From: Porphyromonadaceae bacterium
Lineage (GTDB): Bacteria > Bacteroidota > Bacteroidia > Bacteroidales > UBA12481
DNA length: 64,000 nucleotides
NCBI GenBank assembly: GCA_007280905.1
Contig: QYQM01000054.1
Location: 22,107-86,106 of the forward strand
Reading direction: 5' to 3'
Position numbers and translations under genes: made by a program. Shown here piece by piece: positions 1 to 64,000 of the stretch; within the stretch, counting starts at the first letter, position 1, and each line of letters begins with the position of its first letter. Below the pieces are notes generated by a model. That model searched no databases. It was not told the origin of the DNA and saw nothing but the letters and a program-made list of their open reading frames with translations.

Positions 1-1
1 T

Positions 2-280
2 GGCCCGGCCTATGTTTGTCCGATTACCCTGCCCGCTTATAAAGCCGCCGAAAAGGCTTTTGCAGAAACTTTCGGAAAACGCCCGGTCCCATTCCGCAGC
101 GGCGGCAGCATACCCATTATATCCACTTTCGAAAAAGTACTCGGTGTAAAATCCATCCTGATGGGCTTCGGGCTCGAATCCGACAGCATCCACTCACCCA
201 ATGAAAACTATCCCATTTGGAATTTCCTGAAAGGAATCGAAACTATCACCAGGTTTTATCATCATTATACCGCGGAGTAG
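2..280 (+). CDS. M20-family metallopeptidase (dipeptidase / ArgE-DapE-like), C-terminal 92 aa only; 5' end outside window
   Basis: Frame is open from the window edge to TAG at 278-280. Translation ...FRSGGSIPIISTFEKVLGVKSILMGFGLESDSIHSPNENY... resembles the conserved C-terminal block of M20 dipeptidases. Confidence 0.6.
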   Translation, partial: GPAYVCPITLPAYKAAEKAFAETFGKRPVPFRSGGSIPIISTFEKVLGVKSILMGFGLESDSIHSPNENYPIWNFLKGIETITRFYHHYTAE

Positions 281-304
281 ATAGGTGTCAGATTTCAGGT
301 ATGG

Positions 305-331
305 GGTGTCGGGAAACCGGCGCCTTTTTTT
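305..331 (+). terminator. Rho-independent terminator candidate after the M20 gene
   Basis: Hairpin ggtgtcgg-gaaa-ccggcgcc (8 bp including 2 G-U pairs) followed by T7 run at 325-331. Confidence 0.5.
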
Positions 332-410
332 ATGATTTTTACCCGATGGGCATTGAAAATTTGTCAATTAACTAAAAAAAGTTGATAAATTCTCGGGTAT
401 ACCCCTAAAT

Positions 411-444
411 TTTGTGGGGTATATCGAAAAAAAGTATAATTTTG
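411..444 (+). promoter_or_regulatory. Bacteroidota-type promoter candidate for glnN (-33 TTTG / -7 TAnnTTTG)
   Basis: TTTG at 411-414 and TAATTTTG at 437-444, with 22 nt between them. This would give a leader of about 110 nt. Confidence 0.35.
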
Positions 445-471
445 CAGTGAATTAGATAATAAACCGAAAGT

Positions 472-553
472 CGATAACAGATAACCGATAACTGACAACC
501 CATAACAATCACAACCAGCAATCGATAACCGGTAACTCTCATAACTCATAAAC
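472..553 (+). repeat. Degenerate tandem heptamer array (YGATAAC-like words, about 11 units) in the glnN 5' leader
   Basis: cgataac agataac cgataac tgacaac ccataac aatcaca accagca (at)cgataac cggtaac (tc)tcataac tcataaac. The tract is C/A-rich and ends 10 nt before the ATG at 563. Confidence 0.8.
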
Positions 554-562
554 TCTCCTGCC

Positions 563-2752
563 ATGTCAAACATTCGCGTTGAAGCCGTTAAAGAACTGTT
601 TTCAAGAAAACCATTAGTAGTTGAAGCTCCGGGTGAAAAAGTATCCGACTATTATGGGATACACACCTTTGGATTGGAAACAATGAAGAAGTACCTGCCC
701 ACCGAGGCGTATGAAAATGTTAAGAAAGCTGTCGACACCTGGGGATATATTGACCGGCGGTCAGCAGATTCAGTTGCTGCAGCCATGAAAGCCTGGGCGA
801 TGAGTTTTGGCGTAACCCACTATACGCATTGGTTTCACCCGTTGAATGGTTCGACCGCGGAAAAGCATGATGCTTTTTTTGAACCGACAAAAGACGGAAA
901 AATGTTTGAGCATTTCGGGGGCAAAGAGCTTATTCAGCAGGAGCCGGATGCATCTTCACTGCCCAGCGGCGGAATTCGTAATACTTTTGAAGCTCGCGGA
1001 TATACTGCCTGGGATCCTTCGTCGCCGGCCTTTATCGTCGAAAAGACCCTCTGTATACCAACCGTTTTCGTATCCTATACCGGTGAGGCCCTCGATTTTA
1101 AAACCCCCCTGCTAAAATCATTGTTTGCTCTCGACGAAGCTGCTGTTGATGTTTGCCAGCTATTCGATAAGGATGTTAATAAAGTAATTGCTACCCTGGG
1201 CTGGGAACAGGAATATTTTCTGGTTGACGAAGCCCTTTTTTATGCCCGCCCTGATTTGCTGCTCACTGACCGTACTTTGATGGGCCATGCTTCAGCCCGC
1301 GATCAGCAACTGGCTGACCACTATTTCGGATCGATCCCGGAGCGCGTCAGCGCTTTTATGAGGGATCTTGAATTTGATTGCTTCAAATTGGGTATCCCGG
1401 TAAAGACACGCCATAACGAAGTGGCCCCCAATCAGTTTGAGTGCGCTCCTGTTTTTGAGGAGGCCAACCTGGCCGTTGACCACAACCAACTGCTGATGGA
1501 CATCATGAAAAAGGTCGCCCGTAAACATAATTTCCGCGCACTTTTACACGAGAAACCCTACAAGGGAATCAACGGATCAGGAAAACATAATAACTGGTCG
1601 ATGCTCACCAATACCGGAGTCAATTTACTGGCACCCGGCACCAACCCGAAATCGAACCTCCAATTCCTTACATTCATCGTCAATACCGTTAAAGCGGTTC
1701 ATGATTATGCTGATCTGCTGAGAGCCAGTGTGATGTCGGCCGGCAACGAACATCGCCTCGGAGCTAACGAGGCTCCACCGGCGATCATATCCGTATTTAT
1801 CGGACAGCACCTGACCCGGATACTGCAAGAAATCGAAGACAAGGTACCGGCAGTCGACATGACACCGGATCAAAAAACCGAACTGAAATTAAACATCGGT
1901 AAGATTCCACAGATTTTGCTTGATAATACTGACCGCAACCGGACAAGCCCCTTCGCTTTTACTGGTAACCGTTTTGAGTTCAGAGCAGTCGGTTCATCCA
2001 TGAACTGCGCTGCGCCAATGACCATTTTAAACGCAGCCGTTGCAAACCAGTTGAGGGAATTTAAAGTGGAGGTTGATACCCTGATTGAAAAAGGGGCTAA
2101 AAAAGATGAGGCCATTTTCCGTATTCTCCGGAAATACATCATTCATTCCAAAAAGATTTTCTTTGAAGGCAACGGTTATGGCGAAGAATGGAAACAGGAG
2201 GCCGAACGCCGCGGACTTTCCAACATCAAGGATGCTCCGGAAGCGTTCAAAACCTATATTGATCCGAAAAGCATCGATATGCTCGGACGGCTCAATGTTC
2301 TGTCGGAGAGGGAACTGAATGCCCGATATGATATCCGCTTGGAAATGTTTGCCAAAAAGATACAGATCGAGTCGAGAGTACTGGGCGATCTTGCTGTAAA
2401 CCATATTATTCCTACTGTTATCAAATATCAAAACCGTTTGATCGAGAACGTAAAAGGATTGAAAGATATCCTTCCTGCCAATGAATTTGCTGATGCCGCC
2501 AGCTACCAGCTCAATGCAATCAGGCGGATTTCAAAACACAAGGCTTTGATCCTGGAAATGGTGGAGGAAATGGTTAATGCACGGAGAGAAGCCAACAAAA
2601 TCGAGGATGTCCGCCTCCTTGCCGATGCCTATAGTACTAAGGTTAAACACTTTCTTAATGAGATCAGATACCACATCGATAAACTTGAATTAATCGTGGA
2701 TGACGACCTCTGGCCGCTGCCAAAATACCGCGAGTTGCTCTTTGCCCGCTAA
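563..2752 (+). CDS. glnN: Glutamine synthetase type III
   Basis: 729-aa ORF starting at ATG. Size and sequence (MSNIRVEAVKELF..., ...NEVAPNQFECAPVFEE..., ...HEKPYKGINGSGKHNNWS...) are typical of GSIII of Bacteroidota. Confidence 0.9.
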   Translation: MSNIRVEAVKELFSRKPLVVEAPGEKVSDYYGIHTFGLETMKKYLPTEAYENVKKAVDTWGYIDRRSADSVAAAMKAWAMSFGVTHYTHWFHPLNGSTAEKHDAFFEPTKDGKMFEHFGGKELIQQEPDASSLPSGGIRNTFEARGYTAWDPSSPAFIVEKTLCIPTVFVSYTGEALDFKTPLLKSLFALDEAAVDVCQLFDKDVNKVIATLGWEQEYFLVDEALFYARPDLLLTDRTLMGHASARDQQLADHYFGSIPERVSAFMRDLEFDCFKLGIPVKTRHNEVAPNQFECAPVFEEANLAVDHNQLLMDIMKKVARKHNFRALLHEKPYKGINGSGKHNNWSMLTNTGVNLLAPGTNPKSNLQFLTFIVNTVKAVHDYADLLRASVMSAGNEHRLGANEAPPAIISVFIGQHLTRILQEIEDKVPAVDMTPDQKTELKLNIGKIPQILLDNTDRNRTSPFAFTGNRFEFRAVGSSMNCAAPMTILNAAVANQLREFKVEVDTLIEKGAKKDEAIFRILRKYIIHSKKIFFEGNGYGEEWKQEAERRGLSNIKDAPEAFKTYIDPKSIDMLGRLNVLSERELNARYDIRLEMFAKKIQIESRVLGDLAVNHIIPTVIKYQNRLIENVKGLKDILPANEFADAASYQLNAIRRISKHKALILEMVEEMVNARREANKIEDVRLLADAYSTKVKHFLNEIRYHIDKLELIVDDDLWPLPKYRELLFAR

Positions 2753-2813
2753 ATAGGTTGGATCCAGGCAAATATTGCCTATTTTTGATCGTTATAGTAG
2801 AAAATCTGCTCGT

Positions 2814-4973
2814 ATGAAATTATTTCGTTTTATCGCGGGTTTGACCATGGCCTTTTTGTTGGCTGGACCTGTGATGGGCCAGAAAAGGGATCTTATTATC
2901 CAGGCTGATAAAACCTTCAGCGTTGGTGAATACTTTAAGGCTATTGAGAAGTATAAAAAAGCTTATTCACGCGAGAAGGACCGCCAGAAAAGGATGGCTC
3001 TTACCGTTAAAATCGGTAATTGCTATCGTTTGGTTAATGATACCCGAAAAGCTGAATCCTATTACTCGAGGGTAATCAAACAAAAATCCCCGGATCCCAA
3101 GGTACATCTGTATTATGCTGATATGCTCAAGGAGAATGGCAAGCTGGCCCTGGCTAAAGCAGAGTATGAAGAGTACCTGAAATCGGAGCCGGGTGATCTG
3201 ATGGCACTTATGGCCTATCAGTCATGCGATTCAATCCAGGTTTGGACTAAAAATCCAACCCGCTATCAAGTCGCTAATGTTAAGGATTTTAATACCAAGT
3301 TTAACGATTATAGTCCCTTCTTTGCCTCGAAGGATTACAAGGAACTTTATATCTCCTCATCGCGCGATGGTGCTGCCGGCATTAAAGTTCATGGCGGAAC
3401 CGGGCAGAGTTTTTCGGATATTTTTTATACCAGGCTCGATAATAAGCAGAAGTGGGCGGTTCCGGCTCCTGTCGACAAAACGATCAATAGTATTTATGAC
3501 GATGGAGCCCCGTGGGTATCAGAAGATGGGGGGACCATGTATTTTACACGTTGCCGTTACGATAAACAAACGTCACTCGGATGCCAGATCATGGTAGCAA
3601 AGCGAGCCGGTAACAAATGGGCTGAGCCTACGGTGGTGCCCATTGCCAAGGATTCCGTTGTGATCGCACATCCAAGCCTTACTGCTGACCAACTGACTAT
3701 GTTCTTTGTCAGTGATATGCTCGGCAGCATTGGCGGCAAGGATATCTGGATGGCTAAGAGAGACAAGCCAGATGGTGCATTCGGAGCCCCGGTTAACCTG
3801 GGTCCGGAGATTAATACTCCAAAGGATGAAATGTTTCCGTTCGTACAATCTGATTCGCTGTTTTATTTTTCTTCCAACGGGCATCCCGGTTTGGGTGGCC
3901 TGGATATTTTCAAGGCCCAACTAAACAAGGAGGGAAAGTGGATCATCGAAAACATGAAATCACCGATAAACAGTTCAGCTGATGATTTCGGCATTATTTT
4001 CCAAAAAGAGGAAGAGAGGGGATATTTTACCACCAGCCGGTTTGATCAAAGCAAGGGTGGCGACGAAATCTATTCATTTGTTCTTCCTGAAAAGCGTTTC
4101 AACATGGCCGGGCGAGTGATTAACGAACGCACTACCATGGCTTTGGGAGGTGCTGAGGTTCGTCTGATCGGCAGCGATGGAACCAGCCTTGAATATAAAA
4201 CCGATTCTAGCGGGAACTTTTCATTCAAGCTAAAACCTGAAACCGATTACCTGCTGGTTGCCTTCAAGCGCGGATTCCTGAATGGAAAACTCCGGGAAAC
4301 TACCATGGGACTCGAAGCTAGCCGTGATTTCAATGCCACGCTGGTTTTGGCGCCGTATGAAAAACCGATTGAATTGCCTAACATCCTGTATGACCTGGCA
4401 AAATGGGATCTAAGGCCGGAATCGATGGTTGCACTGGATGCATTGGTTGAAACCCTGGAGGATAACCCGAATATCACGATTGAATTGATGTCGCATACGG
4501 ATGTTAGGCCTTTCCGGGCTATGACAAACCTTGAATTATCGCAGAACCGTGCCCAATCTGTTGTCGACTACCTCATCAGCAAAGGGATTATTTCCGATCG
4601 CCTGAAGGCCAGGGGGTATGGCCCGGATCAGCCTCGGGTAGTGGATTGGAAAATTGCGGTTCAGTATAATTTTCTGAAGGTTAGCGATACCTTGTCGAAA
4701 GTCTTTATTGATAAACTTCCTAACGACCAGGATAAAGAAATTGCCCATCAACTGAATCGCCGGACGGAATTCCGTGTATTGAGGAACGACTATGTGCCGG
4801 GTGGAAAACCAGGCAACGAAATAGATGCCCAGCAGCAAATTCTTATCCGGGGGATGGAAGAGCTTCAACAAGGCCAGAAAAAGCGGATCAAACTTGAGCA
4901 ATTACCAGGTACTAAACCACCTGATAAGCAGGCTGGTGGCGGTAAAACAAAAGCTATCGACAAACTGCCTTAA
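2814..4973 (+). CDS. OmpA-family outer-membrane protein with TPR, PD40/TolB-like repeats and a CarboxypepD_reg-like domain
   Basis: ATG at 2814 gives signal peptide MKLFRFIAGLTMAFLLAGPVMGQ. The C-terminal OmpA domain reads NILYDLAKWDLRPES...ELMSHTD...LSQNRAQSVVDYL...RRTEFRV. The ORF-track start at 2775 is a TTG extension. Confidence 0.8.
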   Translation: MKLFRFIAGLTMAFLLAGPVMGQKRDLIIQADKTFSVGEYFKAIEKYKKAYSREKDRQKRMALTVKIGNCYRLVNDTRKAESYYSRVIKQKSPDPKVHLYYADMLKENGKLALAKAEYEEYLKSEPGDLMALMAYQSCDSIQVWTKNPTRYQVANVKDFNTKFNDYSPFFASKDYKELYISSSRDGAAGIKVHGGTGQSFSDIFYTRLDNKQKWAVPAPVDKTINSIYDDGAPWVSEDGGTMYFTRCRYDKQTSLGCQIMVAKRAGNKWAEPTVVPIAKDSVVIAHPSLTADQLTMFFVSDMLGSIGGKDIWMAKRDKPDGAFGAPVNLGPEINTPKDEMFPFVQSDSLFYFSSNGHPGLGGLDIFKAQLNKEGKWIIENMKSPINSSADDFGIIFQKEEERGYFTTSRFDQSKGGDEIYSFVLPEKRFNMAGRVINERTTMALGGAEVRLIGSDGTSLEYKTDSSGNFSFKLKPETDYLLVAFKRGFLNGKLRETTMGLEASRDFNATLVLAPYEKPIELPNILYDLAKWDLRPESMVALDALVETLEDNPNITIELMSHTDVRPFRAMTNLELSQNRAQSVVDYLISKGIISDRLKARGYGPDQPRVVDWKIAVQYNFLKVSDTLSKVFIDKLPNDQDKEIAHQLNRRTEFRVLRNDYVPGGKPGNEIDAQQQILIRGMEELQQGQKKRIKLEQLPGTKPPDKQAGGGKTKAIDKLP

Positions 4974-4996
4974 TTTTCTTACCTTTGCACCTCGTT

Positions 4997-6166
4997 ATGG
5001 AGCAGGGTAACAGATATTCACAACGCGGTGTATCTTCGGCAAAGGAAGATGTGCACGAAGCGATCCGAAAGCTTGATAAGGGATTGTATCCCAAAGCGTT
5101 TTGCAAAATTATTCCCGATATTCTGACCGGTGATCCCGATTGGTGCTGTATCATGCATGCCGACGGTGCAGGAACGAAATCATCCCTTGCTTACGTCTAT
5201 TGGAAGGAAACCGGCGACCTGTCCGTTTGGAAAGGTATCGCACAGGATGCAGTAATCATGAACATTGATGATTTATTGTGCGTAGGTGCAACCGGCCCAA
5301 TCCTCTTAAGTTCCACTATCGGAAGAAACAAGAACCTGATACCAGGTGAAGTAATCACCGCAGTGATTGAAGGAACCCGGGAAATTGCGGATTTTCTCAC
5401 CGCAAACGGGGTGGAAACCGTTTTCTGCGGCGGAGAAACTGCCGATGTCGGGGACCTGGTTCGGACCGTTATCGTCGACAGCACGGTGACTGCCCGGTTA
5501 AAAAGATCGGAGGTCATTTCCAACGACCGTATCAAGGGAGGCGATGTAATTGTCGGGTTGTCTTCCTCAGGACAAGCTGTGTATGAATCAGGGTATAATG
5601 GCGGCATGGGCAGTAACGGATTAACCTCTGCCCGGCATGATGTTTTTGCTCATTACCTGTCACGGAAATATCCCGAATCCTTCGATCCGCAGTTGCCGGA
5701 TAACCTGGTCTATTCAGGCAAAACGGATTTAACCTCGATGATCGCGGAAACCGGTCTGGATGCCGGTAAACTGGTGCTTTCCCCAACCCGTACATACGCA
5801 CCTGTTGTTAAAGCCATTCTGAATGAATTCAGATCGGTCATTCATGGTATGGTTCATTGTTCAGGCGGGGGACAAACAAAGGTTCTGCATTTTGTTGATA
5901 ATGTTCACGTTGTCAAAAATAACCTGTTCAATCTGCCTCCTTTGTTCCGCTTGATTCAGGAGCAATCAGGCACATCCTGGCAGGAAATGTACAAAGTATT
6001 CAATATGGGACACCGGTTCGAGATTTACCTTCCCGAACGATATGCCCGGGAAATTATTGATATCTCTGAGGGTTTCGGAATCGAAGCTCGCAGAGTCGGT
6101 TTCTGCGAACCTTCCGAAAAACCGCGATTAACCATACATAGCGATTACGGTGACTTTTTTTATTAG
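4997..6166 (+). CDS. AIR synthase-related protein (PurM-like phosphoribosylformylglycinamidine cyclo-ligase family)
   Basis: ATG at 4997. N-terminus MEQGNRYSQRGVSSAKEDVHEAIRKLDKGLYPKAFCKI... and ADGAGTKS match the long PurM-like form I recall from Bacteroidota. Confidence 0.75.
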   Translation: MEQGNRYSQRGVSSAKEDVHEAIRKLDKGLYPKAFCKIIPDILTGDPDWCCIMHADGAGTKSSLAYVYWKETGDLSVWKGIAQDAVIMNIDDLLCVGATGPILLSSTIGRNKNLIPGEVITAVIEGTREIADFLTANGVETVFCGGETADVGDLVRTVIVDSTVTARLKRSEVISNDRIKGGDVIVGLSSSGQAVYESGYNGGMGSNGLTSARHDVFAHYLSRKYPESFDPQLPDNLVYSGKTDLTSMIAETGLDAGKLVLSPTRTYAPVVKAILNEFRSVIHGMVHCSGGGQTKVLHFVDNVHVVKNNLFNLPPLFRLIQEQSGTSWQEMYKVFNMGHRFEIYLPERYAREIIDISEGFGIEARRVGFCEPSEKPRLTIHSDYGDFFY

Positions 6167-6192
6167 GTGCCTCAGAAACCCGGTTTCAAACC

Positions 6193-6220
6193 TGATAACC
6201 GATAACCGTCAACCGATAAT
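6193..6220 (+). repeat. Tandem heptamer array, same word family as 472-553 (4 units)
   Basis: tgataac cgataac cgtcaac cgataat, ending 27 nt upstream of the prfA ATG. Confidence 0.8.
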
Positions 6221-6247
6221 TATTTATTCAATCGTCATTCAAATCCC

Positions 6248-7327
6248 ATGTTGTTAGATAAATTAGCAGGAATAGCAGCTCGTTTCGATGAGGTATCGCG
6301 ACTGATCACAGAACCTGATGTGGTCAATGACATGAAACGGTATATTCAGCTCAATAAAGAATACAAGGAGCTGTCAAAGGTGGTCGCATTCTATAAGGAG
6401 TATAAAAATGTCCTCGAAAATATGGTCTCAGCCAAAAAACTTCTCGAAGTTGAAAAGGATGAAGAGATGCGGGAAATGGCGAAGGAGGAGCTTGATACCC
6501 TGACCCGTCGATGGCAAGAGATGGAGGAAGAGATCAAAGTTCTTCTCCTTCCTGTAGATCCGCAGGATGCCAAAAATGCAATTATCGAGGTACGCGCCGG
6601 AACGGGTGGTGATGAAGCCAGCATATTTGCAGGCGACCTGTTCCGTATGTATTGCAAATTCTGTGATATGAAAAGTTGGAAATACAGTATCAACAGCTTT
6701 ACCGAAGGCACAAACGGGGGGTATAAAGAGGTGATATTTGCCATCACCGGTGAAGGTGTATATGGGTTTATGAAGTATGAATCGGGAGTTCATCGCGTTC
6801 AGCGGGTTCCACAAACGGAAACTCAGGGCCGAATTCATACATCGGCTGCTACGGTAGCTGTTTTGCCGGAAGCTGAAGAATTTGATATTGAGCTTCTTCC
6901 GTCTGACATACGTATTGATACTTACTGCTCATCCGGACCGGGGGGCCAATCAGTAAACACCACCTATTCAGCTGTCCGCCTGACCCATATGCCATCCGGG
7001 GTAGTGGTAACCTGCCAGGATCAGAAATCGCAGATTAAGAATAAGGAGAAAGCGATGATTGAACTCCGGACCCGCCTGTATAACCTGGAATATCAGAAGT
7101 ACATGGATGAAATATCATCCAGAAGGAAAACTATGGTCAGTACCGGTGACCGTTCGGCAAAGATCCGTACCTATAATTATCCGCAGGGCCGCATGACCGA
7201 TCACCGCATTTCCTTAACCATGTATAACCTTCCGGCTATCATGAATGGTGATATTCAGGAAATTATTGATAAATTGCAGATCGCTGAGAATACCGAACGA
7301 CTGAAAACTTCTGACACATCCCGATAA
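6248..7327 (+). CDS. prfA: Peptide chain release factor 1
   Basis: 359 aa. GGQ motif ([12 protein letters not shown]) and RF1-type PxT tripeptide context ([22 protein letters not shown]). Confidence 0.93.
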
Positions 7328-8133
7328 TGACGTCATCAGAACTGAACCTGGAGATCCGAAAGAAGAAGTCCTTCCTTTGTGTGGGTCTGGATATCGATTT
7401 GGCCCGCATTCCCGCCCATCTGCACAGGGAAGCACATCCTGTTTTTTCGTTTAACCGGGCCATTATCGATGCAACAGCTGATCTGGCAGTAGCCTACAAG
7501 CCAAACCTGGCTTTTTACGAAGCATTGGGGACCGATGGGATCAATCAGCTTGAGATGACAGTCGACTATATCCGGTCGAAAGATCCGAATCTGTTTATTA
7601 TCGCGGATGCCAAACGTGGTGATATCGGCCATACTGCAGAGAAATACGCCAAAGCTTTTTTCTTCCATTATGATTTTGATGCAATTACCCTTTCTCCATA
7701 CATGGGAAAGGATTCAATAGAGCCATTCCTGCAATTTCCTGGCAAGTGGGCCATAATTCTCGCCCTGACTTCCAATCCGGGTGCTTCGGATTTTCAGCTG
7801 TTGAACGTCAATCAGGATCAGCCGCTGTATGAACATGTATTGATGCAGGCAATCACCTGGGGTACAACCGATAATCTGATGTTTGTTGTTGGGGCAACCC
7901 GGTCAGAACATTTCAGGAATATCCGCCGCATTGCACCCGATCACTTTTTGTTGGTACCGGGTATCGGTGCCCAGGGGGGCTCAATGGAAATGGTGATTGA
8001 TAACGGAAAATCCTCCAAAGGAGGTTTGCTCATCAACAATTCCCGTGGTATTCTGTATGCCGGCAGCGGTCTCGATTTTGCTGAAAAAGCCCGGGCAGCA
8101 GCCCATAGAATGCTTGCCGAATTCAGGCTTTAA
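7327..8133 (+). CDS. pyrF: Orotidine 5'-phosphate decarboxylase (long, type 2 form)
   Basis: 268 aa. SFLCVGLDIDL..., ...IIADAKRGDIGHTAEKYA..., ...LLVPGIGAQGG. TAATG overlap with the prfA stop. Confidence 0.88.
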   Translation: MTSSELNLEIRKKKSFLCVGLDIDLARIPAHLHREAHPVFSFNRAIIDATADLAVAYKPNLAFYEALGTDGINQLEMTVDYIRSKDPNLFIIADAKRGDIGHTAEKYAKAFFFHYDFDAITLSPYMGKDSIEPFLQFPGKWAIILALTSNPGASDFQLLNVNQDQPLYEHVLMQAITWGTTDNLMFVVGATRSEHFRNIRRIAPDHFLLVPGIGAQGGSMEMVIDNGKSSKGGLLINNSRGILYAGSGLDFAEKARAAAHRMLAEFRL

Positions 8134-8197
8134 AAAAGTAGCCGGAAAATTTCCACAATGCTTGCGTTTCTGCATCTATATCTGAAAACAAAATCAG

Positions 8198-9469
8198 ATG
8201 CAGGAAGATTTTCTACAGTACCTCTGGAAATACGGATTATTTCCGGCAGATAAATTATTTACACCCGATCATCAGCGCGTTGAAGTAATGACCCCGGGTC
8301 AGCTGAACACTGATGCAGGCCCTGATTTCTTGATGGCACGGATCCGCATCGGCGAGGCTGTTTGGGCAGGCCATGTGGAGATTCATGTGAAAGCCTCCGA
8401 TTGGTACCGGCACAATCACAATGAAGATCCGGCTTATGATCCGGTAGTACTCCATGTTGTTTATGAGGGGGATTGCTCCGTGAAACGAACCAATGGGGAT
8501 ATGGTTCCGATGGTGGTTTTACCGGTTAAGCCTTCGTATCTTGATAATTATCATCAGATACTCTCCACCATTTCACCCGTGCCCTGTGAAACATCCTGGA
8601 AAAAACTTGAAGCCGCAGAAGTTGAAAACTGGATAGTTAATATGGGCATTGAGCGTATGCAAGTGAAATCCAATGAAGTGTTTAACCGATTGGCCCGCAA
8701 CAAAGGCGGATGGGATGAAACCTGGATTCAACTGATTACGAGGTCGTTCGGATTCGGAATTAATCAGAATTCTTTTGACAGGCTCGGTCAATCTATTCCG
8801 TTGGCAGCGATCCGGTCGACCGGTTCAAATCTGTTCCGGCTTGAGGCCATCCTGTATGGGCAATCCGACCTCATTCCTGTGCGAAAGCCTGATCCCTATT
8901 CGCGGGCGCTAATGGTGGAATATGGATTTGTACGCAAAAAGTTTAACCTTGTTCCGCTGAATAATCCCGGATGGAAATTTCTGAGAATGAGGCCGTCTAA
9001 CTTTCCAACAGTCAGGATAGCTCAATTGGCCGCATTCCTGGCCGGAAACCCCGACCGGCTTGAGTCGGTACTTCGTGGATCAGGCACAGAAATGAATCTG
9101 AAATTGGATTACCCGGTATCGGCTTACTGGAAGTTACATTATGATTTCGGAAAGAAATGGTCCGGCCGGTTTACGGGATTTGGCGCCGAGACCATTAACC
9201 TTTTTCTGATTAATGCTGTTTTACCATTTCGTGCCAGCTATGCCAACCGTAATGGTGATACCGGAGCCTGGGAAAAATGGATGGAAATGCTCGAAAGTCT
9301 TCCCGCTGAAAACAACCGGATTACCCGGCTTTGGGCCGGTTATGGATACCGGGTACCGAACGCTTTCTATTCCCAGGCCTTTCTTCATCTGTATACACAT
9401 TATTGCCACAACCGGCAATGCCTGACATGCCACATTGGGCAGTTCCTGATCCGGGGCAAGGGCAGCTGA
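8198..9469 (+). CDS. DUF2851 family protein
   Basis: 423 aa. N-terminus MQEDFLQYLWKYGLF... and C-terminal Cys/His cluster (HYCHNRQCLTCHIG) match my memory of the Bacteroidota DUF2851 family. Confidence 0.6.
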   Translation: MQEDFLQYLWKYGLFPADKLFTPDHQRVEVMTPGQLNTDAGPDFLMARIRIGEAVWAGHVEIHVKASDWYRHNHNEDPAYDPVVLHVVYEGDCSVKRTNGDMVPMVVLPVKPSYLDNYHQILSTISPVPCETSWKKLEAAEVENWIVNMGIERMQVKSNEVFNRLARNKGGWDETWIQLITRSFGFGINQNSFDRLGQSIPLAAIRSTGSNLFRLEAILYGQSDLIPVRKPDPYSRALMVEYGFVRKKFNLVPLNNPGWKFLRMRPSNFPTVRIAQLAAFLAGNPDRLESVLRGSGTEMNLKLDYPVSAYWKLHYDFGKKWSGRFTGFGAETINLFLINAVLPFRASYANRNGDTGAWEKWMEMLESLPAENNRITRLWAGYGYRVPNAFYSQAFLHLYTHYCHNRQCLTCHIGQFLIRGKGS

Positions 9470-9492
9470 GCGATTTTTGTTACCTTTACTTA

Positions 9493-10404
9493 ATGATAAA
9501 AATTTTGCTGACCGGAGCCAATGGCCTTGTCGGACAAACTCTTGCCGGCAAGATTCAATTGTTGCACGGATTTGAACTCCTGGCCACTTCTGCATCAGAT
9601 TGCAAGGTAAAAGGAGTGGAGCCGGTTCGTTTTTCTATAATGGATATTACCTCACCGGACCAGGTTAATACGATTTTTGACCGGTTTAAACCTGATGTGG
9701 TGATTCATTGCGCAGCCCTGACGCAGGTGGATCCCTGCGAGTTGAATCCGGATTTGTGCGATAAGGTGAACATTGAGGGAACCCGTCTGGTAGCGAAAGC
9801 AGCGGAAGAGAGCGGCGCCCGGTTTATTTATCTTTCAACAGATTTTGTGTTCGATGGATTGAATGGCCCCTACAGCGAAGATGATCAGCCAAACCCGGTA
9901 AGTGTTTATGGCTGGTCGAAACTGCAGGGTGAATTTATTACCAGATCATTGAAGGTGCCATGGATAATTGTTCGCACTATCCTCGTTTACGGGTTCACAC
10001 CGTCTATGAGCCGGTTCAACATGGTTACCTGGGTGCGTGATTCTCTCATCAATCATAAACCGATCAGGTTAGTTGACGACCAGTTCCGGATGCCAACACT
10101 GGTGGATGACCTTGCCGATGGCATCATCCGGATTATCAAAAGAGATAAAACCGGAATCTACCATCTTTCGGGGCCCGAAATGACCTCTGTTCTTGACTTT
10201 GCTGTTCAAACTGCACGGTTCTTCAATCTCGATGAATCACTGATTTCGCCTGTTCATTCGGATTCTTTGAATCAACCCGGCCGGCGTCCGGTATCAACCG
10301 GATTTATCCTTGAAAAGGCGATCGGAGAGTTAGATTATGCCCCGCGAAACCTCAATCAAGGGCTTACGGTGGCACGGAATTTGCTTTCAGATTATACTGT
10401 TTAG
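9493..10404 (+). CDS. SDR-family NAD(P)-dependent reductase, RmlD (dTDP-4-dehydrorhamnose reductase)-like
   Basis: ATG at 9493 gives MIKILLTGANGLVGQ (Rossmann GxxGxxG). YLSTDFVFDG and SVYGWSKLQGE (YxxxK) are present. The ORF-track N-terminal extension overlaps the DUF2851 gene and was trimmed. Confidence 0.7.
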   Translation: MIKILLTGANGLVGQTLAGKIQLLHGFELLATSASDCKVKGVEPVRFSIMDITSPDQVNTIFDRFKPDVVIHCAALTQVDPCELNPDLCDKVNIEGTRLVAKAAEESGARFIYLSTDFVFDGLNGPYSEDDQPNPVSVYGWSKLQGEFITRSLKVPWIIVRTILVYGFTPSMSRFNMVTWVRDSLINHKPIRLVDDQFRMPTLVDDLADGIIRIIKRDKTGIYHLSGPEMTSVLDFAVQTARFFNLDESLISPVHSDSLNQPGRRPVSTGFILEKAIGELDYAPRNLNQGLTVARNLLSDYTV

Positions 10405-10440
10405 GCATATGTCCCCCTTGTGCTTTAGATATTTTTAGCT

Positions 10441-10935
10441 ATGAAAACAAAATATCTCTGGTTGTTTTTTTCTTTCCTGTCGGTATTCGGATGTGATCGA
10501 GAAGGATCTGTCGTTCCTTCTATTAATCTGATTAGCAATTCGGAATGTAAGGGAAAGGGTTTGAAAGCAGTTGCTGACCATTCCTCCGATCAGGATTGTA
10601 TCCAATATACGTGGGTGAGCGGGGATACCCTGATAATAAAGCACATGAATGCCGGATTTAATTGTTGCCCTGACGGTTTTCGGGTAGAGCTCAAGATTGT
10701 TGGTGATACGCTGGTCATTACCGAGGTTGAGAATGCCTCCATGTGTGATTGTAATTGTCTGTTCGACCTTAACTATAATCTGACTGGGATTAGTAAAGAC
10801 ACCTGGTGGATCCGGATAGAGGAACCCTATGTGCAGCAACCTGAAGAGAAGAAAATCCTGTTCAAAACAGAATTAAGAAAGAATCCTGACGGGGAATTTT
10901 GTGTTACCCGAACGGGGTATCCCTGGAAGTTATGA
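10441..10935 (+). CDS. Small Cys-rich lipoprotein (8 conserved Cys after the lipobox), unrecognised family; paralog of 13523-14029
   Basis: Lipobox LSVFGC. Motifs shared with its paralog: GDxLxIxHxNAGFNCCP, CxCNCLF(D/N)L, EPxV, GxFCVTR. Ends 25 nt upstream of serpin 1. Confidence 0.75.
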   Translation: MKTKYLWLFFSFLSVFGCDREGSVVPSINLISNSECKGKGLKAVADHSSDQDCIQYTWVSGDTLIIKHMNAGFNCCPDGFRVELKIVGDTLVITEVENASMCDCNCLFDLNYNLTGISKDTWWIRIEEPYVQQPEEKKILFKTELRKNPDGEFCVTRTGYPWKL

Positions 10936-10960
10936 TAAACAATGCTTTGTGATTAATAAT

Positions 10961-12178
10961 ATGAAAACATTGGAGAGATTTTTAGTTGTGATGGTTATGG
11001 TTGTTATGATCGCTTCGTGTTCGAAGGATAAGGATTATGAAACCAAACCATTGAACCTTCCGCTCAAAGCAGCCGGGGTGATCACAGCAGATAATACGTT
11101 TGGGCTGGATTTATATACCAAACTTGCCGGAGCAGCTGTTTCGGGAACAAACCTGATGATTTCGCCACTGAGCGTTTCACAGGCATTATCAATGACTTAT
11201 AATGGTGCCAATGGTGATACCAAAACCGCAATGGAGGAGGCACTTCGGATTGCTGGTTATGACCGGGACGAATTGAATCAATTGAATAAGACACTTGTAA
11301 CAGCCCTGGTTGCGCATGATGCCAAGGTGATAATATCGATCGCAAATTCGATCTGGTACCGGAAGGAGTACACTGTTTTACCTGATTTCATCACCAGAAA
11401 TCAAACTTATTATGATGCTGAAATCCGGCCGATGGACTTTACCGCTTCTGATTGCAAAACCGTGATTAATAACTGGGTATCCGATAAAACCAATAAAAAG
11501 ATCACCGAGATTGTGGATCAGATCAACCCTGAATCCTTTATGTTCCTGATCAATGCCATCTATTTTAAGGGTGCCTGGACCTATGCGTTTGATAAAAAAG
11601 ATACGTATCAGCAACCTTTCTATCTGGAAGACGGGAAAGAGGTTCAGGTGGATATGATGCATCAGGAAATGGATCTGAATATGTTTGCCAATGAAACATT
11701 TACATCGGTTGAACTACCTTACGGAAAGGGCAACTGGCGGATGTTCCTTTTTCTCCCGGAGACCGGGAAAACAGTATCCGATGTGGAAAAAAACTTTACC
11801 CCTGAGAATTGGAATAGCTGGCTGAATCGTTATGACACCATCTCTGAAGTGCAGTTTTCGCTTCCTAAATTCACCTTTTCTTATGAGGAGAGCCTGAAAG
11901 ATGCCCTTTCGGCAATGGGCATGGAGATTGCCTTTACCGATAAGGCCGACTTTACAGGGATCTTGCCGGAGGGAGGATTACTGATCACCGGTGTAAAACA
12001 CAAAACATTCATTGAGGTTAATGAAGAAGGGACTGAGGCTGCAGCGGTAACTTCAGTGGAGATAGGCCTTACCTCAATCGGTAATTTCATTACCTTTAAC
12101 AAACCGTTTCTATTTGCCATCGCGGAGAAATCCACCGGGGCGATTTTGTTTATCGGGAGAATGATGAAACCGGAATAA
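10961..12178 (+). CDS. Serpin (inhibitory type), lipoprotein; serpin 1
   Basis: ATG at 10961 gives MKTLERFLVVMVMVVMIASC (lipobox). Canonical hinge NEEGTEAAAVT and C-terminal FNKPFLFAI. Counting by alignment to alpha-1-antitrypsin spacing puts P1-P1' at Thr-Ser. Confidence 0.9.
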   Translation: MKTLERFLVVMVMVVMIASCSKDKDYETKPLNLPLKAAGVITADNTFGLDLYTKLAGAAVSGTNLMISPLSVSQALSMTYNGANGDTKTAMEEALRIAGYDRDELNQLNKTLVTALVAHDAKVIISIANSIWYRKEYTVLPDFITRNQTYYDAEIRPMDFTASDCKTVINNWVSDKTNKKITEIVDQINPESFMFLINAIYFKGAWTYAFDKKDTYQQPFYLEDGKEVQVDMMHQEMDLNMFANETFTSVELPYGKGNWRMFLFLPETGKTVSDVEKNFTPENWNSWLNRYDTISEVQFSLPKFTFSYEESLKDALSAMGMEIAFTDKADFTGILPEGGLLITGVKHKTFIEVNEEGTEAAAVTSVEIGLTSIGNFITFNKPFLFAIAEKSTGAILFIGRMMKPE

Positions 12179-12187
12179 ACGGGAGGA

Positions 12188-12238
12188 CGTTAAGGGCGTA
12201 AAGGATGTAAAGAAAGAAAAGAATGAAAAGAACGTGAG
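12188..12238 (+). repeat. Degenerate purine-rich period-8/9 word array (NGTAAAGG-like)
   Basis: cgttaaggg cgtaaagg atgtaaag aaagaaaag aatgaaaag aacgtgag, immediately after the serpin 1 stop. Confidence 0.5.
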
Positions 12239-12244
12239 ATTGTA

Positions 12245-12266
12245 GAGACGGATAATTATCCGTCTC
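12245..12266. promoter_or_regulatory. Perfect 22-bp palindrome between the two serpin genes (operator or processing hairpin candidate)
   Basis: gagacggataa|ttatccgtctc is a perfect palindrome. A third half-site, atccgtct, lies at 12271-12278. No T-run follows, so it is not a canonical terminator. Confidence 0.5.
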
Positions 12267-12305
12267 ATGATCATCCGTCTTAAGAAATTGAATAGGGGAA
12301 TTATT

Positions 12306-13520
12306 ATGAAAAGGATTAGTAAACTGATAGTTGTGGTATTGATAGTGGGATTTTGGTTCGCCTGTGATAAGGAGCCGGATCAGCCGCAACCACTGAACCT
12401 GACCCGAAATGAGCTTAAGGTTCTGCAGCAGGGCAACCAGTTTGGATTTGATCTTTTTAACCTGATGGGGAAAGAAAGCCCTGATTCAAATCTTTGCATA
12501 TCACCATACAGCATTTATACCGCATTGTCCATGGCTGCAAATGGAGCGGATAACCAAACGCTGGATGAAATGCTCAATCTTCTGGGCTTCCCGGGAAAGG
12601 ATGTGGCCGATCTGAATAAATCAGTCAAAAACCTGAACCAGGTTCTGATCGGGAAAGATCCGACTACGGTTTTCGAAACCGCCAACTCGGTTTGGTACAA
12701 TACAAACGGATTTACCGTATACCCTGATTTTACAGCCAACCTTCAGAATTATTATTCTGCAAGAGTTGAAGGGCTCGATTTTTCTGCACCTTCGGCTTTG
12801 GCCACGGTAAATGGATGGGTTAAAGAAAAGACACATGATAAAATTGATAAGATCATCGAAAAGATTAACCCCGAAGATGTATGTTTCCTGATCAATGCCC
12901 TCTATTTCAATGGAAAATGGACAAACCGGTTTGATAAGGACGATACTCACCTGGATTCTTTTACCAGTGCGTCGGGGAAAAGCCAGCAGGTACCAACAAT
13001 GTACCTGAAAGATACTTTAAACGCTATAATTACAGCAGATTTGCTAGCTGTTGAGCTGCCTTACGGGGATGGCAGCTGGTCGATGTACCTCTTTCTTCCT
13101 CCGAAGAATGTAAATCTGGATGATTGGTGCAGTCAGCAACTTTCGGGAGGTTGGGAAGATCTTCGGTCACAATTCGAGCCTGTGGAGGGAATGGAAGTTT
13201 ATCTGCCCCAGTTTAAGCTCGAAAATTCATTTGAACTCAGCAAGCAATTAAAGCAACTTGGTATTCCGACTGCCTTTACCGATGCCGCTGATTTTTCGAA
13301 GCTGGGTCCCGGATCCCTCTCCATCAGCCAGGTTTTGCATAAAACCTATATCGATGTTAATGAGGATGGAACCGAAGCTGCCGCTGTAACGGCTGTGATC
13401 ATTACCAGAACCTCAATGCCTGTTGATGTGATCCGGTTTAATCATCCCTTTATCTTTGTAATTGCTGAAAAATCAACGGGTTCCATAATTTTCATCGGAA
13501 AATTGATGAATCCGGAATAG
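12306..13520 (+). CDS. Serpin (inhibitory type), lipoprotein; serpin 2
   Basis: ATG at 12306 gives MKRISKLIVVVLIVGFWFAC (lipobox). Hinge NEDGTEAAAVT. RCL VIITRTSMPVDV differs from serpin 1. C-terminal FNHPFIFVI. Confidence 0.9.
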   Translation: MKRISKLIVVVLIVGFWFACDKEPDQPQPLNLTRNELKVLQQGNQFGFDLFNLMGKESPDSNLCISPYSIYTALSMAANGADNQTLDEMLNLLGFPGKDVADLNKSVKNLNQVLIGKDPTTVFETANSVWYNTNGFTVYPDFTANLQNYYSARVEGLDFSAPSALATVNGWVKEKTHDKIDKIIEKINPEDVCFLINALYFNGKWTNRFDKDDTHLDSFTSASGKSQQVPTMYLKDTLNAIITADLLAVELPYGDGSWSMYLFLPPKNVNLDDWCSQQLSGGWEDLRSQFEPVEGMEVYLPQFKLENSFELSKQLKQLGIPTAFTDAADFSKLGPGSLSISQVLHKTYIDVNEDGTEAAAVTAVIITRTSMPVDVIRFNHPFIFVIAEKSTGSIIFIGKLMNPE

Positions 13521-13522
13521 CC

Positions 13523-14029
13523 ATGAAAACAAGAACCTTTCTTTTATTGCCATTTTTAACCCTGGTGACCAGCTTTTGGCTTTCCTGCGCAAGGCAGGAT
13601 CATAACGGAGCAGCACTATCGGTTACGAATTCCTCAGATATGATGTGCAGGGCCAATGACCCGCTGAAAAGCAACGATCCTGCTCCGGAATCTTCCTGTA
13701 TCAATTTCAGTTACGATGGAGACAGTTTGCTCACCATGATGCATTATAACGCGGGTTTCAATTGCTGTCCTGAGCGTTTTACCGTGGATATTGAAGTCAA
13801 AGGCGACAGTCTGATCATCAGGGAAGCTGAACTCAAACAAGGTTGTAAGTGTAATTGTCTATTTAACCTTGAGATCAAGGTTCACAACCTTCCGGCCGAT
13901 ACCTATCATGTCAGGTTTGTTGAACCCTGTGTCAACCATTCGATACCTCGACTTATCTTTGACCTGGATCTGAAGAAGGAGCCGGTGGGGCAATTTTGCG
14001 TAACCAGGCCTGAAGGATGGTGGAACTAG
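13523..14029 (+). CDS. Small Cys-rich lipoprotein, paralog of 10441-10935
   Basis: Lipobox FWLSC. Shares the NAGFNCCP / CKCNCLFNL / FCVTR scaffold. Starts 2 nt after the serpin 2 stop. Confidence 0.75.
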   Translation: MKTRTFLLLPFLTLVTSFWLSCARQDHNGAALSVTNSSDMMCRANDPLKSNDPAPESSCINFSYDGDSLLTMMHYNAGFNCCPERFTVDIEVKGDSLIIREAELKQGCKCNCLFNLEIKVHNLPADTYHVRFVEPCVNHSIPRLIFDLDLKKEPVGQFCVTRPEGWWN

Positions 14030-14092
14030 CAAATACCAAAAAACAAAAAACAAATCCCAAATAAGCTCCAAACTCCAAAACTCAAAATCGAA
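14030..14092 (+). repeat. C/A-only period-7 word arrays (CAAAWNN x5, then CTCCAAA-like x3-4)
   Basis: caaatac caaaaaa caaaaaa caaatcc caaataa gctccaa actccaa aactcaa aatcgaa, starting directly after the stop at 14027-14029. Confidence 0.75.
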
Positions 14093-14107
14093 GCGTTGTC
14101 ACCCCGG

Positions 14108-14128
14108 TGATAACTGATAACTGACAAC
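14108..14128 (+). repeat. Tandem heptamer array, YGATAAC family (3 units), abutting a start codon
   Basis: tgataac tgataac tgacaac, then aa, then ATG at 14131. Confidence 0.8.
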
Positions 14129-14130
14129 AA

Positions 14131-14814
14131 ATGGAAAATAAAAACTTTCTTATAGGTGCGATAATTCTGGTGGCCGTTGGGCTTTTTGTTTCCTGTCATG
14201 AAGACCCCAATGAATTTTGCGAGTACGGGTTTAAAAAAGCTACAGTGGTTTATAGTGGTGCGCCGGAGGTTGACGGATGCGGATGGAAGATTTTAATCGA
14301 TTCTGTCTACTATCATCCGGTTAATCTCAGTATTGATTATCAAATTAGTGATCTGCCGATCCTGATAAAATACACGGCTGATCCTGAAGAATTCCGGTGT
14401 GGCCGGGGAGGGGCTACTTATCAGTCGATACGGATTACAGAAATTAAGAAGAATCCTGAAGAGGTTGGTATTCTTCATGAAAATGAATGGGAAAAGTATT
14501 CGATGGACCCGTTCCACCTCGATTCAGCCTATGTGGATGACGATTTGCTCATGATGCAGGTCAGCTATAGCGGCGGCTGCAGGAACCATGAATTAAATCT
14601 GTGGAAGCTTCCTCCGAATGCTTTGAATCCGCCACCCATTGAATTAGCGCTATCTCATGATGCCAATGGGGATATGTGCGAAGCTTATATCACCCGCTGG
14701 CTAATTTTCTCTCTGGTTCCACTTCGGGAAAGAGGAAAGAAGGAGATTAAGTTTCTTCTGCGAGGGTCACCGGAGATGTCGGCGTATTTCGGGACATACA
14801 TTTATAAATACTAA
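14131..14814 (+). CDS. Two-domain Cys-containing lipoprotein, function unknown
   Basis: Lipobox GLFVSC. The N-terminal half has the VDGCGWKILID motif. The C-terminal half has VSYSGGCRNHELNLW...SHDANGDMCEAY. It is the last gene of the serpin island. Confidence 0.65.
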   Translation: MENKNFLIGAIILVAVGLFVSCHEDPNEFCEYGFKKATVVYSGAPEVDGCGWKILIDSVYYHPVNLSIDYQISDLPILIKYTADPEEFRCGRGGATYQSIRITEIKKNPEEVGILHENEWEKYSMDPFHLDSAYVDDDLLMMQVSYSGGCRNHELNLWKLPPNALNPPPIELALSHDANGDMCEAYITRWLIFSLVPLRERGKKEIKFLLRGSPEMSAYFGTYIYKY

Positions 14815-14851
14815 GACTTTAAGACTGTAAGACTGTAAGACTGTAAGACTG
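14812..14851 (+). repeat. Tandem octamer array TAAGACTK x5, starting on the stop codon of the upstream gene
   Basis: taagactt taagactg taagactg taagactg taagactg. The first TAA is the stop of the 14131-14814 gene. Confidence 0.9.
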
Positions 14852-14886
14852 TGAGAGGATAGCTTCGGAGAAAATCTCATAGTCTT
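14845..14886 (+). terminator. Hairpin formed by the last octamer unit and an inverted partner word (terminator candidate)
   Basis: aagactgtgaga (14845-14856) pairs with tctcatagtctt (14875-14886): 12 bp including one G-U. The 18-nt loop contains cttcgg. The hairpin is followed by ttgg. More AGTCTW words lie at 14897-14902 and 14905-14910. Confidence 0.4.
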
Positions 14887-14933
14887 TTGGTTCTAAAGTC
14901 TAATAGTCTTTCCTCAACGTCCTCACGAGTTTT

Positions 14934-14964
14934 TTTGGTTTACTGAATCTTTTTCGTATTTTTG
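14934..14964 (+). promoter_or_regulatory. Bacteroidota-type promoter candidate for rpsO
   Basis: TTTG at 14934-14937, 19 nt spacer, TATTTTTG (TAnnTTTG) at 14957-14964; 38 nt before the ATG. Confidence 0.5.
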
Positions 14965-15002
14965 CGCGTCAATTTAAAGAAAACTGTAAAATTTTAGTAA
15001 AC

Positions 15003-15272
15003 ATGTACTTAACGGCAGAAAAGAAACAAGAATTTTTCGAGAAGTACGGGAAGTCCAATACAGACACCGGTTCATCAGAGGGACAGGTTGCCTTATTCTC
15101 ATACCGTATTGCTCATTTGACGGGACATTTGAAGAAAAACCGCAAGGACTTCAGCACCCAGCGATCGTTGATCAGATTAGTAGGTAAACGCAGAAGGCTG
15201 CTCAACTACCTCAAGGACCGGGACATAGCGCGTTACCGGACGATTATTAAAGAATTGAATTTACGTAAATAA
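15003..15272 (+). CDS. rpsO: 30S ribosomal protein S15
   Basis: 89 aa: MYLTAEKKQEFFEKYGKSNTDTGSSEGQVALFSYRIAHLTGHLKKNRKDFSTQRSL... Confidence 0.95.
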   Translation: MYLTAEKKQEFFEKYGKSNTDTGSSEGQVALFSYRIAHLTGHLKKNRKDFSTQRSLIRLVGKRRRLLNYLKDRDIARYRTIIKELNLRK

Positions 15273-15284
15273 CCCAAGAAAAAA

Positions 15285-15310
15285 AAGGCAATTTCATAAT
15301 TGCCTTTTTT
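15285..15310 (+). terminator. Rho-independent terminator/attenuator between rpsO and pnp
   Basis: aaggcaatt-tcat-aattgcctt (9-bp perfect stem) followed by a T-run. Confidence 0.8.
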
Positions 15311-15336
15311 CTTCTTAATTAATCCGATTTTATAAA

Positions 15337-17589
15337 ATGTATCAAGTTTATCAGAAGACCATCACCTTGAAGGATGGACGGACGATAACCATTGAAACCG
15401 GTAAACTGGCCAAACAGGCCGACGGTTCGGTGGTGGTGACCATGGGAAAAACCATGATCCTGGCGGCAGTGTGTGCCTCCAAAACGGCAAAAGAAGGTGT
15501 CGACTTCATGCCTCTGAGTGTTGAATATAAAGAGAAATTTGCTGCAGCCGGCCGTTTCCCGGGTGGATTCATGAAAAGGGAAGCCCGTCCGAATGACAAT
15601 GAGATCCTGATTTCCCGCCTGGTCGACCGCGCTTTGCGTCCACTGTTCCCGGATGATTATCATGCAGAAGTTTTTGTATCGATCAGCCTGATGTCAGGTG
15701 ATCCAACCTGTCCCCCGGATGCGCTGGCAGGATTAGCTGCTTCGGCAGCATTTGCACTTACCGATATTCCTTTTGCAGGCCCGATCAGTGAAGTGCGCGT
15801 TGCCCGTATCGATGGCGACCTGGTTATTAACCCGGGCATGGAAGACCTTAAGGATGCTGATATTGATGTCATTATCGCCGGAACCTATGACAATATCATG
15901 ATGGTTGAAGGTGAAATGCATGAAGTTTCCGAAGCCGGGATGCTCGAGGCAATCAAGTTCGGCCATGAAGAAATAAAGAGACATTGCCAGGTTCAGCTGG
16001 AACTTCGCAAAGAGCTCGGAAAAGACAGCGTCAGGGAGTATTGCCATGAAACTAACGATCCTGATCTGAAAGCAAGAGTTTTCGAAGCCACCTACCAGCA
16101 AGTTTACGACATCGCTAAGGCTCAAATGCCTAAGCATGAACGTAATGATGCATGGGAAAAGCTCGAAACCGATTATGTCACTTCTCTGGGAGAAGGAGCT
16201 ACGGATTTGATTAAGTCGATGGTAAAGAGATATTTCCACGATGTTATGAAAGAGGCTACCCGCAATTTGCTCCTCGATGAAGGCATCCGTCTGGATGGCC
16301 GAAAAACCGATGAGATCCGCCCGATCTGGAGCGAAATTGATTATCTACCGATGGCTCACGGTTCGGCAATTTTCACCCGGGGTGAAACCCAGTCACTGAC
16401 AACCATTACCCTGGGAACAAAACTCGACGAGAAAATTGTCGACGAAGTTTTGAACCAGGGAAAAGACAGGTTCCTGCTCCATTATAATTTTCCGCCTTTC
16501 TCGACCGGAGAAGCACGTCCCGTTCGTGGTATCAGCCGCAGGGAAATCGGTCATGGCAACCTGGCTCACCGGGCCATTAAGGCTATATTGCCGGATGCTG
16601 AAGATAATCCGTACGTAATTCGCATTGTTTCAGACATCCTCGAGTCGAACGGCTCCTCTTCCATGGCAACGGTTTGCGCCGCTACCCTGGCTCTGATGGA
16701 TGCCGGCGTTAAAATAAAGAAACCGGTTTCCGGTATTGCCATGGGACTGGTGGTTGGTAAAGACAAGAGATATAAGGTATTGTCCGATATCCTCGGCGAT
16801 GAGGATCATCTTGGCGATATGGACTTCAAAGTTACCGGCACCAGGGATGGCATAACCGCCTGCCAGATGGACATCAAAGTCGACGGGCTGTCCTATGAGA
16901 TCCTGGCCGAGGCACTGGAACAGGCAAACCGCGGAAGAATGCATATTCTCGACAAGATTCTGGAAACCATTTCAGAACCCCGTGAAGACTATAAACCACA
17001 CGTTCCGAGGATCCAGACCATGACCATCCCGAAAGAGCTGATCGGCGCTGTAATCGGTACAGGCGGAAAGATCATACAGGAAATACAATTGCGTACCCAT
17101 ACCATCATCACCATTGAGGAAAAAGATGGTATCGGATTTATCGAGGTAGCTGCTCCTGATAAGGAAGCCATCGAGGCTGCCATGGAAATAATCCAGGGTA
17201 TTTGTGCTGTTCCGGAAGTGGGCCAGATTTACAACGGTAAAGTGGTATCGATAGTTGCCTTTGGTGCATTCGTCGAAATCCTCCCGGGCAAAGAAGGTCT
17301 GCTTCATATTTCGGAAATTTCGTTTAAACGTTTGGAAACTGTTGAGGAAGAACTCAAAGTTGGCCAGATGATTGAGGTGAAACTCATCGAAATTGATGAG
17401 AAATCCGGTAAATATCGCCTCTCGAGAAAGGTTCTTCTCGAAAAGCCTGAAGGTTATGTAGAGCCTGTTCAGCACGATCGTGGCCCAAGAGGTCCGCGTG
17501 ATGACAGGGGCGGACGTGACAACCGGGATCGCCGTGATGGAGGCGATCGTGGTGGAAGGCCACCCCGCCGGGATTATGACCGTCGTTAA
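15337..17589 (+). CDS. pnp: Polyribonucleotide nucleotidyltransferase (PNPase) with an Arg/Gly/Asp-rich C-terminal tail
   Basis: 750 aa. Two RNase PH domains, KH ([15 protein letters not shown]) and S1 ([20 protein letters not shown]). The tail is [36 protein letters not shown]. Confidence 0.95.
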
Positions 17590-17617
17590 TAGATCGGTTA
17601 ATAAGATAAAGCTGATA

Positions 17618-17650
17618 AAATCCCCGCAATCGCGGGGATTTTTTATTTTT
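17618..17650 (+). terminator. Rho-independent terminator after pnp
   Basis: tccccgc-aatc-gcgggga hairpin followed by ttttttatttt. Confidence 0.8.
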
Positions 17651-17655
17651 AGGCG

Positions 17656-18327
17656 ATGGAACTGCATAAAAAATATCCATATAATTACCGGCTTGTGGTC
17701 ATCGAAGGCAATATCGGAGCCGGAAAAACCTCACTGGCCAGCAGGATAAGTGCGGATTATAGCAGCCACCTGATTTTGGAACGATTCGCTGACAACCCGT
17801 TCCTGCCTAAATTTTACCAGGATCCCGATCGTTTTGCTTTCCCCCTTGAGATGTCGTTCCTGGCTGACCGGTACACACAACTTAAGAAGGAACTTATTGA
17901 TCCTGATATTTTTACCCCGTTTATTATTGCCGATTATTATTTCATGAAATCGCTTATTTTCGCAGGTAATACCCTTACCGGCGATGAGTACAACCTGTAC
18001 TCACAGCTTTTTCATCTCATGTATGCTTCCTTGCCAAAACCTGATCTGTATATTTATTTGCACCAGGATCCTGATAATCTGCTTATTAATATCTGGAATC
18101 GGGGTCGCGAATACGAATCAGCTATCACAGCCGATTATCTCAAGAGGATTCAGGCCGGGTATTTTGATTTTTTCCGACAGGAGCCATCTATGAGGATACT
18201 CGTGGTGGATACCAGGGAAATAGATTTTGTGAACAAAGTAGAGGATTATCATACCCTGTTGGATACCATTTTCGGGCATGAATACCCGGTGGGATTATCG
18301 AGGGCTTTTCCACATACCGGGAAGTAA
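17656..18327 (+). CDS. Deoxynucleoside kinase
   Basis: 223 aa. P-loop VVIEGNIGAGKTSLA, ERFADNPFLPKFYQDPDRFAFPLEMSFLADRY. Confidence 0.8.
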   Translation: MELHKKYPYNYRLVVIEGNIGAGKTSLASRISADYSSHLILERFADNPFLPKFYQDPDRFAFPLEMSFLADRYTQLKKELIDPDIFTPFIIADYYFMKSLIFAGNTLTGDEYNLYSQLFHLMYASLPKPDLYIYLHQDPDNLLINIWNRGREYESAITADYLKRIQAGYFDFFRQEPSMRILVVDTREIDFVNKVEDYHTLLDTIFGHEYPVGLSRAFPHTGK

Positions 18328-18440
18328 AGTCTTGGGTGAACATTTTTCAGGAACCAATGGATTTTTTCCGTGGATTTGTAAAAGATTTATAATTTTGTCG
18401 TAGATTGGAAACGTTAATAACAAACATAAAACCGGTAGTT

Positions 18441-20165
18441 ATGAAGAAATTCAACCTCAGTATCTTGATGGCCATTGCAGTGATTTTCCTTTTGTCGGGC
18501 TGCAGCGGACTGAACAAGATGAAGAAATCCGCCTCAGGGATTAAGTACGAAGTAAAACCAGAGGTATTGGAAATGCACGGGGACAATGTGGCCCTGTCAC
18601 TTGAAGCCAGATATCCTGAAAAATTCTTTAACAAGAAAGCCATTGTGGTAGCAACTCCCGTTTTAAAAACACCAGCCGGCGAAGTTGAATTCAAACCATT
18701 AACCTTACAGGGAGAAAAGGTTACCGCTAACAATAAGGTGGTAAATTATGCATCGGGCGGTAAGGTAACCTATGAGGGAACCGTTCCCTACACAAAAGAC
18801 ATGCGTCAATCCGAATTGATTTTGAAGGTTGAAGCCTCCATGAAAACAAAAAAGGTTGCTTTTGAACCTGTTAAAATTGCCGACGGGGTTATTTCCACGC
18901 CCACTTTACTGGTTAATCAGCTGGGTGAAGTTGTTGTGGCACCTGACAAATTCCAGCGGATCGTTCCTGAAACTTACCAGGCAGATATTTATTATGATAT
19001 CAATAAAGCTGAGGTGAAGAAAACCGAAATGAAATCCGAAGATGTGACAGCTCTGAAAGATAAGGTTAAAGCGGCCAACTCGAAATCAAACTACAATATC
19101 AAAGGAGTTGATGTTTCAGCTTATGCATCACCTGACGGGAAGCTTGAACTGAATGATAAACTGGCCAAGGAACGTTCGAAAACTGCTTCCAGCTTTTTCA
19201 AAAAAGAACTTGAAAACATGAAGGTTTCAAAAGCCGACCAGAGCGAATTCTTTCAGCTAATGTCAACTGCTGAAGACTGGGATGGTTTCAAAGACTTGGT
19301 TTCGAAATCTAATATTCAGGATAAAGATCTGATTTTGCGTGTATTATCAATGTACAACGATCCGGATGTCCGTGAAAAGGAAATCCGTAATATTTCAGCT
19401 GCCTTTACTGAATTGGCTGACCAGATTCTGCCTGCTTTGCGTCGCTCGAAATTTTCCGTTAATGTTGATGTAATTGGCAAATCAGATGATGAATTACTGA
19501 GAATCGCTACCAGCAAACCTTCAGATCTTGGTATTGAAGAGGTTCTTTATGCTGCTACATTGACCAAAGATGTTAAAGTTCAGAATGGCATCTATAAAGC
19601 TGCTACCGAAAAATTCCCAACCTGCTACCGGGCATGGAATGACTTTGGAATTACAGCTGCGGAGCAAGGGGATTTCAAAACTGCTAAAACCGCCATTGAA
19701 AAATCTAACAGTTTAAAGGCAAATGACCCGATTGTTTTGAATAACCTCGGTGTTGTTGCTCTGGCTGAAGGTGACTATGATAAAGCAGAAGGTTTGTTCC
19801 GCAGTGCTGCCGGTGCCGGAAGCGAGGTTGACCACAACATAGGTATTGTCAATGTGAAAAAGAGCAATTATACCCAGGCTGTCACAAACTTTGGCTCATC
19901 CTGCCTGTTTAATGCTGCTTTGGCTCAGACCTTGAACAAGGAATACGCTAAAGCTCTTAAAACTCTTGATTGCATTCCTGAACCCAATGCCATGACCGAC
20001 TACCTTAGGGCAGTGGTTTATGCCCGCCAGGGACAGAGTGCCAATATGTTCAAATCACTGGAAGCTGCAGTTGCCGCACAGGCTGATCTGAAACAGATGG
20101 CTAAAACTGACCTCGAATTCGGTAAATTCTTCGAAGATGCCAAGTTCCAGGGAATTGTGAAGTAA
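18441..20165 (+). CDS. TPR-repeat lipoprotein, function unknown
   Basis: ATG at 18441 gives MKKFNLSILMAIAVIFLLSGC (lipobox). The C-terminal third is TPR-like (AWNDFGITAAEQGDFKTAKTAIEKSNSL...). Confidence 0.65.
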   Translation: MKKFNLSILMAIAVIFLLSGCSGLNKMKKSASGIKYEVKPEVLEMHGDNVALSLEARYPEKFFNKKAIVVATPVLKTPAGEVEFKPLTLQGEKVTANNKVVNYASGGKVTYEGTVPYTKDMRQSELILKVEASMKTKKVAFEPVKIADGVISTPTLLVNQLGEVVVAPDKFQRIVPETYQADIYYDINKAEVKKTEMKSEDVTALKDKVKAANSKSNYNIKGVDVSAYASPDGKLELNDKLAKERSKTASSFFKKELENMKVSKADQSEFFQLMSTAEDWDGFKDLVSKSNIQDKDLILRVLSMYNDPDVREKEIRNISAAFTELADQILPALRRSKFSVNVDVIGKSDDELLRIATSKPSDLGIEEVLYAATLTKDVKVQNGIYKAATEKFPTCYRAWNDFGITAAEQGDFKTAKTAIEKSNSLKANDPIVLNNLGVVALAEGDYDKAEGLFRSAAGAGSEVDHNIGIVNVKKSNYTQAVTNFGSSCLFNAALAQTLNKEYAKALKTLDCIPEPNAMTDYLRAVVYARQGQSANMFKSLEAAVAAQADLKQMAKTDLEFGKFFEDAKFQGIVK

Positions 20166-20184
20166 TCACGCAACCATATAAAAA

Positions 20185-20214
20185 AAGAGCCGCTGATGAA
20201 GCGGTTCTTTTTTT
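20185..20214. terminator. Bidirectional rho-independent terminator between convergent genes
   Basis: aagagccgct-gatga-agcggttctt (10-bp stem, one G-U), flanked by an A-run upstream and a T-run downstream. Confidence 0.8.
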
Positions 20215-20237
20215 AGTGACCATTGACCAGTGACTGG

Positions 20238-20945
20238 CTAATTGAGAACGAATTTGATAGGAATTGAGAAGGATACATTAACTGGTTTTCCTCTTTGCAG
20301 TCCCGGCTTCCAGGCAGGTGAAGACCTGATTACATTCATCACTGCTTCGTCGAGCACCGGGTCTACGCCTTTGACGATTTGAATATTAGTTGTTTCCCCT
20401 TTTCTGTTTACAACAAATGATACGAATTCATGCTCAAGAATGATCTGGGTTTCCTTTGTGTCCGGCTCGAAGGGCTCCGGGTAGAATATCGTCCTGAAGA
20501 AACTGAATGCAGACCAGGGCTTGTTTAAAACAACAACCCTGTGTTCATTCCAATTCAGCACCGGACGGGTTTTCGTCCAGATAAACAGCCGGATTAGCTG
20601 TCCTGCCGAAACCAGGATTAGTGCCAAAACGATCGATAAATAGGCTATTCCAATCCAGTTTGCCGGATCCGGCAGCGGAGCAGCCCCGCCTGAACCAACT
20701 GCCAATGAAGGATCAATCACCGGTTCTGAAACCTGAACCAAAGGCAGCCCCAGAATCGACCCGGCCTGGGTTCTGATCGATATCTGCCATGGAAGCCAGG
20801 GAAGAATCACTGCCAAAACCGACCCTCCCAGAAGGAAGAACCGGTTGGCCTGGAAATTCCTGATCCTGCTCAAAAAGAGTTCATAGGAAATCCAGATCAG
20901 GATCAGGAAAAGGTTGGCCAGGATGATGTTGGGTAAATAGTTCAT
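20238..20945 (-). CDS. BlaR1/M56-like sensor remnant fused in frame to a TonB C-terminal domain (peptidase core deleted)
   Basis: N-terminal TM region plus WSAFSFFRTIF...QIILEHE matches the M56 family up to the first HE of HExxH. The sequence then runs directly into FVSFVVNRKGETTNIQIVKGVDPVLDEAVMNVIRSSPAWKPGLQRGKPVNV (TonB_C). Only 235 aa. Confidence 0.65.
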   Translation of the reverse strand: MNYLPNIILANLFLILIWISYELFLSRIRNFQANRFFLLGGSVLAVILPWLPWQISIRTQAGSILGLPLVQVSEPVIDPSLAVGSGGAAPLPDPANWIGIAYLSIVLALILVSAGQLIRLFIWTKTRPVLNWNEHRVVVLNKPWSAFSFFRTIFYPEPFEPDTKETQIILEHEFVSFVVNRKGETTNIQIVKGVDPVLDEAVMNVIRSSPAWKPGLQRGKPVNVSFSIPIKFVLN

Positions 20946-21313
20946 GGCTTCTCATTTTTAAGGTTCTCCAGGGTTTTCAGTAACTCTTCCATCTCTTTTA
21001 TGGTTAGGTTTTCTTTTCTGGAAAAGAAAGAGACCATTTGCTTAAGGCTGCCATCAAAGTAATTCTCAAGCATCTTCTTCATAGAAAAATGGGAGTATTC
21101 ATCCTTGCTGATCAGGGCAGAATAGCGGTGAGTCGGGCCGAATGCCTCATGATCAATAAAGCCCTTTGATTCAAGGATCCTTACGATCGTGGAAACCGTG
21201 CTGTACGCCGGTTTCGGTGACGGCAACTCTAAAATAATGTCCTTAACAAATGCAGGCTGGATGCCCCATAGTACCTGCATGATCTGCTCTTCGGCTTTTG
21301 TTAAATCGCGCAT
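20942..21313 (-). CDS. BlaI/MecI/CopY-family transcriptional repressor
   Basis: 123 aa. MRDLTKAEEQIMQVLW...AYSTVSTIVRILESKGFIDHEAFGPTHRY. 4-nt ATGA overlap with the downstream BlaR-like gene. Confidence 0.85.
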   Translation of the reverse strand: MRDLTKAEEQIMQVLWGIQPAFVKDIILELPSPKPAYSTVSTIVRILESKGFIDHEAFGPTHRYSALISKDEYSHFSMKKMLENYFDGSLKQMVSFFSRKENLTIKEMEELLKTLENLKNEKP

Positions 21314-21366
21314 CTTGATTCTTTTTTATCAAAAATACAACGATAAGTTTAAATAAACAACTAAAA

Positions 21367-21383
21367 AGTTAGTTGAATTAACT
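21367..21383. promoter_or_regulatory. Near-palindromic 17-mer upstream of blaI-like gene (operator candidate)
   Basis: agttagttgaattaact is a 17-bp dyad with one symmetric mismatch pair. The word AGTTAGTT recurs at 21388-21395. A TATTTTTG -7 box (minus strand) lies between it and the ATG. Confidence 0.3.
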
Positions 21384-21445
21384 ATAGAGTTAGTTAAACT
21401 TATAAGTGGGAGGATTACAATCTTTTGCGGGGTAGCTAAGTTTAC

Positions 21446-21480
21446 AATATGCTAATGAGTTAATATGCTAATATGCTAAT
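21446..21480. repeat. Word array AATATGCTAAT x3 (left arm of an inverted array pair)
   Basis: The 11-mer aatatgctaat occurs at 21446, 21462 and 21470 (the last two overlap). Confidence 0.85.
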
Positions 21481-21594
21481 AATGATAAGATGAGTTTTAT
21501 CAAGTGCCACTAGCTTCAGTTAATGAAATGTGATCGCCGATGCAAGGCTTTGGGAATTGATAATCATTAAATTGGCACATTGGTGCTTCTTTTA

Positions 21595-21630
21595 ATTAGC
21601 AGATTAGCATATTATCAAATTAGCATATTA
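21595..21630. repeat. Word array ATTAGCATATT (right arm; reverse complement of the 21446-21480 words)
   Basis: attagca at 21595; attagcatatt at 21603-21613 and 21619-21629. The last unit overlaps the TAA stop (21628-21630) of the TrmH-family gene. Confidence 0.85.
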
Positions 21631-22146
21631 ATGTATTCTTAGCATCTCCCACAGTACAATTCCAACGCTGACCGCTACATTAAGCGAATGTTTGGTGCCA
21701 TATTGAGGGATTTCAATGGCGGCTTCGCATAGGCCTAAGACTTCCGGGGAAACACCGTGGATTTCATGGCCGAAAACAATCGCAATTGGGCCGGAAAGAT
21801 TGAATTCATTCAAAGGAATGCTACCGGTAGTTTGCTCAATAGCAAAAACCTGATAACCATTGGATTTGAGATCGACGATCGCATCGGTGGTTTTTTCGAA
21901 ATATTGCCAGTCGACGGAGAGTTCGGCGCCAAGAGCGCTTTTGTGGATATCACGATGAGGGGGTGATGTGCTGATTCCGCACAGGATGAGCTTTTCAATC
22001 CTGAATGCATCACAGGAGCGGAAGATGGAGCCGATATTATTGAGACTCCGGACGTTGTCGAGAATAACGATTACCGGATTCTTTTCTGCGGATTTGAATC
22101 CTTCAACATCGAGCCGGCGATGTTCTTCGTTTGTGAGCTGTCGCAT
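21628..22146 (-). CDS. TrmH/SpoU-family RNA 2'-O-methyltransferase
   Basis: ATG at 22146 (MRQLTNEEH...). Motifs LDNVRSLNNIGSIFRSCDAF, IVFGHEIHGVS, IPQYGTKHSLNVAVSVGIVLWE. Confidence 0.8.
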   Translation of the reverse strand: MRQLTNEEHRRLDVEGFKSAEKNPVIVILDNVRSLNNIGSIFRSCDAFRIEKLILCGISTSPPHRDIHKSALGAELSVDWQYFEKTTDAIVDLKSNGYQVFAIEQTTGSIPLNEFNLSGPIAIVFGHEIHGVSPEVLGLCEAAIEIPQYGTKHSLNVAVSVGIVLWEMLRIH

Positions 22147-22271
22147 GATTTTTGCTTTGCGCAAAAATACCAACATTAGGGTTAACCAATGTTAAAGATT
22201 TTTGTTTCACTTAAAAAAGTTGCATTTTTAACGCCTGCAAATAGTTATTTAACCATAAAAATCAAGCTTTT

Positions 22272-23471
22272 ATGAATCTTCACGAATATCAGGCCAAGCA
22301 ACTGCTCCAGTTACATGGTGTTCCGGTTGCTGAAGGACTTATGGTTGAAACGCCTGAAGCCGCAGTGGAAGCTGCACAACTGATCCAGAGTCAAACCGGT
22401 ACTAAATTCTGGGTTATTAAAGCTCAGATACATGCCGGCGGCCGCGGCAAAGGTGGCGGCGTGAAGATTGCTTCCTCCCTGGAACAGGTTAAAGAACATG
22501 CCACCCGGATATTGGGGATGAACCTGGTAACACCGCAAACAGGACCGGAAGGTAAGTTGGTGCGGAAGCTGCTGGTGCAGCGGGATATGTATTACCCGGG
22601 CGCTGACGGCAAGCCTTCTGTTAAGGAATTCTATATGAGCGTATTACTCAACCGGAAGACAGGCAGGAATATTGTAATGTATTCTACTGAAGGGGGCGTC
22701 GATATCGAAGGTGTGGCCAAAGATGCTCCAAACCTGATTTTTACCGAAGAGGTGGATCCAGGAATCGGAATCCTGCCTTTCCAGGCACGTAAAATTGCGT
22801 TTAACCTAAAATTGAATGGAGCAGCACATAAAAATATGGTGAAATTTGTCACTGCTCTTTACAATGCCTTTCTTGCAACTGATGCTTCTCTTCTGGAAAT
22901 CAATCCGTTGGTCAAAACATCAGACAACCTGATCCTCGCCGCAGATGCAAAGGTGAATCTGGATGAAAATGCCTTGTTCCGTCATCCGGATTATGCTGGA
23001 CTACGCGATCTGAACGAAGAGGATCCTACCGAAGTTGAAGCCTCCGGGTATAATCTGAATTTCATCAAGCTCGATGGAAATGTGGGTTGTATGGTTAATG
23101 GCGCCGGTCTGGCCATGGCCACCATGGATATGATCAAACTGTCGGGCGGCCAGCCTGCCAATTTCCTCGATGTCGGCGGTACCGCCAGTCCGCAAACAGT
23201 GGAAGCCGGGTTCCGTATCATCCTTAAAGACCCGAACGTTAAAGCGATCCTGATCAATATTTTCGGCGGAATTGTCCGGTGCGACAGGGTAGCGCAGGGC
23301 GTTGTGGATGCCTATAATCTGATCGGTACTATTCCCGTTCCGGTAATTGTCCGGTTGCAGGGAACCAATGCAGTGGAAGGTAAGAAAATCATCGACCAAT
23401 CCGGGCTCAAAGTTTTTTCAGCGATTACCCTGGAAGAAGCAGCTGTTCTGGTTAAGGAGGCAGTTTCCTGA
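22272..23471 (+). CDS. sucC: Succinate--CoA ligase (ADP-forming) subunit beta
   Basis: 399 aa. MNLHEYQAKQLL..., KAQIHAGGRGKGGGVK, NGAGLAMATMD, NIFGGIVRCD. Confidence 0.93.
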   Translation: MNLHEYQAKQLLQLHGVPVAEGLMVETPEAAVEAAQLIQSQTGTKFWVIKAQIHAGGRGKGGGVKIASSLEQVKEHATRILGMNLVTPQTGPEGKLVRKLLVQRDMYYPGADGKPSVKEFYMSVLLNRKTGRNIVMYSTEGGVDIEGVAKDAPNLIFTEEVDPGIGILPFQARKIAFNLKLNGAAHKNMVKFVTALYNAFLATDASLLEINPLVKTSDNLILAADAKVNLDENALFRHPDYAGLRDLNEEDPTEVEASGYNLNFIKLDGNVGCMVNGAGLAMATMDMIKLSGGQPANFLDVGGTASPQTVEAGFRIILKDPNVKAILINIFGGIVRCDRVAQGVVDAYNLIGTIPVPVIVRLQGTNAVEGKKIIDQSGLKVFSAITLEEAAVLVKEAVS

Positions 23472-23517
23472 CATATCTTTGTACAAATAAATTGGCAAAT
23501 GAATTGCCGAATGGTAT

Positions 23518-24111
23518 ATGCGGTTTATTTTATTTTCGATTCTATTCGGCCTGACCGGTGCAGGTTTAAACGCCCAGTCGGTAACAAAAGTCAGGCAGGA
23601 TACCTTACTCCGGACAGTTGTAATCAACGGGGATACCTTGCCGCATATCGACCTGAAAGAAGTCCCTATACTTCCTGCTAAAGTCTTTAAGAATCGTTTT
23701 CAGGAGAGGCAATACTGGAGATTGGTTTATAACCTCAAAAAGGTTTTGCCCTATTCGAAAATCGTTGCAGCCACCATTACCGAGGTTGAATTCAAACTTG
23801 CAACCGTAAAAACCGATAAAGAGCGAAGGAAATTCGTTAAAAGTATGGAAGACTCGCTCCGGAAAAAATATGAGGAAGATTTGAGGCAAATGACCATCAC
23901 GCAGGGAAAGCTCCTATTGAAGCTCGTTGACCGTGAAACTTCCAATTCCACTTATTTCTGGATTGATTCCTATCGCGGCTCCGTAAGCGCCTTTTTTTGG
24001 CAGGGAATAGCCCGACTCTTCGGTTCCAACCTGAAATCTCAATACGACCCAAAAGGCGAGGATGCTATTATAGAGCAGATCGTTACCTATATTGAAAGAG
24101 GATATATTTAA
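23518..24111 (+). CDS. Secreted protein, DUF4294-like
   Basis: 197 aa with signal peptide MRFILFSILFGLTGAGLNAQ. The family assignment is from memory of similar Bacteroidota proteins of about 200 aa. Confidence 0.5.
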   Translation: MRFILFSILFGLTGAGLNAQSVTKVRQDTLLRTVVINGDTLPHIDLKEVPILPAKVFKNRFQERQYWRLVYNLKKVLPYSKIVAATITEVEFKLATVKTDKERRKFVKSMEDSLRKKYEEDLRQMTITQGKLLLKLVDRETSNSTYFWIDSYRGSVSAFFWQGIARLFGSNLKSQYDPKGEDAIIEQIVTYIERGYI

Positions 24112-24155
24112 GGCTCAAATAAGGCTCAAGGCTCAAGGCTCAAGGCGCAAGTAAG
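24110..24155. repeat. Tandem heptamer array AAGGCTC (left arm), starting on a stop codon
   Basis: aaggctc (aaat) aaggctc aaggctc aaggctc aaggcgc aagtaag. The first unit overlaps the TAA at 24109-24111. Confidence 0.9.
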
Positions 24156-24246
24156 TTATAAGGCTAAATAATAAGTTTGTAAGGAAAATTTAGTGTAAAG
24201 GTTACTTTGTATTCCTTAAGGTTTTTACTTTTAACCTACTTGATCC

Positions 24247-24276
24247 CTGAGCCATGCGCCATGCGCCTTGAGCCTT
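24247..24276. repeat. Inverted heptamer array (right arm; reverse complement of the AAGGCTC/AAGGCGC words)
   Basis: ctgagcc atgcgcc atgcgcc ttgagcc tt. 24263-24276 (gcgccttgagcctt) is the perfect reverse complement of 24135-24148 (aaggctcaaggcgc). Confidence 0.9.
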
Positions 24277-24288
24277 GCATTAATGGAT

Positions 24289-24945
24289 TCAAGTTAGTTC
24301 AATCAACGCGTTTACCGTGTTCATGGCCCCTTCGGCGATGTCGACGATGCTGGAATCCAGCATGTAACAGGGACTGGTTACCACTTTGTTTTCATTGTCG
24401 ATAACGATCTCCCTGGCATGGGTTGTTTGATGGATGGCACCCATCGCCTTTATATTCTTTATAGAAGTTTGATCCTGACCCATCGTTATGGATACATTGC
24501 CCAAAACCTTTGCCAAAATCACTGGTGAAATACACAATGCCCCGATCGGTTTACGAGAACTATGCATAGAGATTACAGCTCTTTCAACCTCAGGATTCAC
24601 CGTACAATCAATACCATCGAAAGCATAGGTGCATAGGTTTTTAGCTACCCCAAACCCACCGGCAAACATCAGTATATCAAAATTTTGCGCATTGAATTCA
24701 CTTAGCGGGCGTATTTTCCCGCGGGCAATCCTCGCCGATTCAACCAGAACATTCCGGGTTTCATCCGTCGGCTGACCGGTATAATGGTTAATCACATGGT
24801 ATTGATTAACATCAGGAGCAAAGACTGTGTAAGAGGAATCGGTTCTGGCAATGGCATACAGTGTCATTACTGATTCATGAATTTCGGCGCCATCCCTGTT
24901 TCCGCATCCGGCCAGGATAACGGCAAATTTCTTTTTCGTTTTCAT
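24289..24945 (-). CDS. elbB: Isoprenoid biosynthesis glyoxalase ElbB (DJ-1/PfpI superfamily)
   Basis: 218 aa. FAVILAGCGNRDGAEIHESVMTLYAI..., NVLVESARIARGKIRPL, close to E. coli ElbB along its full length. Confidence 0.85.
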   Translation of the reverse strand: MKTKKKFAVILAGCGNRDGAEIHESVMTLYAIARTDSSYTVFAPDVNQYHVINHYTGQPTDETRNVLVESARIARGKIRPLSEFNAQNFDILMFAGGFGVAKNLCTYAFDGIDCTVNPEVERAVISMHSSRKPIGALCISPVILAKVLGNVSITMGQDQTSIKNIKAMGAIHQTTHAREIVIDNENKVVTSPCYMLDSSIVDIAEGAMNTVNALIELT

Positions 24946-24957
24946 GGTTTAAATTAT

Positions 24958-26373
24958 TTACTGTCCACTAGCGTTGAGAATAGTTTTGATCGTATAAATC
25001 AGGATTTTAAGATCAACAAGAAGCGACATGTTCTCAATGTAAAGAATATCGTATTTAAGCCGCTCAATCATCTCATCCACGTTGGATGCATATCCGAATT
25101 TTACCTGACCCCAGGAAGTAATTCCAGGCCTGACCTTTTGCAGGTGATTAAAGTGAGGAGCAGTTTTTATGATCTGATCGATAAAGTACTGACGTTCTGG
25201 TCGTGGCCCTACCAAAGACATATCACCAATCAAAACATTATAAAACTGTGGAAGTTCATCCAGACGCGTTTTTCGCATAAACATCCCAAAACCGGTAATC
25301 CGTGTATCATTTTGGCTCGATAAGGCCGGACCGTCGGCTTCAGCATTGCTAAACATCGAGCGGAACTTGTAAATGGTAAACGGCTTGCCATACCGGCCGA
25401 TTCGTTCATGAGAATAAAGTACCGGCCCTTTTGATGTAAGTTTAACACCTATGGTTAGGAACAGGTAAACCGGTGACAATATGATCAGGACAAAGAAAGA
25501 AGTTATTACATCTAATATGCGCTTGAGATTCTCTTCCCAGGCTGGCATCAGGTCATGGCTGATCTGGATGAGAGGCGTACCGATGATCGATGACATTTTA
25601 ACCATCCCGGTAAGGATGTCATACATATCAGGGATCACTTTGATCGTAATCTTCTTATATTCAAGACGGTTGATGATTTTCTTAAGCAGTTCGTGCTCTG
25701 AACTTTCGATAGCAATAATTACCTCTTCAACCGGGTGTTCCGAAAGAATTTTTTGAAGATCATTGAGAGATCCCAGATGAGGAATATGCCTGCCCATCAG
25801 GTAATCATTGTATTTACTAACACTGATAAAGCCGATAAAACTGTTTCCGGTCGATCGGGGTTGATTGACCATCCCGAGAAACAGGTCCTCTGCCCGCTTG
25901 TCGGATCCAATCAGCAGAGTGGGAAAACCTATAATACGGTTGTGGATCCGATGGGCTGAAATCGTGGTGAAAACCAGCCGGGGCATGTAGGTAAGAAGAA
26001 AATGAAGTCCGAACAGGACCAAAAAGGAGAGATAATAGTTGGTATATGTTTTAACGGTATCATCAAGGATCAGAACAAAGAAAATGATGAGGACCCCGAT
26101 AAAAGTTGTGCCTATGGTTTGCCCCAATTCGCTGAGCCGGGATTTTCTGAAAACCTCTTTATAGTAACCGGTAATGAAATAGAACAAAACCCACGACACC
26201 GGGATGATTGCCAGGCCCAGGAAAAAGGAGTGATCAAATTCAACAGGTACCGGATATCCGAATTTCTTGGTTTCTATATAGATTTTCCGGAATACGAAAA
26301 AAAGAGTCCAGCTAGCGCCGGCTGATAAGAAATCGAAAATCAGGTACTTCAGCAGTTGCTTTCTCTGGTTCAT
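24958..26373 (-). CDS. Polyprenyl-phosphate glycosyl-1-phosphate transferase (WbaP/EpsL-type priming sugar transferase)
   Basis: 471 aa. N-terminal TM bundle plus C-terminal bacterial sugar transferase domain (KRILDVITSFFVL..., GRYGKPFTIYKFRSM..., DELPQFYNVLIGDMSLVGPRP...). Confidence 0.85.
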   Translation of the reverse strand: MNQRKQLLKYLIFDFLSAGASWTLFFVFRKIYIETKKFGYPVPVEFDHSFFLGLAIIPVSWVLFYFITGYYKEVFRKSRLSELGQTIGTTFIGVLIIFFVLILDDTVKTYTNYYLSFLVLFGLHFLLTYMPRLVFTTISAHRIHNRIIGFPTLLIGSDKRAEDLFLGMVNQPRSTGNSFIGFISVSKYNDYLMGRHIPHLGSLNDLQKILSEHPVEEVIIAIESSEHELLKKIINRLEYKKITIKVIPDMYDILTGMVKMSSIIGTPLIQISHDLMPAWEENLKRILDVITSFFVLIILSPVYLFLTIGVKLTSKGPVLYSHERIGRYGKPFTIYKFRSMFSNAEADGPALSSQNDTRITGFGMFMRKTRLDELPQFYNVLIGDMSLVGPRPERQYFIDQIIKTAPHFNHLQKVRPGITSWGQVKFGYASNVDEMIERLKYDILYIENMSLLVDLKILIYTIKTILNASGQ

Positions 26374-27257
26374 TAAAAATGGATCAATTTAAGATTGTCC
26401 AAAATAATTGCCTGTTTTGCCAACCCGGTGGAATCCCAGCCGGCCCGGAAACCCGGCCTGAAGAATTCTGCCGATTGGTTATCCTTCATAATATTACGAA
26501 GATCAATATAAATCCGGTTCCAATGGTCAATTGGCCTTATATATACCAGGCCATTCCACACCGCTGCTCCATCCTGGAGAACATAAACGCCAAATTCCAT
26601 GATAGTATTGCTCAGATAATCAAACTCAAGTAAAACCATCAGACCGTTAGTGATACGTTGGAAATCGGTACTGCTGTATGCTTCGAAAAACCGGTTTTTA
26701 GTATCCAGATAAATCGCACCGGAATACCGTCCTTCGCGAACCTGGTCGGTCTGGTTCCTGAAAACAGTATCACTGTATGCTGGATAAACAAAGGATATAC
26801 CGGCATCTTCAAAGTCCTCAATCCACGGAAACTTACACACATCTTTGCCATCTTTGTCTTTTTTGTATGTGGTTGTCGGCGTTATCGGGATTACCTGGCC
26901 GCGAACAAGATCTATTTTCCCTGTGCCGATGTAGGGTTCAAAAAAGGGGTATACATCACGGGATCCCGCAATCCCGTTCAGTTCAAACCCTGGGTAAACA
27001 ATTAGACTACGCATGCCAGTCAATAGGCAGGGAACCATCGTGGGCATTTCAAAGAATCCAAGATTTGTTCCATCAACGTTAAGCTTGACGCAGGTTATAT
27101 TGTGACTCGCTGATCCCTGATCGAAATTGGTAACTTTGACAAGTACGGTATCTACCTTGATATAAGCAGGGATATCTTCGGCAGGGTTAATAATATTACA
27201 GGAAAGAAGAATTCCGGCAAGGGTAATCAACGTTAAAATCATCCAAGTTTTAAGCAT
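26373..27257 (-). CDS. Lipoprotein of unknown function, translationally coupled to the priming sugar transferase
   Basis: ATG at 27257 gives MLKTWMILTLITLAGILLSC (lipobox); a GTG 8 codons upstream at 27281 is the alternative start. TAATG overlap with the downstream gene. Confidence 0.6.
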   Translation of the reverse strand: MLKTWMILTLITLAGILLSCNIINPAEDIPAYIKVDTVLVKVTNFDQGSASHNITCVKLNVDGTNLGFFEMPTMVPCLLTGMRSLIVYPGFELNGIAGSRDVYPFFEPYIGTGKIDLVRGQVIPITPTTTYKKDKDGKDVCKFPWIEDFEDAGISFVYPAYSDTVFRNQTDQVREGRYSGAIYLDTKNRFFEAYSSTDFQRITNGLMVLLEFDYLSNTIMEFGVYVLQDGAAVWNGLVYIRPIDHWNRIYIDLRNIMKDNQSAEFFRPGFRAGWDSTGLAKQAIILDNLKLIHF

Positions 27258-27304
27258 GTCCAATTTTTTCTGATATTTCACCTCACAAAGTTAACAGAAT
27301 TGCA

Positions 27305-27949
27305 ATGATCGAAGATAGCTTTATGCATAAGGGCTTGCGAAGGAAACTGGTTGAGCAGGTTAAAAGCAAAGGAATTAAGGACCAACGGATACTGGATGCT
27401 ATGATGAAAATTCCCAGGCATGCATTCATGGATTCCTCCTTTCTTAAATTTGCTTACCAGGATCAGGCTTTTCCAATTTCGTCAGGACAAACAATTTCAC
27501 AGCCATTTACAGTAGCTTTTCAGACTGAACTTATTGATATACAGATTCATCAAAAAGTTTTGGAGGTGGGAACCGGTTCGGGTTACCAGGCAGCCATATT
27601 GGCCGAGCTGGGGGCACGTGTTTTTACCATCGAAAGAATCAGGAAGTTGTATCAGGAGGCCCAGACTATTCACCGGGAATTGGGTTCCCAAGTGAAATTT
27701 TTCTTAGGTGATGGTTATCAGGGACTTCCGTCTTTTGCGCCTTTCGATAGAATTCTGATAACTGCGGCGGCACATGCCATTCCGGAAGCCTTAAAGCAGC
27801 AACTTGTTGTTGGCGGTATACTGGTGGCGCCGATCGGTGAACGGGATTTTCAGGTAATGACAAAATGTGTAAAGACCAGCATGGATATCTTCGAAATATC
27901 CACACATGGTAATTTTGTGTTTGTTCCGATGAAAGAAGGATTGGAATAA
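27305..27949 (+). CDS. pcm: Protein-L-isoaspartate O-methyltransferase
   Basis: 214 aa. ISSGQTISQPFTVAFQTELI, VLEVGTGSGYQAAILAELG. Confidence 0.9.
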   Translation: MIEDSFMHKGLRRKLVEQVKSKGIKDQRILDAMMKIPRHAFMDSSFLKFAYQDQAFPISSGQTISQPFTVAFQTELIDIQIHQKVLEVGTGSGYQAAILAELGARVFTIERIRKLYQEAQTIHRELGSQVKFFLGDGYQGLPSFAPFDRILITAAAHAIPEALKQQLVVGGILVAPIGERDFQVMTKCVKTSMDIFEISTHGNFVFVPMKEGLE

Positions 27950-27955
27950 AGACCG

Positions 27956-30784
27956 ATGACCGTATTCCGCAAACCGACCATCGTATCAATTTTAACAAGG
28001 ATTTGCATCCTGATACTAATTGGTATTTGCCAGCCTTTGCGGGGCCAGCAGCGTGATTCGGTTCTGTTGCCGGTTCGATACCTGAGGGTTGCCATCCATG
28101 TTTTTCAAGATGATGCCGGACAGGGAAATTTTCGCCGGGATATCGCCGGCCAGGAGGGCTTTTTGCACCTGATGATTGATTGGGTCAACCAACGGCTCGC
28201 TAACCTGGATACCTTGAAGCCGGCTGTGTCTTCTCCGTATGTAGCTGACAGCCGGGTACGTATCCGGTTGGATACTATTTTTTATCATCGCGATTCAAGG
28301 GCATGGGATTGCTCCGTTGAAATCGATTCCCCCTATATGCGCGACCAGTATGTAGATGGTGACTCTTCACTTAATTATCTGCAGAAATATCAGACACTTC
28401 CGATATTTATCGGCGCCAATAATCCCGTAACAGGAGGGCATTCACGCAATATCGGCGATCGTGGATATATTGCGGTTCGCGGGTATTATGAAAATTTTCT
28501 TCGTCAGGATGTACTGCTGGCGATCGACGAATGCGGCCGCAACCTGGTTCATGAGCTGGGTCATTGCCTCGGCCTGGGCCATAATTTCACTGGAGGTCCA
28601 GGGGGTGATCAATGCGATGATTGTGACGACAATGGTTGCCCGGTTGAGGGCACCTCAAATAATATTATGGATTACTGGCCATCTTACGGATACGCTTTGT
28701 CGAGATGCCAGTTCAATCAGATTCAGTATTACCTGAACGGAGAACGGGGTAATATTTCGGAGGTGGTGATAAATGACAGCTGTTATCGGTTATCAGTTAT
28801 CGGTTATCGGATTCCGGCGGGAGACACCTTGTTGATCCAGGATACCCTTTATCTGCATAACGATCTTATTATTAAAGATGGAGGTGTGTTGAAAGTTACC
28901 GGTTATCTGTCGATGCCGTCTGAAACGAAAATAGCAGTTGAAGCCGGTGCCCGCCTGGAGATTGACAGAGGCACCATTGGTAACCTTTGCGGAGATTTGT
29001 GGTTGGGGATACGGGTTAGTGATACTCCTGGCGCACGACCTGCCAGGATTTCTGTTACACATGGCGGCATTGTGGAGCATGCCCGGGCAGGGCTTATCGC
29101 TGCCGGTCCGGTTGAAACAGAATTAGAGAATTCCGTGTTCCGCAATTGTGAGGAATCGCTTGTCTTTCTTCGGGGGTCTGCCGATTCGATCCTTATAAAA
29201 AACTCCACATTCCGCATAACAACAAAGTTGAATCATTACGAGGAAGGCATCACGCCTGCCTTTTTTGTGCGTACCGAAGGCATTCCCAGGCTGGAGGTTA
29301 CAGGCAGTAATTTCGTCAATGAGCCGGGCACCTACATTTTTGATGCTGATTGGATGGGAACTGGAATCTCGGCCGATGGCCCATCGATACGTGTTGACCA
29401 TTCCGAATTCATCAACCTCACCAATGGTCTGGATCTAAATTCGCAAAACCGGGATTCAAAGGTCGAAGTGATTGATAACCAGTTTATCCATAATCGGTAC
29501 GGGATCAAAACCCGTTGTGCAGGCGTTCAGTGGATTTCGAACAACCGGGTGATTCTTCAGCGATTTAACAGCGGATGTACTATCGGGATGTTATTGTGGA
29601 ACCCTGATCGGTTCGCAGTGCATCAGAATCGGTTTGAATCTGTTTATGGGGGTGGGCGCATGGCCGGGATCGTACTCAATAATCCGACCTGTGAAAGCTC
29701 TTCGGTTTTTAACAACAAATTCTCAAACCTGCCGATTGCCGTTTTTATGGACGGTACACCGGATATCGATTCGGTTTTGTTCTTATGGGCGGAAAATTCC
29801 GGAACAACCGGTTTTCTGAAACTGGGACCTCAACTTCGATATAATCAGTTCGATACTGTGGACATGCATCTGGCAATAGTTACCGATTCAGTGTTTGGAT
29901 CGGCTATCGGAAAAATGGCAGAGGTTCACCCGGAATATTCCATTCCTGCTACTCAATGGACTCCCGGTGGCTTTGTCTGGTATGCTGATCAGGTGCATAT
30001 GATGGCTTTCCATGGTTGGAATCTGCAGGCTAAGAGAATGCCGGATCATGGGTTGTATTGGTTTATGAATTATCTGGGCATAGGGGATCTGGGGCATAAG
30101 GACACAGGAACTCAGGGGTACAGCGACTTAATAGAATACCTGCTGAAGATTAATACCGTTAAAGAGCCTGAGGGTTGGTTTTTTGGTTCTGATGTTTATC
30201 AGGCGCTGAGCCGGATTTCGGAGGTGCCCGCAGCGGTGAGATCGGCAAAGCTTGCGGTATATTGGGAAAAGTACCAGGCAGAAGATCAGGCCTGGCTTCG
30301 TGAAGCTCTTGCATCGATAGCGGGAAGGTTTGTTAAAGCCGATAGTTTGCTGACTGATCTTGGAACTGATCTTGCCCAAAAGAATTTGGAGCGATGGAAT
30401 ATTTTCCAACCAACAAATTGCATTCATGGCCTGATCCCGATGAAATCCACCGCTGTTTCCGGATTTGATCTTCCTGATTTATCTGCGTTCCGCTTCGTTA
30501 GGCCGCATCAGGAACAATCCGGACCGCCGGCATTTTTCCTGTATCCTAACCCGGCTCAGAATTATATATTGATCCAACCGCAGGCAGGTTATTCTTTCGA
30601 AAAGGTCTGGGATGGATACATCATCTCAGCGGATGGCCGCTTTTCAAAACAAATCCGTATTGAATCCTGGGAAAACCAGAAATTGATCATTTCCTCACTG
30701 CCGGCCGGGGTTTATTTCATTGAATTATTTTCCGGGATTCAATACCTTGGCACCGCGAAATTTATAAAAACAATACATAGATAG
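27956..30784 (+). CDS. Secreted metzincin (M43/pappalysin-like) with parallel beta-helix repeats and a T9SS C-terminal sorting domain
   Basis: Signal peptide. HELGHCLGLGHNF (HExxHxxGxxH) and NNIMDYW. Repeated NSxF.N/IxNNxF PbH1-like units. C-terminus FFLYPNPAQNYILIQ...LPAGVYFIELFSG. Confidence 0.75.
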   Translation: MTVFRKPTIVSILTRICILILIGICQPLRGQQRDSVLLPVRYLRVAIHVFQDDAGQGNFRRDIAGQEGFLHLMIDWVNQRLANLDTLKPAVSSPYVADSRVRIRLDTIFYHRDSRAWDCSVEIDSPYMRDQYVDGDSSLNYLQKYQTLPIFIGANNPVTGGHSRNIGDRGYIAVRGYYENFLRQDVLLAIDECGRNLVHELGHCLGLGHNFTGGPGGDQCDDCDDNGCPVEGTSNNIMDYWPSYGYALSRCQFNQIQYYLNGERGNISEVVINDSCYRLSVIGYRIPAGDTLLIQDTLYLHNDLIIKDGGVLKVTGYLSMPSETKIAVEAGARLEIDRGTIGNLCGDLWLGIRVSDTPGARPARISVTHGGIVEHARAGLIAAGPVETELENSVFRNCEESLVFLRGSADSILIKNSTFRITTKLNHYEEGITPAFFVRTEGIPRLEVTGSNFVNEPGTYIFDADWMGTGISADGPSIRVDHSEFINLTNGLDLNSQNRDSKVEVIDNQFIHNRYGIKTRCAGVQWISNNRVILQRFNSGCTIGMLLWNPDRFAVHQNRFESVYGGGRMAGIVLNNPTCESSSVFNNKFSNLPIAVFMDGTPDIDSVLFLWAENSGTTGFLKLGPQLRYNQFDTVDMHLAIVTDSVFGSAIGKMAEVHPEYSIPATQWTPGGFVWYADQVHMMAFHGWNLQAKRMPDHGLYWFMNYLGIGDLGHKDTGTQGYSDLIEYLLKINTVKEPEGWFFGSDVYQALSRISEVPAAVRSAKLAVYWEKYQAEDQAWLREALASIAGRFVKADSLLTDLGTDLAQKNLERWNIFQPTNCIHGLIPMKSTAVSGFDLPDLSAFRFVRPHQEQSGPPAFFLYPNPAQNYILIQPQAGYSFEKVWDGYIISADGRFSKQIRIESWENQKLIISSLPAGVYFIELFSGIQYLGTAKFIKTIHR
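28782..28809 (-). repeat. Tandem heptamer array GTTATCR x4 (reverse complement of the YGATAAC leader words) inside the metalloprotease CDS
   Basis: gttatcg gttatca gttatcg gttatcg, encoding ...CYRLSVIGYRIP... at the junction between the catalytic domain and the beta-helix region. Confidence 0.85.
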
Positions 30785-30786
30785 GC

Positions 30787-31425
30787 ATGCCTTTACTTAA
30801 GGTTTTTACATTCAACCCACTGCAGGTCAACGCGTATCTCATTTATGAACCCAACGGGGCAGGGATTATTATTGATCCATCGTGCTTTGATCAAACCGAA
30901 TTCAGAGACTTACAGGATTTCATAGGGATAAATCACATAAGGTTGGAATATCAGCTGAACACACATGGCCATTTCGATCATGTATTCGGGGTTCACATGG
31001 TCAGGGAAGCTTACCATCCGAAATATTTGATTCATCAGGCTGACGAGGGTTTCCTTCGCCTTGCCGGTGAACAGGCCAGGAATTTTGGTTTTGATTATGA
31101 AGGTGATGCACCGGCACCTGATGGATATCTTAATGAACCGGATGTTGTATCCACAAATACCATCCATTTGAAGGTGATACATGTCCCGGGCCATTCGCAA
31201 GGTTGTGTTGCTTTTTATGAAGAATCAGCGGGTTGGCTTTTTTCGGGAGATACCCTCTTTGCCGGTGGCATAGGCCGTACCGATTTGCCCGGCAGCAACT
31301 ATGAGCAAATAATCAGCAGCATACAGAAAAAACTATTGATTCTGCCGGACGATACTAAGGTCTTTCCCGGTCACGGAGCGGCATCCACGATCAAACATGA
31401 AAAATTAACCAACCCTTTTCTATAG
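30787..31425 (+). CDS. MBL-fold metallo-hydrolase (glyoxalase II-like)
   Basis: 212 aa. NTHGHFDHVFG, HVPGHSQG, GDTLFAGGIGRTDLPG. Confidence 0.8.
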   Translation: MPLLKVFTFNPLQVNAYLIYEPNGAGIIIDPSCFDQTEFRDLQDFIGINHIRLEYQLNTHGHFDHVFGVHMVREAYHPKYLIHQADEGFLRLAGEQARNFGFDYEGDAPAPDGYLNEPDVVSTNTIHLKVIHVPGHSQGCVAFYEESAGWLFSGDTLFAGGIGRTDLPGSNYEQIISSIQKKLLILPDDTKVFPGHGAASTIKHEKLTNPFL

Positions 31426-31523
31426 ATTCTCTTACCTATCCGGCCTTTCCTGCAAACACTGCATTATGTCATACTTCTTCTTATTTTTACCCGGTTAATT
31501 TGTATTACATCAACCCAGAAAAT

Positions 31524-34385
31524 ATGATCACTGATCAATTCATTTACAGGCATATCGGGCCGAGACCTCACGAAATTCAGGAAATGCTGGAAAAGGTGGG
31601 CGCAACCACAATGGAGGAGTTTATTTCTTCAGTCGTTCCAGCTCAGATACGTATGAAACAACCGCTGAATCTTCCGGCAGGATTAACTGAACAGGAGTAC
31701 GCAAAAAAGATCAAACAGATTGGATTAAAGAACAAGCAATACAGAACCCTTATGGGGATGGGTTATTACGGTACGGTAATGCCTGCTGTTATCAAGCGGA
31801 ATATTCTGGAGAATGCTTCGTGGTATACCTCCTATACTCCTTACCAGGCTGAAATTTCGCAGGGCCGCCTTGAGGCTTTACTGAATTTTCAGACTTTGGT
31901 GATGGAACTGACAGCTATGCCACTGGCTAATGCTTCACTGCTGGATGAAGCAACTGCCGCTGCCGAAGCTATGATCCTGATGTTCAATGCAAGATCCCGT
32001 GAATTAGTGAAGCGTGAAGCCAACGTTTTATGGGTGGATGAGAACATCTTTCCTCAAACTCTGGAAGTGATCCGGACACGGGCTTTGCCACTCGGAATCG
32101 AGGTTGAAGTTTGCAAAATAGTGAAGACACGTTTACACGGCAAGGTTTTCGGCATTGTTGTTCAATACCCGGCCGGCGATGGTAAAGCATTGATCTATAA
32201 ACAGACTGTTGATCGGATTCATGAGTTGGGCGGCCTCTACACCGCAGTCAGTGATTTGTTTTCACTGGTATTGCTGATCCCTCCCGGGGAATGGGGTGCT
32301 GACATTGTTGTTGGCAGTACACAGCGCTTTGGAGTTCCGATGGGGTTCGGCGGCCCGCATGCCGCCTATTTTGCGGCCCGCGAAGAATTGAAAAGAAGCC
32401 TACCCGGAAGAATTATTGGTGTTTCGCAGGATATGCACGGGAATAAAGCGCTTAGAATGGCGCTTCAAACACGCGAGCAGCACATCAAACGGGAGAAGGC
32501 CACTTCCAATATTTGCACAGCCCAGGCACTTCTGGCTACCATTGCCGGTATGTACGCTGTTTATCACGGTCCGGATGGCTTATTGGAGATTGCCGGAAAA
32601 ATTCACCGGTCGGCCCATACCCTCGAGCTGGAATTGAAAAAGTATGGTTATGTTCAGGAAAATAAGGATTACTTCGATACCCTGAGGATCGTATTACCTG
32701 ATAAAGTTACCCTGAAGCATTTTAAAACAATTGCTCTGAAACATCACTTTAATTTCCGCTATTTTGAAGATGAAACCATCGGTTTATCCACTGATGAACT
32801 TACCGATGTTGCCGAAGTGAACAGGATTCTGGAAATTTTCGCTGAAGTTGCCGGAAAGAAAGCTAAAGCAGTTTTGGAATTGGTTGATTCAGCCGGGTTT
32901 GATCCCGAATTTGCCCGCACCACAGATTTCCTGACCGACCAGTGCTTCAATAAATACCAATCGGAAACGGAAATGATGCGATACATTAAGAAATTGGAGC
33001 GTCGCGATATCTCCCTCACTCATTCTATGATACCTCTGGGGTCATGTACCATGAAGCTTAACCCGGCCAATTCCATGTTTGCTTTATCCTGGGATGAATT
33101 TGCCGGAATTCATCCATTTGTTCCGGTAGATCAAGCCGAAGGATACACCCAGCTGATTCGGGAATTGGAAGAAGCACTAATTGAGGTGACCGGTTTTCCT
33201 GCCATCTCCTTCCAGCCGAACTCCGGAGCTTCAGGCGAATATGCCGGTCTTATGGTCATCGAAGGTTATCACCGGAGTCGTGGCGAAGGCCACCGGAATA
33301 TAGTACTGATCCCGGCTTCTGCACACGGAACCAACCCTGCCAGTGCAGTTATGGCGGGCAATAAGGTGGTTGTCGTTAAATGCGATGAACAGGGTAACGT
33401 GGATATTGATGATTTGAAATTAAAGGCTGCTGAACATGCTGCAAACCTTTCAGCATTCATGATTACCTATCCTTCCACCCATGGGGTTTTTGAAACCGAA
33501 ATTAAAACCATGGCGGACATTATCCATGCTCATGGTGGATTGGTCTACATGGATGGTGCAAATATGAATGCTCAGGTAGGCTTAACCAAACCAGCTTTGA
33601 TTGGTGCCGATGTTTGCCACCTTAACCTCCATAAAACGTTCGCTATTCCTCACGGAGGAGGAGGTCCGGGGGTTGGACCCATTGGTGTTGCCCAACACCT
33701 GGTCGAATTTCTTCCATCACACCCGGTGGTTCAGGTGGGAGGTGAAAAAGGAGGGGTAGTTTCAGCGGCTCCTTATGGAAGTGCGCTGGTACTTACCATT
33801 TCACATGCTTATGTACAGATGTTGGGTGGTGATGGGCTAAGAGCAGCCACCGAAATGGCTATTCTTAATGCTAACTATCTGGTGGAGTGTTTAAAAGGGC
33901 ACTATGACGTTCTGTATACCGGGGCCAATGGACGTGTTGCTCATGAGTGTATCCTCGACTGCCGGAACTTTAAGTTAAAAACTGGTATCGAAACTTCGGA
34001 CATAGCCCGCCGGCTCATGGATTATGGCTTCCATGCACCAACACTCTCTTTTCCGGTTCATGAAACTTTGATGATTGAGCCTACTGAAAGTGAATCGAAA
34101 CAAGAACTCGATCGTTTTGTTGAATCTTTGATTTCCATCCTGTTCGAGATCAGCGACGTGGAAATGGGTATTACCCATGCTGACAATAATGTGCTGAAAA
34201 ATGCACCGCATACAGCAGTTCACATTGGTGATGATACATGGAGCCATCCCTATGGCCGGCTTAGGGCTGCTTTCCCATTGCCATGGATCGCTGAAAATAA
34301 ATTCTGGCCCTATGTTGGCAAAATAGATAATGCCTATGGCGACCGAAATCTTATCTGCTCCTGTAAAGGGTTGGAGGAATATTAA
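31524..34385 (+). CDS. gcvP: Glycine dehydrogenase (aminomethyl-transferring), single-chain P protein
   Basis: ATG at 31524 (MITDQFIYRHIGP...). About 950 aa. TSYTPYQAEISQGRLEALLNFQT, HLNLHKTFAIPHGGGGPG (PLP-Lys). Confidence 0.93.
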   Translation: MITDQFIYRHIGPRPHEIQEMLEKVGATTMEEFISSVVPAQIRMKQPLNLPAGLTEQEYAKKIKQIGLKNKQYRTLMGMGYYGTVMPAVIKRNILENASWYTSYTPYQAEISQGRLEALLNFQTLVMELTAMPLANASLLDEATAAAEAMILMFNARSRELVKREANVLWVDENIFPQTLEVIRTRALPLGIEVEVCKIVKTRLHGKVFGIVVQYPAGDGKALIYKQTVDRIHELGGLYTAVSDLFSLVLLIPPGEWGADIVVGSTQRFGVPMGFGGPHAAYFAAREELKRSLPGRIIGVSQDMHGNKALRMALQTREQHIKREKATSNICTAQALLATIAGMYAVYHGPDGLLEIAGKIHRSAHTLELELKKYGYVQENKDYFDTLRIVLPDKVTLKHFKTIALKHHFNFRYFEDETIGLSTDELTDVAEVNRILEIFAEVAGKKAKAVLELVDSAGFDPEFARTTDFLTDQCFNKYQSETEMMRYIKKLERRDISLTHSMIPLGSCTMKLNPANSMFALSWDEFAGIHPFVPVDQAEGYTQLIRELEEALIEVTGFPAISFQPNSGASGEYAGLMVIEGYHRSRGEGHRNIVLIPASAHGTNPASAVMAGNKVVVVKCDEQGNVDIDDLKLKAAEHAANLSAFMITYPSTHGVFETEIKTMADIIHAHGGLVYMDGANMNAQVGLTKPALIGADVCHLNLHKTFAIPHGGGGPGVGPIGVAQHLVEFLPSHPVVQVGGEKGGVVSAAPYGSALVLTISHAYVQMLGGDGLRAATEMAILNANYLVECLKGHYDVLYTGANGRVAHECILDCRNFKLKTGIETSDIARRLMDYGFHAPTLSFPVHETLMIEPTESESKQELDRFVESLISILFEISDVEMGITHADNNVLKNAPHTAVHIGDDTWSHPYGRLRAAFPLPWIAENKFWPYVGKIDNAYGDRNLICSCKGLEEY

Positions 34386-34390
34386 ATAGA

Positions 34391-36259
34391 TTACCAGCGA
34401 TAAATGTTTTCCCAGTTGCGGTAGCCCTGCTTATCCAAATACCAATCCTCGTGATCATTACCGCCACTTGAGATCCAATTGGCAAAAACCAGATAGCCTT
34501 TCAGAATTTCTGCTTTTTCGATAGTGTATTCAAATTGAACTGGCACGTTTATAACCCAGGGTAATCCGTTTTTGGTTTGATAATAGATACCAGCTTCCGG
34601 ATTGGAAGCGTCATTACCTGTTCCGAATAACTCAGGGTTTACCAGGTCAGTCGGAGGAAATCCTCTCAAATGAATCTCGCTGGATCTTTCATCCGCCCTG
34701 AAAATAAATGGGTTAAGCTTATCAAAACTGACAATTTCAGGGTCAACTGGTTCTTTTAGGAATATTCTGAATTTTTTCTCTGATGGAACCACAAAGTGAT
34801 ATCCCATTGTTGTGTTAATGGTCGGGCTACCATCCCCGGGATGGGGGAGAAGCTTACAGGCATCAGTGAAAAAGATAAAGGTGGCCCATTTTTGACCCAT
34901 TTCTGTTCCATTTTCGTTCAATTTGATCGCATCATCCAGGAATTCAAAGTCAGCTTTAATCCCGGCTATCCTATCAGGAGATAAGTAAATCTGCATGCCA
35001 AAGCCATTTCGGGTACTTCCTCCGATTGCCCGCACCTCAGTAATCACATCGATTTCAACAATCTTGTTCTTGGCATTAGTGATCCTGTTTATTTGATAGT
35101 CAAGGACTATGTCGTTAAAATCATAGTCGCTTTGTGAGGGCCATAAATCTTCAAAAGCAATTGTTCCGGGTTTATCCTTAGCGGGGTAAAAATCATCAAA
35201 AGCTTTCTCCGGATCGTCAGGGTAACTGTCTTCCCAATCGAGAACCCCGTCACCATCGAGGTCACTATCCATTTCATTCACGCGAACTACGGCATTGTCA
35301 AAATCAACAATGCCGGTTGAACCCTTATAAAATAAAACCTGGCAAGTAACGGTTCCCTCCGGCATGTATCCAACAATTGTTCCATTTACCCAAGTAATAC
35401 CCGGATTAACCAGGTTAAAGGAGAAAACGTCTATAAATTCCCCGTATTGATTGCGTGGAACAAGAAACAAATAGACATCCTGTTGACTGTCAAATCCCCG
35501 GGTGTCACCTGAAAAGGTAACTAATTGACCTGAAGTAGCTTGAATTAGCTGGGTAAAGCCTCCTACTGAATATTTTTCACTATTAATCCGTGCAAAGCTA
35601 TTTCCCTCTTTGCTAATAATGGATCCATCGTTTTTAGCCTCATCGGTCGCATACCAAACGCCATCCGCTTCAAGGGCCGAAGACCATGTTTCCATGTAGC
35701 CAAAATTATTGACAGAGAAATCACCGTTTTTCAATACATTTTCAATTCCAACCTTGAGAAAATTCCGGTTTAATTTTACCCCGTTGACGAGGGCCCCCGG
35801 AATGCCTTGTTTTGGTTTAGGTGGTGTCTTACTATACCCGACATTATAATCAATGGTAAAAGCCTCTTCCGTTTGCATTAATCCGGCTTCCTGTAAATTG
35901 ATAGACCGCCAGCCCGCAAAGCAATTAGTAAATAATTTTTTGGTAGTTACAGGTACACTGATGGATTCTTTATAAATCCCCTGATTATCGGCTGATCCCG
36001 TTTTAATCAGCGTGCCTGGCCGCCCGTCGGCGTTCTCGTTCCAGATTTCGATGATCCTGTTGGTTGAAGAATAACTAATGGTTGTAGGCAATAGTATGGA
36101 GATCGGTATAGATTTAATCATGTTAAAATTAAATCCATCAGGCACAACCAGATCTTTCATTGTTATTTCCTGATTTATAATGATTGGCTCCTTCTTGCAA
36201 GAAGAAATCAATAAAAGCAAAACTGCCAGGGAGGTAAATATTTGCCTGGATTTTTTCAT
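34391..36259 (-). CDS. LruC domain-containing lipoprotein
   Basis: ATG at 36259 gives MKKSRQIFTSLAVLLLLISSC. Thrombospondin-type Ca-binding repeat DSDLDGDGVLDWEDSYPDDP, followed by AFEDLWPSQSDYDFNDIVLDY, characteristic of the LruC domain. Confidence 0.7.
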   Translation of the reverse strand: MKKSRQIFTSLAVLLLLISSCKKEPIIINQEITMKDLVVPDGFNFNMIKSIPISILLPTTISYSSTNRIIEIWNENADGRPGTLIKTGSADNQGIYKESISVPVTTKKLFTNCFAGWRSINLQEAGLMQTEEAFTIDYNVGYSKTPPKPKQGIPGALVNGVKLNRNFLKVGIENVLKNGDFSVNNFGYMETWSSALEADGVWYATDEAKNDGSIISKEGNSFARINSEKYSVGGFTQLIQATSGQLVTFSGDTRGFDSQQDVYLFLVPRNQYGEFIDVFSFNLVNPGITWVNGTIVGYMPEGTVTCQVLFYKGSTGIVDFDNAVVRVNEMDSDLDGDGVLDWEDSYPDDPEKAFDDFYPAKDKPGTIAFEDLWPSQSDYDFNDIVLDYQINRITNAKNKIVEIDVITEVRAIGGSTRNGFGMQIYLSPDRIAGIKADFEFLDDAIKLNENGTEMGQKWATFIFFTDACKLLPHPGDGSPTINTTMGYHFVVPSEKKFRIFLKEPVDPEIVSFDKLNPFIFRADERSSEIHLRGFPPTDLVNPELFGTGNDASNPEAGIYYQTKNGLPWVINVPVQFEYTIEKAEILKGYLVFANWISSGGNDHEDWYLDKQGYRNWENIYRW

Positions 36260-36390
36260 TATCTCATAACCTCCAATACAACCGGAAATCAACTTTCTCT
36301 ATAAAGGTAGATCACGTAAGCGCCATCAGTATACTGTTTTGCTGAATATTTGACGAATGGTCGCGGTTCTCAGGTGAATGAATGGGGCTC

Positions 36391-36417
36391 AAAAAAAGGA
36401 GGCTCTGAGGCCTCCTT
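36391..36417 (-). terminator. Rho-independent terminator (minus strand) after the 36458-37168 gene
   Basis: Minus strand reads aaggaggc-ctcaga-gcctcctt followed by T7. Confidence 0.7.
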
Positions 36418-36457
36418 GTAAGATCAAAATTGATTTTGAGTAATGATTGTCAAATCG

Positions 36458-37168
36458 TTATTGTTTGTTCAGATTAATCTGGAAACACCACTCAGTCCGG
36501 GGATAGTAAAGGCAATAAAACAGTTTCATGCTCTGAGGTGTATTCATGTGATACATGATCGTCCGGTTGCATGATTCATTTGTCCATGCATTATTGATCC
36601 ATCGTTGCGTCTGTTCAACCATGATCTCGGTATCCTGACGGCTGACGGGTTCGAAGGAACCTTTTAACGAGTAGCTGTCTTTCTCACTGGTCAAGATCTT
36701 TACAAACTCAAGGGTAATCTGTCCTTCCTGAGTTATTTCTGCACTAACCCTCATAAGTCCCATCCCAAAATCTATCGGACCTCCGCTCCATGTTCCGAGG
36801 TAAGGTGCCGCAGCGGTTGCGACGGAGGTTGAAAAGCTTTTGGTAGTACCATCTTCGGCTGTAACGGTATAAACCACCGGTCCCGAAAAATCTTGCTGCA
36901 GACCGGATGCGGGGCTTACGGTAGCCCGAGGCGATATTTCAATCGTGGGGATTAACTGGCTGATATCTATACCAAACGCAACCTCGGCCGAGATGTTTGT
37001 TCCAACGATATCTCCAAGATAATTCCGTTCCAGTTGTGCATTTTTGCTGGCATCAAAAATGAAGGCGAGAATCTCCTTTTTGCTGGATAATTCTTCCTTT
37101 TTACAGGAAGACATAAATACTGCTCCCACTAGCAGGAACAGGGCCAGAAAGGTAATCTTTCTAACCAT
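36458..37168 (-). CDS. Lipoprotein of unknown function
   Basis: 236 aa. MVRKITFLALFLLVGAVFMSSC lipobox. The N-terminal half resembles the small beta-sandwich modules common in Bacteroidota surface lipoproteins (DFSGPVVYTVTAEDGTTKSF). Confidence 0.6.
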   Translation of the reverse strand: MVRKITFLALFLLVGAVFMSSCKKEELSSKKEILAFIFDASKNAQLERNYLGDIVGTNISAEVAFGIDISQLIPTIEISPRATVSPASGLQQDFSGPVVYTVTAEDGTTKSFSTSVATAAAPYLGTWSGGPIDFGMGLMRVSAEITQEGQITLEFVKILTSEKDSYSLKGSFEPVSRQDTEIMVEQTQRWINNAWTNESCNRTIMYHMNTPQSMKLFYCLYYPRTEWCFQINLNKQ

Positions 37169-37192
37169 GGTTAATTTTTTTAGCGGTTGGAG

Positions 37193-38194
37193 CTAAGGTA
37201 ACATGGCATCCTTAAGGAGGATGCTGAAAAGCTCATTGAGACTCAGGCCTGCAATGGAGGCCTGCTTGGGGACAATACTGTGCGGAGACATACCTGGTAC
37301 AGTGTTCACTTCAAGGAACCAGGGGATTTTGTCAACCAGGATATAGTCCATTCGCACTACTCCCCGGCAATCCAATAAATCATAGATCATTAATGACAGG
37401 TCTTGCACCGACCGTGCAGTTTCCGCGGAAATTCGTGCAGGCGTTATTTCGTCTGACATTCCGGGAGTATACTTGGCTTCGTAATCGAAAAACTCCTTTT
37501 TGCTGATGATCTCAGTAACAGGAAAGACTTCTCTCGTGTATCGGGTCTTAAACAGACCGCACGTAACTTCGGTTCCAACCAGAAACTTTTCAATGATAGC
37601 TTCCCGGTCTTCGCTTAGAGCCCGTTCGAGGGCAGGCAGGATTTCACCTGGATGGTTTACCCTGGAAGTTCCGCAACTGGAACCTCCATTATTGGGTTTA
37701 ACGAAGCAGGGTATTCCAATATTCTCTATAATATTATTGATATCAATCGGTTGGTCTTTTCGGATCAGTAAGGATGGTGAAATTTTAATACCGCTTTCTT
37801 TAAGAAACTGGTTGCAATGAAACTTACTGAATGTGAGGGCACTGCTGAAAGAACGGCAACCGGTGAATGGCATTCCGATCAATTCAAAATAGGCCGGAAG
37901 AATTCCATTTTCGCCTGGTGTGCCATGAATGGAATTTATAACAGCATCAAAATGCCTTACCTTGCCATTGGATTGCCAGCTAAAATCATGACGGTTAACC
38001 GGATAAATTGATCCATCCTTATCATGAACCTCCCAGCCTTGCTGCGAAATCAATACAACCCGCGCATCATAGTGTTCAGTATCAAGATTGTTTAAAATAT
38101 TATTTGCACTTTTAATGGAGATTTCGTATTCGGATGAGTCTCCTCCAGCAACAATGGCAATATTTAAAGGATTGGAATTCATCAATTTAGACAA
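37193..38194 (-). CDS. ddl: D-alanine--D-alanine ligase
   Basis: 333 aa. IAIVAGGDSSEYEISIKSA, HGTPGENG, FVKPNNGGSSCG, EVNTVPGMS. Confidence 0.92.
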   Translation of the reverse strand: MSKLMNSNPLNIAIVAGGDSSEYEISIKSANNILNNLDTEHYDARVVLISQQGWEVHDKDGSIYPVNRHDFSWQSNGKVRHFDAVINSIHGTPGENGILPAYFELIGMPFTGCRSFSSALTFSKFHCNQFLKESGIKISPSLLIRKDQPIDINNIIENIGIPCFVKPNNGGSSCGTSRVNHPGEILPALERALSEDREAIIEKFLVGTEVTCGLFKTRYTREVFPVTEIISKKEFFDYEAKYTPGMSDEITPARISAETARSVQDLSLMIYDLLDCRGVVRMDYILVDKIPWFLEVNTVPGMSPHSIVPKQASIAGLSLNELFSILLKDAMLP

Positions 38195-38260
38195 TCAGAA
38201 TTTGGTCTGATTCTCTTGCTTAATTTACGAATTTTTATACCAATTTGTTTCGTTTAGCAA

Positions 38261-39310
38261 CTAAAGATCCTGAGTCCGGCCACCCAGGTATGTACGCCAT
38301 TTCCGGATTACCTCCGTCATATCTTCCGGCAGTTCGGAATTGAATTGCATCCAGACCTTGGTTTCGGGATGCGTAAATCCAAGCTCTTTTGCGTGCAAAG
38401 CTTGACGAGGCATAATTTTAAAGCAGTTTTCAATAAACTGACGGTATTTGGTAAATGTGGTTCCTTTCAGAATAAGATTGCCTCCGTAATCAGCATCGTT
38501 GAACAGGGGATGGCCGATGTATTTCATGTGAATGCGGATCTGGTGTGTGCGGCCGGTTTCCAGACGGCACTCAATCAGCGATATGTAGCCAAAATCTTCC
38601 AGTACTTTATAATGGGTAACGGCCCTTTTCCCCAGTAACCCATCGGGAAAAACGGTCATGACCTGGCGGTTTTTCGGATTTCGGCCGATATTTGCATCGA
38701 TCGTGCCTTCAGCTTCTGTTGGCACGCCCCAAACCAGAGCCTGATAGATCCGGTGCGAAGTTTTATTATAAAACTGTTTACCCAGATAACTCTTTGCTTT
38801 TTCGGTTTTAGCAACCACCAGCAATCCGGAAGTATCCTTATCTATGCGGTGAACCAGTCCGGCACGGATATCTTCCTGCGTAAACATCTCGAGTGCCCGA
38901 TAACGGTGCGCAAGGGCGTGGACCAGGGTACCACTGTAGTTGCCATGTGCAGGGTGAACCACCATGCCGGGTTTTTTATTTACAACCAGGAGTGAATCAT
39001 CCTCATAAACAACATCAATGGGAATGTCCTCCGGAACAAGCTCAAATTCCTTCCGTGGAAAGGAGAGCATTATAACAATCTGATCACCTGGCTTTACCTT
39101 GTAATTAGCCTTAACAGGTTTGTCATTAACAAATATGCATCCTGCATCGGCAGCATCTTTGATTTTAGTACGGGAGGTGTCCTGTAGTCTGTCAATCAGG
39201 AATTTATCTATACGTAAAAGGGACTGCCCCGGATCAGCTACAAATCGGAAATGTTCAAAAAGCTCGTTTTTCTCCTCTGGCTCATCGAGGTGCAACCATA
39301 TTTTATTCAT
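38261..39310 (-). CDS. rluD: RluA-family 23S rRNA pseudouridine synthase (RluD-like)
   Basis: 349 aa. N-terminal S4 domain, LVHRIDKDTSGLLVVAK, GRTHQIRIHM. Confidence 0.88.
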   Translation of the reverse strand: MNKIWLHLDEPEEKNELFEHFRFVADPGQSLLRIDKFLIDRLQDTSRTKIKDAADAGCIFVNDKPVKANYKVKPGDQIVIMLSFPRKEFELVPEDIPIDVVYEDDSLLVVNKKPGMVVHPAHGNYSGTLVHALAHRYRALEMFTQEDIRAGLVHRIDKDTSGLLVVAKTEKAKSYLGKQFYNKTSHRIYQALVWGVPTEAEGTIDANIGRNPKNRQVMTVFPDGLLGKRAVTHYKVLEDFGYISLIECRLETGRTHQIRIHMKYIGHPLFNDADYGGNLILKGTTFTKYRQFIENCFKIMPRQALHAKELGFTHPETKVWMQFNSELPEDMTEVIRKWRTYLGGRTQDL

Positions 39311-41171
39311 GGATAATAATCAACTTTTGCCGGGTGTGGATCCCGGAATCCGACTGAACCTGTATCAAATAAATTCCATTGGGCAGATCAGAAACGGCAA
39401 TTTTGCATACAGGCCCGGTTTCCCGTAAATTCCGGATTATTCGGCCATTAAGATCGGTCAGCGTAATCCGGATAGTTTCGGACTGATCGCCGCAATCAAT
39501 CCGGATTAAATCATTGGATGGATTGGGATATATTTTTACCGGGTTATTGAGGTTATGTGACAGATCTGCAGGATCTATGCCGGATTTGCGTGATTTATTG
39601 GCAAATACCGGCCTGATCATCAGAGACCCTTCAAACTCTGAGGTTTGCCAGGTGCCACTGATGTTGAAGAAAATATCCTGCCCATGATTATTCTGGCGGT
39701 CGAAGCCGACGTTTAAAAAATCCGCAGTGGTTTGTAACCAGCCGACATAGTAGGTGCCGGTAACAACCTGCGCGGTATCGAGTTTTATCCGTTGAAATTT
39801 ATTGATCCCGTTATACTCTGGTATGGCACCATCCTGATCATAAAGCAGCTCGCCAGGCTTATTATTATCATCGGCCCAAACTGCCAGACGAAAGTATTTC
39901 CGGCTTGCATCGGCAAAACTGCGGTTGAAAAAAAAGTCCACCGCAAACAATGAATCCCCGCTTTTCAGGTTATTAAAACGATACGCCAGTTTTGCGGTGC
40001 GGGAGCCCTCGCCAACCAATCCGTAACCTGCTTCTGATGAGCCGTCGTCATAAGCATAGTAATCAGAAAAAATCTGTTCAGATACGATCTTGTCGTTACC
40101 GGGTATCCAGTCGGGAGTTGCCTGATTCAGGTCGAGTGACACCTCAAACAGCGCTGAATCCTTGTCATCGCTTGTAAAGCCGTAGTTGAATGCAGCATCG
40201 TAATTCAGGGTTTGGAATGCTTTGACTTCATCAGACTGAAAGTTTTTTTCAAAACCTGTTCCTGCCACCCAAACCGGTGAAATACGGAATACCGGGGAAA
40301 ATACCCGTCGATCCGACGAGAGGTTATTCAGGCTGACCTGGAAGATGGCTTTAACCGCAGAAATGCCGGCTATTTTGAAATGTTCCCAGGGCATGGCTGT
40401 GTAGTTGAGAAGTAGAGAACCCACAGGTTGAACAAGAGCAGCGTCCTGCATGATGGTATCGTTGTAATGACGGCCATTGTTGAGGTATACGTAATCGAGG
40501 TTCCAATGGTCGGCGTTGACTTTTAAGCTCGGTTCATAGGAAGGGGAAAGGGATGCATAATTGCGGAAACGGAAGCGGAATCCTTTTTGAAGGAAACGTG
40601 AATCGGTGATGTTAATCATCACGATCCTGAAATCGTGCGAAGTGCTGCCAGGTGTACTCCATATGCGGAACCAGCGATTATTGTCAGGTGCATAAAACTC
40701 AACTACCAGCGAATCCTCCGGCTCAGGGGCATCTCCAATTCCCTGGGGTTGATAATAAAAACTAAGGTAAATGGTAGTATCTCTGGGAAGGAAAAGGTTA
40801 ACCGGCAGGGAGGTAAGGGCATCGGCCAGAAATGACTGCACGGTGGCGGTACTGTAAATAGTACCGGTTGAGTCGATTGCATCAAATGTGGCTACACCAT
40901 AGGTGGGAGGATTGATTGCAAAGGAATGATTTATATTGACATTGTAATCGGTCCAGCGTATACTCTCAGGGTAAGGTGAAAAACCGCTGAAATCATCACG
41001 TATGGGCAGCTGCAGTGTATCCGGAATACCGGATTTGAATGGGATTGATTGACCCGGATTGATAAGCACCGGATTTGAGGTAACTGAAACCAGCCTTTCC
41101 TGTGCCTGGCTGTAGTTTCCCAGAACAACTACCAGAAAACAGATTATGTAAACAATATATTTAAACTTCAT
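39303..41171 (-). CDS. T9SS C-terminal-target-domain secreted protein, function unknown
   Basis: ATG at 41171 gives signal peptide MKFKYIVYIICFLVVVLGNYSQAQ. C-terminus VKIYPNPSNDLIRIDCG...LPNGIYLIQVQS. 8-nt overlap with the rluD start. Confidence 0.7.
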   Translation of the reverse strand: MKFKYIVYIICFLVVVLGNYSQAQERLVSVTSNPVLINPGQSIPFKSGIPDTLQLPIRDDFSGFSPYPESIRWTDYNVNINHSFAINPPTYGVATFDAIDSTGTIYSTATVQSFLADALTSLPVNLFLPRDTTIYLSFYYQPQGIGDAPEPEDSLVVEFYAPDNNRWFRIWSTPGSTSHDFRIVMINITDSRFLQKGFRFRFRNYASLSPSYEPSLKVNADHWNLDYVYLNNGRHYNDTIMQDAALVQPVGSLLLNYTAMPWEHFKIAGISAVKAIFQVSLNNLSSDRRVFSPVFRISPVWVAGTGFEKNFQSDEVKAFQTLNYDAAFNYGFTSDDKDSALFEVSLDLNQATPDWIPGNDKIVSEQIFSDYYAYDDGSSEAGYGLVGEGSRTAKLAYRFNNLKSGDSLFAVDFFFNRSFADASRKYFRLAVWADDNNKPGELLYDQDGAIPEYNGINKFQRIKLDTAQVVTGTYYVGWLQTTADFLNVGFDRQNNHGQDIFFNISGTWQTSEFEGSLMIRPVFANKSRKSGIDPADLSHNLNNPVKIYPNPSNDLIRIDCGDQSETIRITLTDLNGRIIRNLRETGPVCKIAVSDLPNGIYLIQVQSDSGIHTRQKLIIIHE

Positions 41172-41175
41172 GAAA

Positions 41176-42024
41176 TCATTTTTGTTTTTGCGCAGTGTCA
41201 TTAATAAGAGTGTCCTTCATAGAGAAGGCCGAATCCTTTTGCATGATCCGGAGCGAATCCATTGTGAGCCAGATGTCGATTGATGTTCCCAGCCTGGCCT
41301 GATTGTTGAAATCGGGGAATTGCCTGTAAACCTTAGCCAGTGAGCTATCCATGGCATTGGTGACCGTTGAGTCGTATTGCGTAGCACCAAGGTTAAAATA
41401 GTTATCAAAAGCAATGATACGTGCCGTTTCCCGGCCGATGTTCATTAAATTCGGCACCGGCGAGCGTTCATTGCTCAGCCCTTCGCCCACTACCAGGGTA
41501 ATACCGGAGCCTTTTTCGATATTAGTACCTTCGGCTATTAACTTTCCCCCGAATTTCTGCTCCAGTACATAAGTCGGGGCAAAATGGGGGATGTACTCGA
41601 TGTTGGTAATATGGAGCCCTGCACTGGATAATACCCTTTCAGCCTGCCGGTAAGGCATATCGTAGGCTTTTGGCATCTTTATCATTTGAGGGAACCAACA
41701 GTTGGTGATGATGAAGATTTTCCGGTTTTTCTTTATGCCTGACCCTGGCTCAGGATATTGGTCAAGGACCGTACCACGTGGAGATTCAGCAAGATAGGTT
41801 GAATCCTGAACGATCCACACAATATGATTCTGCGAACACAGTCGGTCAACTTGCTGAAGCGACATCCCGGTGAAATCCGGAACACGGATCTTTTTTCCAT
41901 GTCCGGTATAAAAATAGAGACTGATCTGAACCAGAATGATCAAACCAAGAGTAACCAATCCGGCAATCAGTACATTCTTCCAAAAAATCCGGCTTAGCAG
42001 GAAATGAACTACGGGTGACTTCAT
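41176..42024 (-). CDS. PASTA domain-containing membrane protein
   Basis: 282 aa. One N-terminal TM segment, then repeated PASTA-like units (IRVPDFTGMSLQQVDRL..., KMPKAYDMPYRQAERVLSSAGL..., VPNLMNIGRETA). Confidence 0.7.
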   Translation of the reverse strand: MKSPVVHFLLSRIFWKNVLIAGLVTLGLIILVQISLYFYTGHGKKIRVPDFTGMSLQQVDRLCSQNHIVWIVQDSTYLAESPRGTVLDQYPEPGSGIKKNRKIFIITNCWFPQMIKMPKAYDMPYRQAERVLSSAGLHITNIEYIPHFAPTYVLEQKFGGKLIAEGTNIEKGSGITLVVGEGLSNERSPVPNLMNIGRETARIIAFDNYFNLGATQYDSTVTNAMDSSLAKVYRQFPDFNNQARLGTSIDIWLTMDSLRIMQKDSAFSMKDTLINDTAQKQK

Positions 42025-42084
42025 AATGGATTACAGCTGCATTAACAACGTTTCGGCAAAGATAAAATTATATGATGGATTGAG

Positions 42085-43182
42085 TTAATAGATTTTCAGA
42101 GTGTTGTACAGGGTGTCGCGCTCAACGGGCTCAAGCCCGCTGCTCCGGATCAGCGAAACCAAACCTTCGGTTGTCATAGCCGGATTCTGATCCTCAGCTC
42201 CTGCCATGGAATAGATCCGGGTGGTATCCTCAATGGTGCCGTCAAGGTCGTCAACACCAAAAGAAAGGGATAACCCCGCGATCTCTTTACCGATCATAGG
42301 CCAATAAGCTTTCAGATGGGGGAAATTATCGAGAAAAATCCGGCTGATTGCATAATTCCGGAGGTCTTCAATAGTGCTGACCTCGCCAATGACTCCTAAG
42401 GAATTATTGGCTTTCCGGTATTTCAGCGGTATAAAAACCTGAAAACCACCGGTTCTATCCTGTAGCTGCCTTAATCGGTTAAGGTGATCGATCCGCTGAA
42501 CGTAATTCTCAAGATGTCCGTACAACATCGTTGCATTAGTGGGGATCCCGATACGATGAGCCGATTCATGGATCGCAAGCCAGGTTACGGAATCGGTTTT
42601 ATCCGGACAAATCGTTTTCCTCAGTTCTTCATCAAAAATCTCTGCCCCTCCACCCGGGATAGAATCCAAACCTGCTGATTTAAGCCGTATCAATCCTTCT
42701 TCAACCGAGACCTGGCTTTTGCGGAACATGAAGTCGAGCTCCACCGCCGTAAATGCCTTGATAAAGAGGGTTGGATTTAATTTCCTGATCTGGCGAAGCA
42801 TATTTTCGTAATAATCGAGTGTGCGATGGGGATGTACTCCTCCAACAATGTGCACCTCGGTAGCTGAAAGATCTTTAAATTGATTGATCTCCAGTAATAT
42901 ATCATCCAGGCTCATCTCCCAGGAACCGGGTTGGTTAAATTTCCGGGAATACGAACAGAACCGGCAATTGTGTATACAGATATTGGTAGGTTCAATGTGA
43001 AAGTTGCGATTGAAATAGACACTTTTCCCGCTTTTCCTCTCTTTAACCTGACATGACAACCGCGACAGATAACCGAGCCCGGCAAATTCATAAAGATATA
43101 ATCCGTCGTCCGGCTCGATCCGATTGCCTTCAGCAACAGATTTTTCTATTTTCTTTAAATGATTATCCTGAACCCCGATCAT
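42085..43182 (-). CDS. mqnE: Radical SAM enzyme of the MqnE/MqnC/CofH family, most like aminofutalosine synthase
   Basis: ATG at 43182. [24 protein letters not shown] (CxxxCxxC). The YFNxNxHIxPTNIC context fits MqnE better than MqnC, judged from memory only. Confidence 0.5.
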
Positions 43183-43276
43183 ACCCGATTTTGTTAGATT
43201 TTGCGGCCTCCAAAGGTACGACAAAATGCTATTTGGGCGACCCGCTATCTTTTTCGATATTTGTCCGCATTCAATC

Positions 43277-44866
43277 ATGAGTCAAAAAAAGAGAGCCATA
43301 ATTATCGGTGCCGGTCCCGCCGGGTTAACTGCAGCCTTTGAGTTGCTGGCCAGGACAGATATTGACGCTGTGGTTATGGAGGCTACCGGTCAGATAGGCG
43401 GTATCTCTCAAACGTTCGAATATAAGGGCAACCGGATGGATATCGGCGGGCATAGGTTTTTTTCTAAATCCGACCGCGTTTTGAACTGGTGGCTGAAAAT
43501 ACTGCCGATTGAACTCAGCAGTGAAGAGGGTAAGGACTTGACGATTACTTACCAAAACAGAACGAAAATGCTCCATACCGAAAGCCGGGAAAATGAGCCC
43601 AAACATCCTGATAAAGTGATGCTTGTCAGGAACCGGCTGTCGAGAATCTTCTATGGCAGAAGGTTTTATTCTTACCCCATTCGATTAGATCTCAATACCC
43701 TCCGGAATCTTGGAATGAAGCGGATATTACTCATCGGATGGTCGTATTTTTTTGCCCGGCTAAAACCAATAAAGCCGGAAAATAGTTTGGAGGCTTTTTT
43801 TATAAACCGGTTTGGTAAAGAATTGTATCACACCTTCTTTAAAGATTATACTGAAAAAGTGTGGGGAGTACCCTGCAATGAAATTAAACCGGAATGGGGG
43901 GCCCAGCGTGTGAAAGGCCTGTCGGTATCAAAAGCACTCTGGCATGCACTGAAATCGATCTTCCCGAAGGAAAGCAGCATCGATCAAAAGGGGACTGAAA
44001 CCAGCCTGATTGAACGGTTCCTTTACCCAAAACTCGGACCCGGTCAGCTTTGGCAGGAGGTGGCCTTGAAAATCACTGAAATGGGAGGAGCAATCCACAA
44101 TAATTGCAAAGTTTCCCGCCTCGAATGGAAAGAAGGATTGGTTACCGGGGTATGGTTCCGGAATGATCCGAACGGGGAGGAAGAATTTAAAGAGGCTGAT
44201 TATGTTTTTTCTACTATGCCCGTAAAAGACCTGATATGGGGGATGGGTGCCGTGGTTCCGGAATCAGTCAGGGTTGTTGCGGATGGTTTGCAATACCGGG
44301 ATTTTATCACTCTCGGACTTTTATACAGGAAAATGATGATTTGCCGGCCGGATTGCATTGGTGACAAAAGGGTTCCTGATAACTGGATCTATATCCAGGA
44401 AGCAGATGTTAAAGTTGGGAGAATCCAGGTTTTTAATAACTGGAGCCCCTTTATGGTAAATGATCAGAATACGGTGTGGCTTGGACTGGAATATTTCTGT
44501 CAGGAAGGTGACGACCTCTGGATGGCAACAGATAAAGATTTGATCCAGAAAGGCATAGCAGAACTAAAGAAAATCGGATTTTGCCATCCGGATGATTTTC
44601 TTGATGGTACGGTGGTCCGGATGCCTAAAACCTATCCGGCCTATTTTGGAACCTATGACCAGTTTGATACCATTCGCCGGTTCACCGATTCATTCGACAA
44701 TCTTTTTCTATTGGGCCGCAATGGGATGCATCGGTACAACAATCAGGATCATAGCATGTTAACTGCCATGACTGCAGTTGATCTCATCTTAGAAGGAAGT
44801 ACGAAAAAAGATTCAGTCTGGGCAGTCAATACAGAGGAGGAATATCATGAAGGTTTTGCAAAATAG
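43277..44866 (+). CDS. NAD(P)/FAD-dependent oxidoreductase (amine-oxidase / UDP-galactopyranose-mutase-like fold)
   Basis: ATG at 43277. [17 protein letters not shown] dinucleotide-binding motif, [22 protein letters not shown]. Confidence 0.75.
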
Positions 44867-46607
44867 GCCGGTTACCATACTGATTGTTTTTATTACGATG
44901 TTTATCGTCGGGGTTTATGCCGTTCTCAGGATACCCTCCACTGAAGGCTTTAATCCGACCGACGACGGGGTTATCCTGGCACAATCTTACCGGATACTAA
45001 ACGGTGAAATTCCGCACCGGGATTTTATCTCCATTCGCCCTGCCGGTTCTGCAGTAATGCACATGATTCATTTTTTCTCACCCCTACCGCTTGAGATTTC
45101 TGCCAGATGGCTGGTGTTAATCGAGTACTTAATTTACTCAATATTGATAACATTTTTATTGACAGGCTCTTGGTTTAAGGGATTGCGAAAGGCCTATTAT
45201 CTTTTACTAGTATCGGGGTCGGTTGTGGTGATGTTTATTCTCAATCAGAATCATTATAACCTTTTTCCATGGACCACCATTGATGGACTGTTTTGGTTCA
45301 GTTTTGCTTTATTTGCCTGGTACAAATTAAAAATCCATCCAACCGGAAAACACTTAAGATGGCAAATCCTGATACTGTTTGCTGTTACCTGTTCGCTATT
45401 ATGCCGGCAGACATTTGCTTTACCAGGCGGACTGCTTGCCCTTCGAATGATCATTTGGGAAATCAGGCTAAAGCAGCAACATTGGCTAAGGGTACTCTGC
45501 AGCCTTCTGCCTGCCATGATTATCGGATTATTACCCGGATGGCTTTATGCAGTTGTATTAACTTTTACCGGCACGTGGCCTGATTTCATTCAACAGATGA
45601 CCGGGCGCACCGAATTATGGGAAACCGGGATGATTCGGTTTTCGCATGCTTTCTGGCATTCGCCTGTGCTGATTTTGTTCGGGGTGGCAATCGTTTCCGG
45701 ACTGATTAAGACTTGGAACACGGAATCCGGCAAGGATAATTACCGGATTGATATGATCATCATGGTTCAGAAATCAGTCAGCTTTTTTATCAAAATAGTT
45801 TTGGTTTTTGTTGTTTTCATAAAACCAGCCTTGCTTTTCACCATTTCGTTCACCTTTTTCTGGATTTTGATTCTCGATGTTTTCTTGATTTATCTGCATG
45901 ATCGTCAGTTTTCAAGATGGACCCGGCCAACATTCTGGATTTTGCTTATTGCCTGGACGAGTGCCATCTCGCTTGGGGACAATGCTCCGGTTTTCGTGCT
46001 GGGCTGGCTTGCCGGGACTGCAATCTTAATGCAGATAAAGGATTTCTGGAACCGGATTTACCGGAATGTAAGGCCTTATCAGTTGATAGCCGCAGGATTA
46101 TTAATCCCGTCACTTTTTGTTTTATCGCTGGTGGTTCAGCCTCGTGTGAATTACCGCGACTTGCCTGCAAAACAACTCACATGTCAGGGTGGAAATATTT
46201 TCCCGGGCCTTGCTGGTGTGAGGATCTCACCCGCTATGTCGGAATATCTGTCAGAAATTAAAAAACTTTATAATGAGTTTGGTTCTCCCCAAAGAAGGTT
46301 TGCTGTTTGGCCGAACAATGCTTTGATTTATCCGTTGCTCGGCATTAAGAATCCTTTTCTACTGGATTGGATGCAAGCTGCTGAATATGTTGGGAATGAG
46401 AAAAGGGTTATTAAATCAACCCGAAACATTCTTGAAAAGCAGGATTTAATTATTCTGGTGGAGAAGGTGAATGTTAAATGGATAGCGACAGAACGGGTGC
46501 CAGTTGACAGCCGATCGGCGGATTACCTTTATCTTCAGTTGCTTGATACTTTAGCCCGGCAGGTAAATGCAGAGAGCACCTGGTTCAAGGTATACCATAC
46601 CAAATAG
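44847..46607 (+). CDS. Polytopic integral membrane protein (roughly 12 or more TM segments), function unknown
   Basis: 586 aa, hydrophobic throughout the first ~400 aa with a soluble C-terminal ~170 aa. 20-nt overlap with the oxidoreductase gene. Confidence 0.6.
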
Positions 46608-46611
46608 AAAA

Positions 46612-46630
46612 TCCCCGTTGCTGGCGGGGA
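46612..46630. terminator. Hairpin between convergent genes (bidirectional terminator candidate)
   Basis: tccccg-ttgctgg-cgggga, flanked by aaaa upstream and tcggtatttt downstream. Confidence 0.5.
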
Positions 46631-46656
46631 TCGGTATTTTCAATAAGGAAATTTCC

Positions 46657-46815
46657 CTATACTTTATGCCTTGGTTCGTCGGATACTGTCAGTTTTGTGC
46701 GTCCTTTGGCACGACGGTTAGCCAAAACAGCACGTCCGCCTACAGTTGCCATTCTTTCGCGAAAGCCGTGTTTGTTCTTCCTTTTGCGGTTGTGAGGTTG
46801 AAATGTCCTTTTCAT
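46657..46815 (-). CDS. rpmH: 50S ribosomal protein L34
   Basis: Manual translation of the minus strand gives [52 protein letters not shown] (52 aa). It is below the ORF-track length cut-off. Confidence 0.92.
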
Positions 46816-46857
46816 GATCGTATCGCTTTTACGTAAGTATCCCTAAAAATTGGATGG

Positions 46858-46887
46858 CAAAGATAAAGATTATTTAATAAAAACAAA
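46858..46887 (-). promoter_or_regulatory. Bacteroidota-type promoter candidate for rpmH
   Basis: Minus strand: TTTG (46887-46884), 18 nt spacer, TATCTTTG (46865-46858). Confidence 0.45.
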
Positions 46888-46901
46888 AACCTTGAACGGT
46901 T

Positions 46902-47525
46902 TCATCCGATTGGGAAGTAAATTATTTTTTTGGACACGAAACACTCTTCTTCAAAATAATCAGAAACCTCCTGAACTCTGACTTTTCCCGCAAATTGACG
47001 AATCTCATCTTCAATATCCCCCCCTTTCAGGTAAATAATTCCGTTTGGAATATCGTTGAACCCGCGCGGATTGATCAGTTTTCCAACCAAAGCGACAAAT
47101 TCAGGAAATGCAGTAACCGCTCTGGATATAACAAAGTCGAATTTCTGTTCAATTTCTTCTGCCCGGCACCACCGGGTCTGAATATTCTTCAGTCCGATTT
47201 CGTCAGAAACAGACTGAACAACCTTGATTTTCTTGGCAATGGAATCGACGAGGGTAAATTCAACTTCCGGGAAATAAATTGCCAGGGGAATTCCCGGGAA
47301 TCCGCCGCCGGTACCTGCATCGAGTACTTTTGTTCCTGGTTTCAGTGAAACAAACCGTGCTATTGACAGGGAATGTAAAACATGATGAAGATACAGGTAA
47401 TCAATATCTTTCCTTGATATCACATTGATCTTTTCATTCCACGACCGGTACAGTCCATCCAGCCGTTCAAATTGAGCGAATTGTTTCAGCGACAGGTTTT
47501 GAAAATGGGAGGCAACCGGGTTCAA
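46902..47525 (-). CDS. rsmG: 16S rRNA (guanine527-N7)-methyltransferase
   Basis: 207 aa. VLDAGTGGGFPGIPLAIYFPE, typical GidB/RsmG. Confidence 0.88.
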   Translation of the reverse strand: MNPVASHFQNLSLKQFAQFERLDGLYRSWNEKINVISRKDIDYLYLHHVLHSLSIARFVSLKPGTKVLDAGTGGGFPGIPLAIYFPEVEFTLVDSIAKKIKVVQSVSDEIGLKNIQTRWCRAEEIEQKFDFVISRAVTAFPEFVALVGKLINPRGFNDIPNGIIYLKGGDIEDEIRQFAGKVRVQEVSDYFEEECFVSKKIIYFPIG

Positions 47526-47526
47526 T

Positions 47527-48117
47527 TCAAACTTCTTTTGAAATGATGATGTGATACAGCAGCTCTTTGGCCCTGAACAATTGTGCTTTGACCGTACCGA
47601 TAGGCAGGCTCAGGGTTTCGGCAATCTCTTCATACGAATATTCTTCAAAATACCTGAGTTGAACCAACCGGGAATATCTTGGCTTCAATTCCTTCACGAT
47701 GGTCTTCAGGAATTCGGTTTTCTGTTTGTGGATCAAAACCTCCTCAGGATCGGGTGTATCCGACTGCAGCTGAACGGGGTTATCTTCATCAGCATCTCTT
47801 CCCTGGCTGTCGATGGAGATGGTTTTGGTGTGCTGCTTTCTCAGAAAGTCGATAGCGTTATTATTGGCGATCTTGAAAAGCCAGGTGCTGAAGGCGAAAT
47901 CGGGCTCGTAATTGTGGATGAATTTAAAAGCTTTGCCGAAAGCTTCTATAGTCAGATCCTCAGCATCATCTTTGTTATGGGCCATCTTGAGGATCATGAA
48001 GTAAACGGAATCCCAATAGCGACTTAGCAATTGGGCAAAAGCATGCTGATCGCCACTCCGGGCTTTTTGAACCAGTGCATAGTCCTGCTTGGCTTTATTG
48101 GAAAGATCAGAAACCAT
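47527..48117 (-). CDS. RNA polymerase sigma-70 family factor (ECF-like)
   Basis: 196 aa. Region 2 (AEDLTIEAFGKAFKFIHNY...STWLFKIANNNAIDFLRK) and region 4 (EYSYEEIAETLSLPIGTVKAQLFRA). Confidence 0.85.
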   Translation of the reverse strand: MVSDLSNKAKQDYALVQKARSGDQHAFAQLLSRYWDSVYFMILKMAHNKDDAEDLTIEAFGKAFKFIHNYEPDFAFSTWLFKIANNNAIDFLRKQHTKTISIDSQGRDADEDNPVQLQSDTPDPEEVLIHKQKTEFLKTIVKELKPRYSRLVQLRYFEEYSYEEIAETLSLPIGTVKAQLFRAKELLYHIIISKEV

Positions 48118-49280
48118 TACCAGGCGAACTTATTGTTTTTCTTTAATTTGGTTTTCAGAATCAGGAAGCCCGAAATAGCTGGCATCAAGATATCGTAAAT
48201 CAGGGAAAACAGCCAGATGCCTTCTTCTTTTAACCGTTTCATTGTAAGCTTGACAATCCACAGGTGCATGATCCAGCGAAACAGCAGCAGGAGAAAGAGG
48301 TACCCCGGAAATTTCCAGAATGACAATAGAACGATCAGGCTGACATAGAAATACTCACGTGAGACCATTTCGAGACCGATCAGAAAACGGTGCAGTGCAT
48401 GATAATACGGGCCAGTGGTGAGATGGCGTCTTTTCTGACGAAGCCAGCTGTTCATAGTATGCATGGGCTCGGAAACCGTTATGCTGTCGGGATCAATTTC
48501 TAATGCGGTATTGGTTTTATTGGCTGTCTGGTTGACAAAAAGATCATCGTCACCTGATTGGAGATGAAGTTGGTTGGCAAATCCCTTGTTATTGAAAAAC
48601 AGGGATCTCCGGTAGGCCAGATTACGGCCGACACCCATGTAAGGGATTCCGCGGATGGCAAAACTGAAGTATTGCTGTGCGATCCAAAGCGTATCCATCC
48701 GTATAAACATATTGACCAGCCCCTTTTCCTTTTCGTAGGCCCCGTAGCCTAATACAATTTCTTTTTTCGGAAGAAAATTTGATTGCATGCAACCGATCCA
48801 ATTAGCACTGACCGGTCGGCAATCTGCATCGATGAATAAGAGCTGATCAAACCTGGCTGCTTTCACCCCGATGGTTTGAGCCAGTTTCTTTGCATGCGGA
48901 TATGGATGTGTATGCTCTATTGTTGTAACATAGAGATGTTTATATGCTTTTTGCATGTCAGCCAAAACGGCCGATGTATCATCACTTGAACCATCATTCA
49001 CAACAACAACCTGGAATTCAGGATATTCCTGTTCCAAAACAACAGGCAGGTTCTCCCTGAGGTTTTCGGCTTCATTTTTGGCACAGATGATGACAGAAAC
49101 CGGATCCAGGGTCTGTTTCTCATTAACCTTACGATAACGGTGAATCCGCAAAAAGAAATAGAAATAATAGAAAATCTGGACACCCCAGGCAATTACCGCA
49201 AGTCCTGCAAGGGATAAAAACAGATAATCGGTCCAGTGGTCTAATGTAACCAGAAATAAATCTGTAAGTATCTGAATCAT
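48117..49280 (-). CDS. Membrane-anchored family 2 glycosyltransferase
   Basis: ATG at 49280. VSVIICAKNEAENLRENLPVVLEQEYPEFQVVVVNDGSSDDT, DADC, and C-terminal TM segments. TAATG overlap with the sigma gene. Confidence 0.8.
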   Translation of the reverse strand: MIQILTDLFLVTLDHWTDYLFLSLAGLAVIAWGVQIFYYFYFFLRIHRYRKVNEKQTLDPVSVIICAKNEAENLRENLPVVLEQEYPEFQVVVVNDGSSDDTSAVLADMQKAYKHLYVTTIEHTHPYPHAKKLAQTIGVKAARFDQLLFIDADCRPVSANWIGCMQSNFLPKKEIVLGYGAYEKEKGLVNMFIRMDTLWIAQQYFSFAIRGIPYMGVGRNLAYRRSLFFNNKGFANQLHLQSGDDDLFVNQTANKTNTALEIDPDSITVSEPMHTMNSWLRQKRRHLTTGPYYHALHRFLIGLEMVSREYFYVSLIVLLSFWKFPGYLFLLLLFRWIMHLWIVKLTMKRLKEEGIWLFSLIYDILMPAISGFLILKTKLKKNNKFAW

Positions 49281-49369
49281 AGATTTTTTAAAACTTAAAC
49301 AACAGGACATGACCAGTTTGGCCATCAAAGATAGTCTTAAAATACCATATCTTTGCGATTTTGCGATCG

Positions 49370-50500
49370 ATGAATTTCCGTATAGAATCTTCAGATTCCC
49401 AGAGCAAAGCCAGGGCAGGTATTTTTACTACTGCACATGGCCATATTCCAACACCGATTTTTATGCCGGTTGGCACGGCAGCAACCGTGAAAGCTGTTCA
49501 CCAGCGAGAACTTGCCGAAGATATCGATGCTCCGGTCATTCTTGCAAACACCTATCATCTTTATCTGCGGCCGGGTATGGAGGTTCTTCAGGAGGCCGGG
49601 GGAGTGCATCGCTTTATGAACTGGAACCGCACCATCCTTACCGATAGTGGCGGATACCAGGTATTCAGTATGGCTGCCAACCGTAAGCTTACCCCCGAAG
49701 GTGCCTGGTTTTCATCACATATTGATGGCTCAAGGCATCTTTTCAGCCCTGAAAAAGTGGTGGAAATTCAGAGGATGATCGGCAGCGACCTGACTATGGC
49801 TTTAGATGAATGCACTCCTTATCCGTGCGATGAAAAATATGCGAGAGAATCAATGAAACTAACCCATAGCTGGCTCTTGCGCGGGATCAAACATTTCCGT
49901 AATATGGCACCGTTATACGGGTTCGACCAGTATTTTCTTCCCATTGTACAGGGTAGTGTCAATCGCGACTTCCGGGAAAGATCAGCCAGTTTTATCGCTG
50001 AACAGGGTATGCCGGCCAATGCAATCGGTGGCCTTTCGGTTGGCGAACCTGAAGAGCTGATGTATGAGATGATCGAAGTGGTTAATGATATTTTACCCGC
50101 CGATAAGCCCAGATACCTCATGGGAGTCGGAACACCGGTCAATATCCTCGAAGCGATCAGCAGGGGGGTGGACATGTTTGATTGTGTAATGCCAACCCGG
50201 AATGGCCGCAACGGGATGCTTTTCACCCGGAATGGTATACTGAATATGAAAAACGAGAAATGGAAGTTCGATTTCTCACCCATCGATCCGGATGGATACT
50301 CCTATGTGGACCAATATTATTCGAAAGCCTATCTGCGGCATCTGATAATTTCCGGTGAGAGGCTGGGAGCACAGATTGCCAGTATACATAACCTGGCCTT
50401 TTACCTATGGCTCGTGCGTGAGGCCAGAAGCCACCTGCTGAAGGGTGAATTCACCGAATGGAAAACAAAAATACTACCGGCTCTTGGCAGCCGTTTATAA
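49370..50500 (+). CDS. tgt: tRNA-guanine transglycosylase (queuine tRNA-ribosyltransferase)
   Basis: ATG at 49370. ARAGIFTTAHGHIPTPIFMPVGT, LTDSGGYQVFS, LMGVGTP, and a Zn site (CxCxxC...H) region. Confidence 0.92.
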   Translation: MNFRIESSDSQSKARAGIFTTAHGHIPTPIFMPVGTAATVKAVHQRELAEDIDAPVILANTYHLYLRPGMEVLQEAGGVHRFMNWNRTILTDSGGYQVFSMAANRKLTPEGAWFSSHIDGSRHLFSPEKVVEIQRMIGSDLTMALDECTPYPCDEKYARESMKLTHSWLLRGIKHFRNMAPLYGFDQYFLPIVQGSVNRDFRERSASFIAEQGMPANAIGGLSVGEPEELMYEMIEVVNDILPADKPRYLMGVGTPVNILEAISRGVDMFDCVMPTRNGRNGMLFTRNGILNMKNEKWKFDFSPIDPDGYSYVDQYYSKAYLRHLIISGERLGAQIASIHNLAFYLWLVREARSHLLKGEFTEWKTKILPALGSRL

Positions 50501-51580
50501 ATGGTGCTGAAGCGTCTTGATATCTATATCATCCGTAAGTTCCTGGGAACCTTTTTCCTGGCGATCGGACTGATTATTCTGGTGGCAGTTGTTTTTGATT
50601 TTTCGGAAAAAGTAGATGATTTTATCAATCATAAAGCACCTTTGAGTGAAATCCTTTTACGATATTATCTCAATTTTATTCCCTTCTTTTCCAACCTGTT
50701 CAGCTATCTGTTTGTTTTCGTGTCGGTAATTTTCTTTACCTCAAAAATGTCTGTCCACAGTGAAATCACGGCGATTTTGTCTACCGGGGTAAGTTATCGC
50801 CGATTGATGGTTCCTTATATGGTTTCAGCTTTTTTTATTGCAGGGCTAAGTTTTTTACTTTCGAATTATTTCATACCGTATACCAGCATCAGCCGTCTGG
50901 AATTCGAGGCCAAATATCTCGACAAGGCATATGGGTCACCAGAACGGGATATCCACAAACAAATCGACGAAGGAGTTTTTATTTATGTCGAGAATTTTGC
51001 CCGCCGCAATAACTTTGGTCTCAAGTTCTCTATCGAGAAATTTGAAAAAGGGATTTTAAAATCAAAACTGATGGCTGAATCGATTCGTTATGACTCCATC
51101 AATAAAACCTGGAAAATTCAGAATTACTGGATCCGTAACATCGATGGTATAAAAGAAACCATAACCAGCGGTGTTTCCATTGATTCCGCGCTTAACCTTT
51201 CGCCCGATGAATTCAACCGGAATGCCAATGTAGTGGAAGCCATGACTACCCCGCAGTTGAAAAAATTCATCAAGCGTGAATTATCGAGAGGGCATGGAGA
51301 TGTCTATTATGAGATCGAGCGGGATAATCGGTTTGCCGGGCCGTTTGCGGTTTTTATTCTGACCATCATCGGAGTATCACTTTCAAGCCGGAAAATTCGC
51401 GGGGGTATCGGGATGCATATCGGCTTCGGTATAGCTCTCAGTTTTTCATACATCCTGTTCATGCAAATTTCCAAGGAATTTGCGAATGCAGGTGATCTTT
51501 CACCCTGGCTGGCTGTTTGGCTTCCCAATTTCGTGTATGCAGCGATTGCAGTGGTTTTATACAAACTGGCTCCTAAGTAG
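50501..51580 (+). CDS. LptF/LptG-family (YjgP/YjgQ) permease
   Basis: 359 aa. MVLKRLDIYIIRKFLGTFFLAIGLIILV..., 6 TM topology with a central periplasmic domain. Confidence 0.8.
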   Translation: MVLKRLDIYIIRKFLGTFFLAIGLIILVAVVFDFSEKVDDFINHKAPLSEILLRYYLNFIPFFSNLFSYLFVFVSVIFFTSKMSVHSEITAILSTGVSYRRLMVPYMVSAFFIAGLSFLLSNYFIPYTSISRLEFEAKYLDKAYGSPERDIHKQIDEGVFIYVENFARRNNFGLKFSIEKFEKGILKSKLMAESIRYDSINKTWKIQNYWIRNIDGIKETITSGVSIDSALNLSPDEFNRNANVVEAMTTPQLKKFIKRELSRGHGDVYYEIERDNRFAGPFAVFILTIIGVSLSSRKIRGGIGMHIGFGIALSFSYILFMQISKEFANAGDLSPWLAVWLPNFVYAAIAVVLYKLAPK

Positions 51581-51586
51581 ATCCTG

Positions 51587-52036
51587 CTATTGATCAGTTC
51601 TGTACTTTTTCTCGAGAAAGCGGGATAGCAGCCAGAAACTCCAGATGAGAACTATTCCTCCCACCAGAACCCACACCAAAGTTCCGGAAAGATTCAGGGC
51701 GGGGAAATGAATATTGATGTTAAAACCTGTAAACCAGGAATTTATTTCATATAACATTTTTTCAAAAAGCGATAATCCTGAACCTGATTTAATTGGTTCT
51801 TTTGGTCCCCATAATAAAAGAACAATGAAACAGGAAAGAATAAACCCCGGGATTCCCCATTTCAACCAAATAGGAGGGGTATAGGGCTTGACCTTTTTTA
51901 CAGCAGTAATGAGGCTGATACGGTTCATTACTTCATCCATGAAACCTTCCGGTACCTGAACCGGCTCTTCTGACCGGATCACGGCGGACAGGAAATCGTC
52001 GTGAAGATCTTCTACTGAAATCATTTTGTTTGCCAT
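51587..52036 (-). CDS. Membrane protein, probable anti-sigma factor partner of the upstream ECF sigma
   Basis: 149 aa with several TM segments, overlapping the sigma gene. An alternative ATG at 52024 would give a canonical ATGA overlap. Confidence 0.5.
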   Translation of the reverse strand: MANKMISVEDLHDDFLSAVIRSEEPVQVPEGFMDEVMNRISLITAVKKVKPYTPPIWLKWGIPGFILSCFIVLLLWGPKEPIKSGSGLSLFEKMLYEINSWFTGFNINIHFPALNLSGTLVWVLVGGIVLIWSFWLLSRFLEKKYRTDQ

Positions 52037-52599
52037 ACATGGATCTCCTCTTTTAAAACTGACTTGATCTGTTCGTGCATTTTCTGCCTGGCACGGAATA
52101 ACTTAACTTTTACGTTGCTCTGGCTAAGGCCGGTCATCCCGGCCAGCTCTTCAATGGAACACTCTTCCCGGTAAAACTGTTCAGCCAGGAAGATCTCGTC
52201 CGGATTAAGTACCTCATATGCACCTTTAAGTAACTTTCGTATATCCTCAAGGTCGAGATGACTGATTGCTTCGTTGTCATTCCCTAAGTCGTTCCAGACA
52301 GCATCTTCAGGCTCAAAACCTGTAGTGAACCGATCTTTCCGGATTTTGCTGATACAGGTATTATAAATGATACGGTAAAACCAGGTGGAGAAAGCGGAGT
52401 CAAGCTTGAACCCTGGCAATGCCTCATAGGCTTTGATAAAAGCCTCCTGTGCAGAGTCGCTTGCTTCTTCTTTGTTCCTCAGTATTTTGTAACAGAGGTT
52501 ATAAGCTTTGTCTCCGTATTTCTCAACAAGGAATGCAAAGTAACTCTTTTCACCCCGGAGAACCATCCGGATACAATCGGTATCATTTATTGCATGCAT
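52021..52599 (-). CDS. ECF-subfamily RNA polymerase sigma factor
   Basis: 192 aa. Region 2 (ASDSAQEAFIKAYEAL...FSTWFYRIIYNTCISKIRK) and region 4 (ECSIEELAGMTGLSQSNVKVKLFRARQKM). Confidence 0.88.
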   Translation of the reverse strand: MHAINDTDCIRMVLRGEKSYFAFLVEKYGDKAYNLCYKILRNKEEASDSAQEAFIKAYEALPGFKLDSAFSTWFYRIIYNTCISKIRKDRFTTGFEPEDAVWNDLGNDNEAISHLDLEDIRKLLKGAYEVLNPDEIFLAEQFYREECSIEELAGMTGLSQSNVKVKLFRARQKMHEQIKSVLKEEIHVWQTK

Positions 52600-52609
52600 T
52601 CGTTATTTA

Positions 52610-52635
52610 GACGCAAGAAAGTAAAATCAGGTTAC
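52610..52635 (-). promoter_or_regulatory. ECF-type promoter candidate driving the ECF sigma operon
   Basis: Minus strand: GTAACC (52635-52630), N16, CGTC (52613-52610); 10 nt before the ATG at 52599. Confidence 0.5.
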
Positions 52636-52641
52636 AAAGTT

Positions 52642-52666
52642 GTAACCGAATTCTGCAGGGTGCGTC
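52642..52666 (+). promoter_or_regulatory. ECF-type promoter candidate driving the DUF6249-like gene (and possibly downstream genes)
   Basis: GTAACC (52642-52647), N15, CGTC (52663-52666). Its -35 element is the other half of the palindrome ggttaca-aagt-tgtaacc (52630-52647). Confidence 0.5.
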
Positions 52667-52692
52667 AAAAGAGTAAATTAAACATAAATAAA

Positions 52693-53070
52693 ATGGAAGT
52701 AGCATTCGTATTTGTAGCATTTATCGTCTCTCTTTTCGGTGTTTTCTACCTGTTTATCACTACGAGAAACCGCGAAAGGATGGCGATGATTGAAAAGGGT
52801 GTCGATCCGGCCCTGTTTTCAGCAATCCGTGAACCAAGATCCTTAAAGGGCAGCAACCGTGGATCGGGAGTGAAATTTACCCTGAAATCCGGTATGCTGA
52901 TCATTGGAATGGGCATTGGATGTGTGATCTCAGTATTATTTAATGGTCTGATCCACCAGCCGGTTTATTCGTTGTTGGTAATTGGCATCATTTTTATCTG
53001 CGGGGGCTCAGGCCTGGTGGCCGGTTTTTATATGGGCCGCAACCTGGAAAAGAAGGATGTCAAAGAGTAA
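52693..53070 (+). CDS. Small membrane protein, DUF6249-like
   Basis: ATG at 52693. MEVAFVFVAFIVSLFGVFYLFITTRNRERMAMIEKGVDP... then two more TM segments. The family name is from memory. Confidence 0.5.
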   Translation: MEVAFVFVAFIVSLFGVFYLFITTRNRERMAMIEKGVDPALFSAIREPRSLKGSNRGSGVKFTLKSGMLIIGMGIGCVISVLFNGLIHQPVYSLLVIGIIFICGGSGLVAGFYMGRNLEKKDVKE

Positions 53071-53095
53071 CCGGTTCTGATAAGGAATGTTGAAA

Positions 53096-53124
53096 ACCGC
53101 AATGGCTTACCCATTGCGGTTTTT
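53096..53124 (+). terminator. Rho-independent terminator after the DUF6249-like gene
   Basis: accgcaatgg-cttac-ccattgcggt (10-bp perfect stem) followed by ttttt. Confidence 0.8.
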
Positions 53125-53204
53125 CATTTAACATCTTTTAACAACCCCAGGATTTAAACCTAAACCGTTTATCTTTATCCAAAAGCTAAATCTTAAACTC
53201 AAAC

Positions 53205-54101
53205 GTGGAAATCAGAATTGAAAACCTAAACAAGATTTACAAGGGAGGCAATAAGGCCCTTTCGGATATTAACCTCGTGATCGATGACGGCATGTTCGGA
53301 TTATTAGGACCCAACGGAGCCGGTAAATCAACGCTGATGCGGATACTCGTTACTTTGATGAAGCCCAGCTCTGGCAAGGTGCTGGTAAATGGAATGGATT
53401 TGCAGAAAAATCGTAAACAGGTCAGGACGCTGCTGGGGTATCTGCCCCAGGATTTCCGGTTCTTTGCCAAATACCGTACCTGGGAGTTCCTCGATTATTC
53501 AGCCCGGCTGGCTGGATTAAAGAATCGTTCCATCCGGAACAAAGAGGTGGAGCGGATGCTTGAGCAGGTGGGCCTGTTTGAAGCGCGCGACCGGAGCGCC
53601 AGTAAGCTGTCGGGTGGTATGAAAAGGCGCCTCGGGATAGCCCAGGCACTGATTGGAGATCCGAAAATCGTGATCGTGGATGAGCCAACTACCGGTCTGG
53701 ATCCGGATGAACGAATCAGGTTCAGGAACCTTCTTTCAAAAATGACCGAAAAAGAGATGATCATTATTCTTTCGACCCATATTGTCGGGGATATCTCCAG
53801 CACCTGCCGCAGCATGGCTTTGCTTGAAAAGGGCAAACTGGTTTTTGAGGGACCTCCTGATAACCTGGTGGCCCAGGCACGCGGACATGTTTTCCAGATG
53901 TCTGTTTCAAACCGGGAGTTTGAAGATGTTAAAGAGAAGTATAATGTGATTTCCACTATTCCTTCCATCAACGGTTGGGATATTCAGGTGGTGGCTGAGC
54001 ATACAGGTAATTATCCTTCAGTTCCGATTGAACCAAACCTGGAACATGCGTATGTCTATTTTATGGAACTGGTATTGAATGAACCGCAAGAAAAGTATTG
54101 A
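53205..54101 (+). CDS. ABC transporter ATP-binding protein (ABC-2 / DrrA-like exporter ATPase)
   Basis: GTG start. Walker A GPNGAGKST, signature LSGGMKRRLGIA, Walker B IVIVDEPTTGLD. Confidence 0.9.
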   Translation: MEIRIENLNKIYKGGNKALSDINLVIDDGMFGLLGPNGAGKSTLMRILVTLMKPSSGKVLVNGMDLQKNRKQVRTLLGYLPQDFRFFAKYRTWEFLDYSARLAGLKNRSIRNKEVERMLEQVGLFEARDRSASKLSGGMKRRLGIAQALIGDPKIVIVDEPTTGLDPDERIRFRNLLSKMTEKEMIIILSTHIVGDISSTCRSMALLEKGKLVFEGPPDNLVAQARGHVFQMSVSNREFEDVKEKYNVISTIPSINGWDIQVVAEHTGNYPSVPIEPNLEHAYVYFMELVLNEPQEKY

Positions 54102-54103
54102 TT

Positions 54104-57100
54104 ATGAAAACTATCAGAACTATCGGAACGATTGCCTGGTTTGAAATGCTGATCCTTTTCAGAAGCTGGTTCTTCAGAATATTCGGCGGTTTGATCCTCC
54201 TGGTCCTTTTTGGAATAAACTTCAATATTCTCAATGATAATGGCGGCAACTGGGCAGTTAAAGGTATTCCGGCCAATATTCCCTATTTCAACATCCTCAT
54301 ACTGAGTCTTACACAGGCTTTTATTGCCATGTTTCTGGCACTGGATTTCCTGAAAAGAGATAAAAAACTGGATACTTCAGAAGTTATTTTTACCCGTTCG
54401 ATGACCAACTGGGCCTACGTTTGGGGAAAAACCATCGGAATTCTTACGGTATTCATGGTATTGAATATTCTGGTCCTCATCCTGGCCCTGATCATTAATC
54501 TGGTAATGGGCGACCTGACTGTCAATTGGATGGCTTACCTCTATTATCCGCTGATCATCAGTTTGCCTTCACTGATCTTCATTCTGGGGCTCTCCTTTAT
54601 GGTGATGTCCGTTTTTAAAAATCAGGCTATTGCATTGGTAATCCTTCTTGGATATACCGGAATGGTAATGTTTTTTGGCAAGGATAAGTTCGACTTTATA
54701 TTTGATTTCATGGGTTTCCGTTTGCCTTTGGTTCATTCGGATATGATTGGTTTTGGATTTGAGGGGAAACTGCTGATACAGAGGGGGATTTATTTCCTGT
54801 TGGGCCTTTCCTTTATTTCGGGAAGTATCCTGTTGATGAAAAGATTGCCTCAATCCAAACTTCATACATCAGTGACCTGGGTAATGACGATCATTCTTGC
54901 GGTAGCCGGTGTCAGCGGGATTATAGCTTATACGGGAAGCACAGTCCGGGATTTGCATTTCAGAACGGCGATGATTGCTCTGGATGATACAAATTATAAG
55001 GCACCTGCATTAAATCTCGATGCCTGCAACCTGTTAATCAAACACCATGGGCGAACCATAAGTGTAACTGCAAAAATGACACTTAGCAACCAAACCCATG
55101 AGAGCATTTCCAAAACTGTTTTCTCACTGAATCCCGGATTGACCCTGGAGGAACTGATGATAAGCGGTGCGAAAACAACTTTCGAAAGGAAGGATCATCT
55201 GGTATTTGTAACCTTGCCTGCTGAACTTGCAGCAGGGCAGGGCATCCAGGCTGAGTTTGTTTATAAAGGATCTATTGATGAGCGTGTATGCAATTTGGAT
55301 ATTAAAGAAGAACAGGCTGCCGAAAAATGGGGGCCGGATTTTCTGATTTCAATTCGTAAACGTTTTGCGATTCTGGAACCGGAATATGTATTGCTTACAC
55401 CCGAATCTGCCTGGTATCCGCGGCCGGGTGTCCTTCATGGATCTACTATTTCCATCCTGCCAACCTGGAACTTCACCAAGTTTACGGCCACGGTAGACAC
55501 TAAAAACGGACTTCAGCCGATCATGCAGGGTAAAATTGAGAATGCAGGAAATAGCTGGGTTTTCACTCCGGAAAACCCGCTGCCAGGAATGACTCTCATT
55601 ATCGGTCCCTATAAACCCATGACTTTAACTGCCGACGGAGTTGATTTTGAGTTGAATGTGATTAAAAACCATGATTATTTCAGTGCTGTACTCGATTCGA
55701 TCTCTGATACCCTGCCCAAGTTTGTGGGCGACATGAAACAGGATCTTGAACGCAGGCTTGGATTAAAATATGCCTACCCGAGGTTGCGTCTGATTGAAGT
55801 TCCCGTTCAGTTTTATGCCTACTCCAGATTATGGGTAAAACATCGTGACTTTCTCCAGCCAGAAATGATCCTGTTTCCTGAAATGGGAAGTATGTTAACC
55901 CGGGCGGGTTTCGGGCAGGAATTGAGGCAAACGGTAAAGAGGAGCAAACAAAATGAGGAGTCGCTCACTGAAAAAGAGATTCAGCTGCGTGTTCTCCGGA
56001 ATTTTATTTCCGATAATTTCATGCCTGGAAGCTCCGATAATCGAATACGGTTGAATATGGGAGGTCAGGTAACTTTGGTTGATACAGATAAGAAATTCTC
56101 GCTTTTTCCTAATTTTTTTACTTTCGTCAATCACCTTGGATCAGATCAGTATCCTATACTGAATACGGCCATCGAAGCTTATCTGAGCAATACCGGTGAT
56201 CCACAGATGTATGGATTTGGAATGGGTACGAGCGGATTAAGCCCTGTAGAACAGGCAAATATGGAGCTGCAGAAAAAATCTTTTAAAAAGCTTCTGAGTA
56301 CCGAGATGGATAATCTCGCACTCAGGCAGGTTATCGATTCAAAAGGGAAATATTTCTTTACCTACCTGGAAGCGGTTGCCGGGTCTGTAGATTTTATGCC
56401 TTTCATACTGGACGAGATTTCAAAGACCTGCTATCAGACCATTGATTTTGTAAGATTTGCCGATGATTTTAAAAACAAATTCGGATTTAACGCTGATTCC
56501 CTGGCTGCCAAATGGTATGTAAATGATCAGTTGCCGGGTTATCTTATTGGACATGTTCGTGTTATTGAAGTTCAACAGGATGATCGCACCCGGTATCAGT
56601 TGCTGTTTGATGTTTCCAATCCATCCAGAGAGAGCGGTCTTTTGCAGATCACCCTCCGTGCCGGTGGCCGGGGTGGTATGGGTGGAGGCCGCGGTGCCGG
56701 AGGGGGAGGCGGAATGAGAGGTGGGGCTAGTTTTGCCCTTGCAGGAAGAAATGCGGCTACGGACAAATTCCTGGTTATTCCTGCAGGCCAGGCATTACAG
56801 GTGGGTTATGTGCTGGATGAGCAGCCGCGCGCCATGTCGGTTAATACTATGATATCCACTAATCTGCCGAACAATATCAGCTATCCGTTTCCAAAACTTG
56901 AACAGATTAAAGGCTTTGAACCTATTGAAGGCCAGAAGTCCATAACCCTTATATTAACCATGAGTGAGCCGGGTGAGATTGTTGTTGATAATGAGGACAT
57001 CGGATTTTCAACAATGGGTGCGGCAACGGTTAGCCGAATGGTTAAATGGTTAAGGATTAATAAGAAAAATCCGGATGTGCCCTATGAAAGCATGCGTACC

Positions 57101-57547
57101 TGGCGGCCCCCGACATTCTGGACCCCGATTATTCAATCAGGATTCTATGGCGATTTTGTAAGATCTGCCGTTTATATTAAATCAGGGGAAGGGGATCTTT
57201 CCGTGGAATGGCGGACCTTAATACAAAAGCCTGGCTTTTATGATGTTTATACCTACGTTAACCCGAATATTGCCCGAATGGGAATAAGGATGGGCGGAGG
57301 AGGCGGTCAGCGTCCCCAGGGTGGTGGTCAGGGCGGAATGCCTGAGATTTCCGATGAATACCATTTTACCGTTTTTCATTCGGAAGGCAAGGAGGATGTA
57401 ACCGTCGCCCTTAAAACGGCCGAAACCGGATGGAACCGGTTGGGATCATTTTATTTTGCCGCAGATACCGCAAAAGTAACGATGAACGATAAAAATACCG
57501 GCCGTACTGTTGTTGCAGACGCCGTAAAATGGGTGAAACAACAGTAG
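54104..57547 (+). CDS. ABC-2-type permease fused to an ~880-aa extracytoplasmic region (no zinc motif) ending in a golvesin C-terminal-like domain interrupted by poly-Gly tracts
   Basis: ATG at 54104, 2 nt after the ATPase stop. About 6 TM segments in the first 270 aa. No HExxH anywhere. The C-terminus GFYDVYTYVNP...EYHFTVFHSEGKEDVTV...GWNRLGSFYF...VVADAVKWV matches the golvesin-like domain. Gly-rich tracts: GGRGGMGGGRGAGGGGGMRGG and GGGGGQRPQGGGQGG. Confidence 0.7.
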   Translation: MKTIRTIGTIAWFEMLILFRSWFFRIFGGLILLVLFGINFNILNDNGGNWAVKGIPANIPYFNILILSLTQAFIAMFLALDFLKRDKKLDTSEVIFTRSMTNWAYVWGKTIGILTVFMVLNILVLILALIINLVMGDLTVNWMAYLYYPLIISLPSLIFILGLSFMVMSVFKNQAIALVILLGYTGMVMFFGKDKFDFIFDFMGFRLPLVHSDMIGFGFEGKLLIQRGIYFLLGLSFISGSILLMKRLPQSKLHTSVTWVMTIILAVAGVSGIIAYTGSTVRDLHFRTAMIALDDTNYKAPALNLDACNLLIKHHGRTISVTAKMTLSNQTHESISKTVFSLNPGLTLEELMISGAKTTFERKDHLVFVTLPAELAAGQGIQAEFVYKGSIDERVCNLDIKEEQAAEKWGPDFLISIRKRFAILEPEYVLLTPESAWYPRPGVLHGSTISILPTWNFTKFTATVDTKNGLQPIMQGKIENAGNSWVFTPENPLPGMTLIIGPYKPMTLTADGVDFELNVIKNHDYFSAVLDSISDTLPKFVGDMKQDLERRLGLKYAYPRLRLIEVPVQFYAYSRLWVKHRDFLQPEMILFPEMGSMLTRAGFGQELRQTVKRSKQNEESLTEKEIQLRVLRNFISDNFMPGSSDNRIRLNMGGQVTLVDTDKKFSLFPNFFTFVNHLGSDQYPILNTAIEAYLSNTGDPQMYGFGMGTSGLSPVEQANMELQKKSFKKLLSTEMDNLALRQVIDSKGKYFFTYLEAVAGSVDFMPFILDEISKTCYQTIDFVRFADDFKNKFGFNADSLAAKWYVNDQLPGYLIGHVRVIEVQQDDRTRYQLLFDVSNPSRESGLLQITLRAGGRGGMGGGRGAGGGGGMRGGASFALAGRNAATDKFLVIPAGQALQVGYVLDEQPRAMSVNTMISTNLPNNISYPFPKLEQIKGFEPIEGQKSITLILTMSEPGEIVVDNEDIGFSTMGAATVSRMVKWLRINKKNPDVPYESMRTWRPPTFWTPIIQSGFYGDFVRSAVYIKSGEGDLSVEWRTLIQKPGFYDVYTYVNPNIARMGIRMGGGGGQRPQGGGQGGMPEISDEYHFTVFHSEGKEDVTVALKTAETGWNRLGSFYFAADTAKVTMNDKNTGRTVVADAVKWVKQQ

Positions 57548-57565
57548 GGACGCATAATTGCGTCC
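57548..57565 (+). terminator. Short hairpin directly after the permease-fusion stop (weak terminator/attenuator candidate)
   Basis: ggacgca-taat-tgcgtcc; no T-run follows. Confidence 0.3.
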
Positions 57566-57566
57566 T

Positions 57567-57616
57567 GGCAGTAGGCAGTGGGCAAAATGAAGTTTATAGT
57601 TTGAAGTTTGAAACAA
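57567..57616 (+). repeat. Two back-to-back heptamer word arrays (GGCAGTR x2-3, then GAAGTTT/ATAGTTT x3-4) in the TolC leader
   Basis: ggcagta ggcagtg ggcaaaa (t) gaagttt atagttt gaagttt gaaacaa, ending 11 nt before the ATG at 57628. Confidence 0.7.
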
Positions 57617-57627
57617 CCTTAATAATT

Positions 57628-59106
57628 ATGAATAAGAAAGCAGTTTTATTTGCCCTTTTATTTGGCCTGGCATTCTCAGGATCTTTATGGGCGCAGCAAC
57701 TGGTTAAGTTGCAGGATGCATTGCTGATCGCATCAAAAAATAGTCCGGATATCAAAATAGTACAGTTAAACCTGGTACAAACACAGCAATTGCTAATGGC
57801 TACGGAAGCTTCATATAAAGCAAATTTCAGGGTCAATTTAAATCCGATCACCTATAGTAACGACCGGGTTTTCTATGCTCTTGACAATCAGTTCTATACT
57901 ACCAAGAATTTGAAAAGTTCGGGTAATTTTAATATTTCCCAGAGGCTCCCATGGACCGATGGAACTGTCTCTTTGACGAATACATTATTTTGGCAGCAAA
58001 GCAGTATTGAGAAGTACGCAAACACCACAAGTAAATTCAATAATAATGTCAGATTGCAGTTTGACCAGCCCCTGTTTACCTATAATCGTATGAAGCTGGA
58101 ATTGAATTCGTTGCAATTGTCATTTGAGAATTCCCAACTCAGTTATAACATCCAGATGCTCCAGTTGGAACGATCAGTTACTCAGCAGTTTTATGCCGTT
58201 TACAACCAGCAGATGCGACTGCAGATCACGCTGGAGGAATATAATAATCAGAAAACCAATTATGAGATTATAAAGAATAAGGTTGAAGGAGGTTTGTCGA
58301 GACTCGAAGAGCTTTACCAGGCTGAGTTAAACCTGGCTTCCAGTAAATCATCCTGGGAAAATACTAAGGTTTCGCTGGATAATGCTAAGGATAATTTCAA
58401 GATACTGATTGGCATGGATATTTTCAACGAAGTGAATGTGCTGGCTGATCCGGTCGTTGATTCGGTGCCGGTTGATCTTGATCAGGCCATCAAATTTGCC
58501 CTGGAAAACCGGATGGAATTGAGGCAACGGCAGATCAGCATTGAAAATGCCAAATCCAGCCTGACTCAAACCATGGCCTTCAATGAATTTGCCGGAAACC
58601 TTTCTCTTTCGGTAGGCCTCCTCGGGGATAATGAGAATTTTGGACATATTTTTACGGCTCCGACTGATAATGAACAAATTGCTTTGAGTTTGCAAATTCC
58701 GATCTTCGACTGGGGTGAACGCAAAGCCAGGATCAAAGCTTCACAAACGGGTATTGAAACTCAGCAGATAAACTATGATGATCAACGAAATACGATTATC
58801 CAGACTGTGAGACAAACCTACCGGAATCTGCAAAACCTGTTGAACCAGATTACCATTGCCGGGCAAAACGTGCGCAATGCACAGCTTACTTACGATATCA
58901 ATAATGAGCGTTATATAAACGGCGATTTAACCGGTATGGACCTTAACCTTTTCCAGAATCAGCTTTCTTCCAAGAAACTTGATCTGATTAATGCTCAGAT
59001 CAATTATAAGCTCGAAATTCTTAATATGAAAATTCAAACCTTATATGATTGGGAAACCAAAACATCCATAGTACCAACCGAATTTAAAAAAAATAAACTG
59101 ATATGA
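57628..59106 (+). CDS. TolC-family outer-membrane efflux protein
   Basis: ATG at 57628 gives signal peptide MNKKAVLFALLFGLAFSGSLWAQ. Two-repeat coiled-coil/beta-barrel pattern typical of OMF proteins. Confidence 0.85.
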   Translation: MNKKAVLFALLFGLAFSGSLWAQQLVKLQDALLIASKNSPDIKIVQLNLVQTQQLLMATEASYKANFRVNLNPITYSNDRVFYALDNQFYTTKNLKSSGNFNISQRLPWTDGTVSLTNTLFWQQSSIEKYANTTSKFNNNVRLQFDQPLFTYNRMKLELNSLQLSFENSQLSYNIQMLQLERSVTQQFYAVYNQQMRLQITLEEYNNQKTNYEIIKNKVEGGLSRLEELYQAELNLASSKSSWENTKVSLDNAKDNFKILIGMDIFNEVNVLADPVVDSVPVDLDQAIKFALENRMELRQRQISIENAKSSLTQTMAFNEFAGNLSLSVGLLGDNENFGHIFTAPTDNEQIALSLQIPIFDWGERKARIKASQTGIETQQINYDDQRNTIIQTVRQTYRNLQNLLNQITIAGQNVRNAQLTYDINNERYINGDLTGMDLNLFQNQLSSKKLDLINAQINYKLEILNMKIQTLYDWETKTSIVPTEFKKNKLI

Positions 59107-60173
59107 AATCCCACCGAAACTCCCTGATTACCTTCCTGTTTTCCGGATTCGCCATACTAGCGGTTAACGGTTGTAAGAACCAGCAAACGGATGCTGAAAC
59201 TGAAATCGCTGTACCAGTGTCTGTGCTTGACATCCGGCCTTCTTCAATTGAAGAATTTATTGAGACCAACGGAACCGTTTATCCTACGCGTGAGGTTGAG
59301 TTAAAATCCGAGATGTCCGGGAAGTATCTGTTGCAGAACAATCCACGCACCGGACGGCCCTGGTCGCTGGGCGACAGGGTTTCTACCGGCAACGTAATTG
59401 TTAAGTTTGAAGATGCAGAATATGTTAATGGTATTCAGATTGATTCAAAAAAGCTCAATCTCGATGTATCCGAGAATGAATATGAAAAACAAAAATCTCT
59501 CTATGATAAAGGGGGCGCCACACTTCGTGAGCTCAAAACATCTGAGTCAACGTTAATAAACGCCAGGTATACCCATGCTGCAGCCGAGTTGCAAATGGCT
59601 AAGATGGTGGTAAAGGCCCCATTCGACGGTGTGATCGTCGACCTGCCATTTTACACTTCCGGTAATAAACTGACTACCGGGCAATCTCTGGTCAAGATAA
59701 TGGATTACAGGAAATTGTACATGGAATTTCAACTGCCGGAGAAGGATCTGATACATATATCTGTAAACCAGAAGGTAAGAGTACTTAATTATGCCTTGCC
59801 TGATGACACATTGTATGGGTTGATCAGTCAGCTGTCTCCCGCTATCAGCCCGGATACCCGGAATTTCAAAGGGTCCCTGACCATCCTCAACGATGATCTG
59901 AAATTGCGGCCGGGAAGTTATATCAAGGCAGAAATTATTACTCAGAAAAAAGACAGTACTATCGTAATTCCAAAAAGTATTATCGTTTCACGCCAGCGTG
60001 GAAAAACCGTTTTCGTTATCGATCAGAATACTGCAATGGAAAGGGTAATAACGACTGGTTTGGAGAATCCCGATTCGGTTGAGGTTATTAAAGGTTTGCA
60101 GAAAAATGAGCGGGTTGTGATTGAAGGTTTTGAAACCCTCGGAAACCGTTCAAAAGTTAAAATCGTCCGTTAG
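59103..60173 (+). CDS. Efflux RND transporter periplasmic adaptor (MFP) lipoprotein
   Basis: Lipobox LAVNGC. Biotinyl-lipoyl-like and hairpin segments (VKAPFDGVIVDL). ATGA overlap with the TolC gene. Confidence 0.88.
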   Translation: MKSHRNSLITFLFSGFAILAVNGCKNQQTDAETEIAVPVSVLDIRPSSIEEFIETNGTVYPTREVELKSEMSGKYLLQNNPRTGRPWSLGDRVSTGNVIVKFEDAEYVNGIQIDSKKLNLDVSENEYEKQKSLYDKGGATLRELKTSESTLINARYTHAAAELQMAKMVVKAPFDGVIVDLPFYTSGNKLTTGQSLVKIMDYRKLYMEFQLPEKDLIHISVNQKVRVLNYALPDDTLYGLISQLSPAISPDTRNFKGSLTILNDDLKLRPGSYIKAEIITQKKDSTIVIPKSIIVSRQRGKTVFVIDQNTAMERVITTGLENPDSVEVIKGLQKNERVVIEGFETLGNRSKVKIVR

Positions 60174-60193
60174 TCGGGCATATCCTAATTATC

Positions 60194-63100
60194 ATGAGAA
60201 AGATTACCGAGTTTTCAGTCAGATACCCGGTCACAGTTACCATGTTTATCCTGGCAGTAGTTCTGCTGGGATACATTTCCTTTGGTAAATTGGGTACGGA
60301 TCTGTTTCCGAAGCTGAACAATCCGAGGATCTATGTGGAGATCAAGGCGGGTGAGCGTCCTCCTGAAGAGGTTGAGAAATTGTTTGTGGATCCGATCGAA
60401 TCTGTATGTATCAGGCAAAGCCAGGTTACCGGAGTTACCTCTGTGACCCGGGTTGGTACCTCACAGATCACAGTTGAATATGCCTGGAACAAGGATATGG
60501 ACGATGCCTTTCTGGAACTTCAGAAATCTCTCGGCACTTATTCCCAGAATACTGATATCACCTCACTTACGATAACCCAGCATGATCCGAATCAATCGCC
60601 GGTTATGCTCGTGGCTATGCGCCATGAAACAATGGTCGACATGGATGAACTCCGGCAGATTGGTGAAAACTATCTCCGCAATGAGCTGGTCAGGCTCGAG
60701 GGTGTTGCCGATGTTCAGATGGAAGGCCAGGAACAGAAAGAGGTTCTGATCAGTACGAACCCTTATCTGCTTAATGCATTTGGGATTACAACCGCCGAGA
60801 TTACTTCTCAGATTACCAATTATAACCGGAATGTTTCAGGGGGATCCATCGTTGAGATGGGCACTCAGTATGTAATTAAAGGAGTTAGCGTTTTCGAGAA
60901 TCTCAACGATATTTCACAGCTTATCGTTGGATTTAAACAGGCCACCGCTGTTACAACCGGAACAACTACTACATCGGCTGCCGGAACCCGGGTTCCTGTT
61001 TTTCTGCAAGACGTAGCAAAAGTTGAATTCAAAAATAAGGAACCGGATAATATTGTCAGGGTTAACGGAGAACGCGCGATCGGCCTGGCTATTTTTAAAG
61101 AGCCTGGTTTTAATACGGTAAAAGCAGTTGAACAACTCAAAGAGGAGTTTGTAAAACTCCAGAAATCACTGCCGGGATACACCTTCGATATAATCCAGGA
61201 TCAGGGGACCTTTATATCAACCGCAATCAATGAAGTGGAATCCACTGCTTTACTTGGGATTGCTCTGGCTGTCTTTATCCTGTTCGTTTTCCTTCGCAGG
61301 ATCGGTACAACCCTGATTGCCAGCGTTGCCATTCCTATTTCCATTATTGCAACCTTCAATCTGATGTATTTTAATGGATTGACTTTAAATATAATGACCC
61401 TTGGAGGACTTGCCCTTGGGGCAGGAATGCTGGTGGATAATGCCATTGTGGTTCTTGAGAATATTTTCAGGAACCTGGAGCGGGGTATGACCATCAAAGA
61501 GGCGGCGATAACCGGAACTTCGCAGGTTGGCGGAGCCATTACTGCTTCTACTTTAACCACCATCGTGGTATTTCTTCCGATCGTTTATCTCCATGGAGCA
61601 TCCGGCGAATTGTTTAAAGACCAGGCCTGGACAGTTGCGTTTTCACTGATGTGTTCATTGGTAGTTGCCATATTGGTTATCCCGATGTTGTTTGCACGGT
61701 TCATAAAGCCGGTGAGTGCAGCCAAGCAGGTAAAAGCTATCGGCTTTACATGGTATCCGGCTGTTCTGGATAAATTTTTACAGTTCAAATGGTTGATTAT
61801 TCCCATCTCACTGATTCTTATGGGTGTGGCAGCCATGCTGATCAAACCGATCGGCAGCGAATTCATGCCGAGAACCGAAGCTAAAGAATTTACTATTGAA
61901 GTAAGGTTACCCGAGGGTACCCAGTTGGTTCGTACGGATCAGGCTGTAAAAACGCTTGAAGAGATGATCCGCGAATTGCTGGGGAAGGATCTAAAAAATC
62001 TGTACGCCAGGGTTGGCCCTTCCGCTGGTGCTTCTACCGATAAATCCATTTTTGAAAATGAAAATACAGCTTCCATAAAGATTTCCCTCACATTGAAGGC
62101 ACATCGGAGCAGTGATGTTTTACTGGCTGACCTTGGAAAACTTTTCGCTTCAATGCCTGAGATTGAATTCAGCTTTGTGCAGGATGAAACCGCCCTTCAG
62201 GCTACTCTCGGAACCGATGAGGCACCGGTATTGGTTGAGGTCGTTGGTAAGGACTTCGACCAGATTGAACGCCTGACCGGTGAAGTGGAAACAATCATGC
62301 AGGGGAATACCGATCTGTTTAATATCGAATCGTCCATACAGCCCGGAGCACCGGAAGTGGAACTGGTTATCGACCGTTACCGCGCCGGAATGTACAACAT
62401 AACCATCGATCAGATAACCAGTCAGGTTACTCAATTATTGACGGGTACTTCAGCCGGTAAGTTTGATTACAAAGGTGAGATGACGGAAATCCGCCTGAAA
62501 TTGCCGGATGTGGATGTTAGTCAGTTGCAGGATATCGCACTGAAAGTGGGATCCAATACCATCAGGCTCGGTGATGTTGCCAATATCCGTGAAGTCACAG
62601 CTCCAAAGGAAATCCTGCGTACTAACCAGAACCGGGTCGGTCAGATTTCCGCACAGCTGAAAAAGGGTAAACCTGTTGATCAGGTAATCAAGAATCTTGA
62701 TCAGAATCTTAAGAAGGTTGTTCTGCCTCCGGGATACACCATTCGCCAGGCCGGGGAGGAGCTGAAGCGCAAGGAGTCGATGAAAAACCTCGGTTTTGCA
62801 TTGATCCTGTCGCTGGTTCTGGTTTATATGGTACTCGCCTCACAATTCGAATCTTTGGTTCATCCATTCACCATCATGCTCACTATCCCGCTTGCGGGAG
62901 TTGGAACCGTGCTCCTCTTCTTTTTCCTGGGGATGTCTTTTAACATGATGGCTTATATCGGCATCATAATGCTGGCGGGAATTGCGGTAAATAATGCCAT
63001 AATCCTGGTGGATGCTATTAATCATCTGAGATTGAATGGATTGAACAGGCATGATGCTATTTTACAGGCAGGTCTCCAAAGGATCAGACCGATCCTGATG

Positions 63101-63304
63101 ACCAGTCTGACTACTATTTTGGGATTATTGCCGATGACGATCGGGTTTGGACAAAGTGTTTCGCTGAGAGCGCCGATGGCTCTTGCCGTGATTGGCGGTT
63201 TGGTAACCAGCACTCTCCTTACCCTGATAGTGATTCCTTGCTTTTATGATGTCCTCGACCGACTGACTTCAGGGAAAAAATATTCCAACGCACCAATTAG
63301 CTAA
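60194..63304 (+). CDS. Efflux RND transporter permease (AcrB/CzcA family), copy 1
   Basis: 1036 aa. 12-TM/two-large-loop architecture. MRKITEFSVRYPVTVTMFILAVVLLG..., LGGLALGAGMLVDNAIVVLENI. Confidence 0.92.
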   Translation: MRKITEFSVRYPVTVTMFILAVVLLGYISFGKLGTDLFPKLNNPRIYVEIKAGERPPEEVEKLFVDPIESVCIRQSQVTGVTSVTRVGTSQITVEYAWNKDMDDAFLELQKSLGTYSQNTDITSLTITQHDPNQSPVMLVAMRHETMVDMDELRQIGENYLRNELVRLEGVADVQMEGQEQKEVLISTNPYLLNAFGITTAEITSQITNYNRNVSGGSIVEMGTQYVIKGVSVFENLNDISQLIVGFKQATAVTTGTTTTSAAGTRVPVFLQDVAKVEFKNKEPDNIVRVNGERAIGLAIFKEPGFNTVKAVEQLKEEFVKLQKSLPGYTFDIIQDQGTFISTAINEVESTALLGIALAVFILFVFLRRIGTTLIASVAIPISIIATFNLMYFNGLTLNIMTLGGLALGAGMLVDNAIVVLENIFRNLERGMTIKEAAITGTSQVGGAITASTLTTIVVFLPIVYLHGASGELFKDQAWTVAFSLMCSLVVAILVIPMLFARFIKPVSAAKQVKAIGFTWYPAVLDKFLQFKWLIIPISLILMGVAAMLIKPIGSEFMPRTEAKEFTIEVRLPEGTQLVRTDQAVKTLEEMIRELLGKDLKNLYARVGPSAGASTDKSIFENENTASIKISLTLKAHRSSDVLLADLGKLFASMPEIEFSFVQDETALQATLGTDEAPVLVEVVGKDFDQIERLTGEVETIMQGNTDLFNIESSIQPGAPEVELVIDRYRAGMYNITIDQITSQVTQLLTGTSAGKFDYKGEMTEIRLKLPDVDVSQLQDIALKVGSNTIRLGDVANIREVTAPKEILRTNQNRVGQISAQLKKGKPVDQVIKNLDQNLKKVVLPPGYTIRQAGEELKRKESMKNLGFALILSLVLVYMVLASQFESLVHPFTIMLTIPLAGVGTVLLFFFLGMSFNMMAYIGIIMLAGIAVNNAIILVDAINHLRLNGLNRHDAILQAGLQRIRPILMTSLTTILGLLPMTIGFGQSVSLRAPMALAVIGGLVTSTLLTLIVIPCFYDVLDRLTSGKKYSNAPIS

Positions 63305-63316
63305 GGAGAAAACCAG

Positions 63317-64000
63317 ATGAGGATGATTGTAACACGGAAGGTTCTGATCTCGATGATTTTTCTCGGGCTAACGATACTTGGAATAGTATCTTACCGTCAG
63401 CTAAAGATCGAACTCTTCCCGAATGCAGAGATGCCGTACCTTGTGGTGCAGGTGTTCTCCCAGACTGAGGTTGACCCCGGCTACATGGAAAAGCAGGCTG
63501 TGATCCCGCTGGAAGGCGCAGTGGGCGGACTTCCCGGAATCAAGGAGCTTACTTCCACCGCATCGCAGCGAAGAGGAACCATTACTGTTGCTTATGAGCC
63601 CAAAACGAACCTGAAATATGCCCAGCTCAAATTGCAGGAACGGATAGATGAAGTGAAGGCCACTTTGCCAACCGAATTCACCGTCACGGTTCTGAAAGTT
63701 GATTTGCAGCAGGCAGCAAACCAGGTTATGGCTTTGGAAGTCAGGGGATCAGGAGGGGCAAATCGCATTCGCCAGATTACTGACGAGAAAATAACGCCGC
63801 GACTTGAAAATGTTGATGGAATTGCCGGTGTTACTGTATTCGGAGGGCAGGAGAAAACCCTTGAAATTACCCTCAACAAGGATGCCTGTGAAGCCTATGG
63901 CATCACTCCTTTTCAGGTGCGGAATGCAATTGCTCAGAATGGCCGCGACCGGACCTTTGCAGGCCGCGCCTTCTCTGGAAACAAAATGTATTTCGTCCAT
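63317..64000 (+). CDS. Efflux RND transporter permease, copy 2 (N-terminal 228 aa; continues beyond window)
   Basis: ATG at 63317, frame open to the window end. MRMIVTRKVLISMIFLGLTILGIVSYRQLKIELFPNAEMPYLVVQV... Not in the ORF track because no stop falls inside the window. Confidence 0.85.
   Translation, partial: MRMIVTRKVLISMIFLGLTILGIVSYRQLKIELFPNAEMPYLVVQVFSQTEVDPGYMEKQAVIPLEGAVGGLPGIKELTSTASQRRGTITVAYEPKTNLKYAQLKLQERIDEVKATLPTEFTVTVLKVDLQQAANQVMALEVRGSGGANRIRQITDEKITPRLENVDGIAGVTVFGGQEKTLEITLNKDACEAYGITPFQVRNAIAQNGRDRTFAGRAFSGNKMYFVH

Follow-up and report, generated by a model that had tools for sequence, protein, structure and literature searches.

The five genes between nucleotides 10441 and 14814 of the window (the whole 64,000-nucleotide stretch of DNA analyzed here) are best read, with a confidence that falls somewhat short of even, as a set of outer membrane lipoprotein genes, passed on by vertical descent and probably co-transcribed, in which a serpin is embedded in a module of Cys-domain and NigD-like proteins. 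The open reading frames confirmed the predicted layout, with all five genes on the plus strand: CysA (10441-10935, 164 aa), serpin1 (10961-12178, 405 aa), serpin2 (12306-13520, 404 aa), CysB (13523-14029, 168 aa; starting 2 nt past the serpin2 stop), and a fifth gene encoding a NigD-like two-domain lipoprotein (14131-14814, 227 aa). Intergenic gaps are, in order, 25, 127, 2, and 101 nt. The common strand and short spacers are consistent with an operon, and on these grounds the five genes are probably co-transcribed. Scans for promoter motifs (sigma-70-type and Bacteroidetes-type, including the -7 motif TAnnTTTG) and for terminators gave occurrences only at chance frequency, and an Rfam scan of the region returned no matches. 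The serpin1-serpin2 spacer contains a perfect hairpin, GAGACGGAT-AATT-ATCCGTCTC (12245..12266, plus strand), 40 nt 5' of the serpin2 start; its 9-bp stem is retained in the orthologous locus L008, where the loop is different.

As originally predicted, the island is set between an RmlD-like gene (E 4e-61), preceded by DUF2851, and rpsO/pnp, and no mobility genes were present in its flanks. Its GC content is slightly below that of the flanks. Horizontal transfer of the island is not supported, in view of this near-flank GC content, the lack of mobility genes, and the fixed chromosomal slot. No peptidase gene was found inside or adjoining the cassette among the Pfam matches of the region. By-eye reading placed the Cys at the end of each signal peptide at residue 18-22 (IAS-C in serpin1, WFA-C in serpin2), which bears out the lipoboxes noted before, and all five products are predicted to be lipidated. 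Four of the products carry acidic residues after the lipid Cys: CSKDKD in serpin1, CDKEPD in serpin2, CDRE in CysA, and CHED in the NigD-like protein. Their N termini resemble the lipoprotein export signal of Bacteroidota, C-X-K-(D/E)2-X (PMC5080379), of which an exact match occurs in none of the five N termini, and the lipoproteins may be surface exposed.

The serpin is the only component of the cassette to which a biochemical role can be assigned. In inhibitory serpins, the hinge comprises Gly at P15, Thr at P14, and an Ala-rich P12-P9 segment, small residues that allow loop insertion, and inhibition proceeds through a covalent complex with the target protease. Both window serpins match PF00079 (serpin1, E 9.9e-114, profile positions 2-370 of 370; serpin2, E 1.3e-103, positions 3-370 of 370), are 41% identical to each other, and have intact hinges of the inhibitory type (E-G/D-G-T-E-A-A-A-V-T), a motif that on reading of the sequences was kept in all orthologs. 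Both are thus predicted protease inhibitors. The hinge and RCL of serpin1 span residues 355-375 (nt 12023-12085), and the RCL of serpin2 spans residues 353-372 (nt 13362-13421). A phmmer search against the PDB returned miropin of Tannerella forsythia (5NCS/5NCT) as the closest entry to serpin1 (5NCS, E 9.7e-83). Miropin shares with the window serpins an N-terminal lipoprotein signal, the GTEAAAVT hinge, and a host of the order Bacteroidales. Miropin-type lipoprotein serpins are characterized by surface exposure and by cleavage at several neighboring RCL bonds. Its reactive stretch is V367-K368-T369-S370 (bioRxiv 10.1101/2025.09.05.674453); serpin1 Leu370-Thr-Ser was aligned with Lys368-Thr-Ser, and Arg368 of serpin2 occupies the position of the miropin Lys. 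Miropin V-K-T-S, serpin1 G-L-T-S, and serpin2 T-R-T-S thus have an x-T-S stretch in common, which comparison of the RCLs found conserved among orthologs. Unlike miropin, which has been described as acting alone and with no operon mentioned (PMC9890683; bioRxiv 10.1101/2025.09.05.674453), the window serpins occur as a tandem pair, with Leu and Arg replacing the miropin Lys, and share a conserved cassette with three further lipoprotein genes. Their host is an environmental, uncultured bacterium.

The cassette recurred in ∼20 related genomes, in the identical syntenic slot between DUF2851/rmlD and rpsO/pnp, and the arrangement is therefore not a chance feature of the window. Among the best 80 genome loci, 17 had a serpin-linked Cys gene in the shared slot; further look-ups and the window itself brought the number to ∼20 genomes. 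The cluster kept this slot even though identity among CysA orthologs drops to ∼35 to 38%. The commonest cassette is CysA-serpin-CysB-NigD-like, with a single serpin. Cassettes hold either 1 or 2 serpins, and the second copy, which is limited to a subset of the related genomes, comes and goes: the additional serpin occupies the first position in L007 and the second in the window, whereas L044 has a recently duplicated copy. The original idea of mirrored Cys-serpin pairs was therefore abandoned, and tandem duplication of a Cys-serpin unit was likewise rejected, since in most genomes a single serpin separates the two Cys paralogs. From its commonness, we took the one-serpin cassette between two ancient Cys paralogs as the ancestral form; serpin1 is the ancestral copy and serpin2 a diverged second copy. 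In a neighbor-joining tree, the A clade (which includes CysA of the window) and the B clade of Cys genes were each monophyletic with congruent topologies, and every A- or B-clade gene was found near a serpin. CysA was missing from L086 and probably from L087, with the serpins still in place.

CysA and CysB are paralogous to each other, with 35% identity (E 2e-32). Both had been predicted to be 8-Cys lipoproteins; this holds for mature CysA, which has 8 Cys, but not for CysB, which has 9, the extra one at the family Tyr130 position. CysA carries the motifs H-x-NAGFNCCP, GDTLxIxExE, CDCxCLFDL, EPY, and G..C..R..YPW, and its AF2 model (pLDDT 86.9) is an all-beta domain of 9 strands. CysB keeps the family core residues, with the B clade relaxed at E97, D109, Y130, and Y160-P161. 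The two proteins lack an annotated family: neither had a Pfam or NCBIfam match, no Pfam model was common to 67 family members, a Cys-domain profile search of PDB sequences gave nothing at E up to 10, and Foldseek of the CysA model against PDB and BFVD found no match at E up to 0.001. A potempin-like domain, another known inhibitor, or an Ig/CBM fold was rejected, given this lack of sequence or structure matches. The family comprised 88 clusters in a first search and 2,540 representatives (50% identity clusters) in a wider one, spread over Bacteroidota, Ignavibacteria, Zixibacteria, and others, with some members being multi-repeat proteins with dockerins. Among multi-repeat relatives, fragments of the Pfam models CarboxypepD_reg and Y_Y_Y scored weakly, below threshold, and were disregarded. 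Patterns of Cys co-loss across the family indicate a domain probably held by disulfides. A polar patch (H68, N70, N74, E95, R157) is invariant and present also in members unrelated to serpins; the invariant polar core spans ∼450 domain instances, and its residues are identical between serpin-linked and unlinked members.

The fifth protein had been taken for a third Cys lipoprotein. However, BLASTP against CysA/B gave only E 0.15 and hhalign aligned the signal peptides only, which ruled out a distant Cys paralog; the protein is NigD-like instead. It aligned over its full length to NCBIfam NF051862 (E 4.9e-11, 42.8 bits, below the 60-bit cut-off) and matched Pfam NigD_C (E 0.0018, 18.7 bits, below the 22.6-bit cut-off). 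An N-terminal small beta domain is followed by a C-terminal NigD_C-like beta sandwich, and Foldseek of its AF2 model (pLDDT 87.7) retrieved 3K6O (2.4e-9), 3K0Y, 4PQX, 3QWN, and 4J8Q (E 2e-9 to 1e-6, ∼200 columns each, probability 1.00), confirming the two-domain NigD fold at the level of the predicted structure. Two-domain fold and lipoprotein nature are thus common to the fifth protein and NigD1/BT_4005 and NigD2 (3K6O, 4PQX, 3QWN, 4J8Q), whereas its scores below the curated sequence cut-offs set it apart from the NigD-like lipoproteins of Bacteroidota. NigD1 is known only as a requirement for Dma1-dependent hypervesiculation in B. thetaiotaomicron, where Dma1/Das1 controls NigD1 and NigD2 (PMC10927553). 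A literature search for serpins with NigD, or for gene neighborhoods of Bacteroidetes serpins, yielded nothing relevant and no serpin or Cys-rich partner for NigD-like proteins.

Cys and NigD-like domains were found fused with either one leading. The [NigD_N-like]-[Cys] architecture is present in P0061/62/66/67/71/72/81/82 and L055 (91% probability by hhalign, E 1e-6), and the [Cys]-[NigD_C-like] architecture in P0174, P0136, and L027. The recurrent evolutionary partner of the Cys domain is therefore the NigD-like lipoprotein and not the serpin. Beyond the cassette clade this link is occasional: with a narrow HMM, a NigD-like match was obtained at only 2 of ∼60 serpin-unlinked Cys loci. NigD-like genes also adjoin serpins in L066 and in a high-GC locus (L098).

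Like the window proteins, the potempins of T. forsythia (PotA-E; PMC9890683) are small Bacteroidales lipoproteins; they take part in protease control at the outer membrane. [quoted passage not shown] After the NigD structures, potempins were the next-best Foldseek matches for the N-terminal domain of the NigD-like model (potempins D and A; 8EHB, 8B2N, 8B2Q; TM 0.52-0.54 over 85 to 90 columns, weak E 0.03-0.09). The cassette could accordingly be a battery of inhibitors, with the non-serpin lipoproteins directed, like potempins, against other catalytic classes to form a broad anti-protease shield. We consider this unlikely. In its favor, potempins are small outer membrane lipoprotein inhibitors themselves (PMC9890683), some proteins carry the potempin-resembling domain joined to a Cys domain, and Cys and NigD-like genes are co-located with two serpins. 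However, the potempin matches are weak and the OB fold is widespread; CysA/B share no sequence or fold similarity with potempins, nor does CysA match any other inhibitor; and potempin genes lie directly upstream of their target peptidases, whereas the window cassette is without a peptidase gene. Moreover, an invariant polar core would be unusual for an inhibitor, since inhibitor contact loops tend to be variable, and peptidases were absent from the 25 most frequent Pfam families among 104 neighbors of serpin-unlinked Cys members, where the most common domain was a T9SS sorting tail (10/104).

Beyond the lineage, the preferential linkage of Cys proteins to serpins that the original prediction called for was largely lacking. 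No serpin occurred within 10 kb at ∼60 of the best 80 genome loci encoding the Cys family, and no Cys gene at 79 of 80 diverse metagenome serpin loci, the single exception being an ortholog of the window cassette. Away from this syntenic block, the closest serpins were solitary genes. The sole linked case outside the shared slot was L066, an independent island in which two serpins are accompanied by one Cys-family and one NigD-like gene. Because the other serpin-linked cases share a single syntenic position, they represent one evolutionary event, and the Cys-serpin link is lineage specific, plus one independent island. The small Cys proteins do not qualify as general serpin partners.

These observations bear on whether the five genes form a dedicated protease-control unit, in which CysA and CysB would dock, present, stabilize, or regulate the serpins. 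A Cys-serpin-Cys frame in every lineage genome where the contig permits a view, the short gaps (including the 2 nt between serpin2 and CysB), the restriction of A- and B-clade genes to the vicinity of serpins, and the repetition of the combination in L066 all argue for such a unit. We nevertheless judge it quite improbable: the linkage amounts to one syntenic event and one further locus, the partner is missing from most family and serpin loci, CysA is absent from L086 (and probably L087) while serpins are present, the invariant site of the family is unaltered in serpin-linked members, and miropin functions alone (PMC9890683; bioRxiv 10.1101/2025.09.05.674453). In addition, the mirror-tree correlation of CysA/B with serpin1 (r 0.80-0.83) was not above that with housekeeping neighbors (r 0.79-0.85), which makes this comparison uninformative.

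The absence of excess mirror-tree signal would also fit five functionally unrelated genes that are neighbors by descent only. The whole neighborhood (AIRS, RF-1, OMP decarboxylase, DUF2851, rmlD, cassette, rpsO, pnp, dNK) is collinear in all cassette genomes, so that conserved adjacency is by itself uninformative. Against purely inherited proximity, to which we likewise give little credence, stand the insertion of a lipoprotein-only cassette among cytoplasmic housekeeping genes, the fusion of Cys and NigD-like domains in other organisms, the reunion of serpin, Cys, and NigD-like genes in another genomic context (L066), and the pairing of a serpin with a NigD_C-like gene in the high-GC organism (L098).

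In our preferred reading, that of a serpin embedded in a Cys-domain/NigD-like module, the cluster has a fixed place, with rmlD on one side and rpsO on the other, in a single uncultured Bacteroidales lineage. By analogy with miropin, the serpins would be lipid-anchored suicide inhibitors, exposed at the surface of the cell or of vesicles, that trap foreign serine, and perhaps also cysteine, proteases, and the two RCLs may provide two specificities (hydrophobic Leu in serpin1, Arg in serpin2). Most likely, the serpins are the anti-protease component and the Cys and NigD-like proteins a separate accessory module. The latter would most likely serve as accessory lipoproteins of the surface or of vesicles, binding a conserved ligand, and not as obligatory serpin cofactors. 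Counting against this reading, a real functional tie between Cys proteins and serpins may exist, since the A- and B-clade Cys genes found are always near a serpin, the flanking is kept over long divergence, and L066 repeats the combination.

Outside the window, serpins were also found divergently oriented beside an ECF sigma factor gene and a Dma-like OMP_b-brl_2 anti-sigma gene (L066, L081, L089; 8 of 80 metagenome loci), reminiscent of the Dma/Das dual-membrane anti-sigma/ECF sigma systems (PMC10927553); in contrast, no such regulator flanks the window cassette. As a long shot, the Cys domain and NigD-like proteins might constitute an unrecognized envelope module that in some Bacteroidota is wired to surface serpins and Dma-like ECF signaling, for sensing of and defense against extracellular proteases, with vesicles or the outer membrane as its site of action and with Cys and NigD-like proteins binding or inhibiting proteases or presenting the serpin.

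The analysis brought to light a very large, unannotated, disulfide-rich family of extracytoplasmic domains (∼2,500 clusters at 50% identity). Since the fusions connect the family with NigD-like proteins, whose sole known phenotype is control of vesicle production, they provide a handle on two families without an assigned function. If the link to the serpin is incidental, the locus is an ordinary serpin duplication within a conserved gene order. Lipoprotein serpins such as miropin have so far been described in the literature cited here as working alone, and a lineage in which a serpin is locked between paralogous lipoproteins and a NigD-like gene is a place to test for serpin helpers.

ORF calling bore out five consecutive plus-strand genes in the window, encoding CysA (10441-10935), serpin1 (10961-12178), serpin2 (12306-13520), CysB (13523-14029) and a fifth lipoprotein (14131-14814), separated by gaps of 25, 127, 2 and 101 nt. 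This cassette is flanked by genes for a DUF2851 protein and an RmlD-like reductase upstream and by rpsO and pnp downstream. The lipoboxes claimed in the original prediction agree with a direct reading of the sequence: all five products carry an N-terminal signal peptide that ends in a cysteine at position 18 to 22. CysA and CysB, described there as 8-Cys paralogs, are indeed paralogous (35% identity, E 2e-32), but mature CysB contains nine cysteines. The serpin1-serpin2 spacer harbors a perfect hairpin, GAGACGGAT-AATT-ATCCGTCTC (12245-12266), with a further copy of ATCCGTCT beyond it at 12273-12280 and no T-run after it; the 9-bp stem is kept, with a different loop, in a 92%-identical ortholog (locus L008). 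No Bacteroidetes-type -7 motif is present in the rmlD-CysA interval; transcription of the cassette may therefore run on from upstream genes or start at a non-consensus promoter. The sole intergenic motif of this type near the cassette, TATTTTTG (14957-14964), is found 39 nt before rpsO. A tandem repeat with an eight-base unit (TAAGACTG, 5.6 copies, 14812-14856) starts at the stop codon of the fifth gene, and the spacer preceding that gene (14037-14128) is filled with smaller A-rich repeats (CAAAAAA, CTCCAAAA and TGATAAC).

Both central proteins are serpins, as had been proposed, and match the Pfam Serpin model end to end (E 1e-113 for serpin1 and 1e-103 for serpin2); their mutual identity is 41%. 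Among solved structures, miropin of Tannerella forsythia (5NCS, E 1e-82) comes closest to serpin1, and the inhibitory-type hinge E-G-T-E-A-A-A-V-T is present in both window serpins. Miropin, which is exposed on vesicles as well as on the cell surface, uses the bonds V367-K368, K368-T369 and T369-S370 (bioRxiv 10.1101/2025.09.05.674453). Its V367-S370 stretch aligns with G-L370-T-S in serpin1 and T-R368-T-S in serpin2. The T-S pair is nearly invariant across serpin1 orthologs, where it is preceded by L, V, I, T or F, and the reactive loops of second serpins are very different. Judged from these loops, serpin1 (hydrophobic) and serpin2 (basic) may reasonably be taken to cover different protease specificities. 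The window serpins add members to a known kind, and the cassette represents a new form of lipoprotein-serpin locus. As its proposed anti-protease part, the serpins would be lipid anchored and probably exposed on the surface or on vesicles; the acidic residues after the lipid cysteine resemble, without an exact match, the Bacteroidota lipoprotein export signal C-X-K-(D/E)2-X (PMC5080379).

CysA and CysB matched no Pfam or NCBIfam model, no Pfam model was common to any of 67 relatives, and a PDB sequence profile search with the family returned no match at E up to 10. The AlphaFold2 model of the Cys domain, computed with good confidence from 67 sequences (pLDDT 86.9, pTM 0.78), is all-beta with nine strands and had no Foldseek neighbor in PDB or BFVD at E up to 0.001. 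The domain is an unannotated family without a detectable structural neighbor, and a literature search of incomplete coverage found no paper describing the family or the cassette. A word-indexed search gave 88 clusters at 90% identity; an exhaustive search with an E limit of 1e-3 gave 2,540 representatives, of which 546 reached 1e-30. In GTDB species genomes, the family occupies 329 loci in Bacteroidales, Ignavibacteria, Kapaibacteria, Aminicenantes and Zixibacteria. Many relatives contain two to five domain copies in tandem, some with an N-terminal dockerin. In the CysA relatives P0089, P0092 and P0083, a type I dockerin at the N terminus precedes two to five tandem Cys domains, which points to Cys domains acting as extracellular binding modules in other phyla.

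All eight cysteines are present in 376 of 457 distinct Cys-domain instances. C36, C75, C104 and C106 are essentially invariant across this set and are predicted to pair in two further bonds; C53 is lost together with C154, and C76 with C102, which is the signature of disulfide pairs. Among the same instances H68, N70, N74, E95 and R157 hardly vary, with high conservation also at E97, D109, E128, Y130, Y160 and W162. These residues are retained in the A clade—i.e., the Cys proteins encoded upstream of a serpin—and, with some relaxation, in the downstream B clade. A polar patch this constant suggests that the domain binds a conserved ligand or a metal at a site that would be independent of serpins.

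The original prediction regarded the cassette as a candidate protease-control module. We surveyed the best 80 of the 329 Cys genome loci and, from the serpin side, a diverse set of 80 serpin loci from metagenomes, of which 52 were at least 5 kb long. A serpin adjoined the Cys gene in 17 of the best 80 Cys loci. All 17 shared one frame (AIRS, RF-1, OMP decarboxylase, DUF2851, [TrkA] and rmlD; CysA, serpin, CysB and the NigD-like gene; rpsO, pnp and dNK) and were therefore counted as one evolutionary event. Roughly 60 of these 80 loci had no serpin within 10 kb. Such serpin-free loci often had two or three Cys genes in tandem, and their 104 immediate neighbors were heterogeneous: the most frequent Pfam domain was the T9SS sorting tail (10/104), and no peptidase or serpin family was among the 25 most frequent listed. 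Serpins at 54-55% identity (L084 and L085) still lay within the cassette; those at 49-53% identity outside the syntenic block (L081, L082/83, L088 and L089) had no Cys neighbor, and the only one of the 80 metagenome serpin loci with a Cys gene (L149) was a cassette ortholog. Given these serpin-free Cys loci and Cys-free serpin loci, preferential linkage of Cys homologs to serpins was largely absent in both directions. A protease-control module is thus unproven, and the distribution of the Cys family speaks in part against it; that the Cys proteins are true partners of the serpins appears improbable.

Mirrored Cys-serpin pairs, as originally envisaged, gave way to one frame with a variable number of serpins. 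In a neighbor-joining tree, all A and all B Cys proteins each formed a monophyletic group of their own, and branching within the two groups was congruent, indicating that the Cys duplication predates the lineage and that both copies were kept. A single serpin separates the A and B genes in most genomes. A second is found in the window, L004, L007, L008, L010, L044 and L086, with the extra copy placed first in L007 and recent duplicates in L044. The NigD-like gene is missing from the L085 cassette; the L086 slot (5354-9510, CAYXQX01) reads TrkA-serpin-serpin-CysB-NigD-like, with CysA and rmlD absent, and L087 probably also lacks CysA and rmlD while keeping two serpins and CysB. A different Cys-family gene lies beside a PD40 protein gene elsewhere in the L086 assembly (L037, CAYXQX01). 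Mirror-tree comparison of Cys and serpin1 distance matrices was uninformative, since its r of 0.80-0.83 lay within the range for housekeeping neighbors (0.79-0.85). Pure neighborhood by descent would fit this value and the single frame; set beside the recurrence of NigD-like and serpin genes outside that frame (L066 and L098, below), we consider it rather unlikely.

The fifth protein, initially listed as a third Cys lipoprotein, is unrelated to CysA and CysB and was rejected as their relative because no homology was found. It aligned full-length to the NCBIfam model "NigD1/NigD2 family lipoprotein," scoring 42.8 bits and hence below the cut-off of 60, and its AlphaFold2 model (pLDDT 87.7) matched five NigD-like crystal structures (Foldseek E 2e-9 to 1e-6), which makes it a divergent member of the NigD-like lipoproteins. 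After these structures, the next-best fold matches of its N-terminal domain (∼residues 30-110) were potempins D and A of T. forsythia, at TM 0.52-0.54 over 85-90 columns and E of only 0.03-0.09. Potempins, which have an OB fold, are lipoproteins of the outer membrane that inhibit peptidases (PMC9890683). This resemblance, seen in a predicted model, is a weak lead only. A battery of inhibitors of several classes, for which it would speak together with the two serpins, seems unlikely.

The Cys and NigD-like profiles have no homology to each other, and fusions of the two domains occur in both orders. The N-terminal extension of the 232-237-aa Cys relatives (P0061-P0082 group) and of L055 (2509-3237) is a homolog of the N-terminal domain of the NigD-like protein (hhalign probability 91%, E 1e-6, signal peptides removed), and a Cys domain precedes a NigD_C-like domain in P0174, P0136 and an L027 ORF (2322-3197). 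The L027 ORF joins CysB itself, in frame, to the NigD_C half, in the order of the adjacent window genes; this fusion could be real or an artefact of deletion or assembly in that MAG.

NigD-like genes adjoin serpins at two further loci. L066 (2659-11575) comprises about twelve plus-strand lipoprotein genes, including two serpins, a PD40 protein, a Cys gene, a NigD-like gene and several small unknown lipoproteins; its Cys gene belongs to an otherwise serpin-free subclade, and its genomic context differs from that of the window. At L098 (3412-7242), on a contig of high GC content from outside the Bacteroidales, a gene for a NigD_C-like lipoprotein precedes two serpin genes, an independent co-occurrence of the two kinds of gene. 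ECF sigma was the commonest neighbor family of 79 other serpin loci (8/113 neighbors), and no pair of ECF sigma and Dma-like anti-sigma genes lies beside the window cassette. A lipoprotein serpin gene in divergent orientation beside genes for an ECF sigma and a 460-500-aa OMP_b-brl_2 anti-sigma (Dma-like) was observed in L066 (371-3927), L081 (1871-5259) and L089 (3868-7236), and the same arrangement in L091, L102, L103, L110, L118, L121, L127 and L128. In B. thetaiotaomicron, Dma1/Das1-dependent hypervesiculation requires NigD1 (PMC10927553). These observations hint at a possible connection to envelope stress or vesicles.

We tentatively favor, with a confidence somewhat short of even, a reading in which the serpins are the anti-protease component, and the Cys and NigD-like proteins an envelope-lipoprotein module of their own. 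CysA, CysB and the NigD-like protein would form this separate module, within which a serpin gene became embedded in this lineage, and would most likely bind a conserved cell-surface ligand rather than act as obligatory serpin cofactors.

Follow-up and report, generated by a model that had tools for sequence, protein, structure and literature searches.

Organization of the locus

In the window (the whole stretch of 64,000 nucleotides analyzed here), two serpin genes are flanked by genes for two small Cys-rich lipoproteins, CysA upstream and CysB downstream. On the same strand, a gene for an RmlD-like reductase lies upstream of CysA, the cassette closes with a gene for a NigD-like lipoprotein, and rpsO and pnp follow (Table 1). 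All five products from CysA through the NigD-like protein have a lipobox with acidic residues after it.

The start of serpin 1 was read off the translation as an internal ATG of the ORF that opens at 10901; here, the lipobox ..IASC is followed by SKDKD, and the hinge, EEGTEAAAVT, is of the inhibitory type. For serpin 2, the ORF extends from 12267, with MKRISKL at 12306 as the likely start; the lipobox ..FWFAC is followed by DKEPD, and the hinge is again of the inhibitory type. In the hinge and reactive-loop regions of the two serpins (window positions 12023-12094 and 13362-13433), the hinges share GTEAAAVT and the loops differ, with ..VEIGLTSIGNF.. in serpin 1 versus ..VIITRTSMPVDV.. in serpin 2, so that the protease targets of the two serpins probably differ as well. 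A third, partial serpin match, a 136-aa open frame covering profile positions 246-370, lies in the same genome outside the window (G000:C107:5479-5844); this may represent a fragment, or else a gene truncated by a contig end.

The NigD-like gene matches NCBIfam NigD1/NigD2 with E 4.9e-11 and Pfam NigD_C with E 0.0018, both below the cut-off. The gap between it and CysB (14030-14130) consists nearly entirely of A/C-rich short repeats, with caaa.. and ctccaaa units, followed by gataac/tgataac repeats right before the ATG of the NigD-like gene.

Table 1. Coordinates of the cassette genes and of related features in other genomes
Feature	Position	Strand	Description
RmlD-like reductase gene	ends 10404	+	upstream of CysA
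CysA	10441-10935	+	ORF; 164-aa lipoprotein, paralog of CysB
CysA signal peptide and lipobox Cys18	10441-10494	+	followed by acidic stretch C-D-R-E
CysA 8-Cys domain, predicted all-beta	residues ~27-164		single copy
Serpin 1	10961-12178	+	405-aa lipoprotein; Pfam Serpin 9.9e-114
Serpin 2	12306-13520	+	lipoprotein; Pfam Serpin 1.5e-103
CysB	13523-14029	+	ORF; 168-aa lipoprotein, paralog of CysA; begins 2 nt past the serpin 2 stop
NigD-like lipoprotein	14131-14814	+	227 aa; closing gene of the cassette
rpsO and pnp	past the NigD-like gene	same strand	
Locus without the Cys genes	L095, G013:C68:31500-38274		syntenic to window 10400-15300
CysB-NigD fusion ORF	L036, 2343-3200		285 aa; downstream Cys gene plus C-terminal half of NigD-like gene; Porphyromonadaceae-labelled MAG
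NigD_N-like plus 8-Cys architecture	L008, 6001-6699; L092, 7001-7711; L093, 639-1337; L064, 2533-3240		232-237 aa
Second Cys-rich domain	P0093, 467-573; P0107, 334-439; P0155, 328-433; P0114; P0120; P0132; L086:111-869		

Paralogy, export signals, and conserved residues

CysA and CysB share 51 of 145 residues (35%, BLASTP E 2e-32), far beyond chance, which confirms the description of the two ORFs in an earlier note on this DNA as paralogs about one-third identical. Both have a hydrophobic signal peptide ending in the lipobox Cys (..LSVFGC18 in CysA, ..SFWLSC22 in CysB), and this Cys is invariant in the 47-sequence family alignment. The export and lipidation proposed for the pair extend to the family, since a hydrophobic stretch followed by Cys is present in 333 of 350 full-length members.

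The family-wide consensus from the lipidated Cys onward is C-[ED]-[KR]-[ED], acidic at positions +2 to +4. The lipoprotein export signal of Bacteroidota is K-(D/E)2 or Q-A-(D/E)2 just after Cys+1 (PMC5080379); the consensus is acidic and resembles K-(D/E)2 but is not identical to it. Given the acidic stretches after the Cys in all five products of the cassette, these probably face outward on the outer membrane, and judging from the export-signal-like residues, surface exposure of CysA and CysB is probable. That the two are Sec/SPII-exported lipoproteins, each with one undescribed all-beta domain of ~135 aa, is well supported.

Conservation was calculated over 420 non-identical copies of the domain, found in other organisms and aligned with the family HMM. 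The eight further Cys of CysA, at positions 36, 53, 75, 76, 102, 104, 106, and 154, are all aligned in CysB, and each is conserved in at least 93% of the copies; the eight Cys that had been seen in the two proteins are hence conserved across the family. The same holds for the scaffold motifs of the earlier note, including CC and CxCxC, which are kept far beyond this genome in the family consensus HxNAGFNCCP, GDTLxIxExE, CDCxCLFDL, EPY, and FCVxRxxYPW. Other conserved positions are N74 (99%), N70 (98%), H68 and E95 (97% each), R157 (96%), and D109 (94%); Y130, Y160, and W162 are also conserved across clades. The segment between C36 and C53 opens with semi-conserved C-K-x-hydrophobic-K-S, where K37 is conserved in 85% of the copies, and afterwards varies in sequence and length. 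CysB has an extra Cys at residue 136 (EPC); an intermolecular disulfide through this residue was considered and dropped, as the residue is not conserved within the B lineage.

Pairing of the cysteines

Cys residues are lost from the 420 copies in specific pairs. C53 and C154 are lost together in 19 copies, with many different replacements (Fisher 5e-24), C76 and C102 in eight copies (Fisher 5e-16), and C75 and C104 in one; the Fisher p-values are inflated because the sequences are related, while the variety of replacement residues indicates that pairs of Cys were lost repeatedly and independently. Based on this, C53-C154 and C76-C102 can be inferred firmly as disulfides; C75-C104 and C36-C106, the latter assigned by elimination, are probable. 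The vicinal pair C75-C76 would bond to the CxCxC strand.

The Cys residues, together with His and Glu, might instead form a metal or redox centre, as in a metallochaperone, a thiol-redox protein, or a small enzyme: CC and CxCxC lie beside the invariant H68, E95, and E97, and the hosts are anaerobes, in which extracellular disulfides are less expected. However, the loss of one pair with the other six Cys retained is the pattern of four separate disulfides, as the earlier note had suggested, rather than of a shared metal cluster; moreover, the signal is of the Sec lipoprotein type with no twin-arginine motif, and up to four full tandem copies per protein are unusual for enzymes. We consider such a centre highly improbable. 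Mean-field DCA on the 420 copies proved too noisy for strand topology and was left unused.

Sequence and fold searches

No Pfam-A family matches either protein (the best hit of CysA, ERMP1_C, has E 0.11 and 12 bits against a cut-off of 27, and CysB has none), and NCBIfam yields no match for either. Searches of PDB with phmmer (CysA and CysB) and with hmmsearch (the 47-sequence profile) return zero matches at E<=10. In Pfam searches with the multi-domain relatives, only dockerin or short sub-threshold beta-strand pieces are found, and a literature search with the family motif strings found no paper.

The AF2 model of full-length CysA (47 sequences) has pLDDT 86.7, pTM 0.77, and nine strands; the model of the mature part of CysB (103 sequences) has pLDDT 89.1, pTM 0.84, and the same nine strands in the same order. 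In both models, loop 37-52 has low pLDDT and is poorly modelled. The best Foldseek match in PDB has E 0.15 with the CysA model and E 0.44 with the CysB model, with TM<=0.33 and none past E 0.001; the matches, e.g., GFP barrels at TM 0.1-0.3, are noise. Against BFVD, searched with one model, the best E is 0.36. Both the family, described from the start as unrecognised, and its predicted fold are outside everything searched (Pfam, NCBIfam, PDB, and BFVD). Foldseek can miss similarity between all-beta structures, so the predicted fold is likely, though not proven, to be new. It is predicted with confidence and has no match in PDB or BFVD. Solving the structure by experiment could reveal a new disulfide-rich beta architecture.

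Size, architecture, and distribution of the family

A word-based search retrieves 88 clusters, all of them named "hypothetical protein" or unnamed. The exhaustive profile search over 1.84 billion representatives yields 2,488 proteins at E<=1e-3, and 533 of them reach E<=1e-30; the domain is present in at least 2,488 clusters at 50% identity. Naming the family would annotate thousands of "hypothetical proteins" of anaerobic sediment, groundwater, and digester bacteria, and of some probable archaea.

Many of the matches contain two to four full tandem copies of the domain, and some members have an N-terminal dockerin (Dockerin_1 9e-14 in P0089, 1e-6 in P0106). Three tandem paralogous genes, with products of ~172 aa each and unrelated neighbours, are seen at L005 (4837-6519), L032 (4819-6447), and L057 (4856-6495); outside the serpin lineage, such triplets are often found.

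Among GTDB species representatives, 331 stretches encode a relative, and 80 loci were kept. All 80 are from uncultured MAGs, mostly of Bacteroidales, with Ignavibacteria, Kapaibacteria, Aminicenantes, Zixibacteria, and a small number of bins under other labels. The family has a patchy distribution: within the taxonomic family to which the window belongs, 27 of 28 further genomes have it, as do 6 of the 32 other families of the order; in a sample of 300 genomes drawn evenly from the phylum, 1 has it. CysA and CysB are the sole two copies in their own genome.

The serpin cassette and its natural deletion

The complete arrangement, with one or two serpin genes between two Cys genes, is found at 16 loci (among L001-L089), and in 15 of them a NigD-like sequence is present downstream, as a separate gene in 14 and as a fusion with CysB in one (L036). 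Across the cassette loci, identity to CysA ranges from 88% down to ~35%. In the maximum-likelihood tree, every downstream (B) copy belongs to one clade (100/100), while the upstream (A) copies, including CysA of the window, fall into two neighbouring subclades (98/98 and 93/89) that could be a single group; the family members not associated with serpins make up a clade of their own (98/90). The branching order within A mirrors that within B. This, together with the single B clade and the A subclades, indicates that the two paralogs are old, co-diverging, and fixed in their positions. The family is genetically fixed around serpins in one Bacteroidales lineage.

A congener, G013, has the RmlD-like gene, serpin 1, serpin 2, the NigD-like gene, and pnp on one contig, with CysA and CysB cleanly absent and intergenic gaps of 71 and 122 nt in their places. 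The locus amounts to a natural double knock-out of the two genes. Two separate deletions point to a mutual dependence of A and B, and the two probably act together; as G013 keeps the serpins and the NigD-like gene, neither of these needs CysA or CysB. To our knowledge, little is known about the role of serpins in free-living (not host-associated) bacteria, and the stable cassette of five lipoprotein genes with its natural loss in G013 makes the organization of serpins on the surface directly testable.

Serpins themselves are common in the order without this family, being found in 15 of its 32 other families. Outside the home family, serpins are present in five of six Cys-positive versus 10 of 26 Cys-negative genomes, a weak trend; in none of the five genomes positive for both are a Cys gene and a serpin gene on the same contig.

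Fusions with NigD-like domains

Both halves of the NigD-like protein occur fused to the Cys domain in other organisms. A C-terminal NigD_C-like part follows the Cys domain in the CysB-NigD fusion of L036, in P0135 (Pfam NigD_C 1e-6), and in P0175; a NigD_N-like part precedes it in nine cluster representatives of 232-237 aa (P0062, P0067, and P0081 among them) and in the 235-aa product of L064. This latter locus is labelled Thermoplasmatales, and the contig of L093, with the same architecture, carries a TFIIS-type zinc ribbon; some of these contigs look archaeal. Peptidases are nearby in two of the four contexts of this architecture (L008 and L092). For NigD-like lipoproteins, the repeated fusions offer a first functional link. 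By eye, SHxANGDxCEA of the NigD-like proteins is similar to KHxNAGFNCCP of the Cys family; homology was ruled out by hhalign, which aligned the signal peptide alone, with probability 28%.

The independent fusions in both orders, the NigD-like sequence directly downstream in 15 of the 16 cassettes, and NigD-like genes after Cys genes also at L050 and L075 would fit a Cys domain that serves as a structural partner for NigD-like lipoproteins in the biology of the outer membrane or of vesicles, with the serpins as cargo or mere neighbours. In agreement with such a role, induced hypervesiculation in B. thetaiotaomicron depends on NigD1 (bioRxiv 10.1101/2023.07.13.548920). On the other hand, the NigD-like gene is retained without CysA and CysB in G013, most family members have no NigD-like neighbour, the NigD-like family is itself uncharacterised, and the two families share no homology past the signal peptide. 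This explanation seems to us unlikely.

Contexts without the cassette

Most family members have neither a serpin nor a protease as a neighbour. At the 67 non-serpin loci, we examined the immediate neighbours and scanned the 58 same-strand ones against Pfam: no neighbour family recurs above three occurrences, and one of the 58 is a peptidase. A universal genomic partner is ruled out by this tally. Similarly, seed searches for C25, C1, S8, and M28 across all loci reveal no recurrent peptidase.

Individual loci are different. At L075, two serpins flank a gene of the non-serpin clade, which is upstream of a NigD-like gene. In the distant branch, the family gene is found among three Peptidase_C25 genes at L008, and at L092 it has a Peptidase_C1 gene two small genes upstream and a Peptidase_S8 gene directly downstream; at L007, it is adjoined by genes for a beta-lactamase-fold protein and an M28 peptidase. 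These four loci hint independently at a link to proteases.

The solitary genes, which make up most of the family, could also mean that the Cys domain is a general ligand-binding or adhesion module, similar in role to carbohydrate-binding modules and specific for a glycan, a metal ion, or another conserved small ligand, the linkage to serpins reflecting a co-location of genes for surface lipoproteins within one lineage. Tandem arrays and fusions to dockerin, as seen here, are a typical trait of binding modules; the same-strand neighbours include alpha-amylase/CBM48, fucosidase, GH97, PA14, and T9SS-tailed proteins; and the most conserved polar and aromatic residues (H68, N70, N74, E95, D109, R157, Y130, Y160, and W162) are the same in all clades, which for the polar ones is easier to reconcile with a shared ligand or a structural network than with a diversity of protease targets. 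Still, the domain resembles no known carbohydrate-binding module or lectin in sequence or fold, glycoside hydrolases are few among the neighbours and of varied kinds, and two paralogous lineages held around serpins and lost together are left unexplained. We regard a general ligand module as possible, if doubtful.

Comparison with known systems

The nearest known concept is the potempins. PotA-E of Tannerella forsythia are small all-beta outer-membrane lipoproteins that bind proteases and protect the cell surface (PMC9890683). They have 98-132 aa and fold as OB-folds or eight-stranded up-and-down barrels; their genes are in operons concerned with extracellular proteolysis, directly upstream of the target peptidase (PMC9890683). 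CysA and CysB are likewise small lipoproteins, predicted to be all-beta and probably in the outer membrane, of a Bacteroidales organism. However, they are predicted to have nine strands and four disulfides and flank serpins rather than peptidases, their neighbours in the window being serpins, the RmlD-like protein, and the NigD-like protein. Further, neither sequence nor Foldseek searches reveal likeness to a chain in PDB, where the deposited potempin structures should be included, and no potempin entry is among the 50 best Foldseek matches listed for either model. Thus, the family fails the comparison on both gene position and fold.

The second comparison is with miropin, a surface lipoprotein serpin of T. 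forsythia, by which Bacteroidales are seen to display inhibitory serpins on the surface. Serpins 1 and 2 are of this kind, and miropin is hence an analogue of the neighbours, not of the Cys proteins; we know of no 8-Cys partner reported for it.

Kunitz, Kazal, Bowman-Birk, SSI, and ecotin inhibitors are compact extracellular proteins with several disulfides, often in multi-headed tandem arrays. In such inhibitors, an exposed loop is tied to the core by Cys beside a basic residue, for which C36-K37 is the candidate here; on the other hand, the Cys domain has two to three times their size, its loop is modelled poorly, and K37 is a conserved rather than a variable residue. CysA and CysB have no Pfam or PDB similarity to these families. 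NigD-like proteins (Pfam NigD_N/NigD_C; NCBIfam NigD1/NigD2), finally, are lipoproteins of Bacteroidota linked to, and repeatedly fused with, the Cys domain; they are not its homologs, and the relation is one of fusion and neighbourhood.

Possible function

Our main reading, given a probability of roughly 0.35, is that the Cys domain is a surface-exposed, disulfide-braced protein-binding or protease-inhibitor module acting beside serpins. The idea of an inhibitor, decoy, or adaptor, raised in the earlier note, is plausible as a hypothesis. The domain would be a protease-resistant protein-binding module, and CysA and CysB would act as a pair, forming with the surface serpins and the NigD-like lipoprotein an outer-membrane anti-protease shield. 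In it, the Cys domains might inhibit or trap proteases that the serpins miss, or capture proteases on behalf of the serpins. The part proposed to make contact is the loop C36-K37-x-hydrophobic-K-S...C53, which would be disulfide-tied to the core at both ends.

A role in protease control is suggested by the cassette conserved in one lineage (16 loci), the old A and B lineages, and their joint loss in G013, and also by L075, with its family gene between serpins, and by the distant branch beside C25, C1, and S8 peptidases. Arguing against it are the 67 non-serpin loci with no recurrent neighbour family and a single peptidase among the 58 same-strand neighbours; serpins being common without the family, with G013 keeping both serpins without CysA and CysB; and the recurrent fusions, which join domains that are NigD-like and not protease-related.

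An inhibitor, more specifically, would be consistent with the small size, the disulfides, the up to four full tandem copies, and the dockerin-tethered forms, with the potempins as the precedent for small outer-membrane lipoprotein inhibitors (PMC9890683). It is disfavoured by the 85% conservation of K37, which is not hypervariable as reactive sites often are, and by the lack of fold similarity to any solved inhibitor. Were the domain an inhibitor, it would offer a new, very stable scaffold. In the boldest form, the family would found a structural class of its own, made up of protease inhibitors or traps that are braced by disulfides, often multi-headed or tethered by dockerins, and of a fold absent from PDB, and CysA and CysB, together with the serpins and the NigD-like protein, would make up a multi-class outer-membrane shield; this we offer as a speculative possibility.

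A second Cys-rich domain in the relatives

Seven proteins have, after one to three 8-Cys domains, a second, unnamed Cys-rich domain of ~105 aa with no Pfam match (Table 1). Its motif is ..IGTPxCxGxGDCRYIAxGAKPCGGPWEYLIYS..SDC..P.P..GC..G.C.DL.
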